Origin: a bacterium | Lineage (GTDB): Bacteria; Bdellovibrionota_C; UBA2361; CALJRW01 | Length of the DNA: 64,000 bases | Reading direction: 5' to 3' | NCBI GenBank assembly: GCA_031385045.1 | Contig: JANNBC010000007.1 | Span: 32,001-96,000, forward strand | Shown: one piece after another, positions 1 through 64,000 of the stretch | How positions within the stretch are numbered: the stretch's first letter is position 1 | Layout: every line of letters starts with the position of its first letter | Position numbers and translations under genes: made by a program | The notes under the pieces: generated by a model | Databases searched by the model: none | Seen by the model: only the letters and a program-made list of their open reading frames with translations | What the model was told of the DNA's origin: nothing

Positions 1-146
1 AAGTTAACAATTAGAATTTTAGGAATGATTAGTAAATGGATCGGCGCCTGAGGGTTAATGTCTTTGATGGCAATTACGCGTTCATTTTCAAAAACAATTG
101 TAGCTGGAATTTCCCGATTAATAATTTTTTCAAAAAGACTATTCAT
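1..146 (-). CDS. hinT: HIT-family nucleotide-binding protein, 5' part (runs off window edge; not in ORF track)
   Basis: Manual translation from ATG at 146: [43 protein letters not shown], the typical HinT N-terminus. Confidence 0.88.
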
Positions 147-267
147 CAGTTAAGGCTACTACAATTCTAGTCTTTCAGAAAATACAATAAAAACTGTATA
201 ATTTTAGTTTTTAACAGCGTGTTAGACACTCTCTCGTTTATAATATTTAATTTTCCTGACTGAGTGA

Positions 268-2118
268 ATGAAAAGAATCCTCTATTATACTTACCAAGCA
301 ATATTTATTTCAGGAATTCTATTTATTGTAATTTTACAAACAAAAAATCTCAATCCAAATAAATTATTTTCATCTAATTTAACATATCGCTATCAAACTG
401 AAGCATTCCTAAAGGGTCAACTAGCCTCCATTGATACAATTTTTCAATCTAGACCTGACTATGCCATCGGAGTTAATGGACTGTATCAGATGTGGGGACT
501 GGGAACTCCATTAATCAGACTGCCTTTTGAAATCATTGCTAGGCTTTGTGGATACCAAGCCTTCCCCGACCTCCTAGTCCTAACAATGCTTTTTTCAATT
601 GCTATCCTTTCTTTATATCAAGGAATTCTAAGACATCTTCAACCAGAAAATTTTTGGTCACACTTCTTAACTGCGGCAGTTGTATCAAGCATAATGCTCT
701 CTTCTCAAATAGTTATTTTGATTACACATAGCCATGGAGTCTATGAAGAAGCTATCCTAGTCTTAGTCCTTTGGAGCCTAATAATTATCGGGCAATTTCT
801 TTCATTAATTATCGATCATAGTAAAAGACGCTACCTACTAATTGCCGCGCTGTCTGGATTTGCAATCTTAATAAGACCCACGGGAGCTTTGATTGGCTTA
901 GGCGTATTAATCGCTGCGAGTTATGAACTAAAAGCTAATAAAAAAATTATCTTTCTCGGTTGTCTTATTTTTCTTTTTTTAGTCTCTAGTAATTTAACAC
1001 TGAACTATTTACGCTTTGAAGATCCCTTAGAATTTGGCTATGAGCTTCAAGTAAATAGTATAAAATATGCTAATTATACAACAAATTTCTCCCAAGCATT
1101 TAACTCACTTCCCCTGACAGATAGACTAAAAGACACCATTGGAGCAATGTTTTTTGTTCCACTATTAAATAATTTTGATATTTTTCGTAGCAAATTCTAT
1201 CCAGGTGAAGCTGAGGTTTTTCGAATTAGAGAACTTTACTTTTGGGTATTTTCTAAGATCCACCTATGTATTTTTATCATTCCCTTGTTAGTCTTAATTA
1301 GTTTAATAAGAAAAAATTTACGAGATCGGATTGGCTATCTTTCAAGTTTATGCCTTTGGTGTATCGGAAGTTTTTTGATACTGATATACTTTTATAGTAG
1401 TTCGATCGCCATCAATTCCAGATATTGGTTAGATTTTTACCCCACATTTGCTGCTACTTTAATTCTAGCAATTCTCCTCTTTAAAAAAATCTTGCCATTA
1501 AAAAACTCGGAATCTTACCTCCTCCTAATCTTAATACTTCTTGTCTATAATTACTGTCAGCAACCTGATCCTAACAAATGGACGAGATCTACAGCTAACA
1601 TTAATAATCGCTCCTTAGATTATTCCAGTATTCAAGCAAAATTACTTAAGCCTGCAAAACCCCCAGCCTTTAGTGTCTTACCATCAGCATATAGCTGTAA
1701 TAATCAAATAGATGAAAGTTGCGATCGAATACTGACTTACAATAAGCTTGGTTGGGATTATAATAAAACTTGCTTAGTCAGCTATCTAACTATTTTATAT
1801 CTTGCAGAGAGTGATTGCATTACCCTAAGAGTGCGAACAAAGTCACCAGATAATTTTGACCAAATAAAAATCAAATCTAACATTGATGATTCTTTATTAA
1901 TGGAAAAAACTCCCCTAGAAGGCTCGAGATACGATCTAAAATTTTGCCATCAAGAGAAATTCTTTACTAGTAGTAATCCAAATCGAAAAATTACAATTGC
2001 CTGGACTGGACCAGAAAACATTCAACACTTCAATCCAAAATATTTCTTAATGCAAATCTGGAATTCTAGTTCTACATCTCAGTTATTCACCAACCCAAAT
2101 CTATTTAGATGTCAGTAA
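268..2118 (+). CDS. Polytopic membrane protein, probable GT-C-fold glycosyltransferase with C-terminal soluble domain
   Basis: About 10-12 hydrophobic segments, acidic loop motifs (RPDY, YEE), IRP and late SRY motifs as in GT-C-like proteins; Cys-containing soluble tail. Confidence 0.5.
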   Translation: MKRILYYTYQAIFISGILFIVILQTKNLNPNKLFSSNLTYRYQTEAFLKGQLASIDTIFQSRPDYAIGVNGLYQMWGLGTPLIRLPFEIIARLCGYQAFPDLLVLTMLFSIAILSLYQGILRHLQPENFWSHFLTAAVVSSIMLSSQIVILITHSHGVYEEAILVLVLWSLIIIGQFLSLIIDHSKRRYLLIAALSGFAILIRPTGALIGLGVLIAASYELKANKKIIFLGCLIFLFLVSSNLTLNYLRFEDPLEFGYELQVNSIKYANYTTNFSQAFNSLPLTDRLKDTIGAMFFVPLLNNFDIFRSKFYPGEAEVFRIRELYFWVFSKIHLCIFIIPLLVLISLIRKNLRDRIGYLSSLCLWCIGSFLILIYFYSSSIAINSRYWLDFYPTFAATLILAILLFKKILPLKNSESYLLLILILLVYNYCQQPDPNKWTRSTANINNRSLDYSSIQAKLLKPAKPPAFSVLPSAYSCNNQIDESCDRILTYNKLGWDYNKTCLVSYLTILYLAESDCITLRVRTKSPDNFDQIKIKSNIDDSLLMEKTPLEGSRYDLKFCHQEKFFTSSNPNRKITIAWTGPENIQHFNPKYFLMQIWNSSSTSQLFTNPNLFRCQ

Positions 2119-2139
2119 AATATTAGCTGCCCCGATCAG

Positions 2140-4245
2140 CTAAATAATTTCATTAAAGCGATCATTTTGGATTGTGATTGTTCCAGATGCATCATCAAAA
2201 TTAATCTCTAATAAGTTTGCTACGCCATCTTTAATATCATCCAAATGAGTAATTAATAGGATTTGTTCAAAGCGACTTTGCAGTTTTTCCAGAAGAGTTA
2301 AAACATTTGCTCGCCGATTTTCGTCTAATGAGCCAAAAACTTCATCTAAGATTAAAAATGAGAGATTCTGCCCAGCACGTTCAGTTATTAAACTTGAGAG
2401 GGCTAAGCGCAAACATAGATCCAACAAATCTTCCTCTCCACCACTGAGAATACTTTTAGTAATTCCATCTTCATAAATAATCGGTGAAAAATCTTCTGCT
2501 ATTATAACATTGGAGTATCTACCATCTGATAACTCTGCTAGATAACTACTGGCTAATTCAGCAAGACGTGGACGAATAGTACTATTTAGATTCTTTCTAA
2601 AATCACCTAATACTTGATCTGCTTGATCAAGAGTAATCAATTCCTTACGACGGGTAGTCAGATCAGCGTTCTTTAGTTGATACTCTAATAACTCCTGTTT
2701 GCTTCGCGCTAACATTGCCTCAACTTCACGAATTTCACCTTCATTCCGTACTTTTTGTAAACGAGTAGCACTGAGCAAAGTAATTCCACTCTCGGCATTA
2801 GCCCTCACCTTGAGATAAACATTTTCTAGAAACCCAAGTTGCGTTGCTTCTTTTTCCAGCTCTACTAACTTCTGTTCAAAAATCTCTACTTCGGCAGTAA
2901 GCTTCAGAAGCTCCTGCTGATTATTTTGTAATTTTAAGATCTCCCGCTGTGAGCCTTGTAAAGTTGTCAGGCGACCTTGTTGCTTGTTAAGCAATAATTT
3001 TAAATCTACAATTTGCTGATTTAGTTGGGTTTCTTTTCGCTGTTCTTGTTTAATGAATTGAATTTCTGATTCTTTTAATAATAAAAGATTAGCATGCTCC
3101 AATTTTTCCTTTTCTAATTGCTTGGCTACGGTCTGAAATTCAGCTCCTAAAAGTTGTCCGCAAGTTGGGCATTCACTACCACTCTGGAGCTTTTTTAAAG
3201 CACCTAGTTTTTTATCTATTTGCGATATCTGACTTTTCAAAACTGCCAGATCGGCATTCTTTTGACTCAATAAACTTTGTTTTTGATTATGTTCTTCTTG
3301 TAACTGAAGATTATATCCCAAAATTGAGTTTTGGAATTCTAAAACTTGAGATTGTAACTCTGATAACTCAATTCTAAGCAATTCCAGATCAAAACTAGCA
3401 CCAAGTGCAAGCTGCAAATCAGTAGATAATTTTTTATTTTGAGTAATTAAATCTGCAACTTTATTTTTTATTAATTGCTTGGAATTTTGAGCTAAGGCGA
3501 TTTGCTGAGTAGTGTGAAAATACTTTTTCTGAAGTATCTCATAGTTTTTTAATTCTTCTTGAGCAATTTTATTACTTAAGTCTGCTTGGCTTAAAACTTT
3601 GATGGCGTCTTGTTCTAAAATTTTTAGTTTTTTTAAGCTAGCCTCTTCTGATTTAATCCGATTTTCAATGAAATTTAAATCACCTAAACTAGCGGTAAGT
3701 CCACTAACTAAATTACGTAAATCACGTCGTTCCTCACGAAGGGTGATTTGAATTTTCTCCAAGCGATCATACCCAATCATTCGAGTAATAAATTTTTCTC
3801 GCTCGGCAGTCCCCTTTTTACCTGAGAGAAACTCTAAAGATTTTTGTTCAGTGTAATACGATGCAAGAAATTCATCTAAGCTGAGGCCTAGAATCTCAAC
3901 AACTCTTTGGGCAACAGCCTTATTACCACTAACGATATAATTACTCTGCCCGCCTATATATAACTCAGCAGTGACTAGGTCTCGGTAGATACGATAATTC
4001 TCTCCTTCACTATTAAAAACTAGCTCGGCAGAAGTGATTGCGTTTGATGGCAAGCCAAATGTACGCACATCATCAACTTTACCTCGCAGTGCTCGCGAAC
4101 CATAAAGAGCAAAAGCTAAAGCTTCGACAACGGTAGATTTACCTGCTCCATTATTACCAATAATACCAGTTAAGCCGTCTGCAAATTGAATTCTACTATC
4201 AGCATGCTGACGGAAATTTTTTAGATTCAAACTAATCAGCTTCAC
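2140..4245 (-). CDS. sbcC: SbcC/Rad50 SMC-family ATPase
   Basis: Walker A GNNGAGKST, coiled coil, CPTC zinc hook, LSGGE signature, ILDEVFGSLD Walker B/D-loop; likely start is GTG at 4245, overlapping the end of sbcD. Confidence 0.92.
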   Translation of the reverse strand: MKLISLNLKNFRQHADSRIQFADGLTGIIGNNGAGKSTVVEALAFALYGSRALRGKVDDVRTFGLPSNAITSAELVFNSEGENYRIYRDLVTAELYIGGQSNYIVSGNKAVAQRVVEILGLSLDEFLASYYTEQKSLEFLSGKKGTAEREKFITRMIGYDRLEKIQITLREERRDLRNLVSGLTASLGDLNFIENRIKSEEASLKKLKILEQDAIKVLSQADLSNKIAQEELKNYEILQKKYFHTTQQIALAQNSKQLIKNKVADLITQNKKLSTDLQLALGASFDLELLRIELSELQSQVLEFQNSILGYNLQLQEEHNQKQSLLSQKNADLAVLKSQISQIDKKLGALKKLQSGSECPTCGQLLGAEFQTVAKQLEKEKLEHANLLLLKESEIQFIKQEQRKETQLNQQIVDLKLLLNKQQGRLTTLQGSQREILKLQNNQQELLKLTAEVEIFEQKLVELEKEATQLGFLENVYLKVRANAESGITLLSATRLQKVRNEGEIREVEAMLARSKQELLEYQLKNADLTTRRKELITLDQADQVLGDFRKNLNSTIRPRLAELASSYLAELSDGRYSNVIIAEDFSPIIYEDGITKSILSGGEEDLLDLCLRLALSSLITERAGQNLSFLILDEVFGSLDENRRANVLTLLEKLQSRFEQILLITHLDDIKDGVANLLEINFDDASGTITIQNDRFNEII

Positions 4246-5383
4246 TTGCAACCTCCAGGGCATCTAGATAACTACAAAGTTTATCTATCACTAAAGAATC
4301 CGCAACATGTTGCTGTGTGCAAAAATTAATTAGTTCTTGTTTTAAAGGCAAAGCCTGCTGCTGGAGTCCAGATACTTGATAAGTATTCTCTGACGGCGGG
4401 CGATAATCAATCATCAAATTCAAGGCCAGCGCCCGCCAATTCTTAATCTTTCGATGATCTAATAAAGCATAATTCTGTCGAGTTAAATTAAGTAAGTCGA
4501 TCCGAACTATCTTACCCTCGATTCCTCCCACAACACTATCAATATTTTGTTGCAAAAGCTCCATCACTTGTTCGGGTAATAAAGCCAGAACATCAATCTC
4601 TGGAATCATTACTAATTGTCGCGGAGCCGTTAATGGATAAAAAGTTTTTGTTAATGAAGGTAAGTTAATTTCAACAAAACCTTTTTCGGTGTTCTCTTGC
4701 CAGATGTTTTTTGCAGTATGTTCAATCGCACCTGAATAAACCATTTGACTAGTCACTTCCTGGTATACATGAACATGACCTAAAGCTATATAATCCCACT
4801 CTCCTGATACAAATTGTTTAAAGCTGAGATTAGCTCCACCAAAATCACTCATGAATTGATTGCCAACCTGCGCATGAGTTACCAGAATATTAAATCTAAA
4901 TTGATCATTGGCGCGAACATTCCATTTTTGTTTTCCCTCCAAAACGGCATGTGGCAAACACGTAACGGCAAGATTTAGTTTGGGGAAAGTGAATGTCTCC
5001 ACTTTATGATCAGAAATATAAACTTGATCCAATTCTTGAAATAGCTTCAGTAAACTACCACTATCAACTCGCTTCGGTGTATCATGATTTCCAGCTAATA
5101 GTATGACTGGGGCATTCGTTTGATCTGCTAATCTTTTAATTTCCTTGAAGGCAAAAGTGATTACAGCATTGGAAGGGCGAACAGTATGGAAAAGATCGCC
5201 CGCAATTAGCGTGCAATCTGGCTGAATTGTAATGATTCGATCAATCGCTTCACGAAAAGCTTGGTTAACATCGACTTCCCGCTGATTAAATCCTCGCTCA
5301 CTTAACTTATTATATCTACGATACCCCAGATGCAAATCTGCTAAGTGACAAATTTTTAAATTTTCTTTGAGGCTCTCAATCAT
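4232..5383 (-). CDS. sbcD: SbcD/Mre11 nuclease
   Basis: Metallophosphoesterase motifs DLHLG, GDLFH, GNHD, HA, LGHVH; adjacent to sbcC. Confidence 0.93.
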   Translation of the reverse strand: MIESLKENLKICHLADLHLGYRRYNKLSERGFNQREVDVNQAFREAIDRIITIQPDCTLIAGDLFHTVRPSNAVITFAFKEIKRLADQTNAPVILLAGNHDTPKRVDSGSLLKLFQELDQVYISDHKVETFTFPKLNLAVTCLPHAVLEGKQKWNVRANDQFRFNILVTHAQVGNQFMSDFGGANLSFKQFVSGEWDYIALGHVHVYQEVTSQMVYSGAIEHTAKNIWQENTEKGFVEINLPSLTKTFYPLTAPRQLVMIPEIDVLALLPEQVMELLQQNIDSVVGGIEGKIVRIDLLNLTRQNYALLDHRKIKNWRALALNLMIDYRPPSENTYQVSGLQQQALPLKQELINFCTQQHVADSLVIDKLCSYLDALEVASEAD

Positions 5384-5421
5384 TTAGAACAACTTAGCAA
5401 ATAATTGCCCGATTATGAAGC

Positions 5422-6105
5422 ATGAATGAGATCAATAAAATAACAAGTGATTTTTCTAGGACCTATCTAATTAACGGCGTAAATGTCTCAACGGATGACT
5501 ATCTCGTGGCACAAGACCGATTAAAAAATATAATCCACACCCCAGTGAATTCTAGCTATAATCCAACTTCCGGGCTAATCGCCGATCTGTCCAATTCGCT
5601 ATGGGGATTAATAAGTAATCAGTCGGGGCTTGAGCTAGAACAAGAAGCTAGCACTCAATTGGAGCTAAGCTTACGAAAAGATTTAAAGGCTAACCAGCAA
5701 ATTAAGATTTTTGCTCATAGCCAAGGAAGTATTATTCTGAGGAATGTTCTAGTAAAGCTAGCGGATTGTGGAATATCTTTAAATTCAATTAAGGTTTTTA
5801 CTTTTGGGGCAGCTAATTATCTCTGGCCAAAAAATTTACAGGTATATTCATTCACTAATAGATCCGATTATCTCGCACGAAGCCTAGATAACCTTAATCA
5901 ACAATATGCTTACTATGTTTTAAGCCCCTGGGAGAAAATACAAAAATTTTTGGGGCTTCAAAGTGATCGGAATGAGTTAGAATACAAAGGATCTTTAATT
6001 ATTAATAAAAAGATTGAAAATCCATTAAAAGCACATGAATGGGATAGTTATTTAGATAATTTTAATATAATAAACCCAAAAACAAATTTCCGAAAAAGGT
6101 TCTAG
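5422..6105 (+). CDS. Putative alpha/beta hydrolase (lipase/esterase-like)
   Basis: AHSQG nucleophile elbow, TFGAA strand, Asp (SDYL) and late His (AHEW) fit a Ser-Asp-His triad. Confidence 0.55.
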   Translation: MNEINKITSDFSRTYLINGVNVSTDDYLVAQDRLKNIIHTPVNSSYNPTSGLIADLSNSLWGLISNQSGLELEQEASTQLELSLRKDLKANQQIKIFAHSQGSIILRNVLVKLADCGISLNSIKVFTFGAANYLWPKNLQVYSFTNRSDYLARSLDNLNQQYAYYVLSPWEKIQKFLGLQSDRNELEYKGSLIINKKIENPLKAHEWDSYLDNFNIINPKTNFRKRF

Positions 6106-6167
6106 GTGCTAACAATAATAGGTATTAATGAGAACGCTATGATTAGCAGAGAACTGATTAACGGCCT

Positions 6168-6301
6168 TTGATAAACCTTTGGTTTAACTGAGTTTATTTG
6201 ATGGGTTTACTATTTGTCTTTTGGATCCCGGCTGGTCGCTACGATAGTCATAACTGTCTGATTTTAATTTCCTAACGGAAATTAGTTTTTGGAATGACTA
6301 T
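6168..6301. repeat. Dispersed intergenic palindromic repeat, copy A
   Basis: Colinear with the reverse complement of 14990-15152; ATAGTCAT(6244)/ATGACTAT(6294) arms enclose TAATTTCC-taac-GGAAATTA. Confidence 0.8.
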
Positions 6302-6312
6302 AGATCTAAAAA

Positions 6313-7188
6313 CTAGTTCATATCATTTTCCATAAACTCAATAATCTTGGAGGCGATATCCATTTTAGTAACTTTTTCAATACCACCTAATCCTGGAGAA
6401 GAATTTACTTCAAGGACTAATGGTCCGAGATTAGAGCGAATTAAATCTACCCCACCACACCTGATCCCAAGTGCTTGCGCTGCTCTAATTGCAACATCTC
6501 GTTCTTCTTCAGTGATGTCAATTAATTCAGCCTGACCACCAAGATGTAGATTCGCCCGATACTCACCTTCCTTAGCTCGTCGTTGCATAGAAGCAATGAC
6601 ATTATTACCAAGTACGATACAACGAATATCGGCATTCCCTGCTTCAGCAACAAATTGCTGAACTAAGAAGTAGGCATCTAGGCCACGAAATGCATTGATT
6701 AAACTTTCTGCAGCTTTATTAGTTTCTGCTAAAATTACACCATTGCCCTGGGTTCCATACAATAACTTAACAATAAGTGGAGCTCCACCAACCATCGAAA
6801 TTAAATCATGAGTTCGTTTTGTCGAATGGGCGAATCCAGTAATTGGCATAGGAATACCATTGCGTGCAAAGACTTGGTGAGCATGTAACTTATCACGAGC
6901 TTCAAGAATTGCAGCAGAAGAATTAAGGGCATGAACTCCCTGAGCTTCAAATTGTCTTAAAACAGCAGTCCCATAAAACGTATTAGAAGCACCAATCCTA
7001 GGGATCACCGCATCAAAATCCTGTAAGATTTGTTCCTGATAATGAATTTCTGCGTTGCCACCTGAGAGACCAATATAACAACCTAAATGATCAACCACAT
7101 GAGCCTGATGGCCACGCATTACGGCGGCTTCGTAAAGTCTTTTTGTCGAATAGATCCCAGAACTTCTGGATAGAATTGCTAATTTCAT
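6313..7188 (-). CDS. rimK: RimK ATP-grasp glutamate ligase
   Basis: MKLAILSR, AVIPRIGAS, RDKL, GTQG, RANLHLGG, LEVNSSPG. Confidence 0.93.
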   Translation of the reverse strand: MKLAILSRSSGIYSTKRLYEAAVMRGHQAHVVDHLGCYIGLSGGNAEIHYQEQILQDFDAVIPRIGASNTFYGTAVLRQFEAQGVHALNSSAAILEARDKLHAHQVFARNGIPMPITGFAHSTKRTHDLISMVGGAPLIVKLLYGTQGNGVILAETNKAAESLINAFRGLDAYFLVQQFVAEAGNADIRCIVLGNNVIASMQRRAKEGEYRANLHLGGQAELIDITEEERDVAIRAAQALGIRCGGVDLIRSNLGPLVLEVNSSPGLGGIEKVTKMDIASKIIEFMENDMN

Positions 7189-7199
7189 AAATTTTTCCT

Positions 7200-7652
7200 T
7201 TAGGATTGAAAATGGCTACCGCTCACATCAACTACAAAACGATTTTTAATAGACAACCTACCTAGAAGCATGCGATATCGCATTGCTGAACGATCAATTA
7301 AAGATAAATGAATCTTCCAAACCAGATTTCCCACCTTGATCCTTGTTACAATAACAGGACGCTTCGTGTAGTGCCCGTTTGAGCTAACTACAGTCTTTAC
7401 ATCTTTTAAAGGCGCCTTTGCAGGAATGGAAGTAAATGCTCCCCACTCACCTACAATGATGTCAAAATGAACGAATCTTTTGCCATCGATTTTCTTTAAT
7501 TTAATATTATCGGCATGTAAGGCGGATATTTTTGCACCAGTATCAATCCGAGCCTTCAATTTTTTAATTCCTAGGTCAGGAAGTGAGATATACTCTACTG
7601 CTCCAATAATCAGCTTTCCCTCGGAATTTTTTGGTTTTTTAGAGAAAAACAT
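7200..7652 (-). CDS. RimK-associated putative protease (retropepsin-like / 'ATP-dependent zinc protease' family)
   Basis: ARIDTGA, SSNG, MLLGR motifs; usual position upstream of rimK. Confidence 0.85.
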   Translation of the reverse strand: MFFSKKPKNSEGKLIIGAVEYISLPDLGIKKLKARIDTGAKISALHADNIKLKKIDGKRFVHFDIIVGEWGAFTSIPAKAPLKDVKTVVSSNGHYTKRPVIVTRIKVGNLVWKIHLSLIDRSAMRYRMLLGRLSIKNRFVVDVSGSHFQS

Positions 7653-7897
7653 AAGATTAACTTAAGACGACAAGCCAAATTGTTAAATATTGGCTCTTAC
7701 TAAACTTGACTGGACTCAAGGACTGCAGGACTAGTTTTATTATTAATATCAGATTTAAGCAATTATGTAGGTTTATAATAGGCGACATTCTACTAGGAAA
7801 AACCGAATAGCTTTTAGTATCGCCTTGGTCTCTGGAAATTATTCTATTAATCTAGTAAGGTTAGCCCTCATTAAAACCTAATTGATAGTTAAAGATT

Positions 7898-9034
7898 ATG
7901 ACACAGAAACATGGAAAATTTGGTATTATCGTCTCTGGCGGACCAGCTCCTGGAATCAATGCTGTAATTGCCTCTGTTGTCTTTACTGCTCATGATTGTG
8001 GATATCAAGTACTGGGCTTTGAAAAAGGCATGTCTGGAATTATCAAGGAAGGTGCTAGCACAGCAGTAGAGCTTAAACCAAAATCGGTAGTCAGCATCCA
8101 AAATACGGGCGGATCAATTTTACGAACATCAAGACATAACCCTTTTGAAAATGAGGAATCTGCCCAAAAATTAATTAATACTCTGAAAGAGTGCGAGATC
8201 GATAAGTTAGTTTTAATTGGCGGAGAAGGAACTGCTTTCTTATCCTATCAAATTGCCCAAAGAAATTGTGGTGTGAGCGTCGTACATATTCCCAAAACTA
8301 TTGATAACGATTTAATTCTACCAAACCAATATCCTTGTTTTGGTTTTGAAACTGCCAGATATGTTGGAACGCAGTTAATGAATACAATCATTACTGAGGC
8401 TAAAACTACGAATCGTTGGTTTGTAATTAAAACTATGGGACGAAATGCAGGTTTTCTAGCCTTAGGCCTAGGAATATCTTGCGGGGCATCTGTTACTTTA
8501 ATCCCCGAGCAATTCGATCACAACATTAGCCTAGATGATATTGTAGATACAATCATGCCTTGCGTCTTAAAACGCAATCAAGCAGGAAATACACATGGCA
8601 CTGTAATTTTAGCGGAAGGTATAATCGATCAGTTAGATCCAGATAAAGTTCCTGAATTAAAAGATGCTCCGCGAGATGCTATTGGTCGCTTAAGTTTTTC
8701 AGAAGTAGATTTAGAAGATCTAGTAGTTAAACGACTAGAGAAAAAGATTGCCGCTTTAGGCTTAAATATTAAATTTAAACCAGAGAATATTGGATATGTA
8801 TTACGTTGCGCAGATCCAGTCTCCTTTGATATTGAATATACCAAGTTCCTCGGATTTGGAGCAGTAAAATTCCTGCTAGAAGGAAAAACTGGAATCATGG
8901 TTGTTAGAGACTACGATAAGCTAACCTATGTTGAGCTAAGTTCAATGGCTGATGAAAATGGTAGAATTAGATCTCGTCGCGTGGATTTAAATTCTGACTA
9001 CTACAAAGTAGCTTGTAATTTTATGATCAAGTAG
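7898..9034 (+). CDS. Phosphofructokinase (PfkA superfamily, resembles PPi-PFK short clade)
   Basis: GGPAPGIN, GGSILRTSR, IGGEGT, PKTIDND, MGR, GYVLR motifs. Confidence 0.88.
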   Translation: MTQKHGKFGIIVSGGPAPGINAVIASVVFTAHDCGYQVLGFEKGMSGIIKEGASTAVELKPKSVVSIQNTGGSILRTSRHNPFENEESAQKLINTLKECEIDKLVLIGGEGTAFLSYQIAQRNCGVSVVHIPKTIDNDLILPNQYPCFGFETARYVGTQLMNTIITEAKTTNRWFVIKTMGRNAGFLALGLGISCGASVTLIPEQFDHNISLDDIVDTIMPCVLKRNQAGNTHGTVILAEGIIDQLDPDKVPELKDAPRDAIGRLSFSEVDLEDLVVKRLEKKIAALGLNIKFKPENIGYVLRCADPVSFDIEYTKFLGFGAVKFLLEGKTGIMVVRDYDKLTYVELSSMADENGRIRSRRVDLNSDYYKVACNFMIK

Positions 9035-9083
9035 CCTAACTCAGATAAAGTTAAAATAACTGCCCTAGATTTAAAAACTAAAG

Positions 9084-9845
9084 CTACAAAGTTGCTACTG
9101 AGTTATCCTGCTCTGTAGTCTTTTTTTGCTTCTTCTCAATTAAACTGACTAAGCCAATACTAATCACATATAGTACTAACATTGGTATTGCCATTAACAT
9201 CTGAGAAACTACATCTGGAGGTGTTAGTACGGCACCAACCACAAAACAAAAAACTACCACATAACGCCAACTGGTAATCATCATCTTACTAGTAATCAAG
9301 CCAAACTTAGCTAATAAAACAGAAATTACTGGAAACTCAAAAACGCAGCCAAAAGCTAATAACATCTTAATCACCATTGATAGATGTTCTGTGATGCGAA
9401 TGTTTGGAACTATCTTAATTGATTCATACTCAGAAAAGAAAAAATCATAGGCGACTGGCAAAACTAAATAATAAGAGAACAACATACCAATTAAAAACAG
9501 AATCGTACTACTGAAGACAAACGGCAGAACCAATTTCTTTTCCTCTTGATATAGACCTGGCGCGACAAATAACCACATTTGATAGAAAAGAAATGGCATT
9601 ACTAATACAAAACCTGCAAAGCAAGCGAGTTTAATTTTCAAGACAAAAGCCTCAGCTGGTCCAGTTCCAACTAATGTTCCAGTAGGGAACTGGTTCTCAA
9701 ATGGTACAGTAAAAAAATCAAAGATGTAACTACTGAGATTATAACAAATAGTTGCTCCAATAATAATTGCAACAGAAGACCATATTAGACGCTTTCTTAA
9801 TTCGGTGAGATGCTGAAAAATCCCCATATTTGCAAAATCATTCAT
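9084..9845 (-). CDS. tatC: Twin-arginine translocase TatC
   Basis: HLTELRKRL, FVAPGLY, FEFP, LTPPD; six TM segments. Confidence 0.95.
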   Translation of the reverse strand: MNDFANMGIFQHLTELRKRLIWSSVAIIIGATICYNLSSYIFDFFTVPFENQFPTGTLVGTGPAEAFVLKIKLACFAGFVLVMPFLFYQMWLFVAPGLYQEEKKLVLPFVFSSTILFLIGMLFSYYLVLPVAYDFFFSEYESIKIVPNIRITEHLSMVIKMLLAFGCVFEFPVISVLLAKFGLITSKMMITSWRYVVVFCFVVGAVLTPPDVVSQMLMAIPMLVLYVISIGLVSLIEKKQKKTTEQDNSVATL

Positions 9846-10161
9846 CGCTAACTTTTTCCTCTTGGACTAAAAGTTTTGCTGCTTCATCTGTTGTTTCAGT
9901 TGACCCTGGAGCTTTGGTCAATAAGTCTGGAGTTAGATCCTCTTTGACGGCGACAAGTCGTTTCTCGACATTTTTTTCAAAATCTTTGGCGGGGATATAA
10001 ACGCTATTATAAAATTCTTGGCGAAACTTATCTGATGTTTTACGAAAAGTCCCAAAGAACTTTCCTAGCTTTGAAGCAACTTCTGGCAATTTATCAGGCC
10101 CAAAAATGATTAAGGAGACAAAACAGACCAAGGCAAGTTCAGTAAAACTAATTCCAAACAT
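9838..10161 (-). CDS. tatB: TatB/TatA-family subunit
   Basis: MFGISFTEL...IFGPDKLPE, amphipathic helix; overlaps the tatC start. Confidence 0.8.
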   Translation of the reverse strand: MFGISFTELALVCFVSLIIFGPDKLPEVASKLGKFFGTFRKTSDKFRQEFYNSVYIPAKDFEKNVEKRLVAVKEDLTPDLLTKAPGSTETTDEAAKLLVQEEKVSDE

Positions 10162-10469
10162 TCTGACTTTTAAAATTTAAAATTTTTCTTTTTGATCGCA
10201 TGGATACTTTAGTGCAGTTCTTAACGAAAGATTTTAAATTGAATCATTTGTTTCGTCAGACACTATATAATTAAATAACCTAAGAGAAAAGTAAATCAAC
10301 AGCAAGGCATTGCTTATGTAATGGATTTTTAAGGAGAAATGTATCAAAAAATACTCTTCTAAAACTAAATCCGTTTTTAATAACTAATTTTTCAATCCAA
10401 AATATTTTAAAAATCTACTATAAATAATGGCTATTTAATGCTAAATTCCATTATATCTAAAATCCGCTA

Positions 10470-11069
10470 ATGATAAACATTATTAAGAATCAATCCAAAA
10501 CCACGCTAGCTTTTTTTCTGGCAATTTTTCTGGCTGTAATCTTTTTGACATTAATTACCGAAAAGAGCTTTGCTCAGAATGAAAGTTTTTATGATTTAAA
10601 AGTAAAAGGATTAGACGGCGAACTGATTAATTTTGAGCAATATCGCGGACATTTGGTTTTAATTGCCAATATTGCCACCAACTGTGGAACAACTCCGCAA
10701 TTAGAAGAGTTACAAAAACTCTATGAAAAATACGAAAAAGCAGGGCTGATTGTCTTAGGAATTCCCTCTAATGATTTTATGCCTACTAATCCACATGACC
10801 AGGCGACTATCAAACATATTTGCAAAGAACGGTTTGGAGTTACCTTTCCCTTATCAGAGGCTGTCGAGCTAAACGGCGTAAATCAACATCCAATTTTTAG
10901 ATATCTAATTAATACTGGAAAAGATGAAACCGAAGGACCAGTAATGTTTAATTTTGAAAAATTTCTAATTTCTAAAGATGGCCAGATAGTTGGAAGATAT
11001 GGATCTTTTACCAATGCCATGAGTAGTCGAATTACCCGTGAGATTGAAAGTTTATTACAAAAAAAATAA
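10470..11069 (+). CDS. Glutathione peroxidase-family protein with signal peptide
   Basis: NIATNCGTTPQ, GIPSNDF, NFEKFLI; N-terminal hydrophobic stretch ending SFA. Confidence 0.88.
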   Translation: MINIIKNQSKTTLAFFLAIFLAVIFLTLITEKSFAQNESFYDLKVKGLDGELINFEQYRGHLVLIANIATNCGTTPQLEELQKLYEKYEKAGLIVLGIPSNDFMPTNPHDQATIKHICKERFGVTFPLSEAVELNGVNQHPIFRYLINTGKDETEGPVMFNFEKFLISKDGQIVGRYGSFTNAMSSRITREIESLLQKK

Positions 11070-11822
11070 GTGCGCCTAAAATTTCCCCTTTTATTATTAA
11101 GCTTTGGACTAGTTCTTGTTAGTTGCACATCACTTAAAGCAAAGCCAGAAAAAAATTCTGGCTTTCTACCAAAGCCAGAGCTACTGACGGAGAACCGAGC
11201 TCGTGCTCCTTTCCATGCCTATTGGGTTTTTAATAACCAGGAGTATGATCTTCTAAAAGATCAAACCAAAAAAGTTTACATTGCACCAATTGATACTACC
11301 TATGCGCAGAAGAAGATCTCAAAAGCCTCTGGCAGTGAGGAGACAAAAGTTGATCGAATCGAAGAAACAACCGAACTTGCCAACTACTTTCATGAAATTC
11401 TAAAAATTAACTTTAGCAAGAAAGGACAAGGCAAAATTGAAATCGTAGATGCACCAACCGAAGACTCATTAAATATCCAACTTGCCTTAGTAAGTATAAT
11501 TCCAACTAATCCAGGAATTAATTTTGCAGGAACGGTCGTAGGCTTCATCTTGCCTGGTGGTGGCTTAATCAGCCGCTTTGGTGACGGGAGCATTGCTTTT
11601 GAAGGTTTTACCAACAAAGTGCCCGATCAAGGATTAATTTTAGAAGAGTTTAAAGATCGTGAAAGCCAAAAAGCTTCCGCCTTTACTTTAAAAGACTACC
11701 AAAGATATGCCCACCTCAGAATGATCCTTGAGGAATGGACCAAACAAATTGTGGAGTTATACTTTAGCAAAGGTAACCATCAGGTCTCAGACTCCTTACC
11801 AGTCTCTATTGATCCACTATAA
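11070..11822 (+). CDS. Lipoprotein, DUF3313-like
   Basis: Lipobox LVSC followed by NSGFL; overall pattern of DUF3313 lipoproteins. Confidence 0.6.
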   Translation: MRLKFPLLLLSFGLVLVSCTSLKAKPEKNSGFLPKPELLTENRARAPFHAYWVFNNQEYDLLKDQTKKVYIAPIDTTYAQKKISKASGSEETKVDRIEETTELANYFHEILKINFSKKGQGKIEIVDAPTEDSLNIQLALVSIIPTNPGINFAGTVVGFILPGGGLISRFGDGSIAFEGFTNKVPDQGLILEEFKDRESQKASAFTLKDYQRYAHLRMILEEWTKQIVELYFSKGNHQVSDSLPVSIDPL

Positions 11823-11854
11823 GAGCTTAAAGTTTAAGCATCGAGAAACATTTG

Positions 11855-14800
11855 TCAAACTAGAGAATAAGCTTTTAAAGCCTTTAACTGCTTTCTGACT
11901 AGAATTAAATTAGCCTTGCTTGGCTCCCTACTAAACTCTAGAAGTGCCGATTTTAATTGCCTTCGCAGTTTCTTCCCTGATTTCAAATCAAGTTTTGGAA
12001 TCAGTGTTACTTTAGAAATTGCTTCTGCTAAAACTAATCGCACACTTTGCTTAAAAGCTTTAATTGCTGTTTTTAATCGAGTAATTTGTTTAGGTGTATT
12101 TTGCTGATCAAATTTAATCTTACGAGAAGCAATTTGAGCATCTTCAATAAAGGCATCAAAATCAGCCTCTAATAAACAATCTACCACACCATTCAAGTTC
12201 AGATCTTGCTCAATCACATCGCAACCACAAACATTTGGCTCTTTCTTAGCAAGATCATCTGGGCACTGATCAAAGACAATCCTCCATAATTCTTGACCAA
12301 TTCGATGACTTTCCACACTAAAATAAAGGGCACCATTCTCTGCAAAAAATAACTCTGGTGAACTACTCCCCGCTCCAAGAAAGACATCACTAACAATCTG
12401 AGTACCAGCTTCTGTTCCATCAGTTGCCCATAATTCCATCCCGGCATCAGCAGTTGATGCTGAGAAATAAATCTTATTCCCAGCAAGTAGTAACTGCTCT
12501 GGAGAACTACTACCCGTACCGGAAAGAATATCTTTAACCATTTCTGTTGTTCCAGCTGTCCCAAGAGTTTTGTATAGCTCTACCCCAGTTGCATTTGTCA
12601 TTCCAGAAAAAAATAACTGATCATTTAATACTGCTAATGGAATATCAAAAGCCAGCCCATCATCACTACCCGTAGCTAAATCAATGACCAGCTCCGTTCC
12701 AAGATCTGTTCCATCTGTTTTCCATAATTCTCGACCTTCCCAATCAGTTGTTGCGATGAAATAAGTGAGACCTTGATATTCTGTAAAATTAAGTGGCAAT
12801 GACCCATTTCCACCACTACGAATATCTTTCACTAAGATAGTCCCGACAGTTGTTCCGTCTGTTACCCATAGCTCTGCACCAGTAGATCCATCTTTAGCTT
12901 GAAAATAGATCTGGCTTCCACTAGTTTTCAAATAATCAGGAAAGCTACCGACGGATCCTACCTGAATATCTTTTAGGAGATTAGTGCCCACGGCTGTTCC
13001 ATCAGTCACCCATAACTCTTTGCCCTCACTACTAGTTGTGGCATCAAAAACAACCTGATTGCCAAGTACTGCGAAAGAAGACAAAGGATCACTATTGCTA
13101 GCTCCACTATTAATATCCTTTAAAAGTACTGTCCCATCAATAGTTCCATCACTCTTCCATAACTCCAAACCATTTGTTGCGTTGCGCGCACGAAAAATAA
13201 CATTATCTCCCAAGACAACACCTTTAGAAACTTCGCCTGAATCACTTCCTGAATAAATATCTTTTAACAAAACAGTTCCTGCAGGTGTCCCATCAGTAAT
13301 CCATAATTCCCTACCAATAACGCCATCATTAGCAGAGAAAAGAACCCGATCCCCTAGACGACCCACAACAATGGCATTGCTATCATCTCGACTTGGATAA
13401 ATATCCTTAAGTAAGGTGATTTCCTTTGTACTTAGATTAACAACGAATGGTTCCGCTCCGTATCTTACTGTGGAGGCGACAACAAAAAGTAAATTACTGG
13501 TAATCAATGAGACTTCACTTGGCGCAGATCCTAAATCAGCTCCAAAATTTAAATCCACCGCGGGAACAGTACCTGTCTCCGTCCCATCAGTTGTGTATAA
13601 CGCCACAGTGGTGGGGGTATTAGCAATCAGAAAAGAATTTACTTGAAGCTCGTCATGATAAATTGCTGGATTAGAATCTTCTTCTCCTGGCCAAATATCT
13701 TTTAAAATCTTTGTTCCAAGTATTGTGCCATCTGTCACCCAAGTTTCCACGCCACTTGCATCTGTAAAGAGACTAAAGATTGCCTTATTTTTCTCTGGAT
13801 AGACAGGAGTTAAATCAGAGAGCAGAGACCCTCCAACTCCCGGAGTTAAATCTTTTACTAATGAAACCTCTCCACCTGTAATTCGCCAAAGTTCATTGCC
13901 GGTATCTAAACTGCTAGCAAAAAACAACAGATCGTTGTTAATAACTTGAAAATCAGAAAAAGAGCCCACTGTATCGCTTGGATTTAAGTCCTCAACAATC
14001 ACTGTTCCAACATCAGTCCCATCAGTTCTCCAAAGACTTATTCCCACATTGGCACCAGAAGCATTTGCTGAAAAATAAACCTGATTATTAAAGAAGATCA
14101 AATTATCTGGCTCTGAAGAATCAACTCCGACATTAAGATCCTTTAATAAACTTGTTCCAACTTCTGTCCCATCTGAAATAAATAATTCAGCTCCCAATGA
14201 TGAATCAGTTGCGGCAAAGACAAATTGTGTGTTGTTTAGTTTCTCAAAGTTACCTGGATAAGTAATGCCACTTTTCAAAACAGTAGGCACAAAACCATCT
14301 GTAAATTCACAAAGGGCATTCGTACCACCTGCAACAGAACATCGAAACACAAGCTGACCTTCTTGATGCAAGAAAAAATCTCCTGGGCTAGAGCCTAGGC
14401 CGACCGAATCATAAATATCATAGACAACTGTTCCCACATTAGTTCCATTACTAACGTAAAGTTCAGCACCTAGCTCAGGTGTACTTGCCGAAAAAGCTAC
14501 TTTGGTACCATTTTGAAAAGCAATAAACTCCCCAAAGGATGTGCTAGCAGATCCAGAATTAATATCTTTAACTAATAGTGTTCCCTCTGCAGTCCCATCT
14601 GTTCTCCATAATTCCGTACCAAGGTCTTGATTAGTAGCAACAAAAAACAACTGCGCTCCAGCAATAATAAATTTTGTTGGACTAGAACCTTCCGTTCCGA
14701 GCTGAATATCCCGTAATAAACTTATCTCGCCCGTATCCCCATCAACCTTTACCAACTCTCGGCCTCGGTCTTGATAATAAGCACTTAGGAAAAAATCTGC

Positions 14801-14962
14801 TTTTTGTTCCTCTGTTTTAAAAGCTGGCTTCCAGATTATCGCTGCTGAGACACTATTTGGATAAAAATTAAGATTAGAAAGCAACTCTGCTTGATCCAAA
14901 GCAAAACAATTATTAGCAAATAATGATAAGATTATTAGTGGAAGAATTAAAAGTTTACGCAT
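11855..14962 (-). CDS. Secreted ELWxxDGT-repeat (beta-propeller) protein
   Basis: Signal peptide; more than a dozen G.ELW.TDGT..GT...KDI repeats; TSP3-like DQCPDD...CGC motif, then a basic helical tail. Confidence 0.9.
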   Translation of the reverse strand: MRKLLILPLIILSLFANNCFALDQAELLSNLNFYPNSVSAAIIWKPAFKTEEQKADFFLSAYYQDRGRELVKVDGDTGEISLLRDIQLGTEGSSPTKFIIAGAQLFFVATNQDLGTELWRTDGTAEGTLLVKDINSGSASTSFGEFIAFQNGTKVAFSASTPELGAELYVSNGTNVGTVVYDIYDSVGLGSSPGDFFLHQEGQLVFRCSVAGGTNALCEFTDGFVPTVLKSGITYPGNFEKLNNTQFVFAATDSSLGAELFISDGTEVGTSLLKDLNVGVDSSEPDNLIFFNNQVYFSANASGANVGISLWRTDGTDVGTVIVEDLNPSDTVGSFSDFQVINNDLLFFASSLDTGNELWRITGGEVSLVKDLTPGVGGSLLSDLTPVYPEKNKAIFSLFTDASGVETWVTDGTILGTKILKDIWPGEEDSNPAIYHDELQVNSFLIANTPTTVALYTTDGTETGTVPAVDLNFGADLGSAPSEVSLITSNLLFVVASTVRYGAEPFVVNLSTKEITLLKDIYPSRDDSNAIVVGRLGDRVLFSANDGVIGRELWITDGTPAGTVLLKDIYSGSDSGEVSKGVVLGDNVIFRARNATNGLELWKSDGTIDGTVLLKDINSGASNSDPLSSFAVLGNQVVFDATTSSEGKELWVTDGTAVGTNLLKDIQVGSVGSFPDYLKTSGSQIYFQAKDGSTGAELWVTDGTTVGTILVKDIRSGGNGSLPLNFTEYQGLTYFIATTDWEGRELWKTDGTDLGTELVIDLATGSDDGLAFDIPLAVLNDQLFFSGMTNATGVELYKTLGTAGTTEMVKDILSGTGSSSPEQLLLAGNKIYFSASTADAGMELWATDGTEAGTQIVSDVFLGAGSSSPELFFAENGALYFSVESHRIGQELWRIVFDQCPDDLAKKEPNVCGCDVIEQDLNLNGVVDCLLEADFDAFIEDAQIASRKIKFDQQNTPKQITRLKTAIKAFKQSVRLVLAEAISKVTLIPKLDLKSGKKLRRQLKSALLEFSREPSKANLILVRKQLKALKAYSLV

Positions 14963-14989
14963 TAGGATATAAATTTAAAGAGTCAGGCG

Positions 14990-15242
14990 ATAGTAATGAC
15001 AGAAAGTAATTTCCGATAGGAAATTATAAATTTAAGATCATTACTATATTGCGACCAGCGGGTTTAACCTCCGAAGCTTGAAAGGCGAAGGAGGTAGCCC
15101 AGAGACAAATATAGTAAAACCTATAAACTCTGTTAAACCGAAGGTTTATCAACCCAGCTTATAATTTCTAACTTACACTTGTCATTTTCCTTTAGAGTGA
15201 AGGCAAGTACGTTACGGAAAATATTTTCTGGTTTTACTATAT
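14990..15242. repeat. Dispersed intergenic palindromic repeat, copy B (two hairpin modules plus inserted GC-rich palindrome)
   Basis: ATAGTAATGA/TCATTACTAT arms around TAATTTCC-gata-GGAAATTA; 13-bp inverted repeat 15109-15121/15230-15242; matches copy A in reverse. Confidence 0.8.
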
Positions 15243-15391
15243 CATTTCTCATTTCACTTAAATTTTCAATACAAATTAGTCCTGAGAAGCACCAATTAGG
15301 CCTGAGATATTCAACATTATTCTATCAAACTTTATCTTAATCTGAACTTTTGCTATAAGTTTCCCCTAATTATAGAATTATTAAGGACATA

Positions 15392-15697
15392 ATGGAGTTT
15401 CAGAAACTAATTGCCTGTGATCAAGTAACCGAAGATAAGGCATCAAAAGTAGTCATCAATAAACGTGAAATTGGCGTCACTGTATTTGAAGGCGAATACT
15501 ATGCTTTTGACGATCTTTGTACTCATGCTGATGCTAACTTATCTGATGGCTGTGTTGTGAATGGAGAAGTAGAATGCCCGCTGCATTTTGCTCGTTTCTG
15601 TGTAAAAACAGGCGTTGTTACCGAACCACCGGCATTTGATGATTTAAAAACTTATAAAACAAAAGTTGAAGATGGATTTGTCTGGATCTTAATCTAA
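15392..15697 (+). CDS. Rieske-type [2Fe-2S] ferredoxin
   Basis: CTH...CPLH ligands, 101 aa. Confidence 0.92.
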   Translation: MEFQKLIACDQVTEDKASKVVINKREIGVTVFEGEYYAFDDLCTHADANLSDGCVVNGEVECPLHFARFCVKTGVVTEPPAFDDLKTYKTKVEDGFVWILI

Positions 15698-15740
15698 GCA
15701 CTCTGATAAATTAAGAGCTATCTGATTTACTCAATGCTGG

Positions 15741-16760
15741 CTAAAGTAGCAGGTCTTGATTAGCAATCAGATCCGCGACTTTCTTCTGCCCAAGCAAAAA
15801 CATTCCTAAGCGAAACTCGGCTTGTAGCTCTTCAATTTTAGCAATCACTGCCTCTGGAGAATTCGAAGCAAGGCTCAGGAATGGATTGGCAATTGCACCA
15901 ACCTGCGCTCCAAGCACCAAGGATTTTAATAAATCAATTCCCGAACGAAGGCCACCTGAGGCAATCAACTGTAAACCTAACTTGGCGTTAATAATCTGCT
16001 TAATTGCAACCGGAGTAGGAATGCCCCAATCTTGAAAGGTAATCCCTAAGTTATTTTCAGGATTAATTTTTCTTAAGTGTTCAATTCGACTCCAAGAAGT
16101 ACCACCACTACCAGCGATATCTAAATACTTAACCCCCACTTTTTGAAGAATTTTTGCATCAGCTACAGACACTCCGGATCCAACTTCTTTAATTACAACT
16201 GGAACTTTTAGCTTTGCGCACAAATCTTGAATCTTAGCTGATAAATTTGCAAAATTCGTATTTCCCTCAGACTGAATAGCTTCCTGTAAAGGATTTAGAT
16301 GTAAATAAATGGCATCTGCCCCTAGAAGATTAATGGCGTCTTGGCAATGCTGTGCAGAAAAATCATAATTTAACTGAACTGCGCCGATATTAGCAAATAA
16401 TAAAGTTGTTGGTGCAAAAGATCTTAATTCAAAACTTTTTCTAGCCGACGTATTATCAAAAATAATTCTTTGCGAACCAACTCCTAAACCAACTTGGCAA
16501 TGTTCAGCAGCTAGAGCTAGATTCTTATTGATCTTTTGTAGTTCCTCACTAGCACCGCCAGTCATCGAACTAATAATTAATGGGAAGGATAATTTTTTAC
16601 CAAGGAAAAAACAGGAGGAATCAACATCGGCCAAATTAATTTCAGGGAGTGCCCGATGAATTAATTGAATCTGATCAAAATAATTAGATTTTCGATCTAC
16701 TTCTAAATCATCACTAACGATTTTAATATGATCTAATTTACGTTGGTTTATTTCGCTCAT
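15741..16760 (-). CDS. fni: Type 2 (FMN-dependent) isopentenyl-diphosphate isomerase
   Basis: RKLDHI, SSMTGG, GVGSQR, HLNPLQE, KEVGSG, GGTSW, ASGG. Confidence 0.95.
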   Translation of the reverse strand: MSEINQRKLDHIKIVSDDLEVDRKSNYFDQIQLIHRALPEINLADVDSSCFFLGKKLSFPLIISSMTGGASEELQKINKNLALAAEHCQVGLGVGSQRIIFDNTSARKSFELRSFAPTTLLFANIGAVQLNYDFSAQHCQDAINLLGADAIYLHLNPLQEAIQSEGNTNFANLSAKIQDLCAKLKVPVVIKEVGSGVSVADAKILQKVGVKYLDIAGSGGTSWSRIEHLRKINPENNLGITFQDWGIPTPVAIKQIINAKLGLQLIASGGLRSGIDLLKSLVLGAQVGAIANPFLSLASNSPEAVIAKIEELQAEFRLGMFLLGQKKVADLIANQDLLL

Positions 16761-17812
16761 CTTTCCAACATCAAATGCGACTTCATTAGCTCGCCTGGAT
16801 TTGCAATTGCCCCAAGCAATGATAATTCACCACAAAGAACTGCTCCAGCAATAATACCAGCAAGCCGCTTAGAGTTTTCTCCGTTAGAATTTGCTTGCAA
16901 ACACCCCATTTTTTCTAAATTTTTCTGAACAAAATCTAGACCTTTGCCATTCCCCACTGTTCCCACAATAATATTAGGAATCTTAACGGAAAATAATAAT
17001 TGCTCAGCTTGTACTTCGGCAAAGGTAATACCCTGCGAGCCCTCCACAATATTAGCAGCATCTTGGCCTGTTGCTAAATAAGCAGCCAACAAAATATTTG
17101 CATAGTGGGCATTGGCACTACGAATACTACCGGCAAGAATACTACCCAATAAATTCTTCTTAGTATTTAATTCGCAAATCGCTTCAGGGGTAGCCCTTAA
17201 ATATTTTTCACAAATTTTTCTACTAACTAAAATCTCAGCTAAGCAACTACGCCCCCTACCAAGAATTCCATTAACTGCTGAAACTTTTTTATCAGCACAA
17301 TAATTTGCTGAAATTGTTAAATATTTTAAGTCACTAAACTTTGCTAATAGATAATTAATAATTGCTTCTGCTGATTTTGTAGTCATGTTATGTCCAGAGG
17401 CATCCGCCGAATTGATTGCCACGCGAACATAGATAATCTTACTAATTATTTCAGTATCGATTCTTAGCAATTTAGCGTAGCGACTTTCAGCCGCAACAAC
17501 TTTTGCAAAATCAGCAAAACTATTATTAATAATTGCTTGTAAAATTGCTGCTCGTTCCAGACTAACTGCTTCCACCGCAAAGGAACGTGTCATTGATTCT
17601 TGTTCAACAATAACCATGACACCACCAGATTGATTAGCAACTCGCATCCCTCGTTCGACTGATGGCCAAAGTGGCGTTTCAAAAGTTGCTAGCGGAATGG
17701 AAACAGAGTCTTGTAGTACCGGTCCCCTAAACTGCAATGGCCCTACCCATTTCATCGGAACAGAGATAGTAGCTTCAGTCGAAACCAAACGATTTTTAAG
17801 AGTTTTAGTCAT
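16757..17812 (-). CDS. HMG-CoA reductase (short, Streptomyces-like class I type)
   Basis: PLATFETPLWPSV, DASGHNM, NYCADKK, GQDAANIVEGS, VGTVG, C-terminal His. Confidence 0.9.
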   Translation of the reverse strand: MTKTLKNRLVSTEATISVPMKWVGPLQFRGPVLQDSVSIPLATFETPLWPSVERGMRVANQSGGVMVIVEQESMTRSFAVEAVSLERAAILQAIINNSFADFAKVVAAESRYAKLLRIDTEIISKIIYVRVAINSADASGHNMTTKSAEAIINYLLAKFSDLKYLTISANYCADKKVSAVNGILGRGRSCLAEILVSRKICEKYLRATPEAICELNTKKNLLGSILAGSIRSANAHYANILLAAYLATGQDAANIVEGSQGITFAEVQAEQLLFSVKIPNIIVGTVGNGKGLDFVQKNLEKMGCLQANSNGENSKRLAGIIAGAVLCGELSLLGAIANPGELMKSHLMLER

Positions 17813-19848
17813 TAGCTCACAATCTCTAATTGATGTTGTTCCTTTAAGGTGATTAATAATTTAGCGATCACCTGATCAACTTCTTCATTACTTAAAGTCC
17901 GTGATGCTTCCTGGAATAAAAAGCGGTAGGAGATTCTTGTAAAATGTTCTTCAGGCTTGTCAAAAGAATCAACAATTACAGCAGACTTTAAATACTGAGG
18001 CTGCGCTTCGTGAATTACCTGCAATACTCGAGAAGCAGCAACTCGGCGGGGAACTTTAAAAGTTAAATCCCATTTAATTGCTGGATAATCAATAATCTGG
18101 AACTGAGAGTTAAGCTTTCTAAGCTGATAACATTCATCCAAAAAGACTTCAGCAAAGATCATTTCTTCTTTAAAACCTAGGCGATCTTTCAGTAACGGAT
18201 GAATACTCCCAAAAACTGCTAAAGTCTGCTGATTAGCAACTATTTGTGACTGCCGCCCAGGATGTAGCAAAGGATGTGACGAAGGTAGGATTTCAAAATT
18301 AATTTTTAACTTAGCAAATAGACTTTGAAGTAAGCCACTTACGTTACCAAGATTCTCTACTAACCCCGTAGGTTTTTTCCAACTATTATCATACCAGCGA
18401 CCAGCAAATGCTAGGGTTAAGAAATCTTTTTCCAATTGATAAGGCGTCTTTGGGAATCCCTGATTATTAAAAATTCTTCCAAACTCGTAAATCTTCACAC
18501 TCGGCAAATTAAATCTTAAATTACGATTGATAACTTTTGCGAGATGAATAATATTGGTCAGTTTTAAATTAGAATAGGCTCCCTCTAAGGAATTAATAAT
18601 TTTCAAATGCTGACTAGCAAGAGTATTATCAAGTTCGGCAATTAGATCCACCTCTTCATTAGAATAGTAAGAGCGGGTAACAACTTCAGTAAACCCTTGG
18701 GAAGTTAAGATTGGCTCAAATGCTTCAATTAAATATTCACTTGGATGATCGCTAACATCAGACATAACAGTTGTTGGGATGATTGCCTCAATTGAGTTAA
18801 ATCCAACTGTCCGACAATAATCTTCAATAATACTAGCTTCTGATTTCACATTCCAATACCGATGACTCGGGACTAAGCAACTAATTTTTTCGCCCTTAAG
18901 TTTCACCTGATAGCCAAGAGCTGATAGCTTCTCTTGAATGGTATCAAGCTCTAAAGTTGGTTGATTTAAATGCCAGCGAAATCGGGATAGCTCAATTTCT
19001 ATAGTTAATAGTGCTGGAAGATTTTTAAGAGAGCTAAAAGCTAGGGCATTTGCATTCACAGCTAATTTAGCAATTCGACTTAAAGCTAAATCTGGTAAAT
19101 GAATATCTGCTCCACGTTCAAATAAATAAGAAGCATCCGTTGATAATCCCATTGCTCGCGCAGTTTTTCTTACATGCGTTGGACAAAATACTGCCGATTC
19201 GATCAAAACGCTTTTAGTCTCCGCCGTCACCATGGAATTAGCGCAACCGATTACTCCAGCAACCGCCACAGTTTTCTTACTATCTTTAATTAATAATGAA
19301 CTTGTGGGAACTAAGTATTTTTTTAGATCAAGTGCAATAATTTCTTCTTCTTCAGAACTTAGAACTACTCTTAACTCCCCTTCTATTTTACTTGTATCAA
19401 AGGCATGAGTTGGTTGACCCAACTCCGTCAGAACATAATTAGATAATTTAACAATTGCCTGTTGCTCACTTTCAACATCCAGATATTTCTGGATTGAAGA
19501 ATCAAGTTGTAAAGTTTGGGGAAGATCCATCGCTAGCAAAGAGTATGTGTAACAGTACTCAGTCGCAATCTTTATTGGAATATTAGTTGCAACACTAGGC
19601 AAAGCGCTAATTAGTGCTGGGTAGCTAATTGGCTTTAAATATCTGCCGGCAAACTCTCGAGCAATGCCCAGTGCCGAAAGATGATCTCCTCGATTAGCTA
19701 AAGTTTCAATATTAAAAATGACCTTACCAAAACCATCTTCAATTCCTTCGACTTCCAATCCTAAATCATCAAAGACATGTCGCAATTCACTAACTGGAAT
19801 TTCAGGGACTGCAACAATTGATTTTAAGAGCGCTAAATCTAACTTCAT
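17812..19848 (-). CDS. pheT: Phenylalanyl-tRNA synthetase beta subunit, short and divergent (no B2 OB domain)
   Basis: NRGD..GIARE, ELGQPTHAFD, FERG, LHPGR, C-terminal FDX-ACB domain (YPAIKWDL...RTL); follows pheS. Confidence 0.88.
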   Translation of the reverse strand: MKLDLALLKSIVAVPEIPVSELRHVFDDLGLEVEGIEDGFGKVIFNIETLANRGDHLSALGIAREFAGRYLKPISYPALISALPSVATNIPIKIATEYCYTYSLLAMDLPQTLQLDSSIQKYLDVESEQQAIVKLSNYVLTELGQPTHAFDTSKIEGELRVVLSSEEEEIIALDLKKYLVPTSSLLIKDSKKTVAVAGVIGCANSMVTAETKSVLIESAVFCPTHVRKTARAMGLSTDASYLFERGADIHLPDLALSRIAKLAVNANALAFSSLKNLPALLTIEIELSRFRWHLNQPTLELDTIQEKLSALGYQVKLKGEKISCLVPSHRYWNVKSEASIIEDYCRTVGFNSIEAIIPTTVMSDVSDHPSEYLIEAFEPILTSQGFTEVVTRSYYSNEEVDLIAELDNTLASQHLKIINSLEGAYSNLKLTNIIHLAKVINRNLRFNLPSVKIYEFGRIFNNQGFPKTPYQLEKDFLTLAFAGRWYDNSWKKPTGLVENLGNVSGLLQSLFAKLKINFEILPSSHPLLHPGRQSQIVANQQTLAVFGSIHPLLKDRLGFKEEMIFAEVFLDECYQLRKLNSQFQIIDYPAIKWDLTFKVPRRVAASRVLQVIHEAQPQYLKSAVIVDSFDKPEEHFTRISYRFLFQEASRTLSNEEVDQVIAKLLITLKEQHQLEIVS

Positions 19849-20870
19849 TATAAAGCTCCTAAGTAACGTAAATCAGCATCGTAAAGAGTTTTTAAGTTTG
19901 GAGCATTAAAAAACTGTCCGGCCAAACGCGAAGTTCCAAAACCAAAAGCAATGCCGCCAACTTTTTCAGGATCAAAACCAAATTCAGTAATCACATTGCG
20001 ATGAACAACACCCGACCCTGCTACAGTTACCCAGCCTGCTCCATCACAAACTGGACAACCCCGACCTTGACATAGGGCACAATCAATCTGTGCGCCAAGG
20101 CTTGGTTCGGTATAGGGATAAAACTTAGGAACAAAACGCACCTTACGGTCTTGGCCATAGACACCTTTAAGAATTGCAATCATCAAACCCATTAAATGAC
20201 TTAGCCCAATCCCTTCTTCAATCCAAACAAGATCATATTGATGAAACATAGCTTGATGCGAAGCATCTTCGGTCTCATTCCGATAAACTCGGCCAGCATA
20301 AATACTCTTGAGCGGTAGTTCTTTCTTCTCTAATTCTCGAGAAAGAATTGCTGTAGTATGAGTCCTTAAGACATGTCCCGATTCAGTGAAAAAAGTATCC
20401 TGCAGATCTCGCGCCGGATGATGTTTCGGAATATTTAAAGCATCGAAGCAATAATACTCGGTCTCCACCTCTGGGCCTTCCACAAAACTAAACCCAAATT
20501 TTTTAAGAATTTTTGTGATTTTTCTTTCCACCAACCTAACAGGGTGGACATTTCCAAGACCTAAATAATTAGCTGGTAAAGAAAGATCCAAGTATTCTTC
20601 CGCTAACTTCTTGGTTCTTTGCTCCGTCGCTAAAACTTCTTGGGTAAGCCGAACAAACTCTTCAGCTTGATCTCTTAAAGAGTTAATTTCTTGTGCAAAA
20701 GCTGGCTTATCAGGCCCCGGGACATCTTTGAGCTTGGAAAATAATTTCTTTAAAATACCTTCTTTGCCTAACCAAGCGATACGAAAGGTATTTAACTGCT
20801 GATCATCTTTAACAGATGCCTGCTCCGATAGAAATTGCTTTCTAATATCAATTATATTTTCCAAGCTCAT
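19848..20870 (-). CDS. pheS: Phenylalanyl-tRNA synthetase alpha subunit, divergent
   Basis: FDALNIPKHHPARDLQDTF, LRTHT, GRVYR, FHQ, PYTEPS, CxxC-CxxC, AFG. Confidence 0.9.
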   Translation of the reverse strand: MSLENIIDIRKQFLSEQASVKDDQQLNTFRIAWLGKEGILKKLFSKLKDVPGPDKPAFAQEINSLRDQAEEFVRLTQEVLATEQRTKKLAEEYLDLSLPANYLGLGNVHPVRLVERKITKILKKFGFSFVEGPEVETEYYCFDALNIPKHHPARDLQDTFFTESGHVLRTHTTAILSRELEKKELPLKSIYAGRVYRNETEDASHQAMFHQYDLVWIEEGIGLSHLMGLMIAILKGVYGQDRKVRFVPKFYPYTEPSLGAQIDCALCQGRGCPVCDGAGWVTVAGSGVVHRNVITEFGFDPEKVGGIAFGFGTSRLAGQFFNAPNLKTLYDADLRYLGAL

Positions 20871-20884
20871 TTTTAGAACTTTAA

Positions 20885-21454
20885 TTATTTAGCTGGAAAA
20901 GTTTTATCTAAAACTTTATTCCACTCAGTTACTTGCGGAACCGAAGTTAATAACTTCTCAACATTCCCAGTCAAAACAATTTTATTAATCTTGTCACCTT
21001 GAGCAACACTATCAACAACATCTTGCCCCTTAAGAACTTTACCAAAAACTGTGTGTCGACCATCTAACCAAGGAGTTGGAACATGAGTCACAAAAAACTG
21101 ACTACCATTGGTTCCTGGACCAGCGTTTGCCATAGAAAGAATTCCTGGAACATCATGTTTTAAATTTGGCTTAGTTTCATCTCCAAATTTATAGCCTGGC
21201 CCACCAGCTCCTGTCCCCGTTGGATCTCCACCTTGAATCATAAAATCTGGAATCACGCGGTGAAATGTAAGGCCATTATAGTAGCCTCTTTTAGCCAAGT
21301 TAATAAAATTTGCAGCAGTCATCGGAACCTCATCAGAGAAGATTTCCACCTCAATATTCCCCTTAGTTGTTTCTAAGGTTGCTTTAATGTTTTCTGCATT
21401 TGCATTCATGTAAGTACCCAAAATTAAAGTAAAAAGTAAAATAATGTTTTTCAT
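20885..21454 (-). CDS. Cyclophilin-type peptidyl-prolyl isomerase with signal peptide
   Basis: [34 protein letters not shown]. Confidence 0.95.
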
Positions 21455-21926
21455 ATTGAATATCTAAGATTAGTCATTAGTCAAAAAAACTAATTGGCGT
21501 TATCAGCCAACTTGAAGTATAAGAATTACGGATTATGTACGCTGATCCCCACTGAGCTATTGAACTTAAACTTGCGGTATTTCACCCAAATTCCCTTTTG
21601 AATAGGAATAAGGACTATAGATACCACTTTAAGTCACAATCAACTCTTATAGCCATAAACGTAACCATAGTTGTTTACAACAAAAGTTATCAAATGACTA
21701 TCAAATGATTGGGGTATTAGTATATATTTGTTGATTCTTAATGGCAAATATACTGTAAGGTATTTATTGCCTATCCCTAATGGGACAAGTTGTAATATGA
21801 TAATGAGCAATCAAAATTGTATTACTAGGAAGAACAAATTAGCCAAACCAAGATCGAAAAATAATCCTTTACGGTTTGGTTTAAAAATCCTACTTTTTAA
21901 ACTAATTATTAATTTACGGAACTAAT

Positions 21927-22706
21927 ATGTCAAAATTCAAACAGGTTATTGCCGGTAGCTTTCTATTAATTGCCCTAGCTTGTCAGCAAGCTCAGCAAAT
22001 TGAAGCTGCCCCTACTGGAGATATCTCTAATGAAGCTTTTGCTAAAGCAATGGAAGCTTACTTACAAACTGAATCAGGAATGGAAAAAATTGGTGATTCC
22101 ATGCAAGCTTATTTTCAAAAGCAACAGCAGAAAGCTCAAGCAGATCGTGCTAAGCAAGAAGAGCAAGCACTAGAAGATCAATTTAAAAATCCAATTAAAG
22201 TTGATGTTGCCAATGCTCCGGTTAAAGGCCCAAAAGAAGCTAAAATTACAGTGGTAGAATATTCTGATTTTGAATGTCCTTTCTGTAGTCGTGGTGCATC
22301 AACAGTTGAAGAGATTATGAAAGCATATCCAAAAGATGTAAAAGTTGCTTTCAAAAACTTACCATTGCCATTCCACAAAAATGCTAAGCCTGCTGCTTTA
22401 GCTGCTTTAGCTGCTGGCAAACAAGGCAAATTTTGGGAAATGCATGACATATTATTTGCTAACCAAAAAGGTCTAGGGGAAGAACTTTTCTTAAGCACTG
22501 CTAAACAGTTAGGTCTAAATATTGATCAATTTAAAAAAGACTTAGCTGATCCAGCTTTGGCTAAACAAATTGAAGAAGACTCTAAAGAAGCCGGCAAGAT
22601 TGGTATTTCTGGAACTCCAGGATTCGTTGTAAACGGAGTCTTGGTTAAAGGAGCATATCCATTAAGTCACTTCCAAACAATTATTGATCGTCAGTTAAAA
22701 GAATAA
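21927..22706 (+). CDS. DsbA-family (thioredoxin-fold) lipoprotein
   Basis: Lipobox ALAC, YSDFECPFC, GTP cis-Pro motif. Confidence 0.9.
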   Translation: MSKFKQVIAGSFLLIALACQQAQQIEAAPTGDISNEAFAKAMEAYLQTESGMEKIGDSMQAYFQKQQQKAQADRAKQEEQALEDQFKNPIKVDVANAPVKGPKEAKITVVEYSDFECPFCSRGASTVEEIMKAYPKDVKVAFKNLPLPFHKNAKPAALAALAAGKQGKFWEMHDILFANQKGLGEELFLSTAKQLGLNIDQFKKDLADPALAKQIEEDSKEAGKIGISGTPGFVVNGVLVKGAYPLSHFQTIIDRQLKE

Positions 22707-22722
22707 TTAACTTTCATTAATA

Positions 22723-22753
22723 TCCCCCGATAGTAACAACTACTATCGGGGGA
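22723..22753. terminator. Hairpin between convergent genes, likely terminator
   Basis: Perfect 13-bp stem TCCCCCGATAGTA-acaac-TACTATCGGGGGA, 17 nt after the DsbA stop; no clear U-tract. Confidence 0.6.
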
Positions 22754-22810
22754 CTCCCTGCCCCGCCTTCCATTCTATAATTAATCTAATTTGCTACCTT
22801 TGGCGGACCG

Positions 22811-23689
22811 CTACTTGCCCTGGGAAAAAGAAAAGTCTGCAAGTCTTGGTAACTGATCAAGTATCCTTGGGTGAATCACTAGATTTGCTTCGGCATCATA
22901 TAAAACGACAATATTTCTTTCTGCTATAGCTGGTCGCATTTCACTAACTTTAAGATTAAGTAATGGTCCCCGATCATAATCAATCACTGCTTGTCCACCA
23001 ATTGGTAGGAAAGAATAGAGTCCGGCGAGCAAACGAGTCACATCGTCAAGCTCACTCGTCATGTGTGATTCAAAAGGAAAGTTTTGAGTATGAAGCTCAG
23101 TAGAAACCTGATTTAAATGGCGCCCAAAGACAAATTTATATTCGAAAAACCGTCCGGAATTAAGTGCGCTATAATCAAGTAACAAGGCATCTTTTATTCC
23201 AAAAAGATTCTTCTCTAATAATAAATCCCAACGGCCCGCTATATCTGAGATCTCAATCTCTAATTCTGGGAATCTAGCGGCTAACCAACGTGACAACCAT
23301 GGAGCACTTAAGTTTTCGGGATCAAGGGTAAATGAACATCCGGCACCAATTTCTAAGATTTTTATTTTAAAGTCGGGCAAGAAAAGATTCTGCCCCTTAA
23401 ACGTCTGATAAACATTAAAAATCTGCTCTAAAACCAAAATATCATGCTGACGGATTAAGCTTCTTAAAAAAACATCTTCATCACGGTCAATTGCAAAAAT
23501 ATCGAATTTGCCACGAGCTAATTTGGCACACAAATGAGCATCAACTAATGCACGAGACTCCGCGCAAAAAGGTACAAAATCACTTTGATAAAGTTCAATC
23601 AATTGCTCGACACTCTTTAAACTGGAAAACGCAGGGAGGCTGGGAAGTGGCTTTCGGGTTAATAGATCAAGATTAGGTAATGCAAACAA
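22811..23689 (-). CDS. Hypothetical protein, possible SAM-binding motif
   Basis: 292-aa ORF; ILEIGAG followed later by ISDI resembles class I methyltransferase motifs I/II. Confidence 0.4.
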   Translation of the reverse strand: MFALPNLDLLTRKPLPSLPAFSSLKSVEQLIELYQSDFVPFCAESRALVDAHLCAKLARGKFDIFAIDRDEDVFLRSLIRQHDILVLEQIFNVYQTFKGQNLFLPDFKIKILEIGAGCSFTLDPENLSAPWLSRWLAARFPELEIEISDIAGRWDLLLEKNLFGIKDALLLDYSALNSGRFFEYKFVFGRHLNQVSTELHTQNFPFESHMTSELDDVTRLLAGLYSFLPIGGQAVIDYDRGPLLNLKVSEMRPAIAERNIVVLYDAEANLVIHPRILDQLPRLADFSFSQGK

Positions 23690-23800
23690 AAGCGTTCCTT
23701 AAGTATTAACTAAGAGAAAAATCTCCCTAGAAGATTAGGATTTATTAAGGATAACTGAGGAAGGAACACTAATCAAATAAAAAGGCAGATAAAGTGTAAA

Positions 23801-25180
23801 TCAATGAACTATTGTCTTTGTTTGGACATATTCTAAAAGACCTTCCTTCCCTGACTCACGGCCATACCCAGACTTCTTATATCCACCAAATGGCAAAAAG
23901 GCGTCGCCACTTATTGTCTTATTAATTCCAACCATTCCAACCGCTAAGCGACTAACAAAATAATCAGCATCTTGCGCCGACTGAGTAAAAATACTGGCAG
24001 CAAGACCATAGGGACTGGAGTTAGCGATTTCAACTGCTTGGTCTAAATTCTGAAACTGGTGAAGCACCGCTACTGGACCAAAAACTTCTTCCTTTGATAT
24101 CGAGGCCTGACCAAAGGGATCATTAAAAATCCCTGGCGAATAGTAAAATCCTCGCTGCGAAATTTGTCTTGCTGGCAATACTTCCGTTGCTCCCTCTTTA
24201 ATTGCTAGCGCAATTTGTTGCTCAAGCTTTTTAGCAATATCAACACGCGCTAATGGCCCATAGGAGCTATCTGCATTAAATGGATCTCCCGGTCTTTTTT
24301 CCGACATCGCCTTTAGAAAATATTTACTAAATTCAAGATAAACATTTTGATCAATTAAAAATCTTTTGGCGGAACAGCATACTTGTCCTGCATTACGGCA
24401 ACGTGCATCAGCTGCTAACTGAGCTGTAACTTCTAAGTCAGCATCGGCAAGCACGATAAACGGATCGCTTCCTCCCAACTCAAGTGTAATTGGTTTAATC
24501 TGTTGCCCAGCGAGCGAAGCTAATCGTTGACCAGTTTGCAGACTGCCAGTGAAAATAATTTTAGCAATTCGATCATCGGAGATCAGTATTTCGGCATCAT
24601 GATTTACTAGTAACAAAACAGAAAATAATTCTTTTGGAAAACCAGCTTCCCAAATTAGCTCTTGGACTCTTAGCGCGCAGCCAGCAACATTTGGCGCTGG
24701 CTTTAGAACAACCGCATTCCCAGCTATTAATGCTGGTAGTGCCGAACGAAGTGGTAACCAAACAGGATAATTCCAAGGCGTGATATTAAATGTTACCCCA
24801 TAGGCTTCCTTGATAATTTTATTAAAAGATTTCTCTGGTAAGTATCTGCTTTCTGCCACAAGAATTTCTTCTGCTTGCAATAAAAGAAAATCGCACATCC
24901 GAACGGCACTGCTAACCTCAGCAATCGCTGAAGTAAATAATTTACCCATCTCCAAGGTAATGAGTCTTGCTAATTCCTGTTGATGAATGATTAATAAATT
25001 TTTAAATTTTTCTAGTAGAAGTAGTCGGTGATCAATTGTTGTTCTAGCCCAATCTGGCTGAGCTTTATGAGCTAATGAGAGGCAAGAATTAATCTGAGAA
25101 GAATTTGCTGAGGAATAACTTTGAATTAGCTCTTCACTTGCTGGATTGACAGAACAATATGAAAGTAAATTTGTACTCAC
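23801..25180 (-). CDS. NAD(P)-dependent aldehyde dehydrogenase (succinate-semialdehyde dehydrogenase-like)
   Basis: PWNYP, FTGS, LELGGSDP, NAGQVC, EEVFGP, PFGG. Confidence 0.92.
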   Translation of the reverse strand: MSTNLLSYCSVNPASEELIQSYSSANSSQINSCLSLAHKAQPDWARTTIDHRLLLLEKFKNLLIIHQQELARLITLEMGKLFTSAIAEVSSAVRMCDFLLLQAEEILVAESRYLPEKSFNKIIKEAYGVTFNITPWNYPVWLPLRSALPALIAGNAVVLKPAPNVAGCALRVQELIWEAGFPKELFSVLLLVNHDAEILISDDRIAKIIFTGSLQTGQRLASLAGQQIKPITLELGGSDPFIVLADADLEVTAQLAADARCRNAGQVCCSAKRFLIDQNVYLEFSKYFLKAMSEKRPGDPFNADSSYGPLARVDIAKKLEQQIALAIKEGATEVLPARQISQRGFYYSPGIFNDPFGQASISKEEVFGPVAVLHQFQNLDQAVEIANSSPYGLAASIFTQSAQDADYFVSRLAVGMVGINKTISGDAFLPFGGYKKSGYGRESGKEGLLEYVQTKTIVH

Positions 25181-25257
25181 AATAATATTTTTTGGATTAG
25201 TGCTTTAGCATTACTAAAGCACCTAGGGATGCGTTTGGAATTCTTATAAACAAATAT

Positions 25258-25635
25258 TTAAGAAACCTTCTGAATCCACATATTACACCAACCAGTTTCA
25301 GAAACTAAGCCTTCTGTGAACAAGCTACAGACGCCATATTTACCAGTCTTGCCAGCCACCTCTTGCGCCCCTTTAACCATTAATTGGCAACTACCACAGA
25401 ATTGTTTAGCACCAGCATCGCCAGCACGCTTTGGAAATTTAACAATATCAACTTTTGTGGCATCAGCTAAATAACCAAACTGTTTGGCTTTTGCAGAATT
25501 TTCATCCACTTCTGTCGTTGGAACTTCTAAAGCATAGACACGATTCGGCTTCATAAGAACTCCAGCAACCGGAATACTTGCAGCGGTTACACCAATTACT
25601 CTAAGAAAAGATCGACGATTAATTTGATTAGTCAT
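25258..25635 (-). CDS. High-potential iron-sulfur protein (HiPIP), Tat-exported
   Basis: NRRSFL twin-arginine signal; CGSC...C..F...GWCNMW four-Cys pattern; likely start ATG 25635. Confidence 0.88.
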   Translation of the reverse strand: MTNQINRRSFLRVIGVTAASIPVAGVLMKPNRVYALEVPTTEVDENSAKAKQFGYLADATKVDIVKFPKRAGDAGAKQFCGSCQLMVKGAQEVAGKTGKYGVCSLFTEGLVSETGWCNMWIQKVS

Positions 25636-25658
25636 TTTTGTATTTAAAAATAAAATAT

Positions 25659-25870
25659 ATAGTGAGTCCAAAAAGTAATTTCCGTAGGAATTACTTTTTG
25701 GGGCTTACTATCTCCCAGAGGGGTAATAAAATCATATAGTTATGACAAAAAACACAAAACTCACTTTTAAATACTCGGAAAATATTTTTTGTCATAACTA
25801 TAATAATCCCAGATTTGAATTGGCAGTGATAAAACTATAATCTCCTTTCGGAAGTTTTTTTATCATCACT
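25659..25870. repeat. Dispersed intergenic palindromic repeat, copy C (three tandem hairpin modules)
   Basis: Modules 25659-25711, 25735-25802 (perfect 18-bp inverted repeat) and 25825-25870; shares AAAGTAATTTCCG, CGGAAAATATTTT and CCCAGA with copy B. Confidence 0.72.
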
Positions 25871-26146
25871 ACTTCTCAGCTTTGGACAATTCAAGAAATT
25901 TAGTGCTGTTTGAGGTTTGAATTAACCAAAACTGAGGATATCTGTTAGTTAGCTTAGATCTAATTTCCTGACAATCAACAGTGATTTAGGCAAAATGCCT
26001 GAAAAAATAATAGCTAATAATATTAGCTAGTTATAGCTTAGTAGTTTTTTACAAAACAGTTACTTTAAATTTATTTAGTTTGCACATTTTAAAATGGAAG
26101 CAGAATCATAATTATATCAGATTAATATATAACTGGATTACTAACT

Positions 26147-26452
26147 ATGGTTGACTTCAAAATAACTCATCAAAAGCAAGATCAAAAGAGCGATTTAACT
26201 ACGACTGGTTTTAGTCGTAGTAGTAGCTTACCAAACAGAGATTCTAAGGTTGAGCTGTTTGGAGAAGAGATTAGTGGACCAGTACTTAGATTAGGTGCTA
26301 ATCCAAGTTCAGGTCTTTCAGGAAGACACCAAGATATTGAAAGTCAGGCAATCTCAAATAGACTACCTTACCAATCAAAAGATTCCGATTCGGTTGCTCG
26401 TACCATTGTTATTTCAGGGAGTCGAGTTAGCTTCTCGCCAGATCTAAACTAG
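26147..26452 (+). CDS. Hypothetical Ser-rich protein
   Basis: 101-aa ATG ORF in otherwise empty space; no recognisable motif. Confidence 0.45.
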   Translation: MVDFKITHQKQDQKSDLTTTGFSRSSSLPNRDSKVELFGEEISGPVLRLGANPSSGLSGRHQDIESQAISNRLPYQSKDSDSVARTIVISGSRVSFSPDLN

Positions 26453-26458
26453 CCTTTA

Positions 26459-26851
26459 TTAGAAATTTAAAGCTTCAACAGCAGCACGGGCGTATGGTAA
26501 TAGCCGAGGAGCTATTTGTTCCGGTAGAATTTCAGGTCCTAAAATTCCCATTCCAACAGGCTTCAAGAACTCCAGCTGTAAATTAATAATAGCGCTGGCA
26601 ACAGCTTGTCCCATGACTAGCCCATGTTTAGTCTGACCTCTTTCAATAATGCCTAACACTACCGCAGCATCAGGATTATATTTAAGAAACGCTTGCTTTA
26701 ATGCTAATGGCTTCTCAAAAGATCCGGCAACCCAAATTTCTGCTAGAATCTCTAACTGATTTTCAGCCGCAGCTTTTCGAGCTTCTGCTAACATCTTACT
26801 AACTTCTTGCTTATGAAATGAGCCGAGAATAATTACAATTTTTTTAATCAT
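26459..26851 (-). CDS. ribH: 6,7-dimethyl-8-ribityllumazine synthase (short, divergent)
   Basis: VAGSFEKP, LGIIERGQTKH, KPVGMGIL, AAVEAL. Confidence 0.85.
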   Translation of the reverse strand: MIKKIVIILGSFHKQEVSKMLAEARKAAAENQLEILAEIWVAGSFEKPLALKQAFLKYNPDAAVVLGIIERGQTKHGLVMGQAVASAIINLQLEFLKPVGMGILGPEILPEQIAPRLLPYARAAVEALNF

Positions 26852-26954
26852 GGATGAAATCTCTGTAAGAGTTTACATAAGTAAACTAAGTCAATAAAAT
26901 CTTAGCCGTCTGTCTATTTTGTTAATTTTAGAAGTTTTAGTATAACCTGAAACT

Positions 26955-27827
26955 ATGAATAAACCAGCTAATTGTCAAAATCCTAGTTTCGACTACCAAC
27001 TTGTCGACTCTGGTAACCTAAAAAAATTAGAGCGTTTTGGCGGTCACTTAATTATTCGTCCTTCTAGCCAAGCTATCTGGCAAGCTAGTAAGGCCAAAAA
27101 TATTTGGTCAGAAGCAAGCGCTGAGTTTCACCATGACAATGGCTGGAGAAATCCTAAAAAGTTAGATTCTTGGTCAATAAAAATTAGTGCTGAAAAAAAA
27201 ATAAATCTGCGCCTGCAAGACAATGGTCAAATTGGCATATTTCCAGAGCATCATTCTTACTTAGAAGATATCAAAAAACAAATTTCTGGGTTGTCGAATA
27301 TTAAAATTCTAAATCTTTTTGCCTATACTGGAATGGCCAGTGTTTATCTTAGCAATCCTCAAGTAGAGGTTACCCATGTTGATATCACTAAAAAATGTCT
27401 CGACTGGACTAAAGAAAATATTAATAGCAATTCCAACCTTGGCTCAATTCGTCTAATCAACGAAGATGCTGAGGATTTTGTGAACAAAGAGATTAGACGC
27501 AACAAAACATATAACGTTGTGATTATTGACCCGCCTAGCTTTAGTCGCGTAACCCGTAATAAAAGCTGGGATCTGGAAGATATCCTACCTGACCTTGCAA
27601 GCCTTTTAGTAAAGATTGTTGACCAAAACAACTTTGCTATTTATTTTGCTAGCCATCTGCAACAAGGCTTTGCTAATTCCATTAGTAATATCTTTTGGGA
27701 TCATTTTCAGGATAAAGTTATTTATGAACAAAGACTACTAAATCTTGTAGAAGATACTTCCGCGCGCGAGCTTCCTTGTAGCAACTTAAGTATTATTAGC
27801 TCAAAACCCATTAAGTTCGATCCCTAA
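26955..27827 (+). CDS. Class I SAM-dependent methyltransferase (RlmI/RlmK-like)
   Basis: YQLVDSG..KLERFG, GIFPE, LNLFAYTG, IIDPPSF. Confidence 0.85.
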   Translation: MNKPANCQNPSFDYQLVDSGNLKKLERFGGHLIIRPSSQAIWQASKAKNIWSEASAEFHHDNGWRNPKKLDSWSIKISAEKKINLRLQDNGQIGIFPEHHSYLEDIKKQISGLSNIKILNLFAYTGMASVYLSNPQVEVTHVDITKKCLDWTKENINSNSNLGSIRLINEDAEDFVNKEIRRNKTYNVVIIDPPSFSRVTRNKSWDLEDILPDLASLLVKIVDQNNFAIYFASHLQQGFANSISNIFWDHFQDKVIYEQRLLNLVEDTSARELPCSNLSIISSKPIKFDP

Positions 27828-27842
27828 AAAATAGCAATTAAC

Positions 27843-29174
27843 TTACAGCAAACTACTTGCTAAATTTGCTAGTTCGGATCGTTCCCCTTTCTCTAACTTA
27901 ATGTGTGCAAATAATTGATTCCCCTTAAAGCGATCAATTAAGTAGGAAAGACCGTTACTATGCGCATCTAAATATGGAGTATCAATCTGATTAACATCTC
28001 CCGTGAAAACAATTTTTGTATTTTCACCAGCACGCGTAATAATTGTTTTAATCTCGTGGGGGGTCAAATTCTGAGCTTCGTCCACAATAATAAAAACATT
28101 AGATAAACTTCTTCCGCGAATATATGTTAAAGGAAGAATTTCGATCTTCTTGGAAGTCACTAAATCATCCAACAATTTAAGTTCCTTATCTGTTTCCTTG
28201 TACTGACTCTTAATAAATTTTAAGTTATCCCATAATGGTTCAATGTAAGGATTAAGTTTAGAATTAATATCCCCTGGTAAATAACCAATATCAGAATTAC
28301 TTAGTGGAACGGTTGGACGAGTAATATAAATCTGTCGGAAGTTACGTCGCTGTTCAATAGCTGAGGCTAAAGCTAATAAAGTCTTTCCAGTCCCAGCAGT
28401 TCCCTGCATTGTGACTAAAGGAATTGCTGGATCCATCAAAGCATTGATCGCGAATATTTGTTCAGCATTTCTGGGAGCAACTCCAGCCACTGAGACTTTA
28501 TCAATCAGGTTATATTCCTCTTGAACCGAATTATATCTTGCTAGTGCTGATTTTTTACCATTCTTAAGAATGAAATACTGGTTATGTTTAGCAAAATCAA
28601 AAGGAATCAACTCACCTGGAATAGATCGGTCTTCGTAAATATGATTAATAATTTCGGAATCTAAATTTTCTACTCTAGATTTACCAGAGTACTCTAATTC
28701 CACATCATCAACTCTTCCAGTTTCGTAATCTTCTGCTACCAAATTTAAGGCTTTAGCCTTAAGCCGTAAGGCGATGTCTTTAGTTACTAAGACGACTAGC
28801 TTATTAGGCTCTTCTTGCTGTAATGCTAAAGCGGCTTTTAAAATTTTGTGATCATTTAGATCAAGATTTAAACCTTTAATATCAATATTAGAAGTATCGT
28901 CTTTAATCAAAACGCGGAATCTGCCACTGCTTGGCGGGTTAATTGGCAACCAATCCTGAAGGGAGTGCTCTTGTGATAATTTATCAACAAAACGAATGAA
29001 CTCACGAGCGGAAAAGTTCTTTACTTCATTGCCCTTTTTAAAACGATCCAGCTCTTCAAGAACTGTAATTGGAATAGCGATGTCATGTTCTTGGAAATTT
29101 ATTATCGCTTGATGGTCATAAAGGATAACAGAGGTATCTAATACGAAAATCTTCTGGGCTGGTACTTGCAACAT
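27843..29174 (-). CDS. PhoH2-type PIN nuclease-PhoH ATPase fusion
   Basis: PIN motifs VLDTSV, VLEELD, ND, VTKD; PhoH motifs GTAGTGKT, GYLPG, RGRS, DEAQN, GD..QID, ERS. Confidence 0.92.
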   Translation of the reverse strand: MLQVPAQKIFVLDTSVILYDHQAIINFQEHDIAIPITVLEELDRFKKGNEVKNFSAREFIRFVDKLSQEHSLQDWLPINPPSSGRFRVLIKDDTSNIDIKGLNLDLNDHKILKAALALQQEEPNKLVVLVTKDIALRLKAKALNLVAEDYETGRVDDVELEYSGKSRVENLDSEIINHIYEDRSIPGELIPFDFAKHNQYFILKNGKKSALARYNSVQEEYNLIDKVSVAGVAPRNAEQIFAINALMDPAIPLVTMQGTAGTGKTLLALASAIEQRRNFRQIYITRPTVPLSNSDIGYLPGDINSKLNPYIEPLWDNLKFIKSQYKETDKELKLLDDLVTSKKIEILPLTYIRGRSLSNVFIIVDEAQNLTPHEIKTIITRAGENTKIVFTGDVNQIDTPYLDAHSNGLSYLIDRFKGNQLFAHIKLEKGERSELANLASSLL

Positions 29175-29496
29175 TAGAAAGATACAAACATAACGAGGTT
29201 TAAAACCAAGCTATCTTCTAATTTCAGCTAAAATTAGAAAAGCTTGAAACTACCTGGCTCGCTACTTAATTTCGACTACATTTTTACTTTAAATCAGTTT
29301 AAGTAAAAGTAAAATACAAAATCGACAAGGAAAGAAAAAAATATTTCTTAGGGAATTATTATCAGAAAGTTCTTGAATTTAGAGATCAGAATGTAGTATG
29401 GCCGTTTTAGTTTTGTTTGATTCAGATTAACATCAGATTTAAAAATATTATCTCGGCATTCGTGAATTGTTTTCCTGATCTAAAAAAATTTCAGGA

Positions 29497-29694
29497 TTAC
29501 TTCAATAAGCCTTTATCCTCATCCTCATTTAAGATAGAACGGGCGACAAACTCAGGATCAATTTGATAACCGCCAGACTGCAGTTTATCCTTAATTGAGT
29601 TTTGTCTACGAATTTTTCGTGCTAACCAATCAAGTGAAAGATAAGTAGCACTTCTTTTACGATTACCGCCAGATTTACAATTACAACTATCCAT
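29497..29694 (-). CDS. FlgM-like anti-sigma28 factor (C-terminal domain)
   Basis: IKDKLQSGGYQIDPEFVARSIL resembles the FlgM C-terminal pattern K..I..G.Y.VD...IA..L; sigma28-like promoter directly upstream. Confidence 0.65.
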   Translation of the reverse strand: MDSCNCKSGGNRKRSATYLSLDWLARKIRRQNSIKDKLQSGGYQIDPEFVARSILNEDEDKGLLK

Positions 29695-29701
29695 GAAGTT
29701 C

Positions 29702-29729
29702 TATTCGACTTATTCCACTTAAAACTTTA
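29702..29729 (-). promoter_or_regulatory. Sigma28 (FliA)-like promoter
   Basis: Minus strand TAAAGTTT-N12-GTCGAATA versus consensus TAAAGTTT-N11-GCCGATAA. Confidence 0.5.
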
Positions 29730-29917
29730 GGAACAATTAAGATTTAAACTAAAAAAACTAGCCTTAGAACTAGGGATATCCCTTAAAACAGAGCAATATC
29801 GACTAATCAGCCAAAGTGACTTACCCATTGACTCCTCTAACCCGAGACGAGCCATAACATTGCTCAAATATTATTGAAATCCTATAACCAATACATAACG
29901 GCTAAAATTCCCCCCTT

Positions 29918-30973
29918 ATGAGCAATCAAAACTATGATTTTTTAATACTAGGACAGGGACTAGCTGGAAGCCTATTAGGTTGGAACTTGGAGCAACAAAA
30001 ACAGAGCTACCTAATTATTGATCTGCCCAATCGAAACTCTGCCTCTGGAGTTAGCGCGGGAATTGTGAATCCCTTAATTGGTCGTAGCTTTAATTTGCCT
30101 TGGAATTTTTCTGTCTTAAATGCTGAAGCTCGATCCCTTTATCAAGAACTTTCCTCAAAATTTGCCAGCAATTTTTTGCATGATAAAAAAATACTAAGAG
30201 TTCTAAACAGTCCCAAGCAACAAGAGCAAATTAACCAAAAACTTCAAATCAAAGAATATCAAGAATATATTGGGGAACAGATCGGATGTTATCAATCATT
30301 AAATTTTAAACATCAAGCTTTTTGGACTAACAAATCTTACTGGATAGATATTACAGGCCTTGTTGAGTCATTGCGAAATTTTTTTATTGCCCAGAAACGA
30401 TTACTAGAATTAAATTTTGACTATCAACAATTAGAAATATCTATTGATAAAATTAGCTATCAAAATCTTAACTTTAAAAAAGTTATTTTTGCTGAGGGGT
30501 ACCGAGCAATTAATAATCCATTTGCTGATTTTTTAGAATTTCGGCCAGCCAAAGGAGAGATTCTGGATCTTAAAATTCCTGATTTAAATCTAGATTTCAT
30601 CCTTAACTTTGGTCACTTTTTGCTACCACTGGGAAGTGATTGTTATCGCCTGGGAGCTACATATGGTTGGAGCGATTGGGAAGAAGAACTGTTATTAAAT
30701 CAAGAGCATCCTTTGCTGGTTGCCTTGGAGGAATTAACAAAACTGCCTTACGAAATAATTAGACAAAAACTGGGTGTTCGTCCAATTGTTGCCGGACAAA
30801 AACCAGTAATTGGTCAACATCCAAGCTATCCTGATTTATACTTTCTAAATGGCTTGGGATCAAAGGGAGCCTTATTAGCTCCTTACTCTGCGAAGCAATT
30901 AATCAATCACCTACTTTCCCAAGAAGTAATTAATCCAGAAATTAGTACTGCCAGATTTTATCAAAATATCTAA
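29918..30973 (+). CDS. FAD-dependent oxidoreductase (DAO / MnmC oxidase-domain-like)
   Basis: GQGLAG, ASGVSAG, AKGE, GATY, GVRP, NGLGSKG. Confidence 0.82.
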   Translation: MSNQNYDFLILGQGLAGSLLGWNLEQQKQSYLIIDLPNRNSASGVSAGIVNPLIGRSFNLPWNFSVLNAEARSLYQELSSKFASNFLHDKKILRVLNSPKQQEQINQKLQIKEYQEYIGEQIGCYQSLNFKHQAFWTNKSYWIDITGLVESLRNFFIAQKRLLELNFDYQQLEISIDKISYQNLNFKKVIFAEGYRAINNPFADFLEFRPAKGEILDLKIPDLNLDFILNFGHFLLPLGSDCYRLGATYGWSDWEEELLLNQEHPLLVALEELTKLPYEIIRQKLGVRPIVAGQKPVIGQHPSYPDLYFLNGLGSKGALLAPYSAKQLINHLLSQEVINPEISTARFYQNI

Positions 30974-30978
30974 AAAAT

Positions 30979-31539
30979 ATGAAACTTACCGAGCATTGTC
31001 ATCAGCTTTTACTACCTTATCTCAAAAACAGTAAAATTGCTGTTGATGCAACTTTTGGAAACGGAAATGACATTCTCTTCCTGGCTAAGAATCTTGCCAA
31101 GGAAGCCCAAATTTTTGGCTTTGATATCCAAGAGCAAGCCTTTATGAAAACTACGGAATTATTACATCAAGCTCAGGTAACTAACTGCAAACTATTTTTA
31201 GCTGGTCATGAAAATATCAAAGCAATCTTAGAGCTAGAGAAAGTCTCTGAAATAGATCTAGTAATGTTTAATCTGGGGTATCTTCCTCAGGGAGATAAAT
31301 CAATCACTACCACTGAGACAAAAACAATCTTAGCCCTCAGTCAAAGCTTAGAAATGTTGAGTCAGAATGGCCTCCTAAGCTTAATGATTTATCCAGGACA
31401 CCCCGAGGGCATAGTCGAATCGGAATCAATTAATACTTGGCTTATAAATCTACCAAAGAATTATCAGTGTATAAAAATGGAGAATTATCCAATAAAAGCT
31501 AATAGTCCTTACCTAATTTTAATTACCAGACGTAATTAA
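30979..31539 (+). CDS. mnmM: YtqB/MnmM-like SAM methyltransferase
   Basis: VDATFGNGND, GFDIQ, GHE, FNLGYLPQGDK, YPGH. Confidence 0.8.
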   Translation: MKLTEHCHQLLLPYLKNSKIAVDATFGNGNDILFLAKNLAKEAQIFGFDIQEQAFMKTTELLHQAQVTNCKLFLAGHENIKAILELEKVSEIDLVMFNLGYLPQGDKSITTTETKTILALSQSLEMLSQNGLLSLMIYPGHPEGIVESESINTWLINLPKNYQCIKMENYPIKANSPYLILITRRN

Positions 31540-31541
31540 AC

Positions 31542-32309
31542 TTACATAATACATTTTTTCTGATCATATACTGGCAAACGAATAATTAATGTTTCATTGT
31601 TTTCTTGTCTAATCGGTAAGGATCGAAGTGTTAGTATATCATTTAAATCTGCTTCCAACTCTTTCATGGCACCGGCCTTCTTAGTGAAATTAGCAAATTC
31701 TCGATCTGCATAACTTTTTAAAACTGGGAAGTTATTATCTCCAATAGTTAATTTAGGAAAAAACAGTTTATTACCTTTCTTATGTAAAATTTGCTTATAA
31801 TAAATTTTATCTCGAGGCTCGCCAGGAGCTAAATGAATATTCCGTTGATAGGCCTTAATTAAATGATCAAAGCTCCAAACTTCCTTACCGCTACATAGAA
31901 TAGCGCCATTAAGACCCTTGCAGATTGATAAAATAATCGGAATATTATCTGCTTCCGGCAAACTAAGATTGAGAATTTTAGGTTGATCAGAATATCCTTT
32001 AACAACATCTTTTAAATTTTGAAATGGAATTGTGTTAGAAATTAGCGTTTGAACATCTTCTTTTTTGTTACCAAGCAACTTAGTTGAAAGAAAAAGTCCT
32101 GCTCCACCCAAATTAGTAGAGAAGAATACTTCCTCTTTAATGAAGTCATAATCTCCCTGCATACAACGGCCAGGAAATTGCAAACTCAAAGGAATTTTTT
32201 GACCCGGAATAATGTTAATAAAATCCATCGCATCTGGCTCTTCTGCCATGCAGACAGAAAGAGCAGTAGTAAAAACTACAATAAAAACTAATAATTTCTT
32301 AAGATTCAT
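31542..32309 (-). CDS. Secreted hypothetical protein, third gene of the adhesin-like cluster
   Basis: Signal peptide, several Cys, starts 7 nt after the stop of the Hint-domain gene. Confidence 0.6.
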   Translation of the reverse strand: MNLKKLLVFIVVFTTALSVCMAEEPDAMDFINIIPGQKIPLSLQFPGRCMQGDYDFIKEEVFFSTNLGGAGLFLSTKLLGNKKEDVQTLISNTIPFQNLKDVVKGYSDQPKILNLSLPEADNIPIILSICKGLNGAILCSGKEVWSFDHLIKAYQRNIHLAPGEPRDKIYYKQILHKKGNKLFFPKLTIGDNNFPVLKSYADREFANFTKKAGAMKELEADLNDILTLRSLPIRQENNETLIIRLPVYDQKKCIM

Positions 32310-32316
32310 CTATCCT

Positions 32317-34632
32317 CTATTTAGCCACACCAGCTAAGATCTGTTGAACCAAATAATCACCGGTTACAACTCCTTCGGCTAATACCATCCGGTCATCGGA
32401 ACTACTACTATCAGTCTTAACTCTAAAATTAATTACAACTTGATCGTCATTGCTTGGTAATACTTCAATCTGCAGAATTGGAGTATCCCCAGTTTCGGCA
32501 ACTAATAAATCTCCTACCCTTAGATTACGAGCTTGAACTAAACCTTCGGAAGTGAGCATTGGGTGAGTTTGGGTGACAAGAATCTCTCCCACCTTAGATC
32601 GCAATCTAATCATTGGCGCCACTTCCGCAGATTCGATAACTAACTCGATTGGCAGATCTTGCCCAGTAACTGGATTTTTAACCAAATCACCAGCGCGAAC
32701 ATTTTTAATAGCCTTAGAAGTCCCATCCGCCATCAAGATCTTAGTCTCTGGGTCAAAACATCCAGCGGTACGTTGAGTTGTACATGTTTTATTTGGTTCC
32801 TTAGGCGCTCTACTTGGACTAGGCTCTGGTTTTGGATCACATGGCTTCGGATCAAAATGCCAAACTCCAGAATTATCTAAATAGACATTAGTACAATCAT
32901 CTTCACAAGCACAGGCTGAAACATCAACTCCAGGACAACAAGTATGTTCTCCAGTAACACTTCCATAGTAGTTCGTAACAGGAGGATTACATCCACTACT
33001 AGGATCTATTAAAAGATCATGATCAAATCCACAACTTTTATTGCACCAAACATTTGCTAATGGCGCAATATCGTTCTCAGGGGCATCACATTTAGTAACA
33101 AGCCCCATTTTAAGTAGCTTATTGCAAACAGCGAGAAGATTATCATCAAAAACTTTTTGATTAAATTCTTGCCTGACATAAGCAAAACTTTTTGCAAGGG
33201 GAGCTGGAACTAAATCTTTTGCTTTATCAGTCCACTGAGGAGCTCCGGCTACTTCAGTATTGGCAGTACCAAAAATTGCATAGTCACAATCCTCTGTAGA
33301 ATCTAGTACCCCATCTCCACAACTTGGGCCACCATCAATTGTACAATTAATACTACACTTGGAATCTTGAATAAGTTTTCCAATGCCGTTACTATCCTCA
33401 ACATAAATAGTACTGCCATTGTTATAGCCATCATCACATGCTTCGGGACGAGCCTCTGCAATTGAAACCACATTCCCATCTTTATCTATTGGCTCAAAGT
33501 AATAATTTCTAGCAATTGGATCAATTTGACCATCACCACAGTAAGCATCATCAATGACACAAAACCCAATCCGATCGCGACTAATTTTATTATTAGCAAG
33601 ATTTGTGACAGTTACTGTATTTTCATGGTAGGTCATTGACTGCCGAAAGAAGAAGGGCTTAATAATCGTAATTGTCATTGCCGATTGTGGAGCAAGTTTA
33701 AAACTACTAGTTGCTGGATCGAAATTACATAAATTTGAGCCTGAGGAAGAACAAGTAATATTTTTGGAATTTATTTTAGCTTGGATAGCGCTAGCACTGG
33801 AAAAATATGAACTAAAGTCAGTGTCTTGAATTGTAAAATTAACTTCTGTAGAACTTGGATTAATAATATCAAAACCAATATCCATGGCATCCTGAACAAC
33901 TGTCAAAGAGTAGGTATGATCCTTGGCGGTTTGGTAATTATTTTGATATTCATCGGGAGAACTAACACAAACTGATGAGTCTACATAACTGTCATATTTA
34001 GTACCTACTGCGACTGGCATAGATATTACACTCCACCCAGAAATAGGCTCTGTAATAAGCGCATACTTATCAACCCTTAACTCTGTTCCATCTCCAATAC
34101 AAAAGCAGGCATAATCTTCCACTAAACCTGTAAAACTTGCGGGCGAGGCTTCTGCTGCGGACATGGGATATTTAACTTGAATTTTATTACAGTGAACGCC
34201 AAAGGGATTAGCATCTGCTTGAGTAAGCACCTTAGAAACCTGAATCGTCCAAGTCTCCCCAATCGACAGTATCCCATCATTTCCAGCATCACCCTTATAG
34301 ATTACAGAACTAGTAGTACTGGCCTGGAAGTTACTTGGCATTACAGGAGGAAGGATAATTTTATCATCAGAGACTAAAACCTTGCTAGCGGGAATATTAA
34401 TAAGACCATTATTGGTAATATCATAATTAAAAACAGTAGTCGCCCCAACCGCAAACTTTCCAGAATCACTAACAGTACTACAATCTGTTGTTTCGTTGAT
34501 TTGTTTTTTCTCTTGAAGATTTACACCACTACAGATCTCCTGCGCCAGAAGTTCAAGATTGCTAGAAATTAAAAGTAAGGCTGTAAATACCCCTAATAAA
34601 ATCTTAACTGGTGAATTAACTTTACTATTCAT
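32317..34632 (-). CDS. Secreted Ig-like/Cys-rich repeat protein with C-terminal Hint domain
   Basis: Signal peptide; Y.ITN.G...DD...GETW Ig-like repeat; CGDG...CD repeats; Pro-rich linker; AG|CFDPETKILMADG, TQTH, AEGVVTGD. Confidence 0.85.
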   Translation of the reverse strand: MNSKVNSPVKILLGVFTALLLISSNLELLAQEICSGVNLQEKKQINETTDCSTVSDSGKFAVGATTVFNYDITNNGLINIPASKVLVSDDKIILPPVMPSNFQASTTSSVIYKGDAGNDGILSIGETWTIQVSKVLTQADANPFGVHCNKIQVKYPMSAAEASPASFTGLVEDYACFCIGDGTELRVDKYALITEPISGWSVISMPVAVGTKYDSYVDSSVCVSSPDEYQNNYQTAKDHTYSLTVVQDAMDIGFDIINPSSTEVNFTIQDTDFSSYFSSASAIQAKINSKNITCSSSGSNLCNFDPATSSFKLAPQSAMTITIIKPFFFRQSMTYHENTVTVTNLANNKISRDRIGFCVIDDAYCGDGQIDPIARNYYFEPIDKDGNVVSIAEARPEACDDGYNNGSTIYVEDSNGIGKLIQDSKCSINCTIDGGPSCGDGVLDSTEDCDYAIFGTANTEVAGAPQWTDKAKDLVPAPLAKSFAYVRQEFNQKVFDDNLLAVCNKLLKMGLVTKCDAPENDIAPLANVWCNKSCGFDHDLLIDPSSGCNPPVTNYYGSVTGEHTCCPGVDVSACACEDDCTNVYLDNSGVWHFDPKPCDPKPEPSPSRAPKEPNKTCTTQRTAGCFDPETKILMADGTSKAIKNVRAGDLVKNPVTGQDLPIELVIESAEVAPMIRLRSKVGEILVTQTHPMLTSEGLVQARNLRVGDLLVAETGDTPILQIEVLPSNDDQVVINFRVKTDSSSSDDRMVLAEGVVTGDYLVQQILAGVAK

Positions 34633-34745
34633 ATATACAAATAACTTAACATGCCACTTTTTCCCTTACTAGAGATTAGCATAGTGACGTGCCGACACAA
34701 GGCCTTTGTTAAAAAATTCAAACCTGCTTTCGATTAAATTTTCAA

Positions 34746-37700
34746 TCATGGCTTAACCACCCTTTCAGCAGTCCAAGAGTAGCCTATTTTCTGATCTCTA
34801 AATTGATTTTGACTGTCGGCAATCATTCCTCCATTTTGAGCACTAATTAGTGCGTTGGAAACAATTAAAATATCTCCTGCTTTAACAGCAAAATTTAGAG
34901 CGATGTCACCACTTGGATCAACCTTAGACCCACCGAGTAGCGGAAATGATTTAAGCCTTGTGACAAACTCTCCACTTGGCATCAATATTTTTTCCTCAAC
35001 TATAGACATGCCGGCAATCCTGCCATTTCTTGCAAAGATTGAAAGATAGCCATTATTAGTAGGATCAACCTTTGATACCCACTTCCAAAGTCCCTGAATC
35101 GACTTCGTCTCAGCAGTAGAATTATTACTAATTTCATTTTTTAGCGGCACATTACTAGCTGATCCAATCACTTTATTTTGATCATCAGTCTTGGAGTCTT
35201 TACTAGATGTTTTTTGCAATCTCTGAATTTCTCTAAGTGCATCACCTTCATTTAGATAACTTCCAGAGTACCAATCAACAGTTCTTCCAGTAACCTCCTG
35301 ACCATCTTTGAAAAGAATAAATCCATTATTTGCGTAAAGATCTTTTACATCATCTTCAAAATCAAAGTTTACTTTGATTGATTTTAATCCATAGGTGCGA
35401 GCATCAATAACTTCACTGTCATCACTGACAGCATTAGCATTTTCATCAAACCAGAGCGAAATTGGGGTTAGCTCCTCTCCTTCTAAGTACCCATTATTAT
35501 TTTTATCTAAACTACCTAAAGCTTCATATCCATTTGCCCATGGTGCTTTAGTTTTAAGATTTCCGCCAAATGTAAAGTTACCAAACAACATCGATCCATC
35601 CTTAATTTGACCTGACTTCTTAGGATCAAATACTAAAAGCGGCCTGTTAGCATTTGCTTTCCACACAACCCATTCTTTTTCTTTAGCTGGGTTAAGAGAG
35701 AATTTTTTTGGAACAAAAAACGAAGTTAAATCTTCATTGAGAATTAAAGAAATAGGCGATAAGGCCGCAGTAATATCAACTTCTCCACAGACACCAAGCT
35801 CCTGCAGATTAACATCTTTATTACTCACTACATTGCAATCCTTATCTAGGTAGTATCGATTGATACCTTGATTAGACATCTGAGTGGTCATTGCACTATA
35901 TGCTCTTTCGAAAGCTAGATCCCAGCCCCAAGTACAAGGCCGAGTTACATCAACAGAGGTAGTACCATCTGCATTATACACCATTCTCAATTCACAATCT
36001 GGATTAATAAATGGATCTGAGATTCTGCTCCCATAGGTATAAATAAATGCCTCATAATTTGATGCCATTTCACGGTAGGTTGTAGGACCTCCTGCCCAAG
36101 CACTATCTAAAAATGCAGGAATGCTAAATCCAGTTATTTGTTGAACTAATTGATAATACTTTAGATCATCCGCTACATTACCATAAACTTGTTTTGAGAA
36201 GGTCATTCCATAGTAATCAGTTGACGATCTCACGACGTTTGGATTTAATGAATCTTGTGGAGAGTTGTGATCATACAGCTCTTTTTGATAAAGATTGTCA
36301 TTCAAACCTTCAGAGCCGATTAGTTGGCTAACACAAGAAATCCGACCTTCCATTTGTGATTTCCAAAGCTGATATTCCGGAATATCATCGCATGTTATTC
36401 CATTCTGGATAATTGAATTATTTTTAACGCAATTTTGAGCAAGGACATTCATTCCATAAAGAGAACCATTGTCTTTATAAGAAATATCACTTTGATCCGA
36501 TTGATAACCTAATTTAAATTTCCAATAATTAATTAATACACCTTGAAAGTTAATCTCTGTTAATTCACAGCTCTTAATCTGGCATCTAAATGTGCAATTC
36601 TCTGGATCTCCAGCAAAATCGCATTGTTCGCCACCATTAATAATTCCATCTCCACAGTAGGTACAAGCAGCTCCATATGTTCTGCAATTAAGTGGATCTT
36701 GTAGAGATTTATCTAGAGCGGTAGTCCCGAAAGGACCTTTATAAGCGAAGTCACAGGTCTCTGGAGCTTCAATAATGCCATTACCACATCGAGGACCACC
36801 AGTCCCAACACAAAACGAAGCGTAGTCAGAACTTTCAACGCTAGCTCCACCAACGGTAGATGTACCCCTTACAACTACATCATTACGATGCGGTCCAGCT
36901 GGTAACATAAAAGCACCAGCATTATAAATCCAAACTTCCCCTTGCTCTAAAATTCCATTGCGATTGGAATCGCCACTTGGAGAATAAGCTAGCGGATCGG
37001 ATGCTGTAAACCTATAGGAGTTACCAAGGACAGCATCAGTCAGAACAAGATTGGAGACAGCAGGAGACCCTGGCTTAAGCTTCACTTCATAACTAAAAGC
37101 TGCATATTGATCCGTTGTGATAAAATTTGTGATCAAACTATTTGTTCTATCACAGTTAGTAATATCTCTTCTCACTGGCTCCACAGTATTGGTATTGTTA
37201 GATGTAACCTTTTTAATAACTATAATATCTGATGTACTGGTATCAACAATTAAGCAAGTTGAATTACAATAAGCAGTCCCAGCTACATTGGAAGGCATTT
37301 TTGAACCATCACATTGCTCACTTCCATTAATAATACCATCACCGCAATAAGGTTCTAGTTCACACCAAGAATTACATGTAGCCCCTTTAGGGTGTGGCTG
37401 GATACCTGGAATATTATCAAAGTCTCCTCCATCACAAGCTTCCCCAGATTCTCTAATTCCATTACCACAAAAACCAATTTCTAAATCACAAGATGGTGTA
37501 CAAACTTCGTTATTAGTGGAGCTCTGAACCCCACTTGCCAAACCAAAATCTCGATTATCACAATACTCAGGACTTTCTCTAAGACCATTACCGCACCCTA
37601 ATGGTATTAATCGGCAATTTGCTGAACAGATCACTCCAGCAGCAGTACCAGCTGGAACTACCGTACCATCACACTCTTCGTAACCATTAATTATTCCATC

Positions 37701-40700
37701 TCCGCAGACTGGTGCAATCTTACAAGACCAATCACAAATTGATCCATCGGTAGTTTTTTGAACTCCTGGATCTAAACTAAAATCTAAGGCATCACAGACT
37801 TCTGTGCCTTCTCTGATACTATTACCACAATAAGTATAGTAAATATCGCAGACATCCGTGCAGGAGTCTCCAGAGGTGCTAGGTTGCACCCCTTGTAACG
37901 TAGAGAAATCATTGCCATCACAGGACTCACCATTCTCAGACTCCATCAAGCCATTACCACAGATAATTGGAACAATTTTACATTCTGAACAAGTGGAAGT
38001 AGACGGTGTGCCTACAGGTATTACTCCACCATCACATTCTTCTCCTGGCTCAATAATATTATTGCCACAGATACCTGGGCATTGACCTACCTTCTTAACA
38101 ACTGTCACGCTTGGACCAGAATCAATTACGCAAAAGGATGAATTGTCAGTCGTTGGAGCGACAACTGAATTGTCAATATTTTTGGCTGTCACATTAACAG
38201 TATTACTATGTCCACCTGTAGCCAGAGTTGTATTTAATAATTGATAAATCCAAACTTCGCCAAACTCCAAGATATTATTCCCATTATCACCACTTACATA
38301 AACTGGCGTACCAATTTTATTATCAGAAAGGACTAAATCTTTAATTGGATTAGTGTTGCCGTCTTTTAATTTAACTTCAAATCGAAAATTTACTTTTTCG
38401 GATCTGGTAATAAAGAAGTCGCTAGTACTTTGAACGTTCGCACAATTTAGTATCGAATGTTTACGTTGCAGGTAATTACTTTCAGTACTTTTAGAAACTA
38501 GTTTTCGCACCACCGCTTCGCCTTTGCCGGTAACACAAACACCAACGGAACTAGTAGCAACTACACTACTACCAGCAGAGTCAGTCCCAAGTACTGTTGC
38601 TGTATTAAGCAGAGCTCCAAGGTTACTAGCAGTAAACGAAATTGTTGGGGTGTAAGTACGAGAAGAATTTGGTAAGATTGTAAATGCTGGGGATGTTGGT
38701 AATAAATGCCCTCCCGCTCCAAAAAGCATCGTGTCATTAATCTGAGTAATTGTTACTGGTAAGCCCCCATCATTAAAAATCTCAAAGGAATAATTAACTG
38801 TAGCAGACTGATGAACAATTTTATTATTAGTAACTTGTTTAAGGATATTAGTAATATCACAATCAGCATTGCTAGTGACATTAGTGACGATATTATCATT
38901 AACAAATGTTTTACTTTCTGAAAGTGCTCGCTTAACTACCCGAATCCCAGATTTATAAGTAAGCTTACAACCGAAATTAGGAGTATTGTTAGTAATCTCA
39001 TCATTAATTGAAGTGCAACCATTAATTGAAGTATTCTCTAATTGCTTTTGAGCTAAAGTTTTACTTGCGCCAATAGTTCCAAAGTCATTTCCATCGCATT
39101 GTTCCGTAGCATGATCTACAACTCCATTTCCGCAACCAATCGTGGTAAATTCAGTTTTAACTGGTAGCGAAGATGCAAAACCATTAGAGACTCCAACTTG
39201 GGCAGTACTCGAATGAAGTCCAAGATTATCAAATGGAATAAATTTAAAATCATTGACCGAGAAAGTAACCGTTTGCCCTGGAGCTAAAGGAGCTCTTGGT
39301 AAAGAAGTCGGTGCTTTTGTTAAGTCAGGCCAGGAACTTCCACTGGCAATAATGGCATCAACTACCGAAATAAGATCTAATGGGCTAGGTCCTGTATTTT
39401 GAATACTATATTCAACTAGCACCACAGCCTGAAGTTTACCACCACTAATGATAGTTGGTTTAGGTTGATAGTCTCTTATATTAATTGTACCTTTAACTAC
39501 ATTCTCCCCAAGCAAGATCGCACTACTTGCAGCTGGGAGAGAGAAATCTCTTTGCGTACTACTAATACTAGTCCCAGAATTTTTAATAGTCTTAGTTACG
39601 CGAACAGTTTCTAAGTAATTTAAGTTACAAGTATTAGAACAGCTCTCAACATTTGCTGGCTTACCAGCAAGACCAAAGTCTAAACCATCACAGGCTTCAC
39701 TTGTTTCTTTAAATCCATCCCCGCAACCTGTAACACAATATCCAACCGTATCAGAGGCCTCAACGTTTACACCATTTAAGTCTTCCCCTTCAACCTTAGC
39801 TAGGTTTCTAACTAAACCAAGAGTGCTGGCAAGATAAGGAATAGCAGGTGACGGAGTATATGTCCTAGATTGTCCAGCCGGAATGGAAATTGCTGGATTA
39901 ATTGCAAATGAATTCAAACCAAGTTGTGCATCTGTGATGCGATCAACGGTCACTGGCAAACCTCCAGTATTTGTAATCACAAAACTATAATTCACATTGG
40001 TATTTCGAGTAACAACTTTCTTATTGGTTATTTGAGTTTGAATGTTTGTACCCTGACATTGAATTGCAGAGCTTACGACTTTGGGATCGCCAGTAATATC
40101 TTCGATTGTTCCGGTAGAGCTAGTGGCAATTTTATTTAACGTGATGAAAGCATCGTAAGTATACTTACAACTTGCATTACATCCTGTGGCTAGACCAGGA
40201 GCAGAACCCATGTTCGCACCATCGCATTGCTCGGGGACAGTTGCATTAATATCAACAAAACCATCACCACAACCTGTGACACAGACTCCAACAGAATCAC
40301 TCGCACTTACAGCAGTGTTACTTGTGTCAGTTCCATAAATCGTTCCTGAATTTCTAAGTAATCCTAAACTATTTGCAGGGTAAGGATTACTTGCAAAGGC
40401 GGGAATATATGTATAGCTTAGCCCCGGGGCAATGGAGACATTACCAGGAATGATTGCATTATTTAGTCCAAGTAGCGGATCATCAATCCTATCTAAGCGG
40501 ACAGCTCTGCCTCCGGTATTAGTAATAATAAATTGATAACTAACTGAGGAGGATTGTTTAATTACCTTACTATTAGTAATTTGAGTCTGAATATTAGACC
40601 CCTGACATTGATTAACTGTAGTCACATCAGTAGCAGCACTTGTATCTTCAAAAGTCTTACCGCTAACAATCGCCTGCTTAACTAGAGAAATCCCTGAGTT

Positions 40701-41939
40701 ATAGGTATACTGACAACTAGCATTACAACCTGTTGCTAAACCAGGAGTTGTTCCCATATTCGCACCATCACATTGTTCGGGTACTGTTGCTGCAGTGTCA
40801 ATAAATCCGTCGCCACAACCTGTAACACAAAACTCAGCTTGCTCAGTATCGCTAACGCCAAGTGGTGGAAGCGCCGCATTATCATTAATAGTGACATCAT
40901 CATGATGAAGTCCTTGAGTAAATCCACCAGGGAGTGAATGGGTAACAGTGAAACTTGCCCCAACATCTAAATCAAATAATGGTGATGAATAAGAAATTGC
41001 TGGATCGGTAATCCTTAAATTTGTTAACTTAACAGTCCCTGTATTTGTAGCTTTGAAACGAAACTCAACAGAGGAATTATTGCGGACATGCTTTTCCGTG
41101 GTAGTTGTTGTAATCGCATTACACGGAGTCGTCACCTTTGATTGCGTAGTCCAATCAACCCCTGAAGGGATACTTCGAAATTCTTTTGTAATAACTAAGC
41201 CAGGGTTTGTTAAGCGACACTGGGTATTACAACCAGCTTGATTATTTCCATTTCCATTGGCAGCAGTTCGATCACACTCCTCGCCATTATTCGGTGAGAA
41301 CACATTATCATTGCAGCGCTCAACCTTACAAGTCGGCGTACATTTTAGAAAATATTCAGCGCCAACATTTAATGATCCATAATCATTAATATCGCATTGC
41401 TCGGGAACTCCATAAGCAACATTATTAATTAAGCCATCACCGCAGTATTCAATTTTACAAGTTGCCGTATTACAGCGCCCATGACCCACATTCTGAGCTG
41501 GTGTTGGAAAATTATTTTGGAAATCAGCACCATCACATTCTTCGCTAGGATTATTAGCTACTGTATCTCCGCAATATGTACAGTTACTAGTGCAATCACC
41601 TTCAGCAGTTGAACTTCCAGGTGGATCACAAGTTTCGCCAAGAAGCTTCGTAACGATTCCATCACTACAAAATCCACAGATTAAGCATTCACATCCAGCA
41701 CATCCGCATATCGTATCATCACGAACACTAATTGGAGTCTGACCATCGGGACACATCGCATGACCCGCATAAGTTTCTGGAGATGCTTCAATAATTTGTG
41801 GGGCGGGAAGTGATAATGGAGCTTGTTGGATTGCTTGTTCTGGGTTGCTAGGCTGTGCAAATAGAATATTTTCCGGATAAAGTTGGAAAATCCCTGTTAA
41901 AACAGTGATAAAAAGAAAATATCTAAAAAATATCCACAT
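34746..41939 (-). CDS. Giant (2397 aa) secreted adhesin-like protein: Myxococcus-type Cys-rich repeats, DUF11/DUF7507-like Ig repeats, FrpC-SPM-like Ca2+-binding region
   Basis: Signal peptide; about 17 CG(D/N)x...E.CD repeats interleaved with F.ITNTG..D Ig-like units; C-terminal SPISL...LLVFDP...LFGN...NGYEALGSLDKNNNG...LWFDENANA. Confidence 0.85.
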   Translation of the reverse strand: MWIFFRYFLFITVLTGIFQLYPENILFAQPSNPEQAIQQAPLSLPAPQIIEASPETYAGHAMCPDGQTPISVRDDTICGCAGCECLICGFCSDGIVTKLLGETCDPPGSSTAEGDCTSNCTYCGDTVANNPSEECDGADFQNNFPTPAQNVGHGRCNTATCKIEYCGDGLINNVAYGVPEQCDINDYGSLNVGAEYFLKCTPTCKVERCNDNVFSPNNGEECDRTAANGNGNNQAGCNTQCRLTNPGLVITKEFRSIPSGVDWTTQSKVTTPCNAITTTTTEKHVRNNSSVEFRFKATNTGTVKLTNLRITDPAISYSSPLFDLDVGASFTVTHSLPGGFTQGLHHDDVTINDNAALPPLGVSDTEQAEFCVTGCGDGFIDTAATVPEQCDGANMGTTPGLATGCNASCQYTYNSGISLVKQAIVSGKTFEDTSAATDVTTVNQCQGSNIQTQITNSKVIKQSSSVSYQFIITNTGGRAVRLDRIDDPLLGLNNAIIPGNVSIAPGLSYTYIPAFASNPYPANSLGLLRNSGTIYGTDTSNTAVSASDSVGVCVTGCGDGFVDINATVPEQCDGANMGSAPGLATGCNASCKYTYDAFITLNKIATSSTGTIEDITGDPKVVSSAIQCQGTNIQTQITNKKVVTRNTNVNYSFVITNTGGLPVTVDRITDAQLGLNSFAINPAISIPAGQSRTYTPSPAIPYLASTLGLVRNLAKVEGEDLNGVNVEASDTVGYCVTGCGDGFKETSEACDGLDFGLAGKPANVESCSNTCNLNYLETVRVTKTIKNSGTSISSTQRDFSLPAASSAILLGENVVKGTINIRDYQPKPTIISGGKLQAVVLVEYSIQNTGPSPLDLISVVDAIIASGSSWPDLTKAPTSLPRAPLAPGQTVTFSVNDFKFIPFDNLGLHSSTAQVGVSNGFASSLPVKTEFTTIGCGNGVVDHATEQCDGNDFGTIGASKTLAQKQLENTSINGCTSINDEITNNTPNFGCKLTYKSGIRVVKRALSESKTFVNDNIVTNVTSNADCDITNILKQVTNNKIVHQSATVNYSFEIFNDGGLPVTITQINDTMLFGAGGHLLPTSPAFTILPNSSRTYTPTISFTASNLGALLNTATVLGTDSAGSSVVATSSVGVCVTGKGEAVVRKLVSKSTESNYLQRKHSILNCANVQSTSDFFITRSEKVNFRFEVKLKDGNTNPIKDLVLSDNKIGTPVYVSGDNGNNILEFGEVWIYQLLNTTLATGGHSNTVNVTAKNIDNSVVAPTTDNSSFCVIDSGPSVTVVKKVGQCPGICGNNIIEPGEECDGGVIPVGTPSTSTCSECKIVPIICGNGLMESENGESCDGNDFSTLQGVQPSTSGDSCTDVCDIYYTYCGNSIREGTEVCDALDFSLDPGVQKTTDGSICDWSCKIAPVCGDGIINGYEECDGTVVPAGTAAGVICSANCRLIPLGCGNGLRESPEYCDNRDFGLASGVQSSTNNEVCTPSCDLEIGFCGNGIRESGEACDGGDFDNIPGIQPHPKGATCNSWCELEPYCGDGIINGSEQCDGSKMPSNVAGTAYCNSTCLIVDTSTSDIIVIKKVTSNNTNTVEPVRRDITNCDRTNSLITNFITTDQYAAFSYEVKLKPGSPAVSNLVLTDAVLGNSYRFTASDPLAYSPSGDSNRNGILEQGEVWIYNAGAFMLPAGPHRNDVVVRGTSTVGGASVESSDYASFCVGTGGPRCGNGIIEAPETCDFAYKGPFGTTALDKSLQDPLNCRTYGAACTYCGDGIINGGEQCDFAGDPENCTFRCQIKSCELTEINFQGVLINYWKFKLGYQSDQSDISYKDNGSLYGMNVLAQNCVKNNSIIQNGITCDDIPEYQLWKSQMEGRISCVSQLIGSEGLNDNLYQKELYDHNSPQDSLNPNVVRSSTDYYGMTFSKQVYGNVADDLKYYQLVQQITGFSIPAFLDSAWAGGPTTYREMASNYEAFIYTYGSRISDPFINPDCELRMVYNADGTTSVDVTRPCTWGWDLAFERAYSAMTTQMSNQGINRYYLDKDCNVVSNKDVNLQELGVCGEVDITAALSPISLILNEDLTSFFVPKKFSLNPAKEKEWVVWKANANRPLLVFDPKKSGQIKDGSMLFGNFTFGGNLKTKAPWANGYEALGSLDKNNNGYLEGEELTPISLWFDENANAVSDDSEVIDARTYGLKSIKVNFDFEDDVKDLYANNGFILFKDGQEVTGRTVDWYSGSYLNEGDALREIQRLQKTSSKDSKTDDQNKVIGSASNVPLKNEISNNSTAETKSIQGLWKWVSKVDPTNNGYLSIFARNGRIAGMSIVEEKILMPSGEFVTRLKSFPLLGGSKVDPSGDIALNFAVKAGDILIVSNALISAQNGGMIADSQNQFRDQKIGYSWTAERVVKP

Positions 41940-42414
41940 ATAGTACTACATTACCACACAATTTGAACCTAGCTAGATATTTGATTCAAACTAGCGGGGA
42001 AACGTGTCAGGATTTATCTGATTTAGAATGATTGTTTTAATTCTCTCTCCTTGATTTATACTAAGGCAAGCTATCAATAGCAGTAAGCTATTCTTCATAA
42101 CTACCTCAATATATTCAGATTATTTCCATTTGGCAGGTATGAAAATATTAGGAAAGGTTGATATGACACTAAGGAAGTGAGACAAACTAAAAATTTAACA
42201 CAGAATATTTGCCACCAAACTTCTCAACCTAAAACATTAACTGCCAGTTTTTAATTTATCAAAAGACCAATCAAAGGGATTGTTGAACGAATAAATTTAT
42301 GACAGATCTTATTAGCTACTAAGACTTTGATTCAAAAGTATGTAGGCAATTTCAAATTAAATATTTTATTTGCTCCTAAGCCACAAAAAATTTCCAAGTA
42401 ATAAAGTCTAGATT

Positions 42415-43091
42415 ATGGGTTTTACAAACTTAATCACTACTCAAGATGCCGGTGAGCAAGGAAGATCTCGGGAACCGAAACTCTTAGAAATCTTAGAACG
42501 ACTAGAGCATGATCTTGCAACTCACACAATTGGTCTCTCTAGTTGTTCCTTTCCCAGACGAATTAATCACCTCAGCGCTGCTGAAGTTCAAGAAGGGATT
42601 AGTTCCGCCAGTGGGCCAGAAGGCGAACGACTACAATAATTTATGCTCGCTTAAAGGTTTCTGCTATTAAGGAAGTACAAGGCCTAACTGTTAGCACAAT
42701 TAAACATCTAACTACTCCAGAATTAGTAGATCTACATCCGGTTGTTTCTAAAGCAATTAATTGGATTGAAAATCAACCAGCCGGAGGATCTTTTAAAAAT
42801 TACTTTAGAAGCGAACTATTGCCGAGCTTTGCCAGATATTTACATTACATGAAAAACGAGATGTCTCGAGAGGATTTTTGCTCCGACTCCTTTGTTCAGA
42901 CAATACTTCATGTTCAACAAAAATTTTTTATGATTGATTCTTTAACTGAAGGCTCAATTCCCCAACTTTCTCCAAATGAACAGCAAAAGCTACAAAAAGT
43001 TCTAATAATCTCTCTAAGTAATAATCTAAAAGACTTCCGAGAAGGATTGGAGATCGAAGCAAGATATAGTGAATTCTCACCTGCCGCATAG
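42415..43091 (+). pseudogene. Possible frameshifted hypothetical gene (two overlapping frames)
   Basis: ORF 42415-42639 overlaps a -1 frame that I read as open from 42603 to 43091 with no ATG near its start. Confidence 0.4.
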
Positions 43092-43347
43092 CAGTATCTG
43101 CTAAGAACCATTCAGCTTTTTTGCACATTCAAAAATTCTTGACCAAATCGTTTAGAGACAAATTTTTGCTCTGTCCTTGGAAACATAAAGCTGAGATTTT
43201 ATTGATCAAAAAACGAATAAACAGTATAATACGTCCAGCTGAATACTGAAATTACGGCCAGCTCCGAAATGGATCAAAGCCTGATGACAATACTCAATTT
43301 CCTCTTGGTTAGTTTTTATTGTCATTCACTCTAAATTATTTCTCAAA

Positions 43348-44214
43348 ATGCTTAAATCTGAATTCCTCCGTTGCCTCCTAGAACTCTCCAAGCCAAATAT
43401 TACTAAATTAGTCTTAGTAACATCAGGTATGGGATATTGCTTAGCGAGTAATGGACTCGGGGATCTCTCCACTCTATTTTTCACACTACTTGGTACAACA
43501 CTTACCTGTGGTGGCTCAGGTGCACTCAACAATTACATCGAACGTGACTATGATTGCCTCATGAAAAGAACAGCTTGTCGCCCATTACCCAGTGGACGAA
43601 TTAAACCAGCACAAGCCTTAGGGTTTGGTTTATTACTAGTATTAACAGGAACAGTAATCCTAGTATCAATGGTAAATTTACTTTCTGGATTTTTAGCATT
43701 ACTTACGGCTTTTCTTTATGTCTTAGTTTACACACCACTAAAAAGACTAACCTGGCTTAATACATTTATTGGTGCCATCCCTGGAGCGCTTCCACCACTA
43801 GGTGGCTGGGCAGCAGCTACGGGCGAGCTTGGAGCTGGCGGCTGGATACTTTTTACTATTTTATTCATTTGGCAAATGCCTCACTTCTATTCAATCGCTT
43901 GGATGTATCGCAATGACTATGCTCAAGCTGGTTATAAAATGATTACCTTGAATGATGACAATGGACAAAAAACTTTTAGTCAGATTATTTTTTTCTCACT
44001 TTTACTGTTAGTAGTTTCCTTTCTGCCAGTCTATTTGAAAAATGTAGGTTATATTTATGTAATCTCCGCTGCCTTACTTGGAGTTTATGTACTAGCCTAT
44101 GGTGTTGCTAGCTTTTTTGCTCGCTCTCATAAGTCGGCACGAGCATTACTTAGATCAACAATTATTTATTTACCATTATTACTAACATCGCTTTTAATTG
44201 ATTCATTTATCTAA
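43348..44214 (+). CDS. ctaB: Heme O synthase (protoheme IX farnesyltransferase)
   Basis: KP.IT, NNYIERDYD..MKRT..RPLPSG, YTPLKR, GALPP, WQMPHF. Confidence 0.95.
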   Translation: MLKSEFLRCLLELSKPNITKLVLVTSGMGYCLASNGLGDLSTLFFTLLGTTLTCGGSGALNNYIERDYDCLMKRTACRPLPSGRIKPAQALGFGLLLVLTGTVILVSMVNLLSGFLALLTAFLYVLVYTPLKRLTWLNTFIGAIPGALPPLGGWAAATGELGAGGWILFTILFIWQMPHFYSIAWMYRNDYAQAGYKMITLNDDNGQKTFSQIIFFSLLLLVVSFLPVYLKNVGYIYVISAALLGVYVLAYGVASFFARSHKSARALLRSTIIYLPLLLTSLLIDSFI

Positions 44215-45200
44215 TGACTACATTTAGAAAAATCCTTGCTCAAGTTCTTCCTTTTTGTGTCCTTTTTCTAATTCTTTTTGGTGCACTAGTGACTAGCCAC
44301 GGAGCAGGTCTATCTGTGCCTGATTGGCCAACAACCTTCAATGAAAATATGTTTACCTATCCAGTGCATAAATGGACTGGGGGTATTTTTTGGGAGCATG
44401 GACACCGCTTAATCGCCAGTGGTATCGGATTTCTAACCTTAACATTAACGATTTTGATTTTACTTACTGAAAAAAGAAAGTGGCTAAAAGTACTATCATG
44501 TTTTTCTTTACTTGCAGTAATTATGCAAGGCGTCCTTGGTGGCTTAACTGTACTTTATAAACTTCCCATTGCTGTCTCAACTGCCCATGCAGTTTTAGCT
44601 CAAAGCTTTTTAGTGATGACGATTGTGATGGCCTATAGTTATTCTAAAGAACTTCAAAATAAATTATTAGCAGGCAGTCAATTAAACTCTAAGTTATTAA
44701 AGTTTAGTATATTTGCCAGCAGTGCAATCTATTTGCAATTAGTTATTGGTGCCTTGATGCGACATAGTAGTGCCGGCTTAGCTGTTCCAGACTTCCCAAA
44801 GATGGGCGGAAGTTTCATCCCAAGTATTTCAACCGAGACAGTTGCCAATATTAATTTGCAACTCAACGTTTTAGGTTATGCGCCTGTTGATAGCTTACAA
44901 GTTCTGATCCACCTGATACATCGTTTTTGGGCACTTGCTGTAATCTTTAGTGTCATCATGTTAATTGGCTATATTTTGCTTAATTCTCAACAGATTGGCA
45001 AAAAATTAACTCGCCACGGGGCATGGATTGGTTGCCTAGTAATTTTGCAATTTGCCCTGGGAATCATCACGGTTCTAAGTCATAAAGATCCATTTATTAC
45101 TAGTTTTCATGTACTGTTAGGTGCCGGGCTACTTGGACTAACTTCCCTTTTAGCCATTCGCACCTATGCTTGCAAAGGATCAGAAAAGAATTCCAATTAA
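44214..45200 (+). CDS. ctaA: Heme A synthase (COX15/CtaA)
   Basis: GAGLSVPDWP, EHGHR, QGVLGG, AH, IHR, FH; eight TM segments. Confidence 0.9.
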   Translation: MTTFRKILAQVLPFCVLFLILFGALVTSHGAGLSVPDWPTTFNENMFTYPVHKWTGGIFWEHGHRLIASGIGFLTLTLTILILLTEKRKWLKVLSCFSLLAVIMQGVLGGLTVLYKLPIAVSTAHAVLAQSFLVMTIVMAYSYSKELQNKLLAGSQLNSKLLKFSIFASSAIYLQLVIGALMRHSSAGLAVPDFPKMGGSFIPSISTETVANINLQLNVLGYAPVDSLQVLIHLIHRFWALAVIFSVIMLIGYILLNSQQIGKKLTRHGAWIGCLVILQFALGIITVLSHKDPFITSFHVLLGAGLLGLTSLLAIRTYACKGSEKNSN

Positions 45201-45246
45201 ATCTTTCTCAATTAGTTTATCGGAAAGCAATTCACAAATTAATCGA

Positions 45247-45780
45247 ATGAAACAATTACTTACTCTTCTTTTAATTAGCTTACTTATGACTAATTTAAGT
45301 TTAGCTGAAAACTTGATTCCAAATTTTAAATTCTTAAATCAGAGTCAAGAGATCGTGACTCCTCAAAAGCTCAGAGGTAAATACTGGGTTTTAAATTTCT
45401 TTTTTACTAGCTGTCCAAAGATTTGCCCAATGTTAAATGGTAAAGTTTTTGCGCTAAATCAAAAATTTAAGAATCATCCTAAACTTAATTTTCTTTCTGT
45501 TAGTGTCGATCCCGAAAGAGATACTTTTCCTGCCTTGCTAAAGTATGCAGAAACATTTCAAGCAGATCTAACTCGCTGGCAATTTGCCCGCGGAACCCTT
45601 GCGCAGGTTAATCAATTAGTAGCTGACTTAAAACTAGCGTCTGGGCCAACAATTGATCAACACAATGCTCGATTAACCCTAATCGATCCCGATGGAAAAA
45701 TAATTGGATATTACTCAGGATTAGATCAAGCTGGCTTTCAAGTCTTAGATCAAAAACTAACTGAAATATTTCCTGAGTGA
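45247..45780 (+). CDS. SCO1/SenC copper chaperone
   Basis: FFFTSCPKICP, SVDPERD, conserved His (QHN); likely start ATG 45247 with signal peptide. Confidence 0.9.
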   Translation: MKQLLTLLLISLLMTNLSLAENLIPNFKFLNQSQEIVTPQKLRGKYWVLNFFFTSCPKICPMLNGKVFALNQKFKNHPKLNFLSVSVDPERDTFPALLKYAETFQADLTRWQFARGTLAQVNQLVADLKLASGPTIDQHNARLTLIDPDGKIIGYYSGLDQAGFQVLDQKLTEIFPE

Positions 45781-45835
45781 TCTAATACTATTTCCCTCTG
45801 TTCCTAGGATTAACATTTAGAGTAAGATTCTTGCT

Positions 45836-47281
45836 GTGAATCAACAAAATATCAATTTTAGAATAATTAACTGGCTAATATTTCTTCTGGCATTAATTCC
45901 AACTTCTTATTGCTTTGGGCCAAGCCTGTCTAACCAGAATGCCCGCCTCCTACCTATCTATGCAGTAGTCGAAAGAGACTTTAGCCTTCCCCTCTTTAGC
46001 ATTGATAACTTTATGTTTGAGACTAATGCTTATGTTGGAACAATCGATTGGTCTAGCAACGCTGGTCATTATTACTCCAACAAATCGCCCGGAGGTATTC
46101 TTCTTGGAATTCCACCATACTACCTTGCTTATCAATTAGAATCATTTCTAGCTCTTAGTCCAGACCAACCTCAGATTGCTTATTTCAATGCTTATCTAAT
46201 TAATTTTTTTGTTTCTGTAATTCCATTTGCATTTTCTGCAATGGCTTTTTACGCCCTATTGCAGTCTTGGGGGCAAGCCAAAAAAAGAGCACTCGCGCTT
46301 ACACTAATTTATATTTTTGCCACTCCTTTCATCGCCTACAATCAAACAATGTGGGGCACTAATACCTTAACAAGCTTTTTAGTGATCAGTCTGTACTACC
46401 TAAGAAGAGAAGCTAGTAGACCTATCCTTGCGGGAATCTTTCTAGGCCTAGCCCTACAAATGGACTATTTAGCATTTATTGCGGTTGGTACAATCCTGCT
46501 ATGGTTAATTTTAGAGCAGGGCAAAAAAAGCCTTCCTACAATAATTAGCTACTCTGTAGTTGTGGGGCTAATGCTAATTTATCAATACCACTGCTTTGGT
46601 TCTATTTTTAAATCTACTAAATCTAATGGCAATCCAGCATTTGAGAATCCCGACTTGATTCTAGGATTTTTTTCAACTCCCTCTTTTTCTGTTATTTGGT
46701 CCTTACTATTTTCACTGCAGAAAGGAATGATCCTATTTATGCCAATCTTTTTGTTTACAATCATCGGGCTCTACTACTGGCTAAAAAGAAATCCTAGAGA
46801 TACTTTACTCTGGATCTCTGTAGTTAATATTATAGCTTACCTGATGTTTATATCGACCTTTAATGGTTGGCATGGAGGTGCTACAACCTTTCCCCGCTAT
46901 CTAATACCCTGTTTGATTTTTTGGCTTATTCCACTAAAAGAATGTCTAGTCCAATTTAAGTGGCCAGTATTTCTTCTAGCTACATTTAGTGCTTTCAACT
47001 CCTTAGTTTTATCGGCGATCTCTCCTATTTCACCCGATCTACACCCAAATCCACTGTATGATTTTAGCTACAAATTATTTTTCAGTGGGAAATTAGCGCC
47101 AATCAAATATCCTATTCGCCTGCAAGGCCTAGATCCCAACTTTGCTAACTACCAGAATCTATCAAGTGGAAACATCGGACAATTATTAGGACTTTCTGGA
47201 ATTACTAGCTTAATCCCCTTATTATTAATTATTGGCTTGATCGCTTTTATCCTCTATAAAAGATTGAATGTCGAAAATTAA
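45836..47281 (+). CDS. Polytopic membrane protein, GT-C-like
   Basis: Many TM segments, large first loop (YYSNKSPG), WHGG...PRYL late motif. Confidence 0.5.
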   Translation: MNQQNINFRIINWLIFLLALIPTSYCFGPSLSNQNARLLPIYAVVERDFSLPLFSIDNFMFETNAYVGTIDWSSNAGHYYSNKSPGGILLGIPPYYLAYQLESFLALSPDQPQIAYFNAYLINFFVSVIPFAFSAMAFYALLQSWGQAKKRALALTLIYIFATPFIAYNQTMWGTNTLTSFLVISLYYLRREASRPILAGIFLGLALQMDYLAFIAVGTILLWLILEQGKKSLPTIISYSVVVGLMLIYQYHCFGSIFKSTKSNGNPAFENPDLILGFFSTPSFSVIWSLLFSLQKGMILFMPIFLFTIIGLYYWLKRNPRDTLLWISVVNIIAYLMFISTFNGWHGGATTFPRYLIPCLIFWLIPLKECLVQFKWPVFLLATFSAFNSLVLSAISPISPDLHPNPLYDFSYKLFFSGKLAPIKYPIRLQGLDPNFANYQNLSSGNIGQLLGLSGITSLIPLLLIIGLIAFILYKRLNVEN

Positions 47282-48644
47282 TCTTCTTACACTTCTTTGT
47301 ATCGTTGTTTTTTATTGCTTCCTACCTGGCAATATTAGTTGGCTAAATGACGAGCCAGTTCTAATTTGGAATGCACTCCACTGGAATGAGGTTAACGGCA
47401 TTGCCAAGATTGGCTTGTTTGGATCGAAGGCAATTCCTTTTGGGGCGGTACCAACGATTATCTATCAATTCCTATTATTAATTTCAGCAAATAATTTAAT
47501 TACAGTAGTGATTCTGAAAGCTATTTTTTTCGTTTTAATTATTTACTATTCTACTCTACAAATTTGTAAAACTTTAAATTTCAACCGCAACCTTGCCTTT
47601 ATCCCCTTGCTCTCTCCATTTGTTTTTCATTATTCGCGAATCCTTTGGGATAACTGTTTTATCCTGCCAATCGCCTTTTTGACTTTCTCTCTTGTTTTAG
47701 AACAAATCAATCAGCCAACTAGGCGTAAATTAATAGTTCTTTTTTTTCTATCTACAATTTTAATCCAAATTCACCTAACAAGTTTTTTGCTGATTATTCC
47801 CTGTGCGATTTTTTTACTTTTCAAACAGTCGAAATGGTTTATTGAAAATATTACGCTAACAGCACTTGCTGTCTTGGCATCCTTCCTAATTAACTATCCA
47901 TATTTTCATCTTTTAATAAATGAACTACCTAATGAAATTATCAATGATCAAAGTTCTAAATTAAACTTTGTTGCTTCCGGATTTTATTACTTTTCAGGGT
48001 GGAACTTCTTTGAGACATTTCTAAATGAAGTTCTTAGTTCATATTTAGGGTTATCTGCTATCATCGCTCGAATGATTAGCATTTTAGCTATTGGATTTTA
48101 TCTATTTTATGTATTTCTACAATTTTGTTCTAATCTACCAAACAAGATAGATCCGCTAATCCAGCTCTCACTAACTATTCTAATCGGAGCAACAATCATT
48201 GCTTATTTTGGTAATTTAGAATCATTCCCGCACTATCTTAACGCCCTCGCACCTGTGTATGCCGTGCTAATTATTTATGGAATGAATCTAATCCTCAGTT
48301 ACCATTTAGCAGGCATCGTTAATATTCTTTACGTCAGCAATATGATTGCCCTATCTCTTATCTTTCAAATTTATATCTGGCAGTTTAACGGCAACAAGTC
48401 CGCCAATTTTGGAGCAACACTTAGCAATCAAATTGCCGTTATGAAAGAAATTAAGCTTTCTGGTCAAAATCCAGAATTAATTACAACGGTAAAACAGTAC
48501 CAATATTTTCCTTATAGTTACCAAACATTACTGAAAATATTGCCCGAAACAAATCCTGAACTATCAAAAGAAAAGATTTATGTTGTTTACGCCGATTCGC
48601 AATCTGATGATGGTCGAATTATTGCTATAAAAAAGTTGCATTAA
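47268..48644 (+). CDS. Polytopic membrane protein, ArnT/PMT-like GT-C glycosyltransferase
   Basis: WLNDEP acidic motif after TM1, SP...YSR.LW, QIH, PHY; many TM segments. Confidence 0.55.
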   Translation: MSKINLLTLLCIVVFYCFLPGNISWLNDEPVLIWNALHWNEVNGIAKIGLFGSKAIPFGAVPTIIYQFLLLISANNLITVVILKAIFFVLIIYYSTLQICKTLNFNRNLAFIPLLSPFVFHYSRILWDNCFILPIAFLTFSLVLEQINQPTRRKLIVLFFLSTILIQIHLTSFLLIIPCAIFLLFKQSKWFIENITLTALAVLASFLINYPYFHLLINELPNEIINDQSSKLNFVASGFYYFSGWNFFETFLNEVLSSYLGLSAIIARMISILAIGFYLFYVFLQFCSNLPNKIDPLIQLSLTILIGATIIAYFGNLESFPHYLNALAPVYAVLIIYGMNLILSYHLAGIVNILYVSNMIALSLIFQIYIWQFNGNKSANFGATLSNQIAVMKEIKLSGQNPELITTVKQYQYFPYSYQTLLKILPETNPELSKEKIYVVYADSQSDDGRIIAIKKLH

Positions 48645-48678
48645 CTAGATAACTCTTATAACTGTAATTATATTAATA

Positions 48679-48793
48679 CAAAAAACAATTTCCGATGAAG
48701 TGACCCTAGGGTCGCGCGTTCTTCAATCCTTATTCTAAATGCATTGAAGCTATGAAAAACAAATATACTAAAACCTCATGGGTTTTGGTATAT
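48679..48793. repeat. Degenerate copy D of the intergenic palindromic repeat family
   Basis: CAAAAAACAATTTCCGAT, and ACAAATATACTAAAACC...GGTTTTGGTATAT versus copy B ACAAATATAGTAAAACC...GGTTTTACTATAT. Confidence 0.5.
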
Positions 48794-48868
48794 ATTTATC
48801 GATCCTCATTTTTTTTGCAAAGAATATTAGAGAGGTTCTATGGAAGAGTCTCTAGCAATTAACTTGAT

Positions 48869-49390
48869 TTAAGGACTAGGAGGAGTAGCTGGGTATATAC
48901 AAATCTCTACAGCAGGCATTGGATATCCCGTTTGAATCACGCCTGTAACAGAAGAAAACCGGTAGGTGTGAAAATAAGTCTGAGCTCTGGCTGCCCGAAG
49001 CGCCGAAGGAGCTGTGCGATATGTACCTTTATTATTATAGGTCGTAATAAAATAAACCCCGGCGGTTGAACTACAAGACACTAAACGCACATTTTCAGTA
49101 TGTGTGTATCCTGGGATATCACCACCATAATTGTGCGTAGTTAGGTCAGTATCGTACATAAAAGAAAAAATACTTTGTTGAGTTGAATCAGCAAACCTCG
49201 CATTTATCCCCGTACGAGCATTATATAGAGATGTTATTGCAACTAAATCATTAGCATTGCGTCGATATTCTTGATACTGTGAGACAGCAAGGCCTGCCAT
49301 AATTGAGGTGATCGCAACTGTCACTAGAAGTTCAACAAGACTAAATCCTTTCATATGTCGACTAAATTCGTCTGATCGATAATTTTTCAT
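48869..49390 (-). CDS. Type IV pilin-like protein
   Basis: Prepilin site KG|FSLVE followed by a hydrophobic helix; start likely ATG 49390 or the downstream ATG before KGF. Confidence 0.88.
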   Translation of the reverse strand: MKNYRSDEFSRHMKGFSLVELLVTVAITSIMAGLAVSQYQEYRRNANDLVAITSLYNARTGINARFADSTQQSIFSFMYDTDLTTHNYGGDIPGYTHTENVRLVSCSSTAGVYFITTYNNKGTYRTAPSALRAARAQTYFHTYRFSSVTGVIQTGYPMPAVEICIYPATPPSP

Positions 49391-49637
49391 TAGAAAAAGA
49401 AGGGAATTTTCCAAGAAATATACCTTCTTACCGATACTGATTGATCACATTACCAAAAACGTTGTGCAGTTTACATATAACGCTAATGCTAAGATTAAAT
49501 CATACCTTAAGATGTATGAAAAACCATTGAGAAACATCTTAAGTTCTATTTATAATTTATTGATTAACCTTCCAAAGCTTACTTCAGAACAAGTTCGCTA
49601 ATAACAGATTATTGAAATGAATCTGTTTATTTGAAAT

Positions 49638-49671
49638 AAAAAAAAGGGCGATAACCGACTTGTTATCGCCC
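49638..49671 (-). terminator. Rho-independent terminator
   Basis: 10-bp stem GGGCGATAAC/GTTATCGCCC followed by T8 on the minus strand. Confidence 0.85.
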
Positions 49672-49711
49672 CCAACTCGCAGAAAGGATGGTGTCATGCC
49701 TTACAAATGAA

Positions 49712-49738
49712 CTATCGGCAGATAATTTAAAAACATTA
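49712..49738 (-). promoter_or_regulatory. Sigma28 (FliA)-like promoter
   Basis: Minus strand TAATGTTT-N11-GCCGATAG, two mismatches to TAAAGTTT-N11-GCCGATAA. Confidence 0.6.
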
Positions 49739-49806
49739 GTCACTGAATAAAAAAATTATTTTTCTTTACGCGCAAAGGATCAATCATAAGCCCTTGAAAA
49801 TCCTAG

Positions 49807-51375
49807 TTATTGAGGCTTCTTCAGATGTATTACTGCAACCCCAGGATCATTATTTAAGATCTCTAGCTTCCAACCTCGATCCTCAAAGTATCGAAAATAG
49901 AACTCTGGAATTGGTAGTGCTTGCCTTTTAGGGCTGGTTGCAATGGCACTAGTATAAATTAAAAAATCTTTTTTAGAATTGATTATTGGAGAGATTTGCT
50001 GACTAAAGTAATCAGCGTAAATCTTATTGTCCAGGTTGGGGGGCAGTAAATAACGCCTTTGGTTGGAAATTGGATAAACCCTTAAGTAGCTAAAGAAATA
50101 TGCGGCCTTCTGCGGATCTAGATAAAGTTTGGGATCGTAGGATTCAACTAATCCTGGATTAAATAAGATTGGTAATTCTGGCTGATTTAATTGATTGATA
50201 ATCTTCGCCGCTTCGGCAAAGTTTGGTAGTCGATAGGAATTAATTTTCTCATTCCAAACTAACTCCGAAGAAAAGATCAGCCCACAACAAAGTAGTAATA
50301 TTTCAGATCTCTTCTCAACTAAGCGCAATAGCAATGCAACAAAGATGCCACCAAAAATGATATACCAAAAATAATAACGATAAACATAAACCTGTAGACC
50401 CAAGATTTCTTTCAGTAAGTAATAGATGAGTGGTAACCCCAAGAAGATCAATCCAGAAAATGTAATTAGCTGAGATGGTTTTTTAATTAGTTTTTTTAAT
50501 TTAAAAAATAGAGTACTAATTGTTATTTCTTTAATTGTCATTCCGATCACAATTAGGAATAAGACTGTCAGCGAAATAGGTAATGTCTTAAAAAATATGA
50601 GCTGCGGGAAAAATAAACTTTGATCAGACTCTAATGTCTGTGCCCAACTACTAGAATTATTAATAATTTCTAAGTAATGTGGAATGAATAAACACATCAA
50701 TAACAACAAGACAAAATTAAATAACAATATTCTCTTCCCCTCGGAACTTCTAAAATTATAAAAATAATAATGAGCAAGGGTCATCATCCAAAAAGCCATG
50801 AAAAAATAATGGCACACTGTTGCTAAGAAAAATGTTACAAAACAAATTTTTAATTCACTTAAAGATCTTTCTACCCCCGTGTTGTTCTGTAGCGATTTAA
50901 GATAATAATAGCTACCAATTGCTAGGAAAGTAGCTACTAAACTATAAGGCCTAATTGGCAAAATTGCTAAAGCAAACTGCGACTTAATTCCAATAATCAT
51001 GCCCAGAACAATTACTGTTATTAAGAGTGAAAAATGTATCCGCAATAATCTATAAAGAAATCCTAAAGTTATAAAAAATAGTAATACTGAAAATAGCTTT
51101 AATGCCGTTGGGGAAATATTACTAATTAAATCTGACCAAATTTTAATTATGTAAAAATATGCTGGCGAAGAACCTTGATTTAAAAAAACCTCTCTCACTA
51201 ATCCCTGATAATCAAGGCTAACTAACCAAGCTGTGATTGACTCATCAATTAAGAGCGGTTTGAAAATTGAAAAGTTAAAACTGAAAAGGAAAAGGAAAAG
51301 GCCTGAATTAAGAAAAAGGATCATCAAAAGGAATTTGGTAGCTAAAGTTTTAGAATAGCTACTCATCTTAATCAT
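49807..51375 (-). CDS. Polytopic membrane protein, PMT/ArnT-like GT-C glycosyltransferase
   Basis: IDES acidic motif after TM1, SPAYF, RPYS, HY, YRY motifs; soluble C-terminal domain. Confidence 0.65.
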   Translation of the reverse strand: MIKMSSYSKTLATKFLLMILFLNSGLFLFLFSFNFSIFKPLLIDESITAWLVSLDYQGLVREVFLNQGSSPAYFYIIKIWSDLISNISPTALKLFSVLLFFITLGFLYRLLRIHFSLLITVIVLGMIIGIKSQFALAILPIRPYSLVATFLAIGSYYYLKSLQNNTGVERSLSELKICFVTFFLATVCHYFFMAFWMMTLAHYYFYNFRSSEGKRILLFNFVLLLLMCLFIPHYLEIINNSSSWAQTLESDQSLFFPQLIFFKTLPISLTVLFLIVIGMTIKEITISTLFFKLKKLIKKPSQLITFSGLIFLGLPLIYYLLKEILGLQVYVYRYYFWYIIFGGIFVALLLRLVEKRSEILLLCCGLIFSSELVWNEKINSYRLPNFAEAAKIINQLNQPELPILFNPGLVESYDPKLYLDPQKAAYFFSYLRVYPISNQRRYLLPPNLDNKIYADYFSQQISPIINSKKDFLIYTSAIATSPKRQALPIPEFYFRYFEDRGWKLEILNNDPGVAVIHLKKPQ

Positions 51376-52121
51376 GCTTTTTGATGTAGATTAACAAAAT
51401 CTCTAAATTTACCAATAATCTCAGGTGAAGTAACCTTAAGCAAATCAACATGTTTAATTGCAGGTAATAACATTAATTCCTTAATGCCAATTTTATGTTG
51501 ATATAAATTTTCACTCATCGTGAAAGGAATTACCTCATCTTCTATTCCGTGAAAAAACAAGATGGGAGTCTGAATATTGGCAACTTTACGTAAAGAGTCA
51601 AAGCGCGGCTCGATAAATCTCCAAAGTGGTAATCGGGGATATAAATACTTAGCCATTTCAATATTATTTGAGATTGTTGAATCTATTACTCCACAACACA
51701 CTGGGTACTTAGTAAGGCCTTCAATTGCAATTGCCCCACCTAATGATATGCCATGAAGCACTATTCGAGAATACTTAAAATTAAGTTCCTGATGCACAAA
51801 TTTCATCACTAAATCTAGTGCTTGATAGCAACCTGCTTCGCTAGGTTTACCAGCGGACTGACCATAACCTGGATAATCAAATAAGACATACGAAAATCTT
51901 GTTTGATTATAAAAATCATAAACTCCATTCAAATTTGAAATATTAGAAGCATTACCATGGCAATTAATTACCATAACTGGAGAGTCAACTAACTTATAGG
52001 AAATAGAAATTTTATGCTCAGGACTTGTTAAGAACTTTATCTGGCAATCTGCAGGAATCCTACTGACATCATAATCAGGATTAGGCTTAAAGGTAATACG
52101 ATCTTGAATATAATTAAACAC
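51372..52121 (-). CDS. Alpha/beta hydrolase (ABHD12/13-like)
   Basis: HGNA, DYPGYG.S.G.PSE, GISLGG, HG.EDEVIP, late His. Confidence 0.9.
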   Translation of the reverse strand: MFNYIQDRITFKPNPDYDVSRIPADCQIKFLTSPEHKISISYKLVDSPVMVINCHGNASNISNLNGVYDFYNQTRFSYVLFDYPGYGQSAGKPSEAGCYQALDLVMKFVHQELNFKYSRIVLHGISLGGAIAIEGLTKYPVCCGVIDSTISNNIEMAKYLYPRLPLWRFIEPRFDSLRKVANIQTPILFFHGIEDEVIPFTMSENLYQHKIGIKELMLLPAIKHVDLLKVTSPEIIGKFRDFVNLHQKA

Positions 52122-52209
52122 GGAATTAAATCGAGATTACTTGCTAATGAATTTTTAACAGTTTTAAATAATATTAGAAATGAAACTGTGGAAGGGATTA
52201 AATGATAAA

Positions 52210-52236
52210 CTGAGGAGTATGTAACATACTCCTCAG
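52210..52236 (-). terminator. Probable terminator hairpin
   Basis: 12-bp stem CTGAGGAGTATG-taa-CATACTCCTCAG about 10 nt after the stop at 52247, followed by TTTAT on the minus strand. Confidence 0.65.
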
Positions 52237-52246
52237 CAATCAACTA

Positions 52247-53116
52247 TTAAGCAGCGTCTTCTACTGCTTCAGCCGTTGCTTCTTTAGCTGCCAAACAGAC
52301 AGTATTATCAGAAGCTAAATGATAAACATCTAATTCATCACCAAAGCGCTGAAAACCATAACGTACGGCTCCACCATTATCTCGTAACAAGTCACGACAA
52401 GCCTTGTCTTGATCTGAGAACCAAAGTTCTTGGTACTTTGATAACAATTCAGTATCATCTAACAATTCACGATCAATCATTGCCAAGCAACGAGTATCAA
52501 TCATTACTTTTCCAACAGAGGTTGGAGCATTAGCAATTATCTCTTCAAAATCAACTTCATCATGAGAGGAATCATGAATCACGATTCGACAAGAATAAGG
52601 GTTTCTAAGAATTCGATAATTTCCCGGGCTTAGCTCTATAACAACACCACCAAACTTTTTAATTACTTCATTCTTTTCTGTTGGATCTGAATCAATTAAG
52701 TCCAAAAGTGCTCGATGTAATTGTGGATTAGCTAACATAAACTGATCAATGATCACCATATGTCCACTTTCAATAGCAATTCTTTCTCGCAAGTTACCGC
52801 TGTTATTATCAGATCGACCAAAACGACCTCGGCCGCCTCCGCCACCTTGACGCCGACCACCGCCACCGCCACCGCGCCAGCTTCCGCCACCGCCGCTTCC
52901 ACCGCGACCACCACCAAATCTGCGACCGCCAGCACCTTGTCCACGACCGCCGCCTTCGCTGCGACCACTCTCACTCCGGCTACCTTCTCCACGGCCACCC
53001 TCTCCGCGACCTCCACCATTGCTACCGCCACCACTTCTTTGACGACCGTATCGTCCTCCACCATTATTGCTTCCACCGCTTCCGCGAGAATCTGAATTTC
53101 TCATTGCGTTCTCCAA
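52247..53116 (-). CDS. Protein with Gly/Arg-rich disordered N-terminus and acidic globular domain of unknown function
   Basis: About 105 aa of GR/RGG/SG low complexity, then a folded domain with an internal pseudo-repeat. Confidence 0.75.
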   Translation of the reverse strand: MENAMRNSDSRGSGGSNNGGGRYGRQRSGGGSNGGGRGEGGRGEGSRSESGRSEGGGRGQGAGGRRFGGGRGGSGGGGSWRGGGGGGRRQGGGGGRGRFGRSDNNSGNLRERIAIESGHMVIIDQFMLANPQLHRALLDLIDSDPTEKNEVIKKFGGVVIELSPGNYRILRNPYSCRIVIHDSSHDEVDFEEIIANAPTSVGKVMIDTRCLAMIDRELLDDTELLSKYQELWFSDQDKACRDLLRDNGGAVRYGFQRFGDELDVYHLASDNTVCLAAKEATAEAVEDAA

Positions 53117-53652
53117 TTTATTTAAAAAGTTTCTGCTTTAGCTGAACCTACTTGACTATCGATATCTTAAACTAATCTAAAATTTTAAGTTTCAATTTAG
53201 ATGTTTCCTAGGTCGCCAGTGGCGAGACTAAGGGATTAAATTAATTAAGCGTTTCGCAATATTCTCGAATAGAATCTATTGGCGATAAGTTATAGTAAAA
53301 ATCAGCAATCATTAAAAATTAATCACAAAGATTCGAATGTCCGCTGATAATAAGCCCAAGTTAAGAAGCTTTATTTTCGTTGACTTAGATAGCTAAAAAA
53401 ATTATCTGCAAACAGATAGCTATAAACTATTAATCAGAACAATTGTGATTAGTGCACATCTTTGATTCAATTTAATTACCATTTAGGAAAATACACTAAA
53501 GACAATCCCGCCCTATATTTAGCTCTGGAAAGTCTCAATGTTTTGCTCAGTTTAAACTAATATGCCACTAATGTGATTAGTCAAAGAATCAAAGTAAGTA
53601 CCAAATATATCTTTATTTTGAGGTTTTATCCATAGCACTACTTAAGACCTAA

Positions 53653-54264
53653 TTATTTGATATTACTAGATATTTTATATTCACAATGTTCACGAACAAG
53701 GCACTTTTGGCACTTTCTCTCTTCTGGAGTTGGCTTAACTGGAAAATCTTCATCTAGAATCTGCCTCATTTCCATTAAATGTCGATCTAACCACTGTTGT
53801 TTTTTCTGGGTATTTAGAATCTTAACACTACGAGCCTTTTTGCCTAGAATTAGATAACCATAAGGTGGCTTCTTACCCTCAAGCTCCTCAATCAATCTCA
53901 TGCTCACTAACAGTTCAACCACAAAACGATCTCTAATCTTATTAGCCAGGGGCTTACGTTCTACGGGAATAATATAGCCCCCCTCAACTAATAGGGCATC
54001 AGGTCTAGCACTAAGCAATTGACGTTCAGAAATATATTCTTTTGTTTCCTTAAAAAAACTACTGGGAGAAAGTACTGAATCAATCTTTAAATTTACACCA
54101 GAAGTTTTTCTTTTTTTCTGAGCAATTGTCGAGAAAGCATCAAGTACAATCACCAGAACTACCAGCAGAATGAGTAGCCAAAATACAAGAGAGGTCGTGT
54201 TGGAAAGTTGCTCGAAGAGAGAAGCAAGTTCACTTGCTAATTGACTTAAATATTCTTTCAACAT
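53653..54264 (-). CDS. Cas4-like PD-(D/E)xK nuclease with N-terminal TM helix (lacks the first Fe-S Cys)
   Basis: TM helix, LSARPD, PVERK, PPYGYL, C-terminal CQKC-x5-C. Confidence 0.75.
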   Translation of the reverse strand: MLKEYLSQLASELASLFEQLSNTTSLVFWLLILLVVLVIVLDAFSTIAQKKRKTSGVNLKIDSVLSPSSFFKETKEYISERQLLSARPDALLVEGGYIIPVERKPLANKIRDRFVVELLVSMRLIEELEGKKPPYGYLILGKKARSVKILNTQKKQQWLDRHLMEMRQILDEDFPVKPTPEERKCQKCLVREHCEYKISSNIK

Positions 54265-54280
54265 TTATAAACACAAAAAA

Positions 54281-54544
54281 TTAGTGTATCTGCGTGAACA
54301 AATAAACAATAATTAAAAAGAAAATCATGAAAATAATTAAGTTAGTAGCCCAAGTTAAATAACGTGCCGCATCAAAATCAGCCAACCAACTCTTCATAAT
54401 CTCCTGACGTTCTGGCTCCGATTTTTGATCTGGCGGCATCACTTGTTTACGATAGAGCAAATTCCAGCTTTCAGGACAATGCAGATAACTAGCAATATCC
54501 TTTGCAGTGATAATAATTTTACCCTCTTTACTTAAATGGCCCAT
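54281..54544 (-). CDS. Small membrane protein carrying a Cas4-like N-terminal motif
   Basis: IITAKDIASYLHCPESW resembles the Cas4 N-terminal I..S.I..Y.YCPR motif; C-terminal TM helix. Confidence 0.7.
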   Translation of the reverse strand: MGHLSKEGKIIITAKDIASYLHCPESWNLLYRKQVMPPDQKSEPERQEIMKSWLADFDAARYLTWATNLIIFMIFFLIIVYLFTQIH

Positions 54545-54696
54545 CTGCTTTTATAAATTAAATGGAGAGTGACTTAGTCTAGAAATTAGTAACATTTGAA
54601 ATCTGAGCGCACCCTTCTGAAATTATGAGTACGCATTTTCAACTATTATATGAATCAACAAGTGAAACTTGCAATAAGCTTAGTAAAGATTAGAAC

Positions 54697-55176
54697 TTAT
54701 TTCTTACTAACAATTTTTTGTAAAATTTCGTTTAATTTAGATCCTGTAATTAAACTTTGTCGGGAATTCGTGCTTAACTCATAGACCGATCTTAAGTCTG
54801 GCGCAGTTAAAATTTCATCGTAACGACTATCACAAATTGGAATATGGGCTGTCTCGATAATATACTGAGCCTCAGGTGATTGATTATTAGTTATCTTCCA
54901 AAAAGCATATTTAGCTGTTGAAGAATAAAATCGGCAACTTAATACAAAAGAATTCATCTCTGTAGTTTCAATCGCAACAATTAAATCACTGTCTGCTTTC
55001 AAACTAAAGTTGAATTTAAGGGCTTCTAACCATGCTTTTTTAGCACGGTAAGCCGATAGCTCATCCACGTAATTTCCATGGATCGTATCAGTATCTGGAT
55101 CAAAACAAACCCCTTCGAAATAAGGAATTTCTTTAATGTGTGGTAACTGCTTTGTTTGGATTTGAACTGAATTCAT
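54697..55176 (-). CDS. Hypothetical protein
   Basis: 159-aa ATG ORF with AAGG RBS-like sequence upstream; no recognised motif. Confidence 0.6.
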   Translation of the reverse strand: MNSVQIQTKQLPHIKEIPYFEGVCFDPDTDTIHGNYVDELSAYRAKKAWLEALKFNFSLKADSDLIVAIETTEMNSFVLSCRFYSSTAKYAFWKITNNQSPEAQYIIETAHIPICDSRYDEILTAPDLRSVYELSTNSRQSLITGSKLNEILQKIVSKK

Positions 55177-55268
55177 TTGCTATACCTTGGTAAAACCACA
55201 GAATCTTTACTAACTCTCAATTCACAACTATGTTGAAAAATGAGTAAAACCTATCATCTGTATATAGA

Positions 55269-55296
55269 TTCTCGGCTGAAACTATAGAAAACTTAA
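55269..55296 (-). promoter_or_regulatory. Sigma28-like promoter
   Basis: Minus strand TTAAGTTT-N12-GCCGAGAA, about 90 nt upstream of ATG 55176. Confidence 0.45.
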
Positions 55297-55515
55297 GGAT
55301 TTTCTAAGTTAAGTATTATGCTTAAAAGTTATTGATTATCTTAATAATATTAGTAGGTTATTGATTATCAGCGATTTGTTGCTTGGGAATAAAAGTTATT
55401 TTATGGCTTTGTTGTGGAGATTGGGCCTTTAGTTTCTGCAATATTACCTAGTGAACTAAATAATACACTGTAGCTCAACGGGCTTGTTTTCAACTGGGTT
55501 AGATACGTAAAGTTA

Positions 55516-56583
55516 TTAATAATTTTTAGTAGTTACGGGAAGGCTCATCTTTAAATTTAACCAACTGACATCAAGCCCTGGACCAAAAGCTATTAAGGTT
55601 AACTCTTCCGAGGTATCACGTTCGTTCTTTAAAAACTCTTGCAAACAAAAAAATATTGTTGCTGATGACATATTGCCGAATTTTTTTAATACCGAATAAC
55701 TTGCCTCTAAATCTGATAATTCTAAGCCTTCAGCGACAGCCTTTAAGATTGCTTTCCCACCAGGATGTACAACAATGTTTTTCTTACGATAAAAACTGCT
55801 AAAGGCTGACTGTTTAAGAATTTCTTTAATATAATTCGGAAGCCGAGGGGAGAGTCCCATTAGCCACCCTGACGGAGTAATATTCCAAGATAAATATTCT
55901 GTCGCCTCCGAAAATGTCTTTGTCCCAACCTGAGAAATTTGTAAGTGACTTAGATTTTCATCTTGACTATTTCTTAGGGCAATAAAGGCACAACCATCGC
56001 TAAACAAGGCATTACTAATCTGAATTTCAGGATCAAGAGTATTCTGATAATGAAGCGAACAAGCTTCCACACAAATGACCAAAACAATTTTTTCAGTGAT
56101 TAGCTGACAAAGTCCTGCAGCACTATGCAGTCCAACAACGCCGCCATGACAACCCATAAAGCCAAGATGCCAGTGAATACAAGAATCAAGGGCTAGATGG
56201 CTTACTATTTTTGTATCAAGTGTCGGGTTTGTTAGTCCTGTGCACGAAACTGTAATCACACCTCCAATTTCATGAGGATTAATCTGATTAGTTAAAATAA
56301 AATGATCTAAATTTTTTAGAATCTCCGGCAAGACCACACCAACATAATGGTTATTTCTCTCTACCGTCCCGGGGATTTTATTTAAATAAAATTCTTTCCA
56401 ATCTGATAAGTAGGTATATCTTTCCTCCACAGCTGTCTGTCTAATCATGCGGCTATGTCCCAGAGTCCAATTCGTAACATTAGCTTCTTGAAATCCAAGA
56501 TACTCATTTTGCAATACATGATTAGGAGCTGGATAAACTCCGATACATAGAATACCTACTGGATTATTTTTAAGATCAGTCAT
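55516..56583 (-). CDS. Type III polyketide synthase
   Basis: Catalytic triad GFMGC, HPGG, GNMSS; also VSCTG, E.CSLH, ALFSDG, FGPG. Confidence 0.93.
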   Translation of the reverse strand: MTDLKNNPVGILCIGVYPAPNHVLQNEYLGFQEANVTNWTLGHSRMIRQTAVEERYTYLSDWKEFYLNKIPGTVERNNHYVGVVLPEILKNLDHFILTNQINPHEIGGVITVSCTGLTNPTLDTKIVSHLALDSCIHWHLGFMGCHGGVVGLHSAAGLCQLITEKIVLVICVEACSLHYQNTLDPEIQISNALFSDGCAFIALRNSQDENLSHLQISQVGTKTFSEATEYLSWNITPSGWLMGLSPRLPNYIKEILKQSAFSSFYRKKNIVVHPGGKAILKAVAEGLELSDLEASYSVLKKFGNMSSATIFFCLQEFLKNERDTSEELTLIAFGPGLDVSWLNLKMSLPVTTKNY

Positions 56584-56592
56584 TAATAATTA

Positions 56593-57672
56593 TTACCATA
56601 ACTTAGAAGCTAGTGGAGCGATATAAGGGATTAAGGGAAATAAAAATTTTCTTTTTATAGAACTCTCAATAATCCAAGTGATCATTTGACAACGTGCCCA
56701 TTGTCTTTTTTGTAATATTCTAATTTCTTTTTTCCAAAGCTTAGTGCTGATGTCAGAAATTTCGCGTCGATCTTGAAAGTTCAATGTAATCAGCTCTGCT
56801 AATCTCTCTGCAGTTTGAATTGCGAAATACATTCCTTCGCCTGTAAATGGCTCGGGATAACCCAAGGCGTCACCACAAAGAAAAACTTTTCCCTGAGCTG
56901 GCAGTCGCTTACGATATAAAGTTTCTGTCGCTGACTTTTCGTGAAGTTCTTCTAGTAAAAAATATCTTTTAAGAAAATCAGAAGTGTGAAGTTTTTTACC
57001 ACGTAGATAAGAAGCGATATGAAAGTAAGGCTCCTCCCCTGCAACTCTCACAACACCATGGTAACCAAAATTATCAAGAAGAAAACGGACCTCTCCGCAT
57101 GGAAGGCTATCTAACCCATGTGGATCACCGGCAATTTTTTTTAGGTACCCTTGAAATCCAAAGCCGTTCTTCTCTAACCGTTCCTCTGGCCATTCAGGCA
57201 GTGACTTTGTGGCAATTCCACCACAGTCAATAATAAGATCAAAGATTTGCTCCTGGCCATTACAGAGAAGAAGACCTGCTACTGAATCAATAATTTTTGC
57301 CTTCTTGTTAATTAGAGTCACTCCCTGTTGCACGGCGATGGTTCTAATGGCGTTATCAAGTATTGACCGATCGATCCACCTTCCATGATTATGCTTAAAT
57401 GAAATAGTACTTTCGACGGAAACGAGTGATATTGTATTAATTGGAGTTCCCGGAATTATGACAGAACTTAATCCATGTTTAACTAAAATCTGGACTGCCT
57501 CTTTATGGAGACATCCACCACATACCTTACCAAGTCTTAATACTTCTGGAAGAGATTTTTTTTCAAATAAATAGATGTTTGAGAAGCCTTTAGTACTTAG
57601 TAAGTATGATAAGAAACTTCCACATATTCCTGCGCCAATAATCGCAATCTTGGGGCTTATATTGTTTATCAC
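56593..57672 (-). CDS. FAD-dependent oxidoreductase (geranylgeranyl reductase/monooxygenase-like)
   Basis: GAGICG, KVCGGCL, R..LD, GDA...EPFTGEGM. Confidence 0.85.
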   Translation of the reverse strand: MINNISPKIAIIGAGICGSFLSYLLSTKGFSNIYLFEKKSLPEVLRLGKVCGGCLHKEAVQILVKHGLSSVIIPGTPINTISLVSVESTISFKHNHGRWIDRSILDNAIRTIAVQQGVTLINKKAKIIDSVAGLLLCNGQEQIFDLIIDCGGIATKSLPEWPEERLEKNGFGFQGYLKKIAGDPHGLDSLPCGEVRFLLDNFGYHGVVRVAGEEPYFHIASYLRGKKLHTSDFLKRYFLLEELHEKSATETLYRKRLPAQGKVFLCGDALGYPEPFTGEGMYFAIQTAERLAELITLNFQDRREISDISTKLWKKEIRILQKRQWARCQMITWIIESSIKRKFLFPLIPYIAPLASKLW

Positions 57673-58379
57673 AAGATAGACTCTAAGAGTATTCGTTCAG
57701 GGAATACTTTACTAACTTGATAACTAGATTCGATAGCTTGTCTCTCCCATTCTTGATGATTGTAGGAGCGATAAACAGAAACTCTTGCGTCATGATGAAC
57801 AACTTTGCTTCTTGTAATTACTTTAGGAAATAAATTAGCTAATAATAATCCTTTTTTAGTTCGTAAAAGATCTTCGTGTCTTACAGCCAACACTGCCTTC
57901 CTTTTAGTTAAATGAAGGAATGGTAAAATTTCAGTAGGATCTAAATGATGTAAAACTAAATTTGTATTGATTAATGAATAGTTTCTTTCAACTTCTTCCA
58001 ACCTTTCTGAGGAATAATTAATTTGAGATTCATTATTGTATGATTCTGCAATCGAAATTAAAGTTTTATTAAGATCAATTCCGTAAAATTTAATATTTAA
58101 GTTATTAATTTTAGCAAAATTATGTAAGTATCTTAATAGACCACCCCCACCACAGCCAATATCTGCAAAAGAAAACTCTTCGCTTAATTTATGATTTAAT
58201 TTTTTATATTGTACTTTAAGCCAGTTAGCTGTTCTATAAAAGTTACCACTCAAATAATTAATTCTATTTAATGTAATTTCTACAGCTGATAATTCTTGCA
58301 ACGAAAGTCCTTTTTGATCCATTAGTTCTTGCAAGTAAGGTCGCTGCTCTAAAAGCTTGGGTATTTTAGTTATTTTCAC
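57669..58379 (-). CDS. SAM-dependent methyltransferase of the type III PKS cluster
   Basis: ELMD, RIN, DIGCGGG, LHHL, DL.R, HDA..SV.RSY. Confidence 0.88.
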   Translation of the reverse strand: MKITKIPKLLEQRPYLQELMDQKGLSLQELSAVEITLNRINYLSGNFYRTANWLKVQYKKLNHKLSEEFSFADIGCGGGGLLRYLHNFAKINNLNIKFYGIDLNKTLISIAESYNNESQINYSSERLEEVERNYSLINTNLVLHHLDPTEILPFLHLTKRKAVLAVRHEDLLRTKKGLLLANLFPKVITRSKVVHHDARVSVYRSYNHQEWERQAIESSYQVSKVFPERILLESIL

Positions 58380-58673
58380 TAGTTTACCTTACTCCTTTAA
58401 AATTATCATTAAAAGCTCAATTTATAACTATATTGAACCTGCTTAATATTTTTATCAAAAATAACAATATTTATCATGATCAAGATCATACAACTTAATT
58501 TAACTTAGTTATAAATTGTTTTTCTAATATAAATTATCTGTCTTTTGAAAATCTGAATTCTGTTTCAACCACCATTGGAACAAAAGTAGGACTTTTAAAG
58601 CAAGGGCAAAAATATAACTAAACATGGGCTCCAAAATATTTTTGGAAATTACTTTATAAACTAAGGAGAATTT

Positions 58674-58907
58674 ATGAATGAAGATACAATCAAAGGAAAC
58701 TGGAAAATTTTAAAAGGTAAAGTTAGAGAAGCTTGGGGAGACTTAACAGACGACGAGATCACTGAGCTTTCTGGCCAAAAAGATCAACTAGTAGGCACTG
58801 TTCAGAAAAGATATGGCATTGCTCGCGAAGAAGCTGTTAAGCAGGTTGATAGCTGGGCTAAAATGCATACCAAGAAGAACAAAGCAGGCTGCGATACTTG
58901 CAACTAA
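58674..58907 (+). CDS. CsbD/YjbJ-family stress protein
   Basis: IKGNWK.LKGKV.E.WG.LTDD...G..Q.RYG; AAGGAG RBS. Confidence 0.92.
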   Translation: MNEDTIKGNWKILKGKVREAWGDLTDDEITELSGQKDQLVGTVQKRYGIAREEAVKQVDSWAKMHTKKNKAGCDTCN

Positions 58908-58949
58908 GTATTGAGGCTCTGTATAATTTTAAATAAATAAAAAATAAAA

Positions 58950-59267
58950 ATGGAAAATACTGCAACACACAATGGAAATGGGAAAAAAGCTACATCAGAA
59001 ATTAATACAACTGTTGAAGCCTTAAAAGAAAAATCTCAATCTTTAAGAGGGGATCTATCTGAAATTAAAAACTTGCTATCAGAACTTTTTACTGAAGGAG
59101 CTGACTACGCAAAAGAAGGTGGAGCCGAAAAGCTTCATTTACTACAAAAAAAAGGTATGAAGAAGCTATCTGAGATTGAACATTCAATGGAAAGACATCC
59201 CATAGAAAGTATTTTAATTGGAGCAGGTCTCGGACTAGTCTTTGGTGCTTACATGTTTCGTAAATAA
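58950..59267 (+). CDS. DUF883 (ElaB/YqjD)-family protein
   Basis: Helical body, then P..S.LIGAGLGLVFG tail anchor. Confidence 0.8.
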   Translation: MENTATHNGNGKKATSEINTTVEALKEKSQSLRGDLSEIKNLLSELFTEGADYAKEGGAEKLHLLQKKGMKKLSEIEHSMERHPIESILIGAGLGLVFGAYMFRK

Positions 59268-59270
59268 AAA

Positions 59271-59639
59271 ATGCCTACGAGTTTGTCACAAAAAGAAAAT
59301 GAAGGCCCTGAAGCTCTGTTAGCAAGTCTAGCAGAGCTTCAGATTTTAGCTGACTTAGTTCAAAATAAAATTGAATTATCGAAATTGAGCCTAAGCAACT
59401 ATTTATTTAAACTCAGCGCTAAAATAATCTTAGGGATTTCTTTATTCACAATCTTTTTAAGTTCGCTGGCATTTAGCATCTTCGCACTAATTGAATCTTT
59501 AACTATTTACTGGTCAAAGTATACTGGGGAACCACTTTGGATTATTCGACTTTTGACATCTGTTAGCCTGATAATAATATTATTATCATTACTAATATTA
59601 GGATTTTATTTAATACAAAAAAAATTAACTAAGATTTAA
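59271..59639 (+). CDS. Two-TM membrane protein, YqjE-like
   Basis: K.EL..L motif, two TM helices, follows the DUF883 gene as in yqjDEK. Confidence 0.5.
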   Translation: MPTSLSQKENEGPEALLASLAELQILADLVQNKIELSKLSLSNYLFKLSAKIILGISLFTIFLSSLAFSIFALIESLTIYWSKYTGEPLWIIRLLTSVSLIIILLSLLILGFYLIQKKLTKI

Positions 59640-59654
59640 TCACACTAGAAATCT

Positions 59655-60035
59655 ATGGAAAATTTAAAGATTTTAATGGCTAAAAACAAATTTATTAATC
59701 AAGAGATTGATGGACATTGGATTAGCTTCAAAGATAATTTAAAAAACATTTTTAAATTATCTCCTTGGATTAGAACATACCCTTTTACAAGCTTTTCACT
59801 TTCATTGCTAACAGGTGTATTTATCAGTGCAAGATTGGCACAAGTTCGTCCCCAACTGGAAGACGTTGAACCGCAAGGAGAGCACTTAGCTACAAGTAGT
59901 AAATCAATCCTTAGAAATGAAATCTTACCAATCTTATCGCAGCTTTTAATTGTAAAACTTAAAGACTCTTTGGAGCTTAAAAAGCTAAACTTGCACTCTA
60001 ATCCTAACTTCGAATCTGCTCCTGATGAAGAGTAG
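59655..60035 (+). CDS. Hypothetical protein, YqjK-like by position
   Basis: Single hydrophobic segment after WIRTYP; operon context. Confidence 0.45.
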   Translation: MENLKILMAKNKFINQEIDGHWISFKDNLKNIFKLSPWIRTYPFTSFSLSLLTGVFISARLAQVRPQLEDVEPQGEHLATSSKSILRNEILPILSQLLIVKLKDSLELKKLNLHSNPNFESAPDEE

Positions 60036-60338
60036 ACCTCCTTTGACCTGTTATTATTAATTAATATACTTTACTAAAGGGTAGCTAATTAGAATAAATA
60101 TGCAAAAAGTAGAGAATATGGTTTTGCTTTGGGTATCTTGCCTGAACTTTACCAAGCTACTCGGTAATATTTAATGGCTTTTATTTAGTAAATTGTCTGC
60201 ATTTGGCTTTTGTAAAAATAAGGCTAAATATCTAAGTAATTTCTAACGCTTACAGTGTCTAATATGACTAAGATCATAGGAGAAACATGGAAATCCAGAT
60301 ATTTTAATTCAATAAATTTAATATAAAGGAAAATTCCA

Positions 60339-60704
60339 ATGCAAAATTTAGCAATTAATGGAACATTGATATTTGCAATGTTTTTTTTGTCACTCACAGC
60401 TTGTCAAAGTAAGGCAATGCATGTCGCAGAGACACTTAACGAATCAAATTATAAAATTCATCAAGCACATGATAAAGCCCAAGAAGAGTTCACTACTGCG
60501 GCAGTAGCTCATGACAAGGTAGTTAGAAAAGCGGTAGTTCCCCTAGATCAGGCAAAAATTGAGTATGAAGAACAACGTCGCCAAGCTTCTGAAAAAATTT
60601 ATCAAGCTAATAAAACTTTAATCAATAAACAAAGTGCCTCAGTATTAGAAGTTAGAAAGGTAGAAGCCGAAGCACGACAAGATGTTTTTGATGCAGCTAA
60701 ATAG
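60339..60704 (+). CDS. Helical lipoprotein
   Basis: Lipobox LTAC, AAGGA RBS, Ala/Glu/Lys-rich helix. Confidence 0.7.
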   Translation: MQNLAINGTLIFAMFFLSLTACQSKAMHVAETLNESNYKIHQAHDKAQEEFTTAAVAHDKVVRKAVVPLDQAKIEYEEQRRQASEKIYQANKTLINKQSASVLEVRKVEAEARQDVFDAAK

Positions 60705-60846
60705 TAAAGATTATGACTTAAGATTTTAATCCTTTTTAGATCACCAAGGCAAAATATCTATTTTTTCAAAAATAAGCTTTGTCTCTTTGGGTGCCTTTTT
60801 TAAAAAATTAGAACAGATTAACAAATTTTATTTACAAGGAAATCAA

Positions 60847-61194
60847 ATGAAATATTTATTGAAAACAGCATTTTTGGTTCTAATAATTCTAAGTACTGGA
60901 ATTATTGCCTGCAAAAATAAATCAGAAAGGATCGCTGATACAGTTAGAACTGGTAATCAACAACTAAAAGAAGTTGCCGAGGAAGGCAATGCTGAGATTG
61001 CGGAAACTGTTCGAGACGAGAATATTAAGCTTAATAAAGTTAATGCCGATCCAGATTCAACTGCAGGTGAAAAACTTGATGCTGAGTTAGATGCTAAGGC
61101 AAATATCCTTGACGAAAAAATTGAAGCTACGAATGAGTATATGGATACAAGAGATGAAATAGACAAAGATATTAAAGATGAATTGAAAAAATAA
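60847..61194 (+). CDS. Acidic helical lipoprotein
   Basis: Likely start ATG 60847 after AAGGA; lipobox IIAC. Confidence 0.7.
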   Translation: MKYLLKTAFLVLIILSTGIIACKNKSERIADTVRTGNQQLKEVAEEGNAEIAETVRDENIKLNKVNADPDSTAGEKLDAELDAKANILDEKIEATNEYMDTRDEIDKDIKDELKK

Positions 61195-61202
61195 ATTGCT
61201 AG

Positions 61203-61244
61203 AAGCAGGGCGGGTGAATATTACTCCCCACCCTGCTTATTTTT
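61203..61244 (+). terminator. Probable Rho-independent terminator
   Basis: AAGCAGGG...CCCTGCTT stem followed by ATTTTT, between convergent genes. Confidence 0.7.
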
Positions 61245-61281
61245 ATGCCATTCGCCTATACTTAATGAGTCTTCGTTATTT

Positions 61282-62061
61282 TCAAGAAGTAAATTTTATC
61301 CTTGCCCTGATTGCCGAATGATCTGATAAAACATCCTTTAAATGTGAATATTCTTCGATCTGCATCTGTTCGGGAAATAAAATCCAATCCAGTCTTTTTC
61401 TTGTAAAACGAAAAGTACCTCCTAAACTATCCTTTGGATCGAAGGCCGTAAGGTTTAAAGTTTTACTTAGAAGTGCAAGAGCTGAATTCTTAACTGAGTA
61501 TTCTGTATTAAAATCACCCATTATTATACAGGACCTCTTTCTAGCTTTTTGATATTCTATTATTTGCTTAACCTGCCTACTCCTAATTATACTGCTGACA
61601 CAATCTAAATGCAGAGAAATTATATCAAATTCACAATTATTAATCTGAATTGTTGCAACCACAAAACCTTTAACAGGTAAAAAGCGATAATTAAATAAAA
61701 TGATTGAATCTAGATTGCATAGTGGATATCTGGAAAGTAAAGCAGTTCCATAAGTTAAATTAAGCTTTTTGGCATGATTCCCACTAAAAAAATATGGATA
61801 CCCTGATTTTGCAGCAAGATATCCAAGGTGATCAAAGTTACCACTCCAGAAAGATTTATCATCGATTTCTTGCAATCCAACAATATCTGGTGATTCTCTA
61901 ATGATTGCATTCGCAATCAAATCAAGATTTTTGTAGATTTGTCTTGCGGGCTGAAATATTTGATGCAAGCTATTATTCCGTCCGTGGGCAATGTTTAATG
62001 ACAAAATAGACAAAAATTCTATCTCCGAAGTATTTACAAGTCTTTCTGGTCTTTTAGACAT
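61282..62061 (-). CDS. Endonuclease/exonuclease/phosphatase-family protein
   Basis: SLNI, GLQE, LLSRYP, HL, MGDFN, LDWI, SDH. Confidence 0.9.
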   Translation of the reverse strand: MSKRPERLVNTSEIEFLSILSLNIAHGRNNSLHQIFQPARQIYKNLDLIANAIIRESPDIVGLQEIDDKSFWSGNFDHLGYLAAKSGYPYFFSGNHAKKLNLTYGTALLSRYPLCNLDSIILFNYRFLPVKGFVVATIQINNCEFDIISLHLDCVSSIIRSRQVKQIIEYQKARKRSCIIMGDFNTEYSVKNSALALLSKTLNLTAFDPKDSLGGTFRFTRKRLDWILFPEQMQIEEYSHLKDVLSDHSAIRARIKFTS

Positions 62062-62189
62062 TATGGAGCTTAAATTTAAGCTTTTTAAGATAACTGAATC
62101 TTAAAAAATTCTTACTGATTTGGATCATACTAATGGTGTTATTTTTTGTGTTAAAAATTACTTTTTAGCACTTAATTCTATACACTAAA

Positions 62190-62606
62190 ATGACATTACA
62201 CTTCCTTGCCAATTGGATTGAAGCAAATATTGAGCTAATACTCTTCACCTCGGTCAGTATTTTCGTTGCCTCAATAATCTTAATACCATTAATTATTATT
62301 TATCTACCACCAAACTATTTTGTTCAAAAATCAGAAAAAAAAGGAAATGTTTTCTACTGCTGGTCTAAAATAATTCTCAAAAACATATTGGGTGTAATTT
62401 TGATCAGCATTGGCTTACTAATGGTCGTACTCCCCGGACCAGGTATCATTATGATGATTATCGGCTTAATGCTGGTCCAGTTTCCAGGTAAGCGTCGCTT
62501 AAAAAATTATTTCTTAGGAAATCAAATTCTTCGAAAACAGTTAAATTGGATTAGGAATAAAGGAAATAAAGATCCTTTCATATTTAGTTCTGGAAAAAAC
62601 AGGTGA
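62190..62606 (+). CDS. PGPGW-domain membrane protein
   Basis: LP..YF, KN.LG, VLPGPG, FPGK. Confidence 0.75.
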   Translation: MTLHFLANWIEANIELILFTSVSIFVASIILIPLIIIYLPPNYFVQKSEKKGNVFYCWSKIILKNILGVILISIGLLMVVLPGPGIIMMIIGLMLVQFPGKRRLKNYFLGNQILRKQLNWIRNKGNKDPFIFSSGKNR

Positions 62607-63859
62607 TTTATTTTGGAATTATCATTGCAACAGTTATTGCGACACTCCTTGCACTCAACTTCACCAGATCAGAAAAGGTACTTTATCACTGTATCAAGCA
62701 CCTTTATGGAGTATCCGATCCACAATTTAAAATTTCTATTGGCTATTTACTTAGGCCTCCATTTCTAGAAGGGAATAGCATTACTCCCTTAACTAACGGT
62801 GTAGAAATTTTTCCAGCAATGCTAAAAGATATTCGCTCAGCTAAAAATTCGATCTGCTTTGAAACCTACATCTATTGGTCCGGTAATATTGGCCAGCAAT
62901 TTACTGAGGCTTTAGTGGAGCGAGCGAATGCAGGCATCGCGGTCCATCTGATACTAGATTGGTTTGGTGCTTATAGAATTAAGAAAAGCTTACAAATGCT
63001 AAAAGAATCTGGAGCGCAGGTTCAAATTTTCCACCCTCCCAGGTGGCATACTCTTTCCCGTCTTAATAACCGGACTCATCGCAAACTCTTAATTATTGAT
63101 GGGCTCATTGGCTACACTGGTGGGGTTGGAATTGCGGATCGCTGGCAGGGGAATGCCCGCAATCCAACAGAATGGCGTGATACACATTTTCGTGTGCAAG
63201 GTCCAGTAGTAGGCCACTTACAATCTTCATTTGTTGATAACTGGATTAAAACATCTTCTAATGTCTTACATGGGAAAAATTATTTTCCAGAACTTCACAA
63301 GCAAGGTTCCTCCTCTGCTCAAGGCTTCAGTAGTTCAGCTGCCGGTGGTAGTGATAGCGCCCACTTGATGTTTCTATTTGCAATTGCTTCTGCAAAGAAA
63401 AAAATCCTGATTAGTTCAGCTTACTTTATACCAGACAAATTACTTATTAACGAACTGATTGCCGCCCGTACGCGAGGTGTAGAAATTCAAATTATTTTAC
63501 CAGGACATCATACAGATGCTAAACCAGTACAGTGTGCCTCGCGGGCTTGCTGGGGGAAGTTACTGCAACATGGAGTTAAGTTTTTTCAATTTCAGCCGAC
63601 AATGCTTCATTTGAAAATCATGCTTATTGATCAACTCTGGTGCACGGTTGGCTCAATGAACTTTGATTACCGTTCTTTTCACCTAAACTTTGAATCAAAT
63701 TTGAACTTCTTTGATCATGAACTAGCAAATAAACTAGAAAAACAATTTGAAATGGATCTGGCACAATCTCTAGAAGTAAAATTGCAAGATTGGAAGAATC
63801 GCCCGTTTATTCAAAAAACTATGGATGCAATTTGTTCTCTAGGTCGAACACAATTTTAG
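62603..63859 (+). CDS. cls: Cardiolipin synthase (phospholipase D family)
   Basis: Two HKD motifs (HRKLLIID, HLKIMLID), WRDTH, YFIP, GSMNFD.RS..LN.E. Confidence 0.92.
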   Translation: MIYFGIIIATVIATLLALNFTRSEKVLYHCIKHLYGVSDPQFKISIGYLLRPPFLEGNSITPLTNGVEIFPAMLKDIRSAKNSICFETYIYWSGNIGQQFTEALVERANAGIAVHLILDWFGAYRIKKSLQMLKESGAQVQIFHPPRWHTLSRLNNRTHRKLLIIDGLIGYTGGVGIADRWQGNARNPTEWRDTHFRVQGPVVGHLQSSFVDNWIKTSSNVLHGKNYFPELHKQGSSSAQGFSSSAAGGSDSAHLMFLFAIASAKKKILISSAYFIPDKLLINELIAARTRGVEIQIILPGHHTDAKPVQCASRACWGKLLQHGVKFFQFQPTMLHLKIMLIDQLWCTVGSMNFDYRSFHLNFESNLNFFDHELANKLEKQFEMDLAQSLEVKLQDWKNRPFIQKTMDAICSLGRTQF

Positions 63860-64000
63860 CTAACTAGTGACTTCTGGCTTTAATACTTCATTCGTTCTTC
63901 TCTCTGAAGATCTATGACTATTCACAATAAGTTAAGATTTAAATATAGAAGGAAAGCTGATTAGATTGTAGCCCAAGAAAACTAATATTCTGCAAAATTG

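Follow-up and report, generated by a model that had tools for sequence, protein, structure and literature searches.

A Cas4-like nuclease fold divided between two predicted membrane proteins, with a degenerate active site in one bacterial genus

The CRISPR-associated Cas4 nucleases (PF01930, TIGR00372; structures 7MI4, 8D3L, 4IC1 for SSO0001, and 4R5Q for Pcal_0546) are among the closest described relatives of a gene pair found in the 64,000-nucleotide stretch of DNA analysed here (the window). They have in common with it the fold (Z of 17.9 to 7MI4), the staple of 1 + 3 Cys and, for the intact relatives of the pair, the His, PD, ExK, QxxxY, and GYL motifs; however, the pair consists of two polypeptides, has, following the His helix, an inserted membrane hairpin, and is accompanied by no cas1 or array that could be found, and the window copy also lacks the His, Gln, and Tyr. 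Like the pair, solo-Cas4 proteins occur outside CRISPR loci and are vertically inherited, but they have been described as one soluble polypeptide with four Cys, whereas the pair comprises two open reading frames (ORFs) with a hydrophobic helix each. The main text of Hudaiberdiev et al. 2017 (PMC5704561), in the available part, ascribes four Cys to every member and uses neither 'transmembrane' nor 'split', and the accessible part of a report on M. mazei describes its solo-Cas4 as a single oligomeric protein (PMC12501428). The iron-staple domains of AddB, AdnA, Dna2, and Exonuclease 5 also have fold and staple in common with the pair (Z of 10-15), and one plasmid copy of the pair lies beside a DinG/YoaA-like helicase, reminiscent of AddB, AdnA, and Dna2; unlike these proteins, however, the pair has no fused helicase, bears membrane helices at the insertion point, and is made of two chains. 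The Argonaute-associated ACE1 (9IAB, 9IAC) is another Cas4-family fold outside CRISPR (Z of 12-13), but its identity to the pair is 10-13% and no Argonaute was found among the recurrent neighbours scanned. A literature search returned no description of the split membrane layout, which subscription papers and supplements could still contain. The pair is a conserved variant of a known nuclease family with the PF01930 fold, similar in presumed working to the Cas4/AddB iron-staple nucleases, well supported in its architecture and apparently unpublished; it lacks a CRISPR association and departs from the published description of solo-Cas4.

The pair is encoded by two adjacent minus-strand ORFs in different frames, at 54281-54544 (87 aa, small chain A) and then 53653-54264 (203 aa, large chain B), separated by 16 nt (54265-54280) that correspond to the outer-loop position of fused relatives; ORFs, coordinates, motifs, and spacing were all present as described in the original prediction, which had proposed a split, membrane-anchored Cas4-like nuclease. 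ORF and profile comparison assigned to chain A the N-terminal part of the Cas4 fold and a C-terminal membrane helix. This chain contains ITAKDIASYLHCP, and its Cys23 (54476-54478, minus strand), the putative first Fe-S ligand of the iron staple, is kept in the small chains or N-terminal parts compared (59/59, 26/26, and, for Chloroflexota among the best 80 of 591 loci, 71/71). The position of the G-x3-H metal-ligand motif, Arg46 to Met50 (54395-54409, minus strand), is degenerate here. The predicted transmembrane helix of chain A (about residues 67-87; 54284-54346, minus strand; N-in/C-out, with an outer tail of nearly nil) is hydrophobic in 31/31 small chains. Chain B has an amphipathic N-terminus, a predicted transmembrane helix (residues 26-44; 54133-54189, minus strand; N-out/C-in), a PD-(D/E)xK core, and three C-terminal Cys. 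Its RecB motifs II and III, with Asp89, Glu102, and Lys104 (53953-54003, minus strand; RPD and ERK), are intact, and the QxxxY position reads ELLVS (Glu117, Ser121; 53902-53916, minus strand) and is degenerate. Cys185, Cys188, and Cys194 (CQKC-x5-C; 53683-53712, minus strand), the three putative C-terminal Fe-S ligands, are invariant in 54/54 homologues; equivalents were found in 57/59 loci of the order (the other two being cut off or frameshifted), 27/27 loci of other orders, and 80/80 Chloroflexota loci (best 80 of 591). One hydrophobic 19-mer was found per chain on the Kyte-Doolittle scale (residues 69-87 of chain A, 2.47; residues 26-44 of chain B, 3.14).

For the family assignment, chain B passed Pfam PF01930 (27.2 bits, cut-off 22.7) and fell below the cut-off of TIGR00372 (42.4 bits versus 65), and chain A had no match in Pfam, NCBIfam, or PADLOC families. 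The N-terminal Cys motif was absent from the B chains (0/54 and 0/57), and four Cas4 Cys are reached only across the two chains, 1 in chain A and 3 in chain B, a residue census that confirmed the division predicted earlier. In the window genome, the chain A and chain B profiles each matched this locus only. A sigma-70-like site at 54674-54645 was within chance counts (10 found versus 12.3 expected).

The 16-nt gap is real and not an assembly error, because an independent contig, from run X2 of a different study, spans 54041-54588 and bridges the junction unchanged (0 differences, 0 gaps). Frameshifting or readthrough at the junction was likewise ruled out, as a TAA precedes the gap, the length of which differs among relatives. 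The loss of three active-site residues in the window copy could be taken as a sign that the locus is an assembly artefact or a decaying pseudogene, but virtually nothing remains of this explanation: besides the identical contig, a split was found in 41/59 loci of the order and in 26/31 metagenome loci, gap lengths varied among split loci, and between the window pair and its congener pN (0.15-0.17) was far below pS (0.76-0.79, saturated), revealing purifying selection. The split therefore stands, and although fusions exist, splits were commoner among the loci examined. At one related locus (L038; contig C149 of genome G019), chain B lies in two frames with a 147-aa first part, representing an error or a pseudogene.

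Chain B was detected in 110/124 genomes of the phylum, nearly always at a single locus, and in 67/73 of the high-quality genomes; it also matched 38/41 relatives, and the source labels of homologues were Bdellovibrionales, Oligoflexia, or Deltaproteobacteria. The layout census drew 86 loci from 85 genomes among the 110 positive for chain B and revealed 49 split pairs, 36 natural fusions, and 1 locus cut by a contig end. The order of the window contributed 41 split and 18 fused loci, the other orders 8 split, 18 fused, and 1 truncated, and a further 31 metagenome loci comprised 26 split, 1 fused, and 4 truncated. Outside the phylum, a distant-homologue scan yielded 591 GTDB loci, and all 79 with a named group among the best 80 of them were Chloroflexota. 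The small-chain profile, built from the window's order, found the partner upstream on the same strand in 71 of these 80 Chloroflexota loci (best 80 of 591), with no small chain seen within the flanking DNA examined at the other 9; in some Chloroflexota, chains A and B lie 0.6-0.9 kb or about 4.5 kb apart. Among 201 sampled genomes of Chloroflexota, 63 had a near full-length match above 107 bits, and the weaker matches are probably ordinary Cas4. The available part of the supplement of the 2017 survey (PMC5704561) records one solo cas4 each in Anaerolinea, Caldilinea, Roseiflexus, and Herpetosiphon, and these genes are probably chain B of the split pair. Look-alikes of chain A in the Atlas were hypothetical proteins of 89-101 aa from Bacillota and Chloroflexota.

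Furthermore, five plasmid records matched, of which the B. subtilis and Paludisphaera copies that were opened carry both chains with intact motifs; no small chain was seen at the Planctomyces sp. SH-PL62 locus. Thus the two ORFs co-occur in a conserved two-gene layout across the phylum and beyond, and the statement in the original prediction that similar pairs exist in other phyla proved right, for Chloroflexota (71/80, best 80 of 591) as well as for B. subtilis and planctomycete plasmids. No relative was found in viral contigs (two alignments), and the fusion was unmatched in phage records. An extra split pair (83 and 162 aa), divergent but with its motifs intact, was found in one genome (locus L084, G062:C24) that also has a degenerate resident fusion; the extra pair may have been acquired horizontally. 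A 635-aa relative (P0280) combines many hydrophobic helices and the nuclease domain with two C-terminal TRAM domains.

The natural fusions suggest how the two chains belong together. They join A to B between the two hydrophobic helices, through loops of 6-54 residues (median 20), and thus carry a two-helix hairpin at the position of the break; all four Cys are invariant in the 34 fusions compared, and 33/34 match PF01930 at E up to 0.01. Chain A matches the N-terminus of the fusions (hhalign probability 99.8 over 84 columns), and the profile of the fusions aligns to both ends of Cas4 8D3L (whole-protein E of 3e-05), with the chain A-equivalent stretch, weak alone (8.7 bits), aligning to 8D3L residues 3-48 including the Cys and the G-x3-H helix. 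In an AlphaFold2 model of one fusion (L019; pLDDT 88, pTM 0.83), both halves fall within one fold, because its superposition on Cas4 7MI4 (Z 17.9, 186 residues, rmsd 3.6) spans model positions 6-279; the natural fusion is thus predicted to fold as one Cas4 domain, as modelled on a relative's fusion and not on the window pair. In the Foldseek search, Dna2 and AdnA topped the list together with Cas4. For the topology, Lys + Arg were higher on the N-terminal, soluble side of the helix in 24/31 A chains (1 versus 0 across the helix in the window's own chain A) and on the C-terminal, soluble side in 54/54 B chains. This positive-inside bias predicts that both soluble halves are cytoplasmic, on the same side of the membrane, as a joint nuclease at the membrane would have it. 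Moreover, fused and split states changed 10 times on a quick tree, with at least 3 changes forced by strong branches; the trees were quick searches that left out L037, L038, and L081 as truncated, and the fused/split tree used 10/80 Chloroflexota rows. From the fusions, the L019 fold, the charge bias, and this tree, it is very likely that A and B assemble at the cytoplasmic face as an obligate heterodimer, the pairing of the window chains being extrapolated from the model of the relative's fusion.

The original prediction had also suggested that assembly of the cluster across two chains gates activity. Under such a scheme the split would be a switch operated by cluster assembly or redox, or the degenerate forms would be membrane Fe-S sensors, and the persistence of all four Cys where catalytic residues are gone, the distances of 0.6-0.9 kb or about 4.5 kb between the genes in some Chloroflexota, and the inactivation of SSO0001 by cluster loss, reported in the accessible part of the literature, could be read in this way. 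However, the genes usually abut and are likely co-translated, and the split is dispensable because 36/86 phylum loci are fused. In addition, Cys mutants of Pcal_0546, SSO1391, LinCas4, and the M. mazei solo-Cas4 (the last in PMC12501428) lose the cluster yet cut, according to the available parts of these reports. The repeated fusion and splitting, together with these mutants, speak against gating, and the switch is a quite improbable explanation.

In addition to the cluster, the catalytic site is also divided between the chains, because the metal-ligand His lies in chain A of relatives, where G-x3-H is present as well as the first Cys. His62 of SSO0001 is a metal ligand on a helix equivalent to that of G-x3-H, as given in the available parts of three papers (PMC13621843, PMC8610317, PMC4176176). 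Chain A of the window has RQEIM in place of this motif, which is found in 57/59 loci of the order, a difference that the original prediction did not mention, and the residues at the His, Gln, and Tyr positions of the window pair are Met50, Glu117, and Ser121, respectively. Across these 59 loci, Asp, Glu, and Lys are kept in all (59/59), His and Gln in 57/59, and Tyr in 56/59; the two loci lacking all of His, Gly, Gln, and Tyr are those of the window genome and its congener, which belong to one genus. The His of chain A and the Gln and Tyr of chain B are thus lost in the same 2/59 loci, indicating coupling across the chains, and this coupling within the window's degenerate clade concerns one genus, because a metagenome scan added no further member of the clade with a small chain. 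In other orders, replacement of His by Arg (22/26) is accompanied by that of Tyr by His (18/27) and of Glu by Asp (20/27), with all Cys kept, and the Chloroflexota loci (best 80 of 591) keep every active-site residue. The tree places the two degenerate groups apart and so favours two independent origins of degeneration, although a single origin fits too (AU p of 0.3).

Within the portion of PMC4176176 available, mutation of Gln149 or Tyr153 left Pcal_0546 with almost no activity, and SSO1391 H80A had none. It is rather likely, judging from the residues lost, that the window copy is weak or inactive as a nuclease; the original prediction had treated it as a working enzyme with one variant motif, a view that the joint loss of His, Gln, and Tyr does not support. 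An unlikely alternative, which draws on several features, is that the nuclease is still fully active through a remodelled site in which Glu117 replaces His as metal ligand: the window copy retains Asp89, Glu102, Lys104, and the GYL Tyr and is under strong purifying selection, a Glu also occupies the Gln position in P0003, P0004, P0006, P0007, and P0008, and, according to the accessible part of PMC4176176, solved Cas4 structures place the Gln near the metal and significant activity remained in SSO0001 Q131A. This last mutant, and the possibility that the Gln-to-Glu change stands in for the lost His, count against a weak or dead enzyme. Among the closest unplaced relatives, however, the catalytic Lys is gone in P0004, Asp replaces Glu102 in P0006, P0007, P0008, and P0015, and P0015 has Ala at the Gln position; furthermore, the window copy has also lost the QxxxY Tyr, whose mutation nearly abolished activity in two Cas4s in the reports as far as available.

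Regarding the genomic context, Cas1 (PF01867) had no match in the window genome (94.9% complete) and a simple repeat scan of the genome found no CRISPR-like array, extending to the whole of this genome the earlier claim that neither is nearby. Tandem repeats of 99 nt at about 8200-10050 of contig C38 of genome G000 probably belong to a repetitive protein gene and not to a CRISPR. No helicase was found among the ORFs flanking the pair in the window, and the PF12705 match of the genome lies elsewhere, in a 934-aa frame. In PADLOC-DB 2.0 (library of 2023), Cas4 models alone matched chain B, and 7 window neighbours had weak methyltransferase matches at most; Pfam scans of 28 and of 71 recurrent neighbours detected no defence genes.

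These results bear on a role in defence, which the original prediction had placed at phage DNA entry. An anti-phage or anti-plasmid nuclease attacking DNA in transit across the membrane would suit the membrane location and the nuclease fold, the plasmid copies, the second, divergent pair in one genome (L084), and a weak match between a fusion and DruK models (E of 1e-6); ACE1, moreover, is a Cas4-family enzyme that reportedly acts in Argonaute immunity (PMC12094033). On the other hand, chain B occurs in 67/73 high-quality genomes with synteny across the order, the neighbours scanned are free of defence genes apart from the weak methyltransferase matches in the window, and catalytic decay over whole orders fits poorly with such a role. 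The pair behaves as a single-copy core gene amid housekeeping neighbours, and the defence role proposed earlier is rather improbable.

Neighbours at the Chloroflexota loci (best 80 of 591) include a translin-family gene (55/80), SSB (17/80), RecN (13/80), a NYN/YacP-type gene (7/80), and ComEA (6/80), counts whose independence is overstated by the kinship of the genomes; the remaining neighbours are mostly unrelated genes with housekeeping functions. The translin-family gene, the commonest of the Chloroflexota neighbours (best 80 of 591), lies upstream of the pair on the same strand (e.g., L118:3344-4024; loci L109-L188) and matches PF01997 below the cut-off (E of 1e-4), with the NCBIfam label PRK14562 'haloacid dehalogenase superfamily'; no translin was beside any examined locus of the window's phylum, and a literature search found no paper joining 'translin' and 'Cas4'. 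On a 65-kb B. subtilis plasmid (CP120602.1; L220:4342-7663), an operon contains the DinG/YoaA-like helicase, a 77-aa gene, A, B, and hfq, and two further B. subtilis plasmids match; umuDC and a relaxase lie near the pair on the Paludisphaera plasmid. ComEC flanks 4 loci of the window's order. However, ComEC is independent of the pair, because family f28 keeps ComEC in 6/6 genomes with neither chain B (0/6) nor chain A (0/5). Co-loss of the pair with ComEC was not seen. In family f8, the gene immediately downstream of the fusion is comEC, and one f16 genome has a divergent comEC at a distance of about 1.8 kb (L032, L033, L096, L023).

The preferred reading, to which we assign a probability of roughly 45%, is that the pair serves membrane-tethered handling of single-stranded DNA in a housekeeping role. 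In this model, A and B would pair into an obligate heterodimer at the inner face of the cell membrane, with chain A contributing Cys23 (and, in intact relatives, the metal-ligand His) and chain B presumably contributing Asp/Glu/Lys, QxxxY, and three Cys; since the ligands are divided between the chains, the Fe-S staple and the active site would form only when both helices pack as a hairpin. By analogy with the biochemistry of Cas4, AddB, and Dna2, intact members may trim or nick single-stranded or branched DNA at the membrane, and candidate substrates are repair intermediates or DNA brought in through uptake or conjugation. In the window's genus, a weak or dead nuclease has likely been retained as an Fe-S-stapled DNA tether that binds more than it cuts, because purifying selection maintains Asp, Glu, Lys, the GYL Tyr, and all Cys despite the loss of His, Gln, and Tyr. 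The neighbours from DNA metabolism (SSB, RecN, ComEA, ComEC, the DinG/YoaA-like helicase, umuDC, and the relaxase) were counted in favour of handling single-stranded DNA, and the commonest Chloroflexota neighbour (best 80 of 591), the translin-family gene, was counted against it as fitting RNA as well as DNA.

Indeed, the same heterodimer could act on RNA or RNA-DNA, as a membrane-tethered turnover nuclease with RNA-binding partners. This would agree with the translin-family gene at 55/80 and the NYN/YacP-type gene at 7/80 of the Chloroflexota loci (best 80 of 591), with hfq immediately downstream on the B. subtilis plasmid, and with the two TRAM domains that end the multi-helix relative P0280, and RNase Y is an example of a membrane-anchored RNase. 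However, translin binds single-stranded DNA too and is beside no examined locus of the window's phylum, and the Cas4 literature, in the parts available, reports DNase activity; the probability of an RNA substrate is accordingly low. RNA turnover, a remodelled site, defence, and assembly gating are thus weaker rivals of the housekeeping reading with single-stranded DNA.

A wider interpretation, which is doubtful at present, would see an undescribed but widespread class of two-subunit inner-membrane nucleases with staple and metal site formed across the chains. Together with translin, Hfq, or a DinG-type helicase, such nucleases would act as gatekeepers of single-stranded nucleic acid at the membrane, and on more than one occasion they would have turned into a catalytically inactive DNA tether, still stapled by Fe-S, that belongs to the core genes of an entire bacterial phylum. 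If so, many catalogued bacterial solo-Cas4 genes would be half-enzymes. Of the solo-Cas4 genes, one widespread bacterial group turns out not to be solo: neither the first Cys nor the metal-ligand His is encoded by the annotated gene, both of them residing in an unannotated membrane protein of 80-90 aa upstream, and the annotated gene expressed alone would likely yield a dead protein. What such genes do is directly testable in Herpetosiphon and on the B. subtilis and Paludisphaera plasmids, where cultured organisms carry intact copies, and with the single-chain fusions, with the degenerate yet conserved form of the window as a natural control that suggests a non-catalytic role.

Other genes around the pair were also characterized. 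Upstream, at 54697-55176 on the minus strand, lies a gene for a 159-aa soluble protein with invariant AFW and ETAH motifs, which has no Pfam or NCBIfam match and is present in 122/124 genomes of the phylum; its model predicts a small alpha/beta fold with no clear structural match (best Z 6.8), and no PDB sequence match was found. This gene adjoins the pair in 39/51 loci of the order and 0/27 elsewhere, and it was rejected as an obligate third subunit, being a core gene of the lineage that is unlinked elsewhere and present in f28, which shows neither chain. On the other side, 52247-53116 (minus strand) encodes a protein of 289 aa whose long N-terminus is rich in Gly and Arg and whose C-terminal domain is highly conserved and matches no family; the gene is located divergently upstream of the cluster in 31/51 loci of the order and downstream on the same strand in the window's genus. 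Finally, 55516-58379 (minus strand) looks like an ordinary small biosynthetic cluster, in which a type III polyketide synthase gene precedes those for a probable FAD-dependent oxidoreductase and for a methyltransferase.
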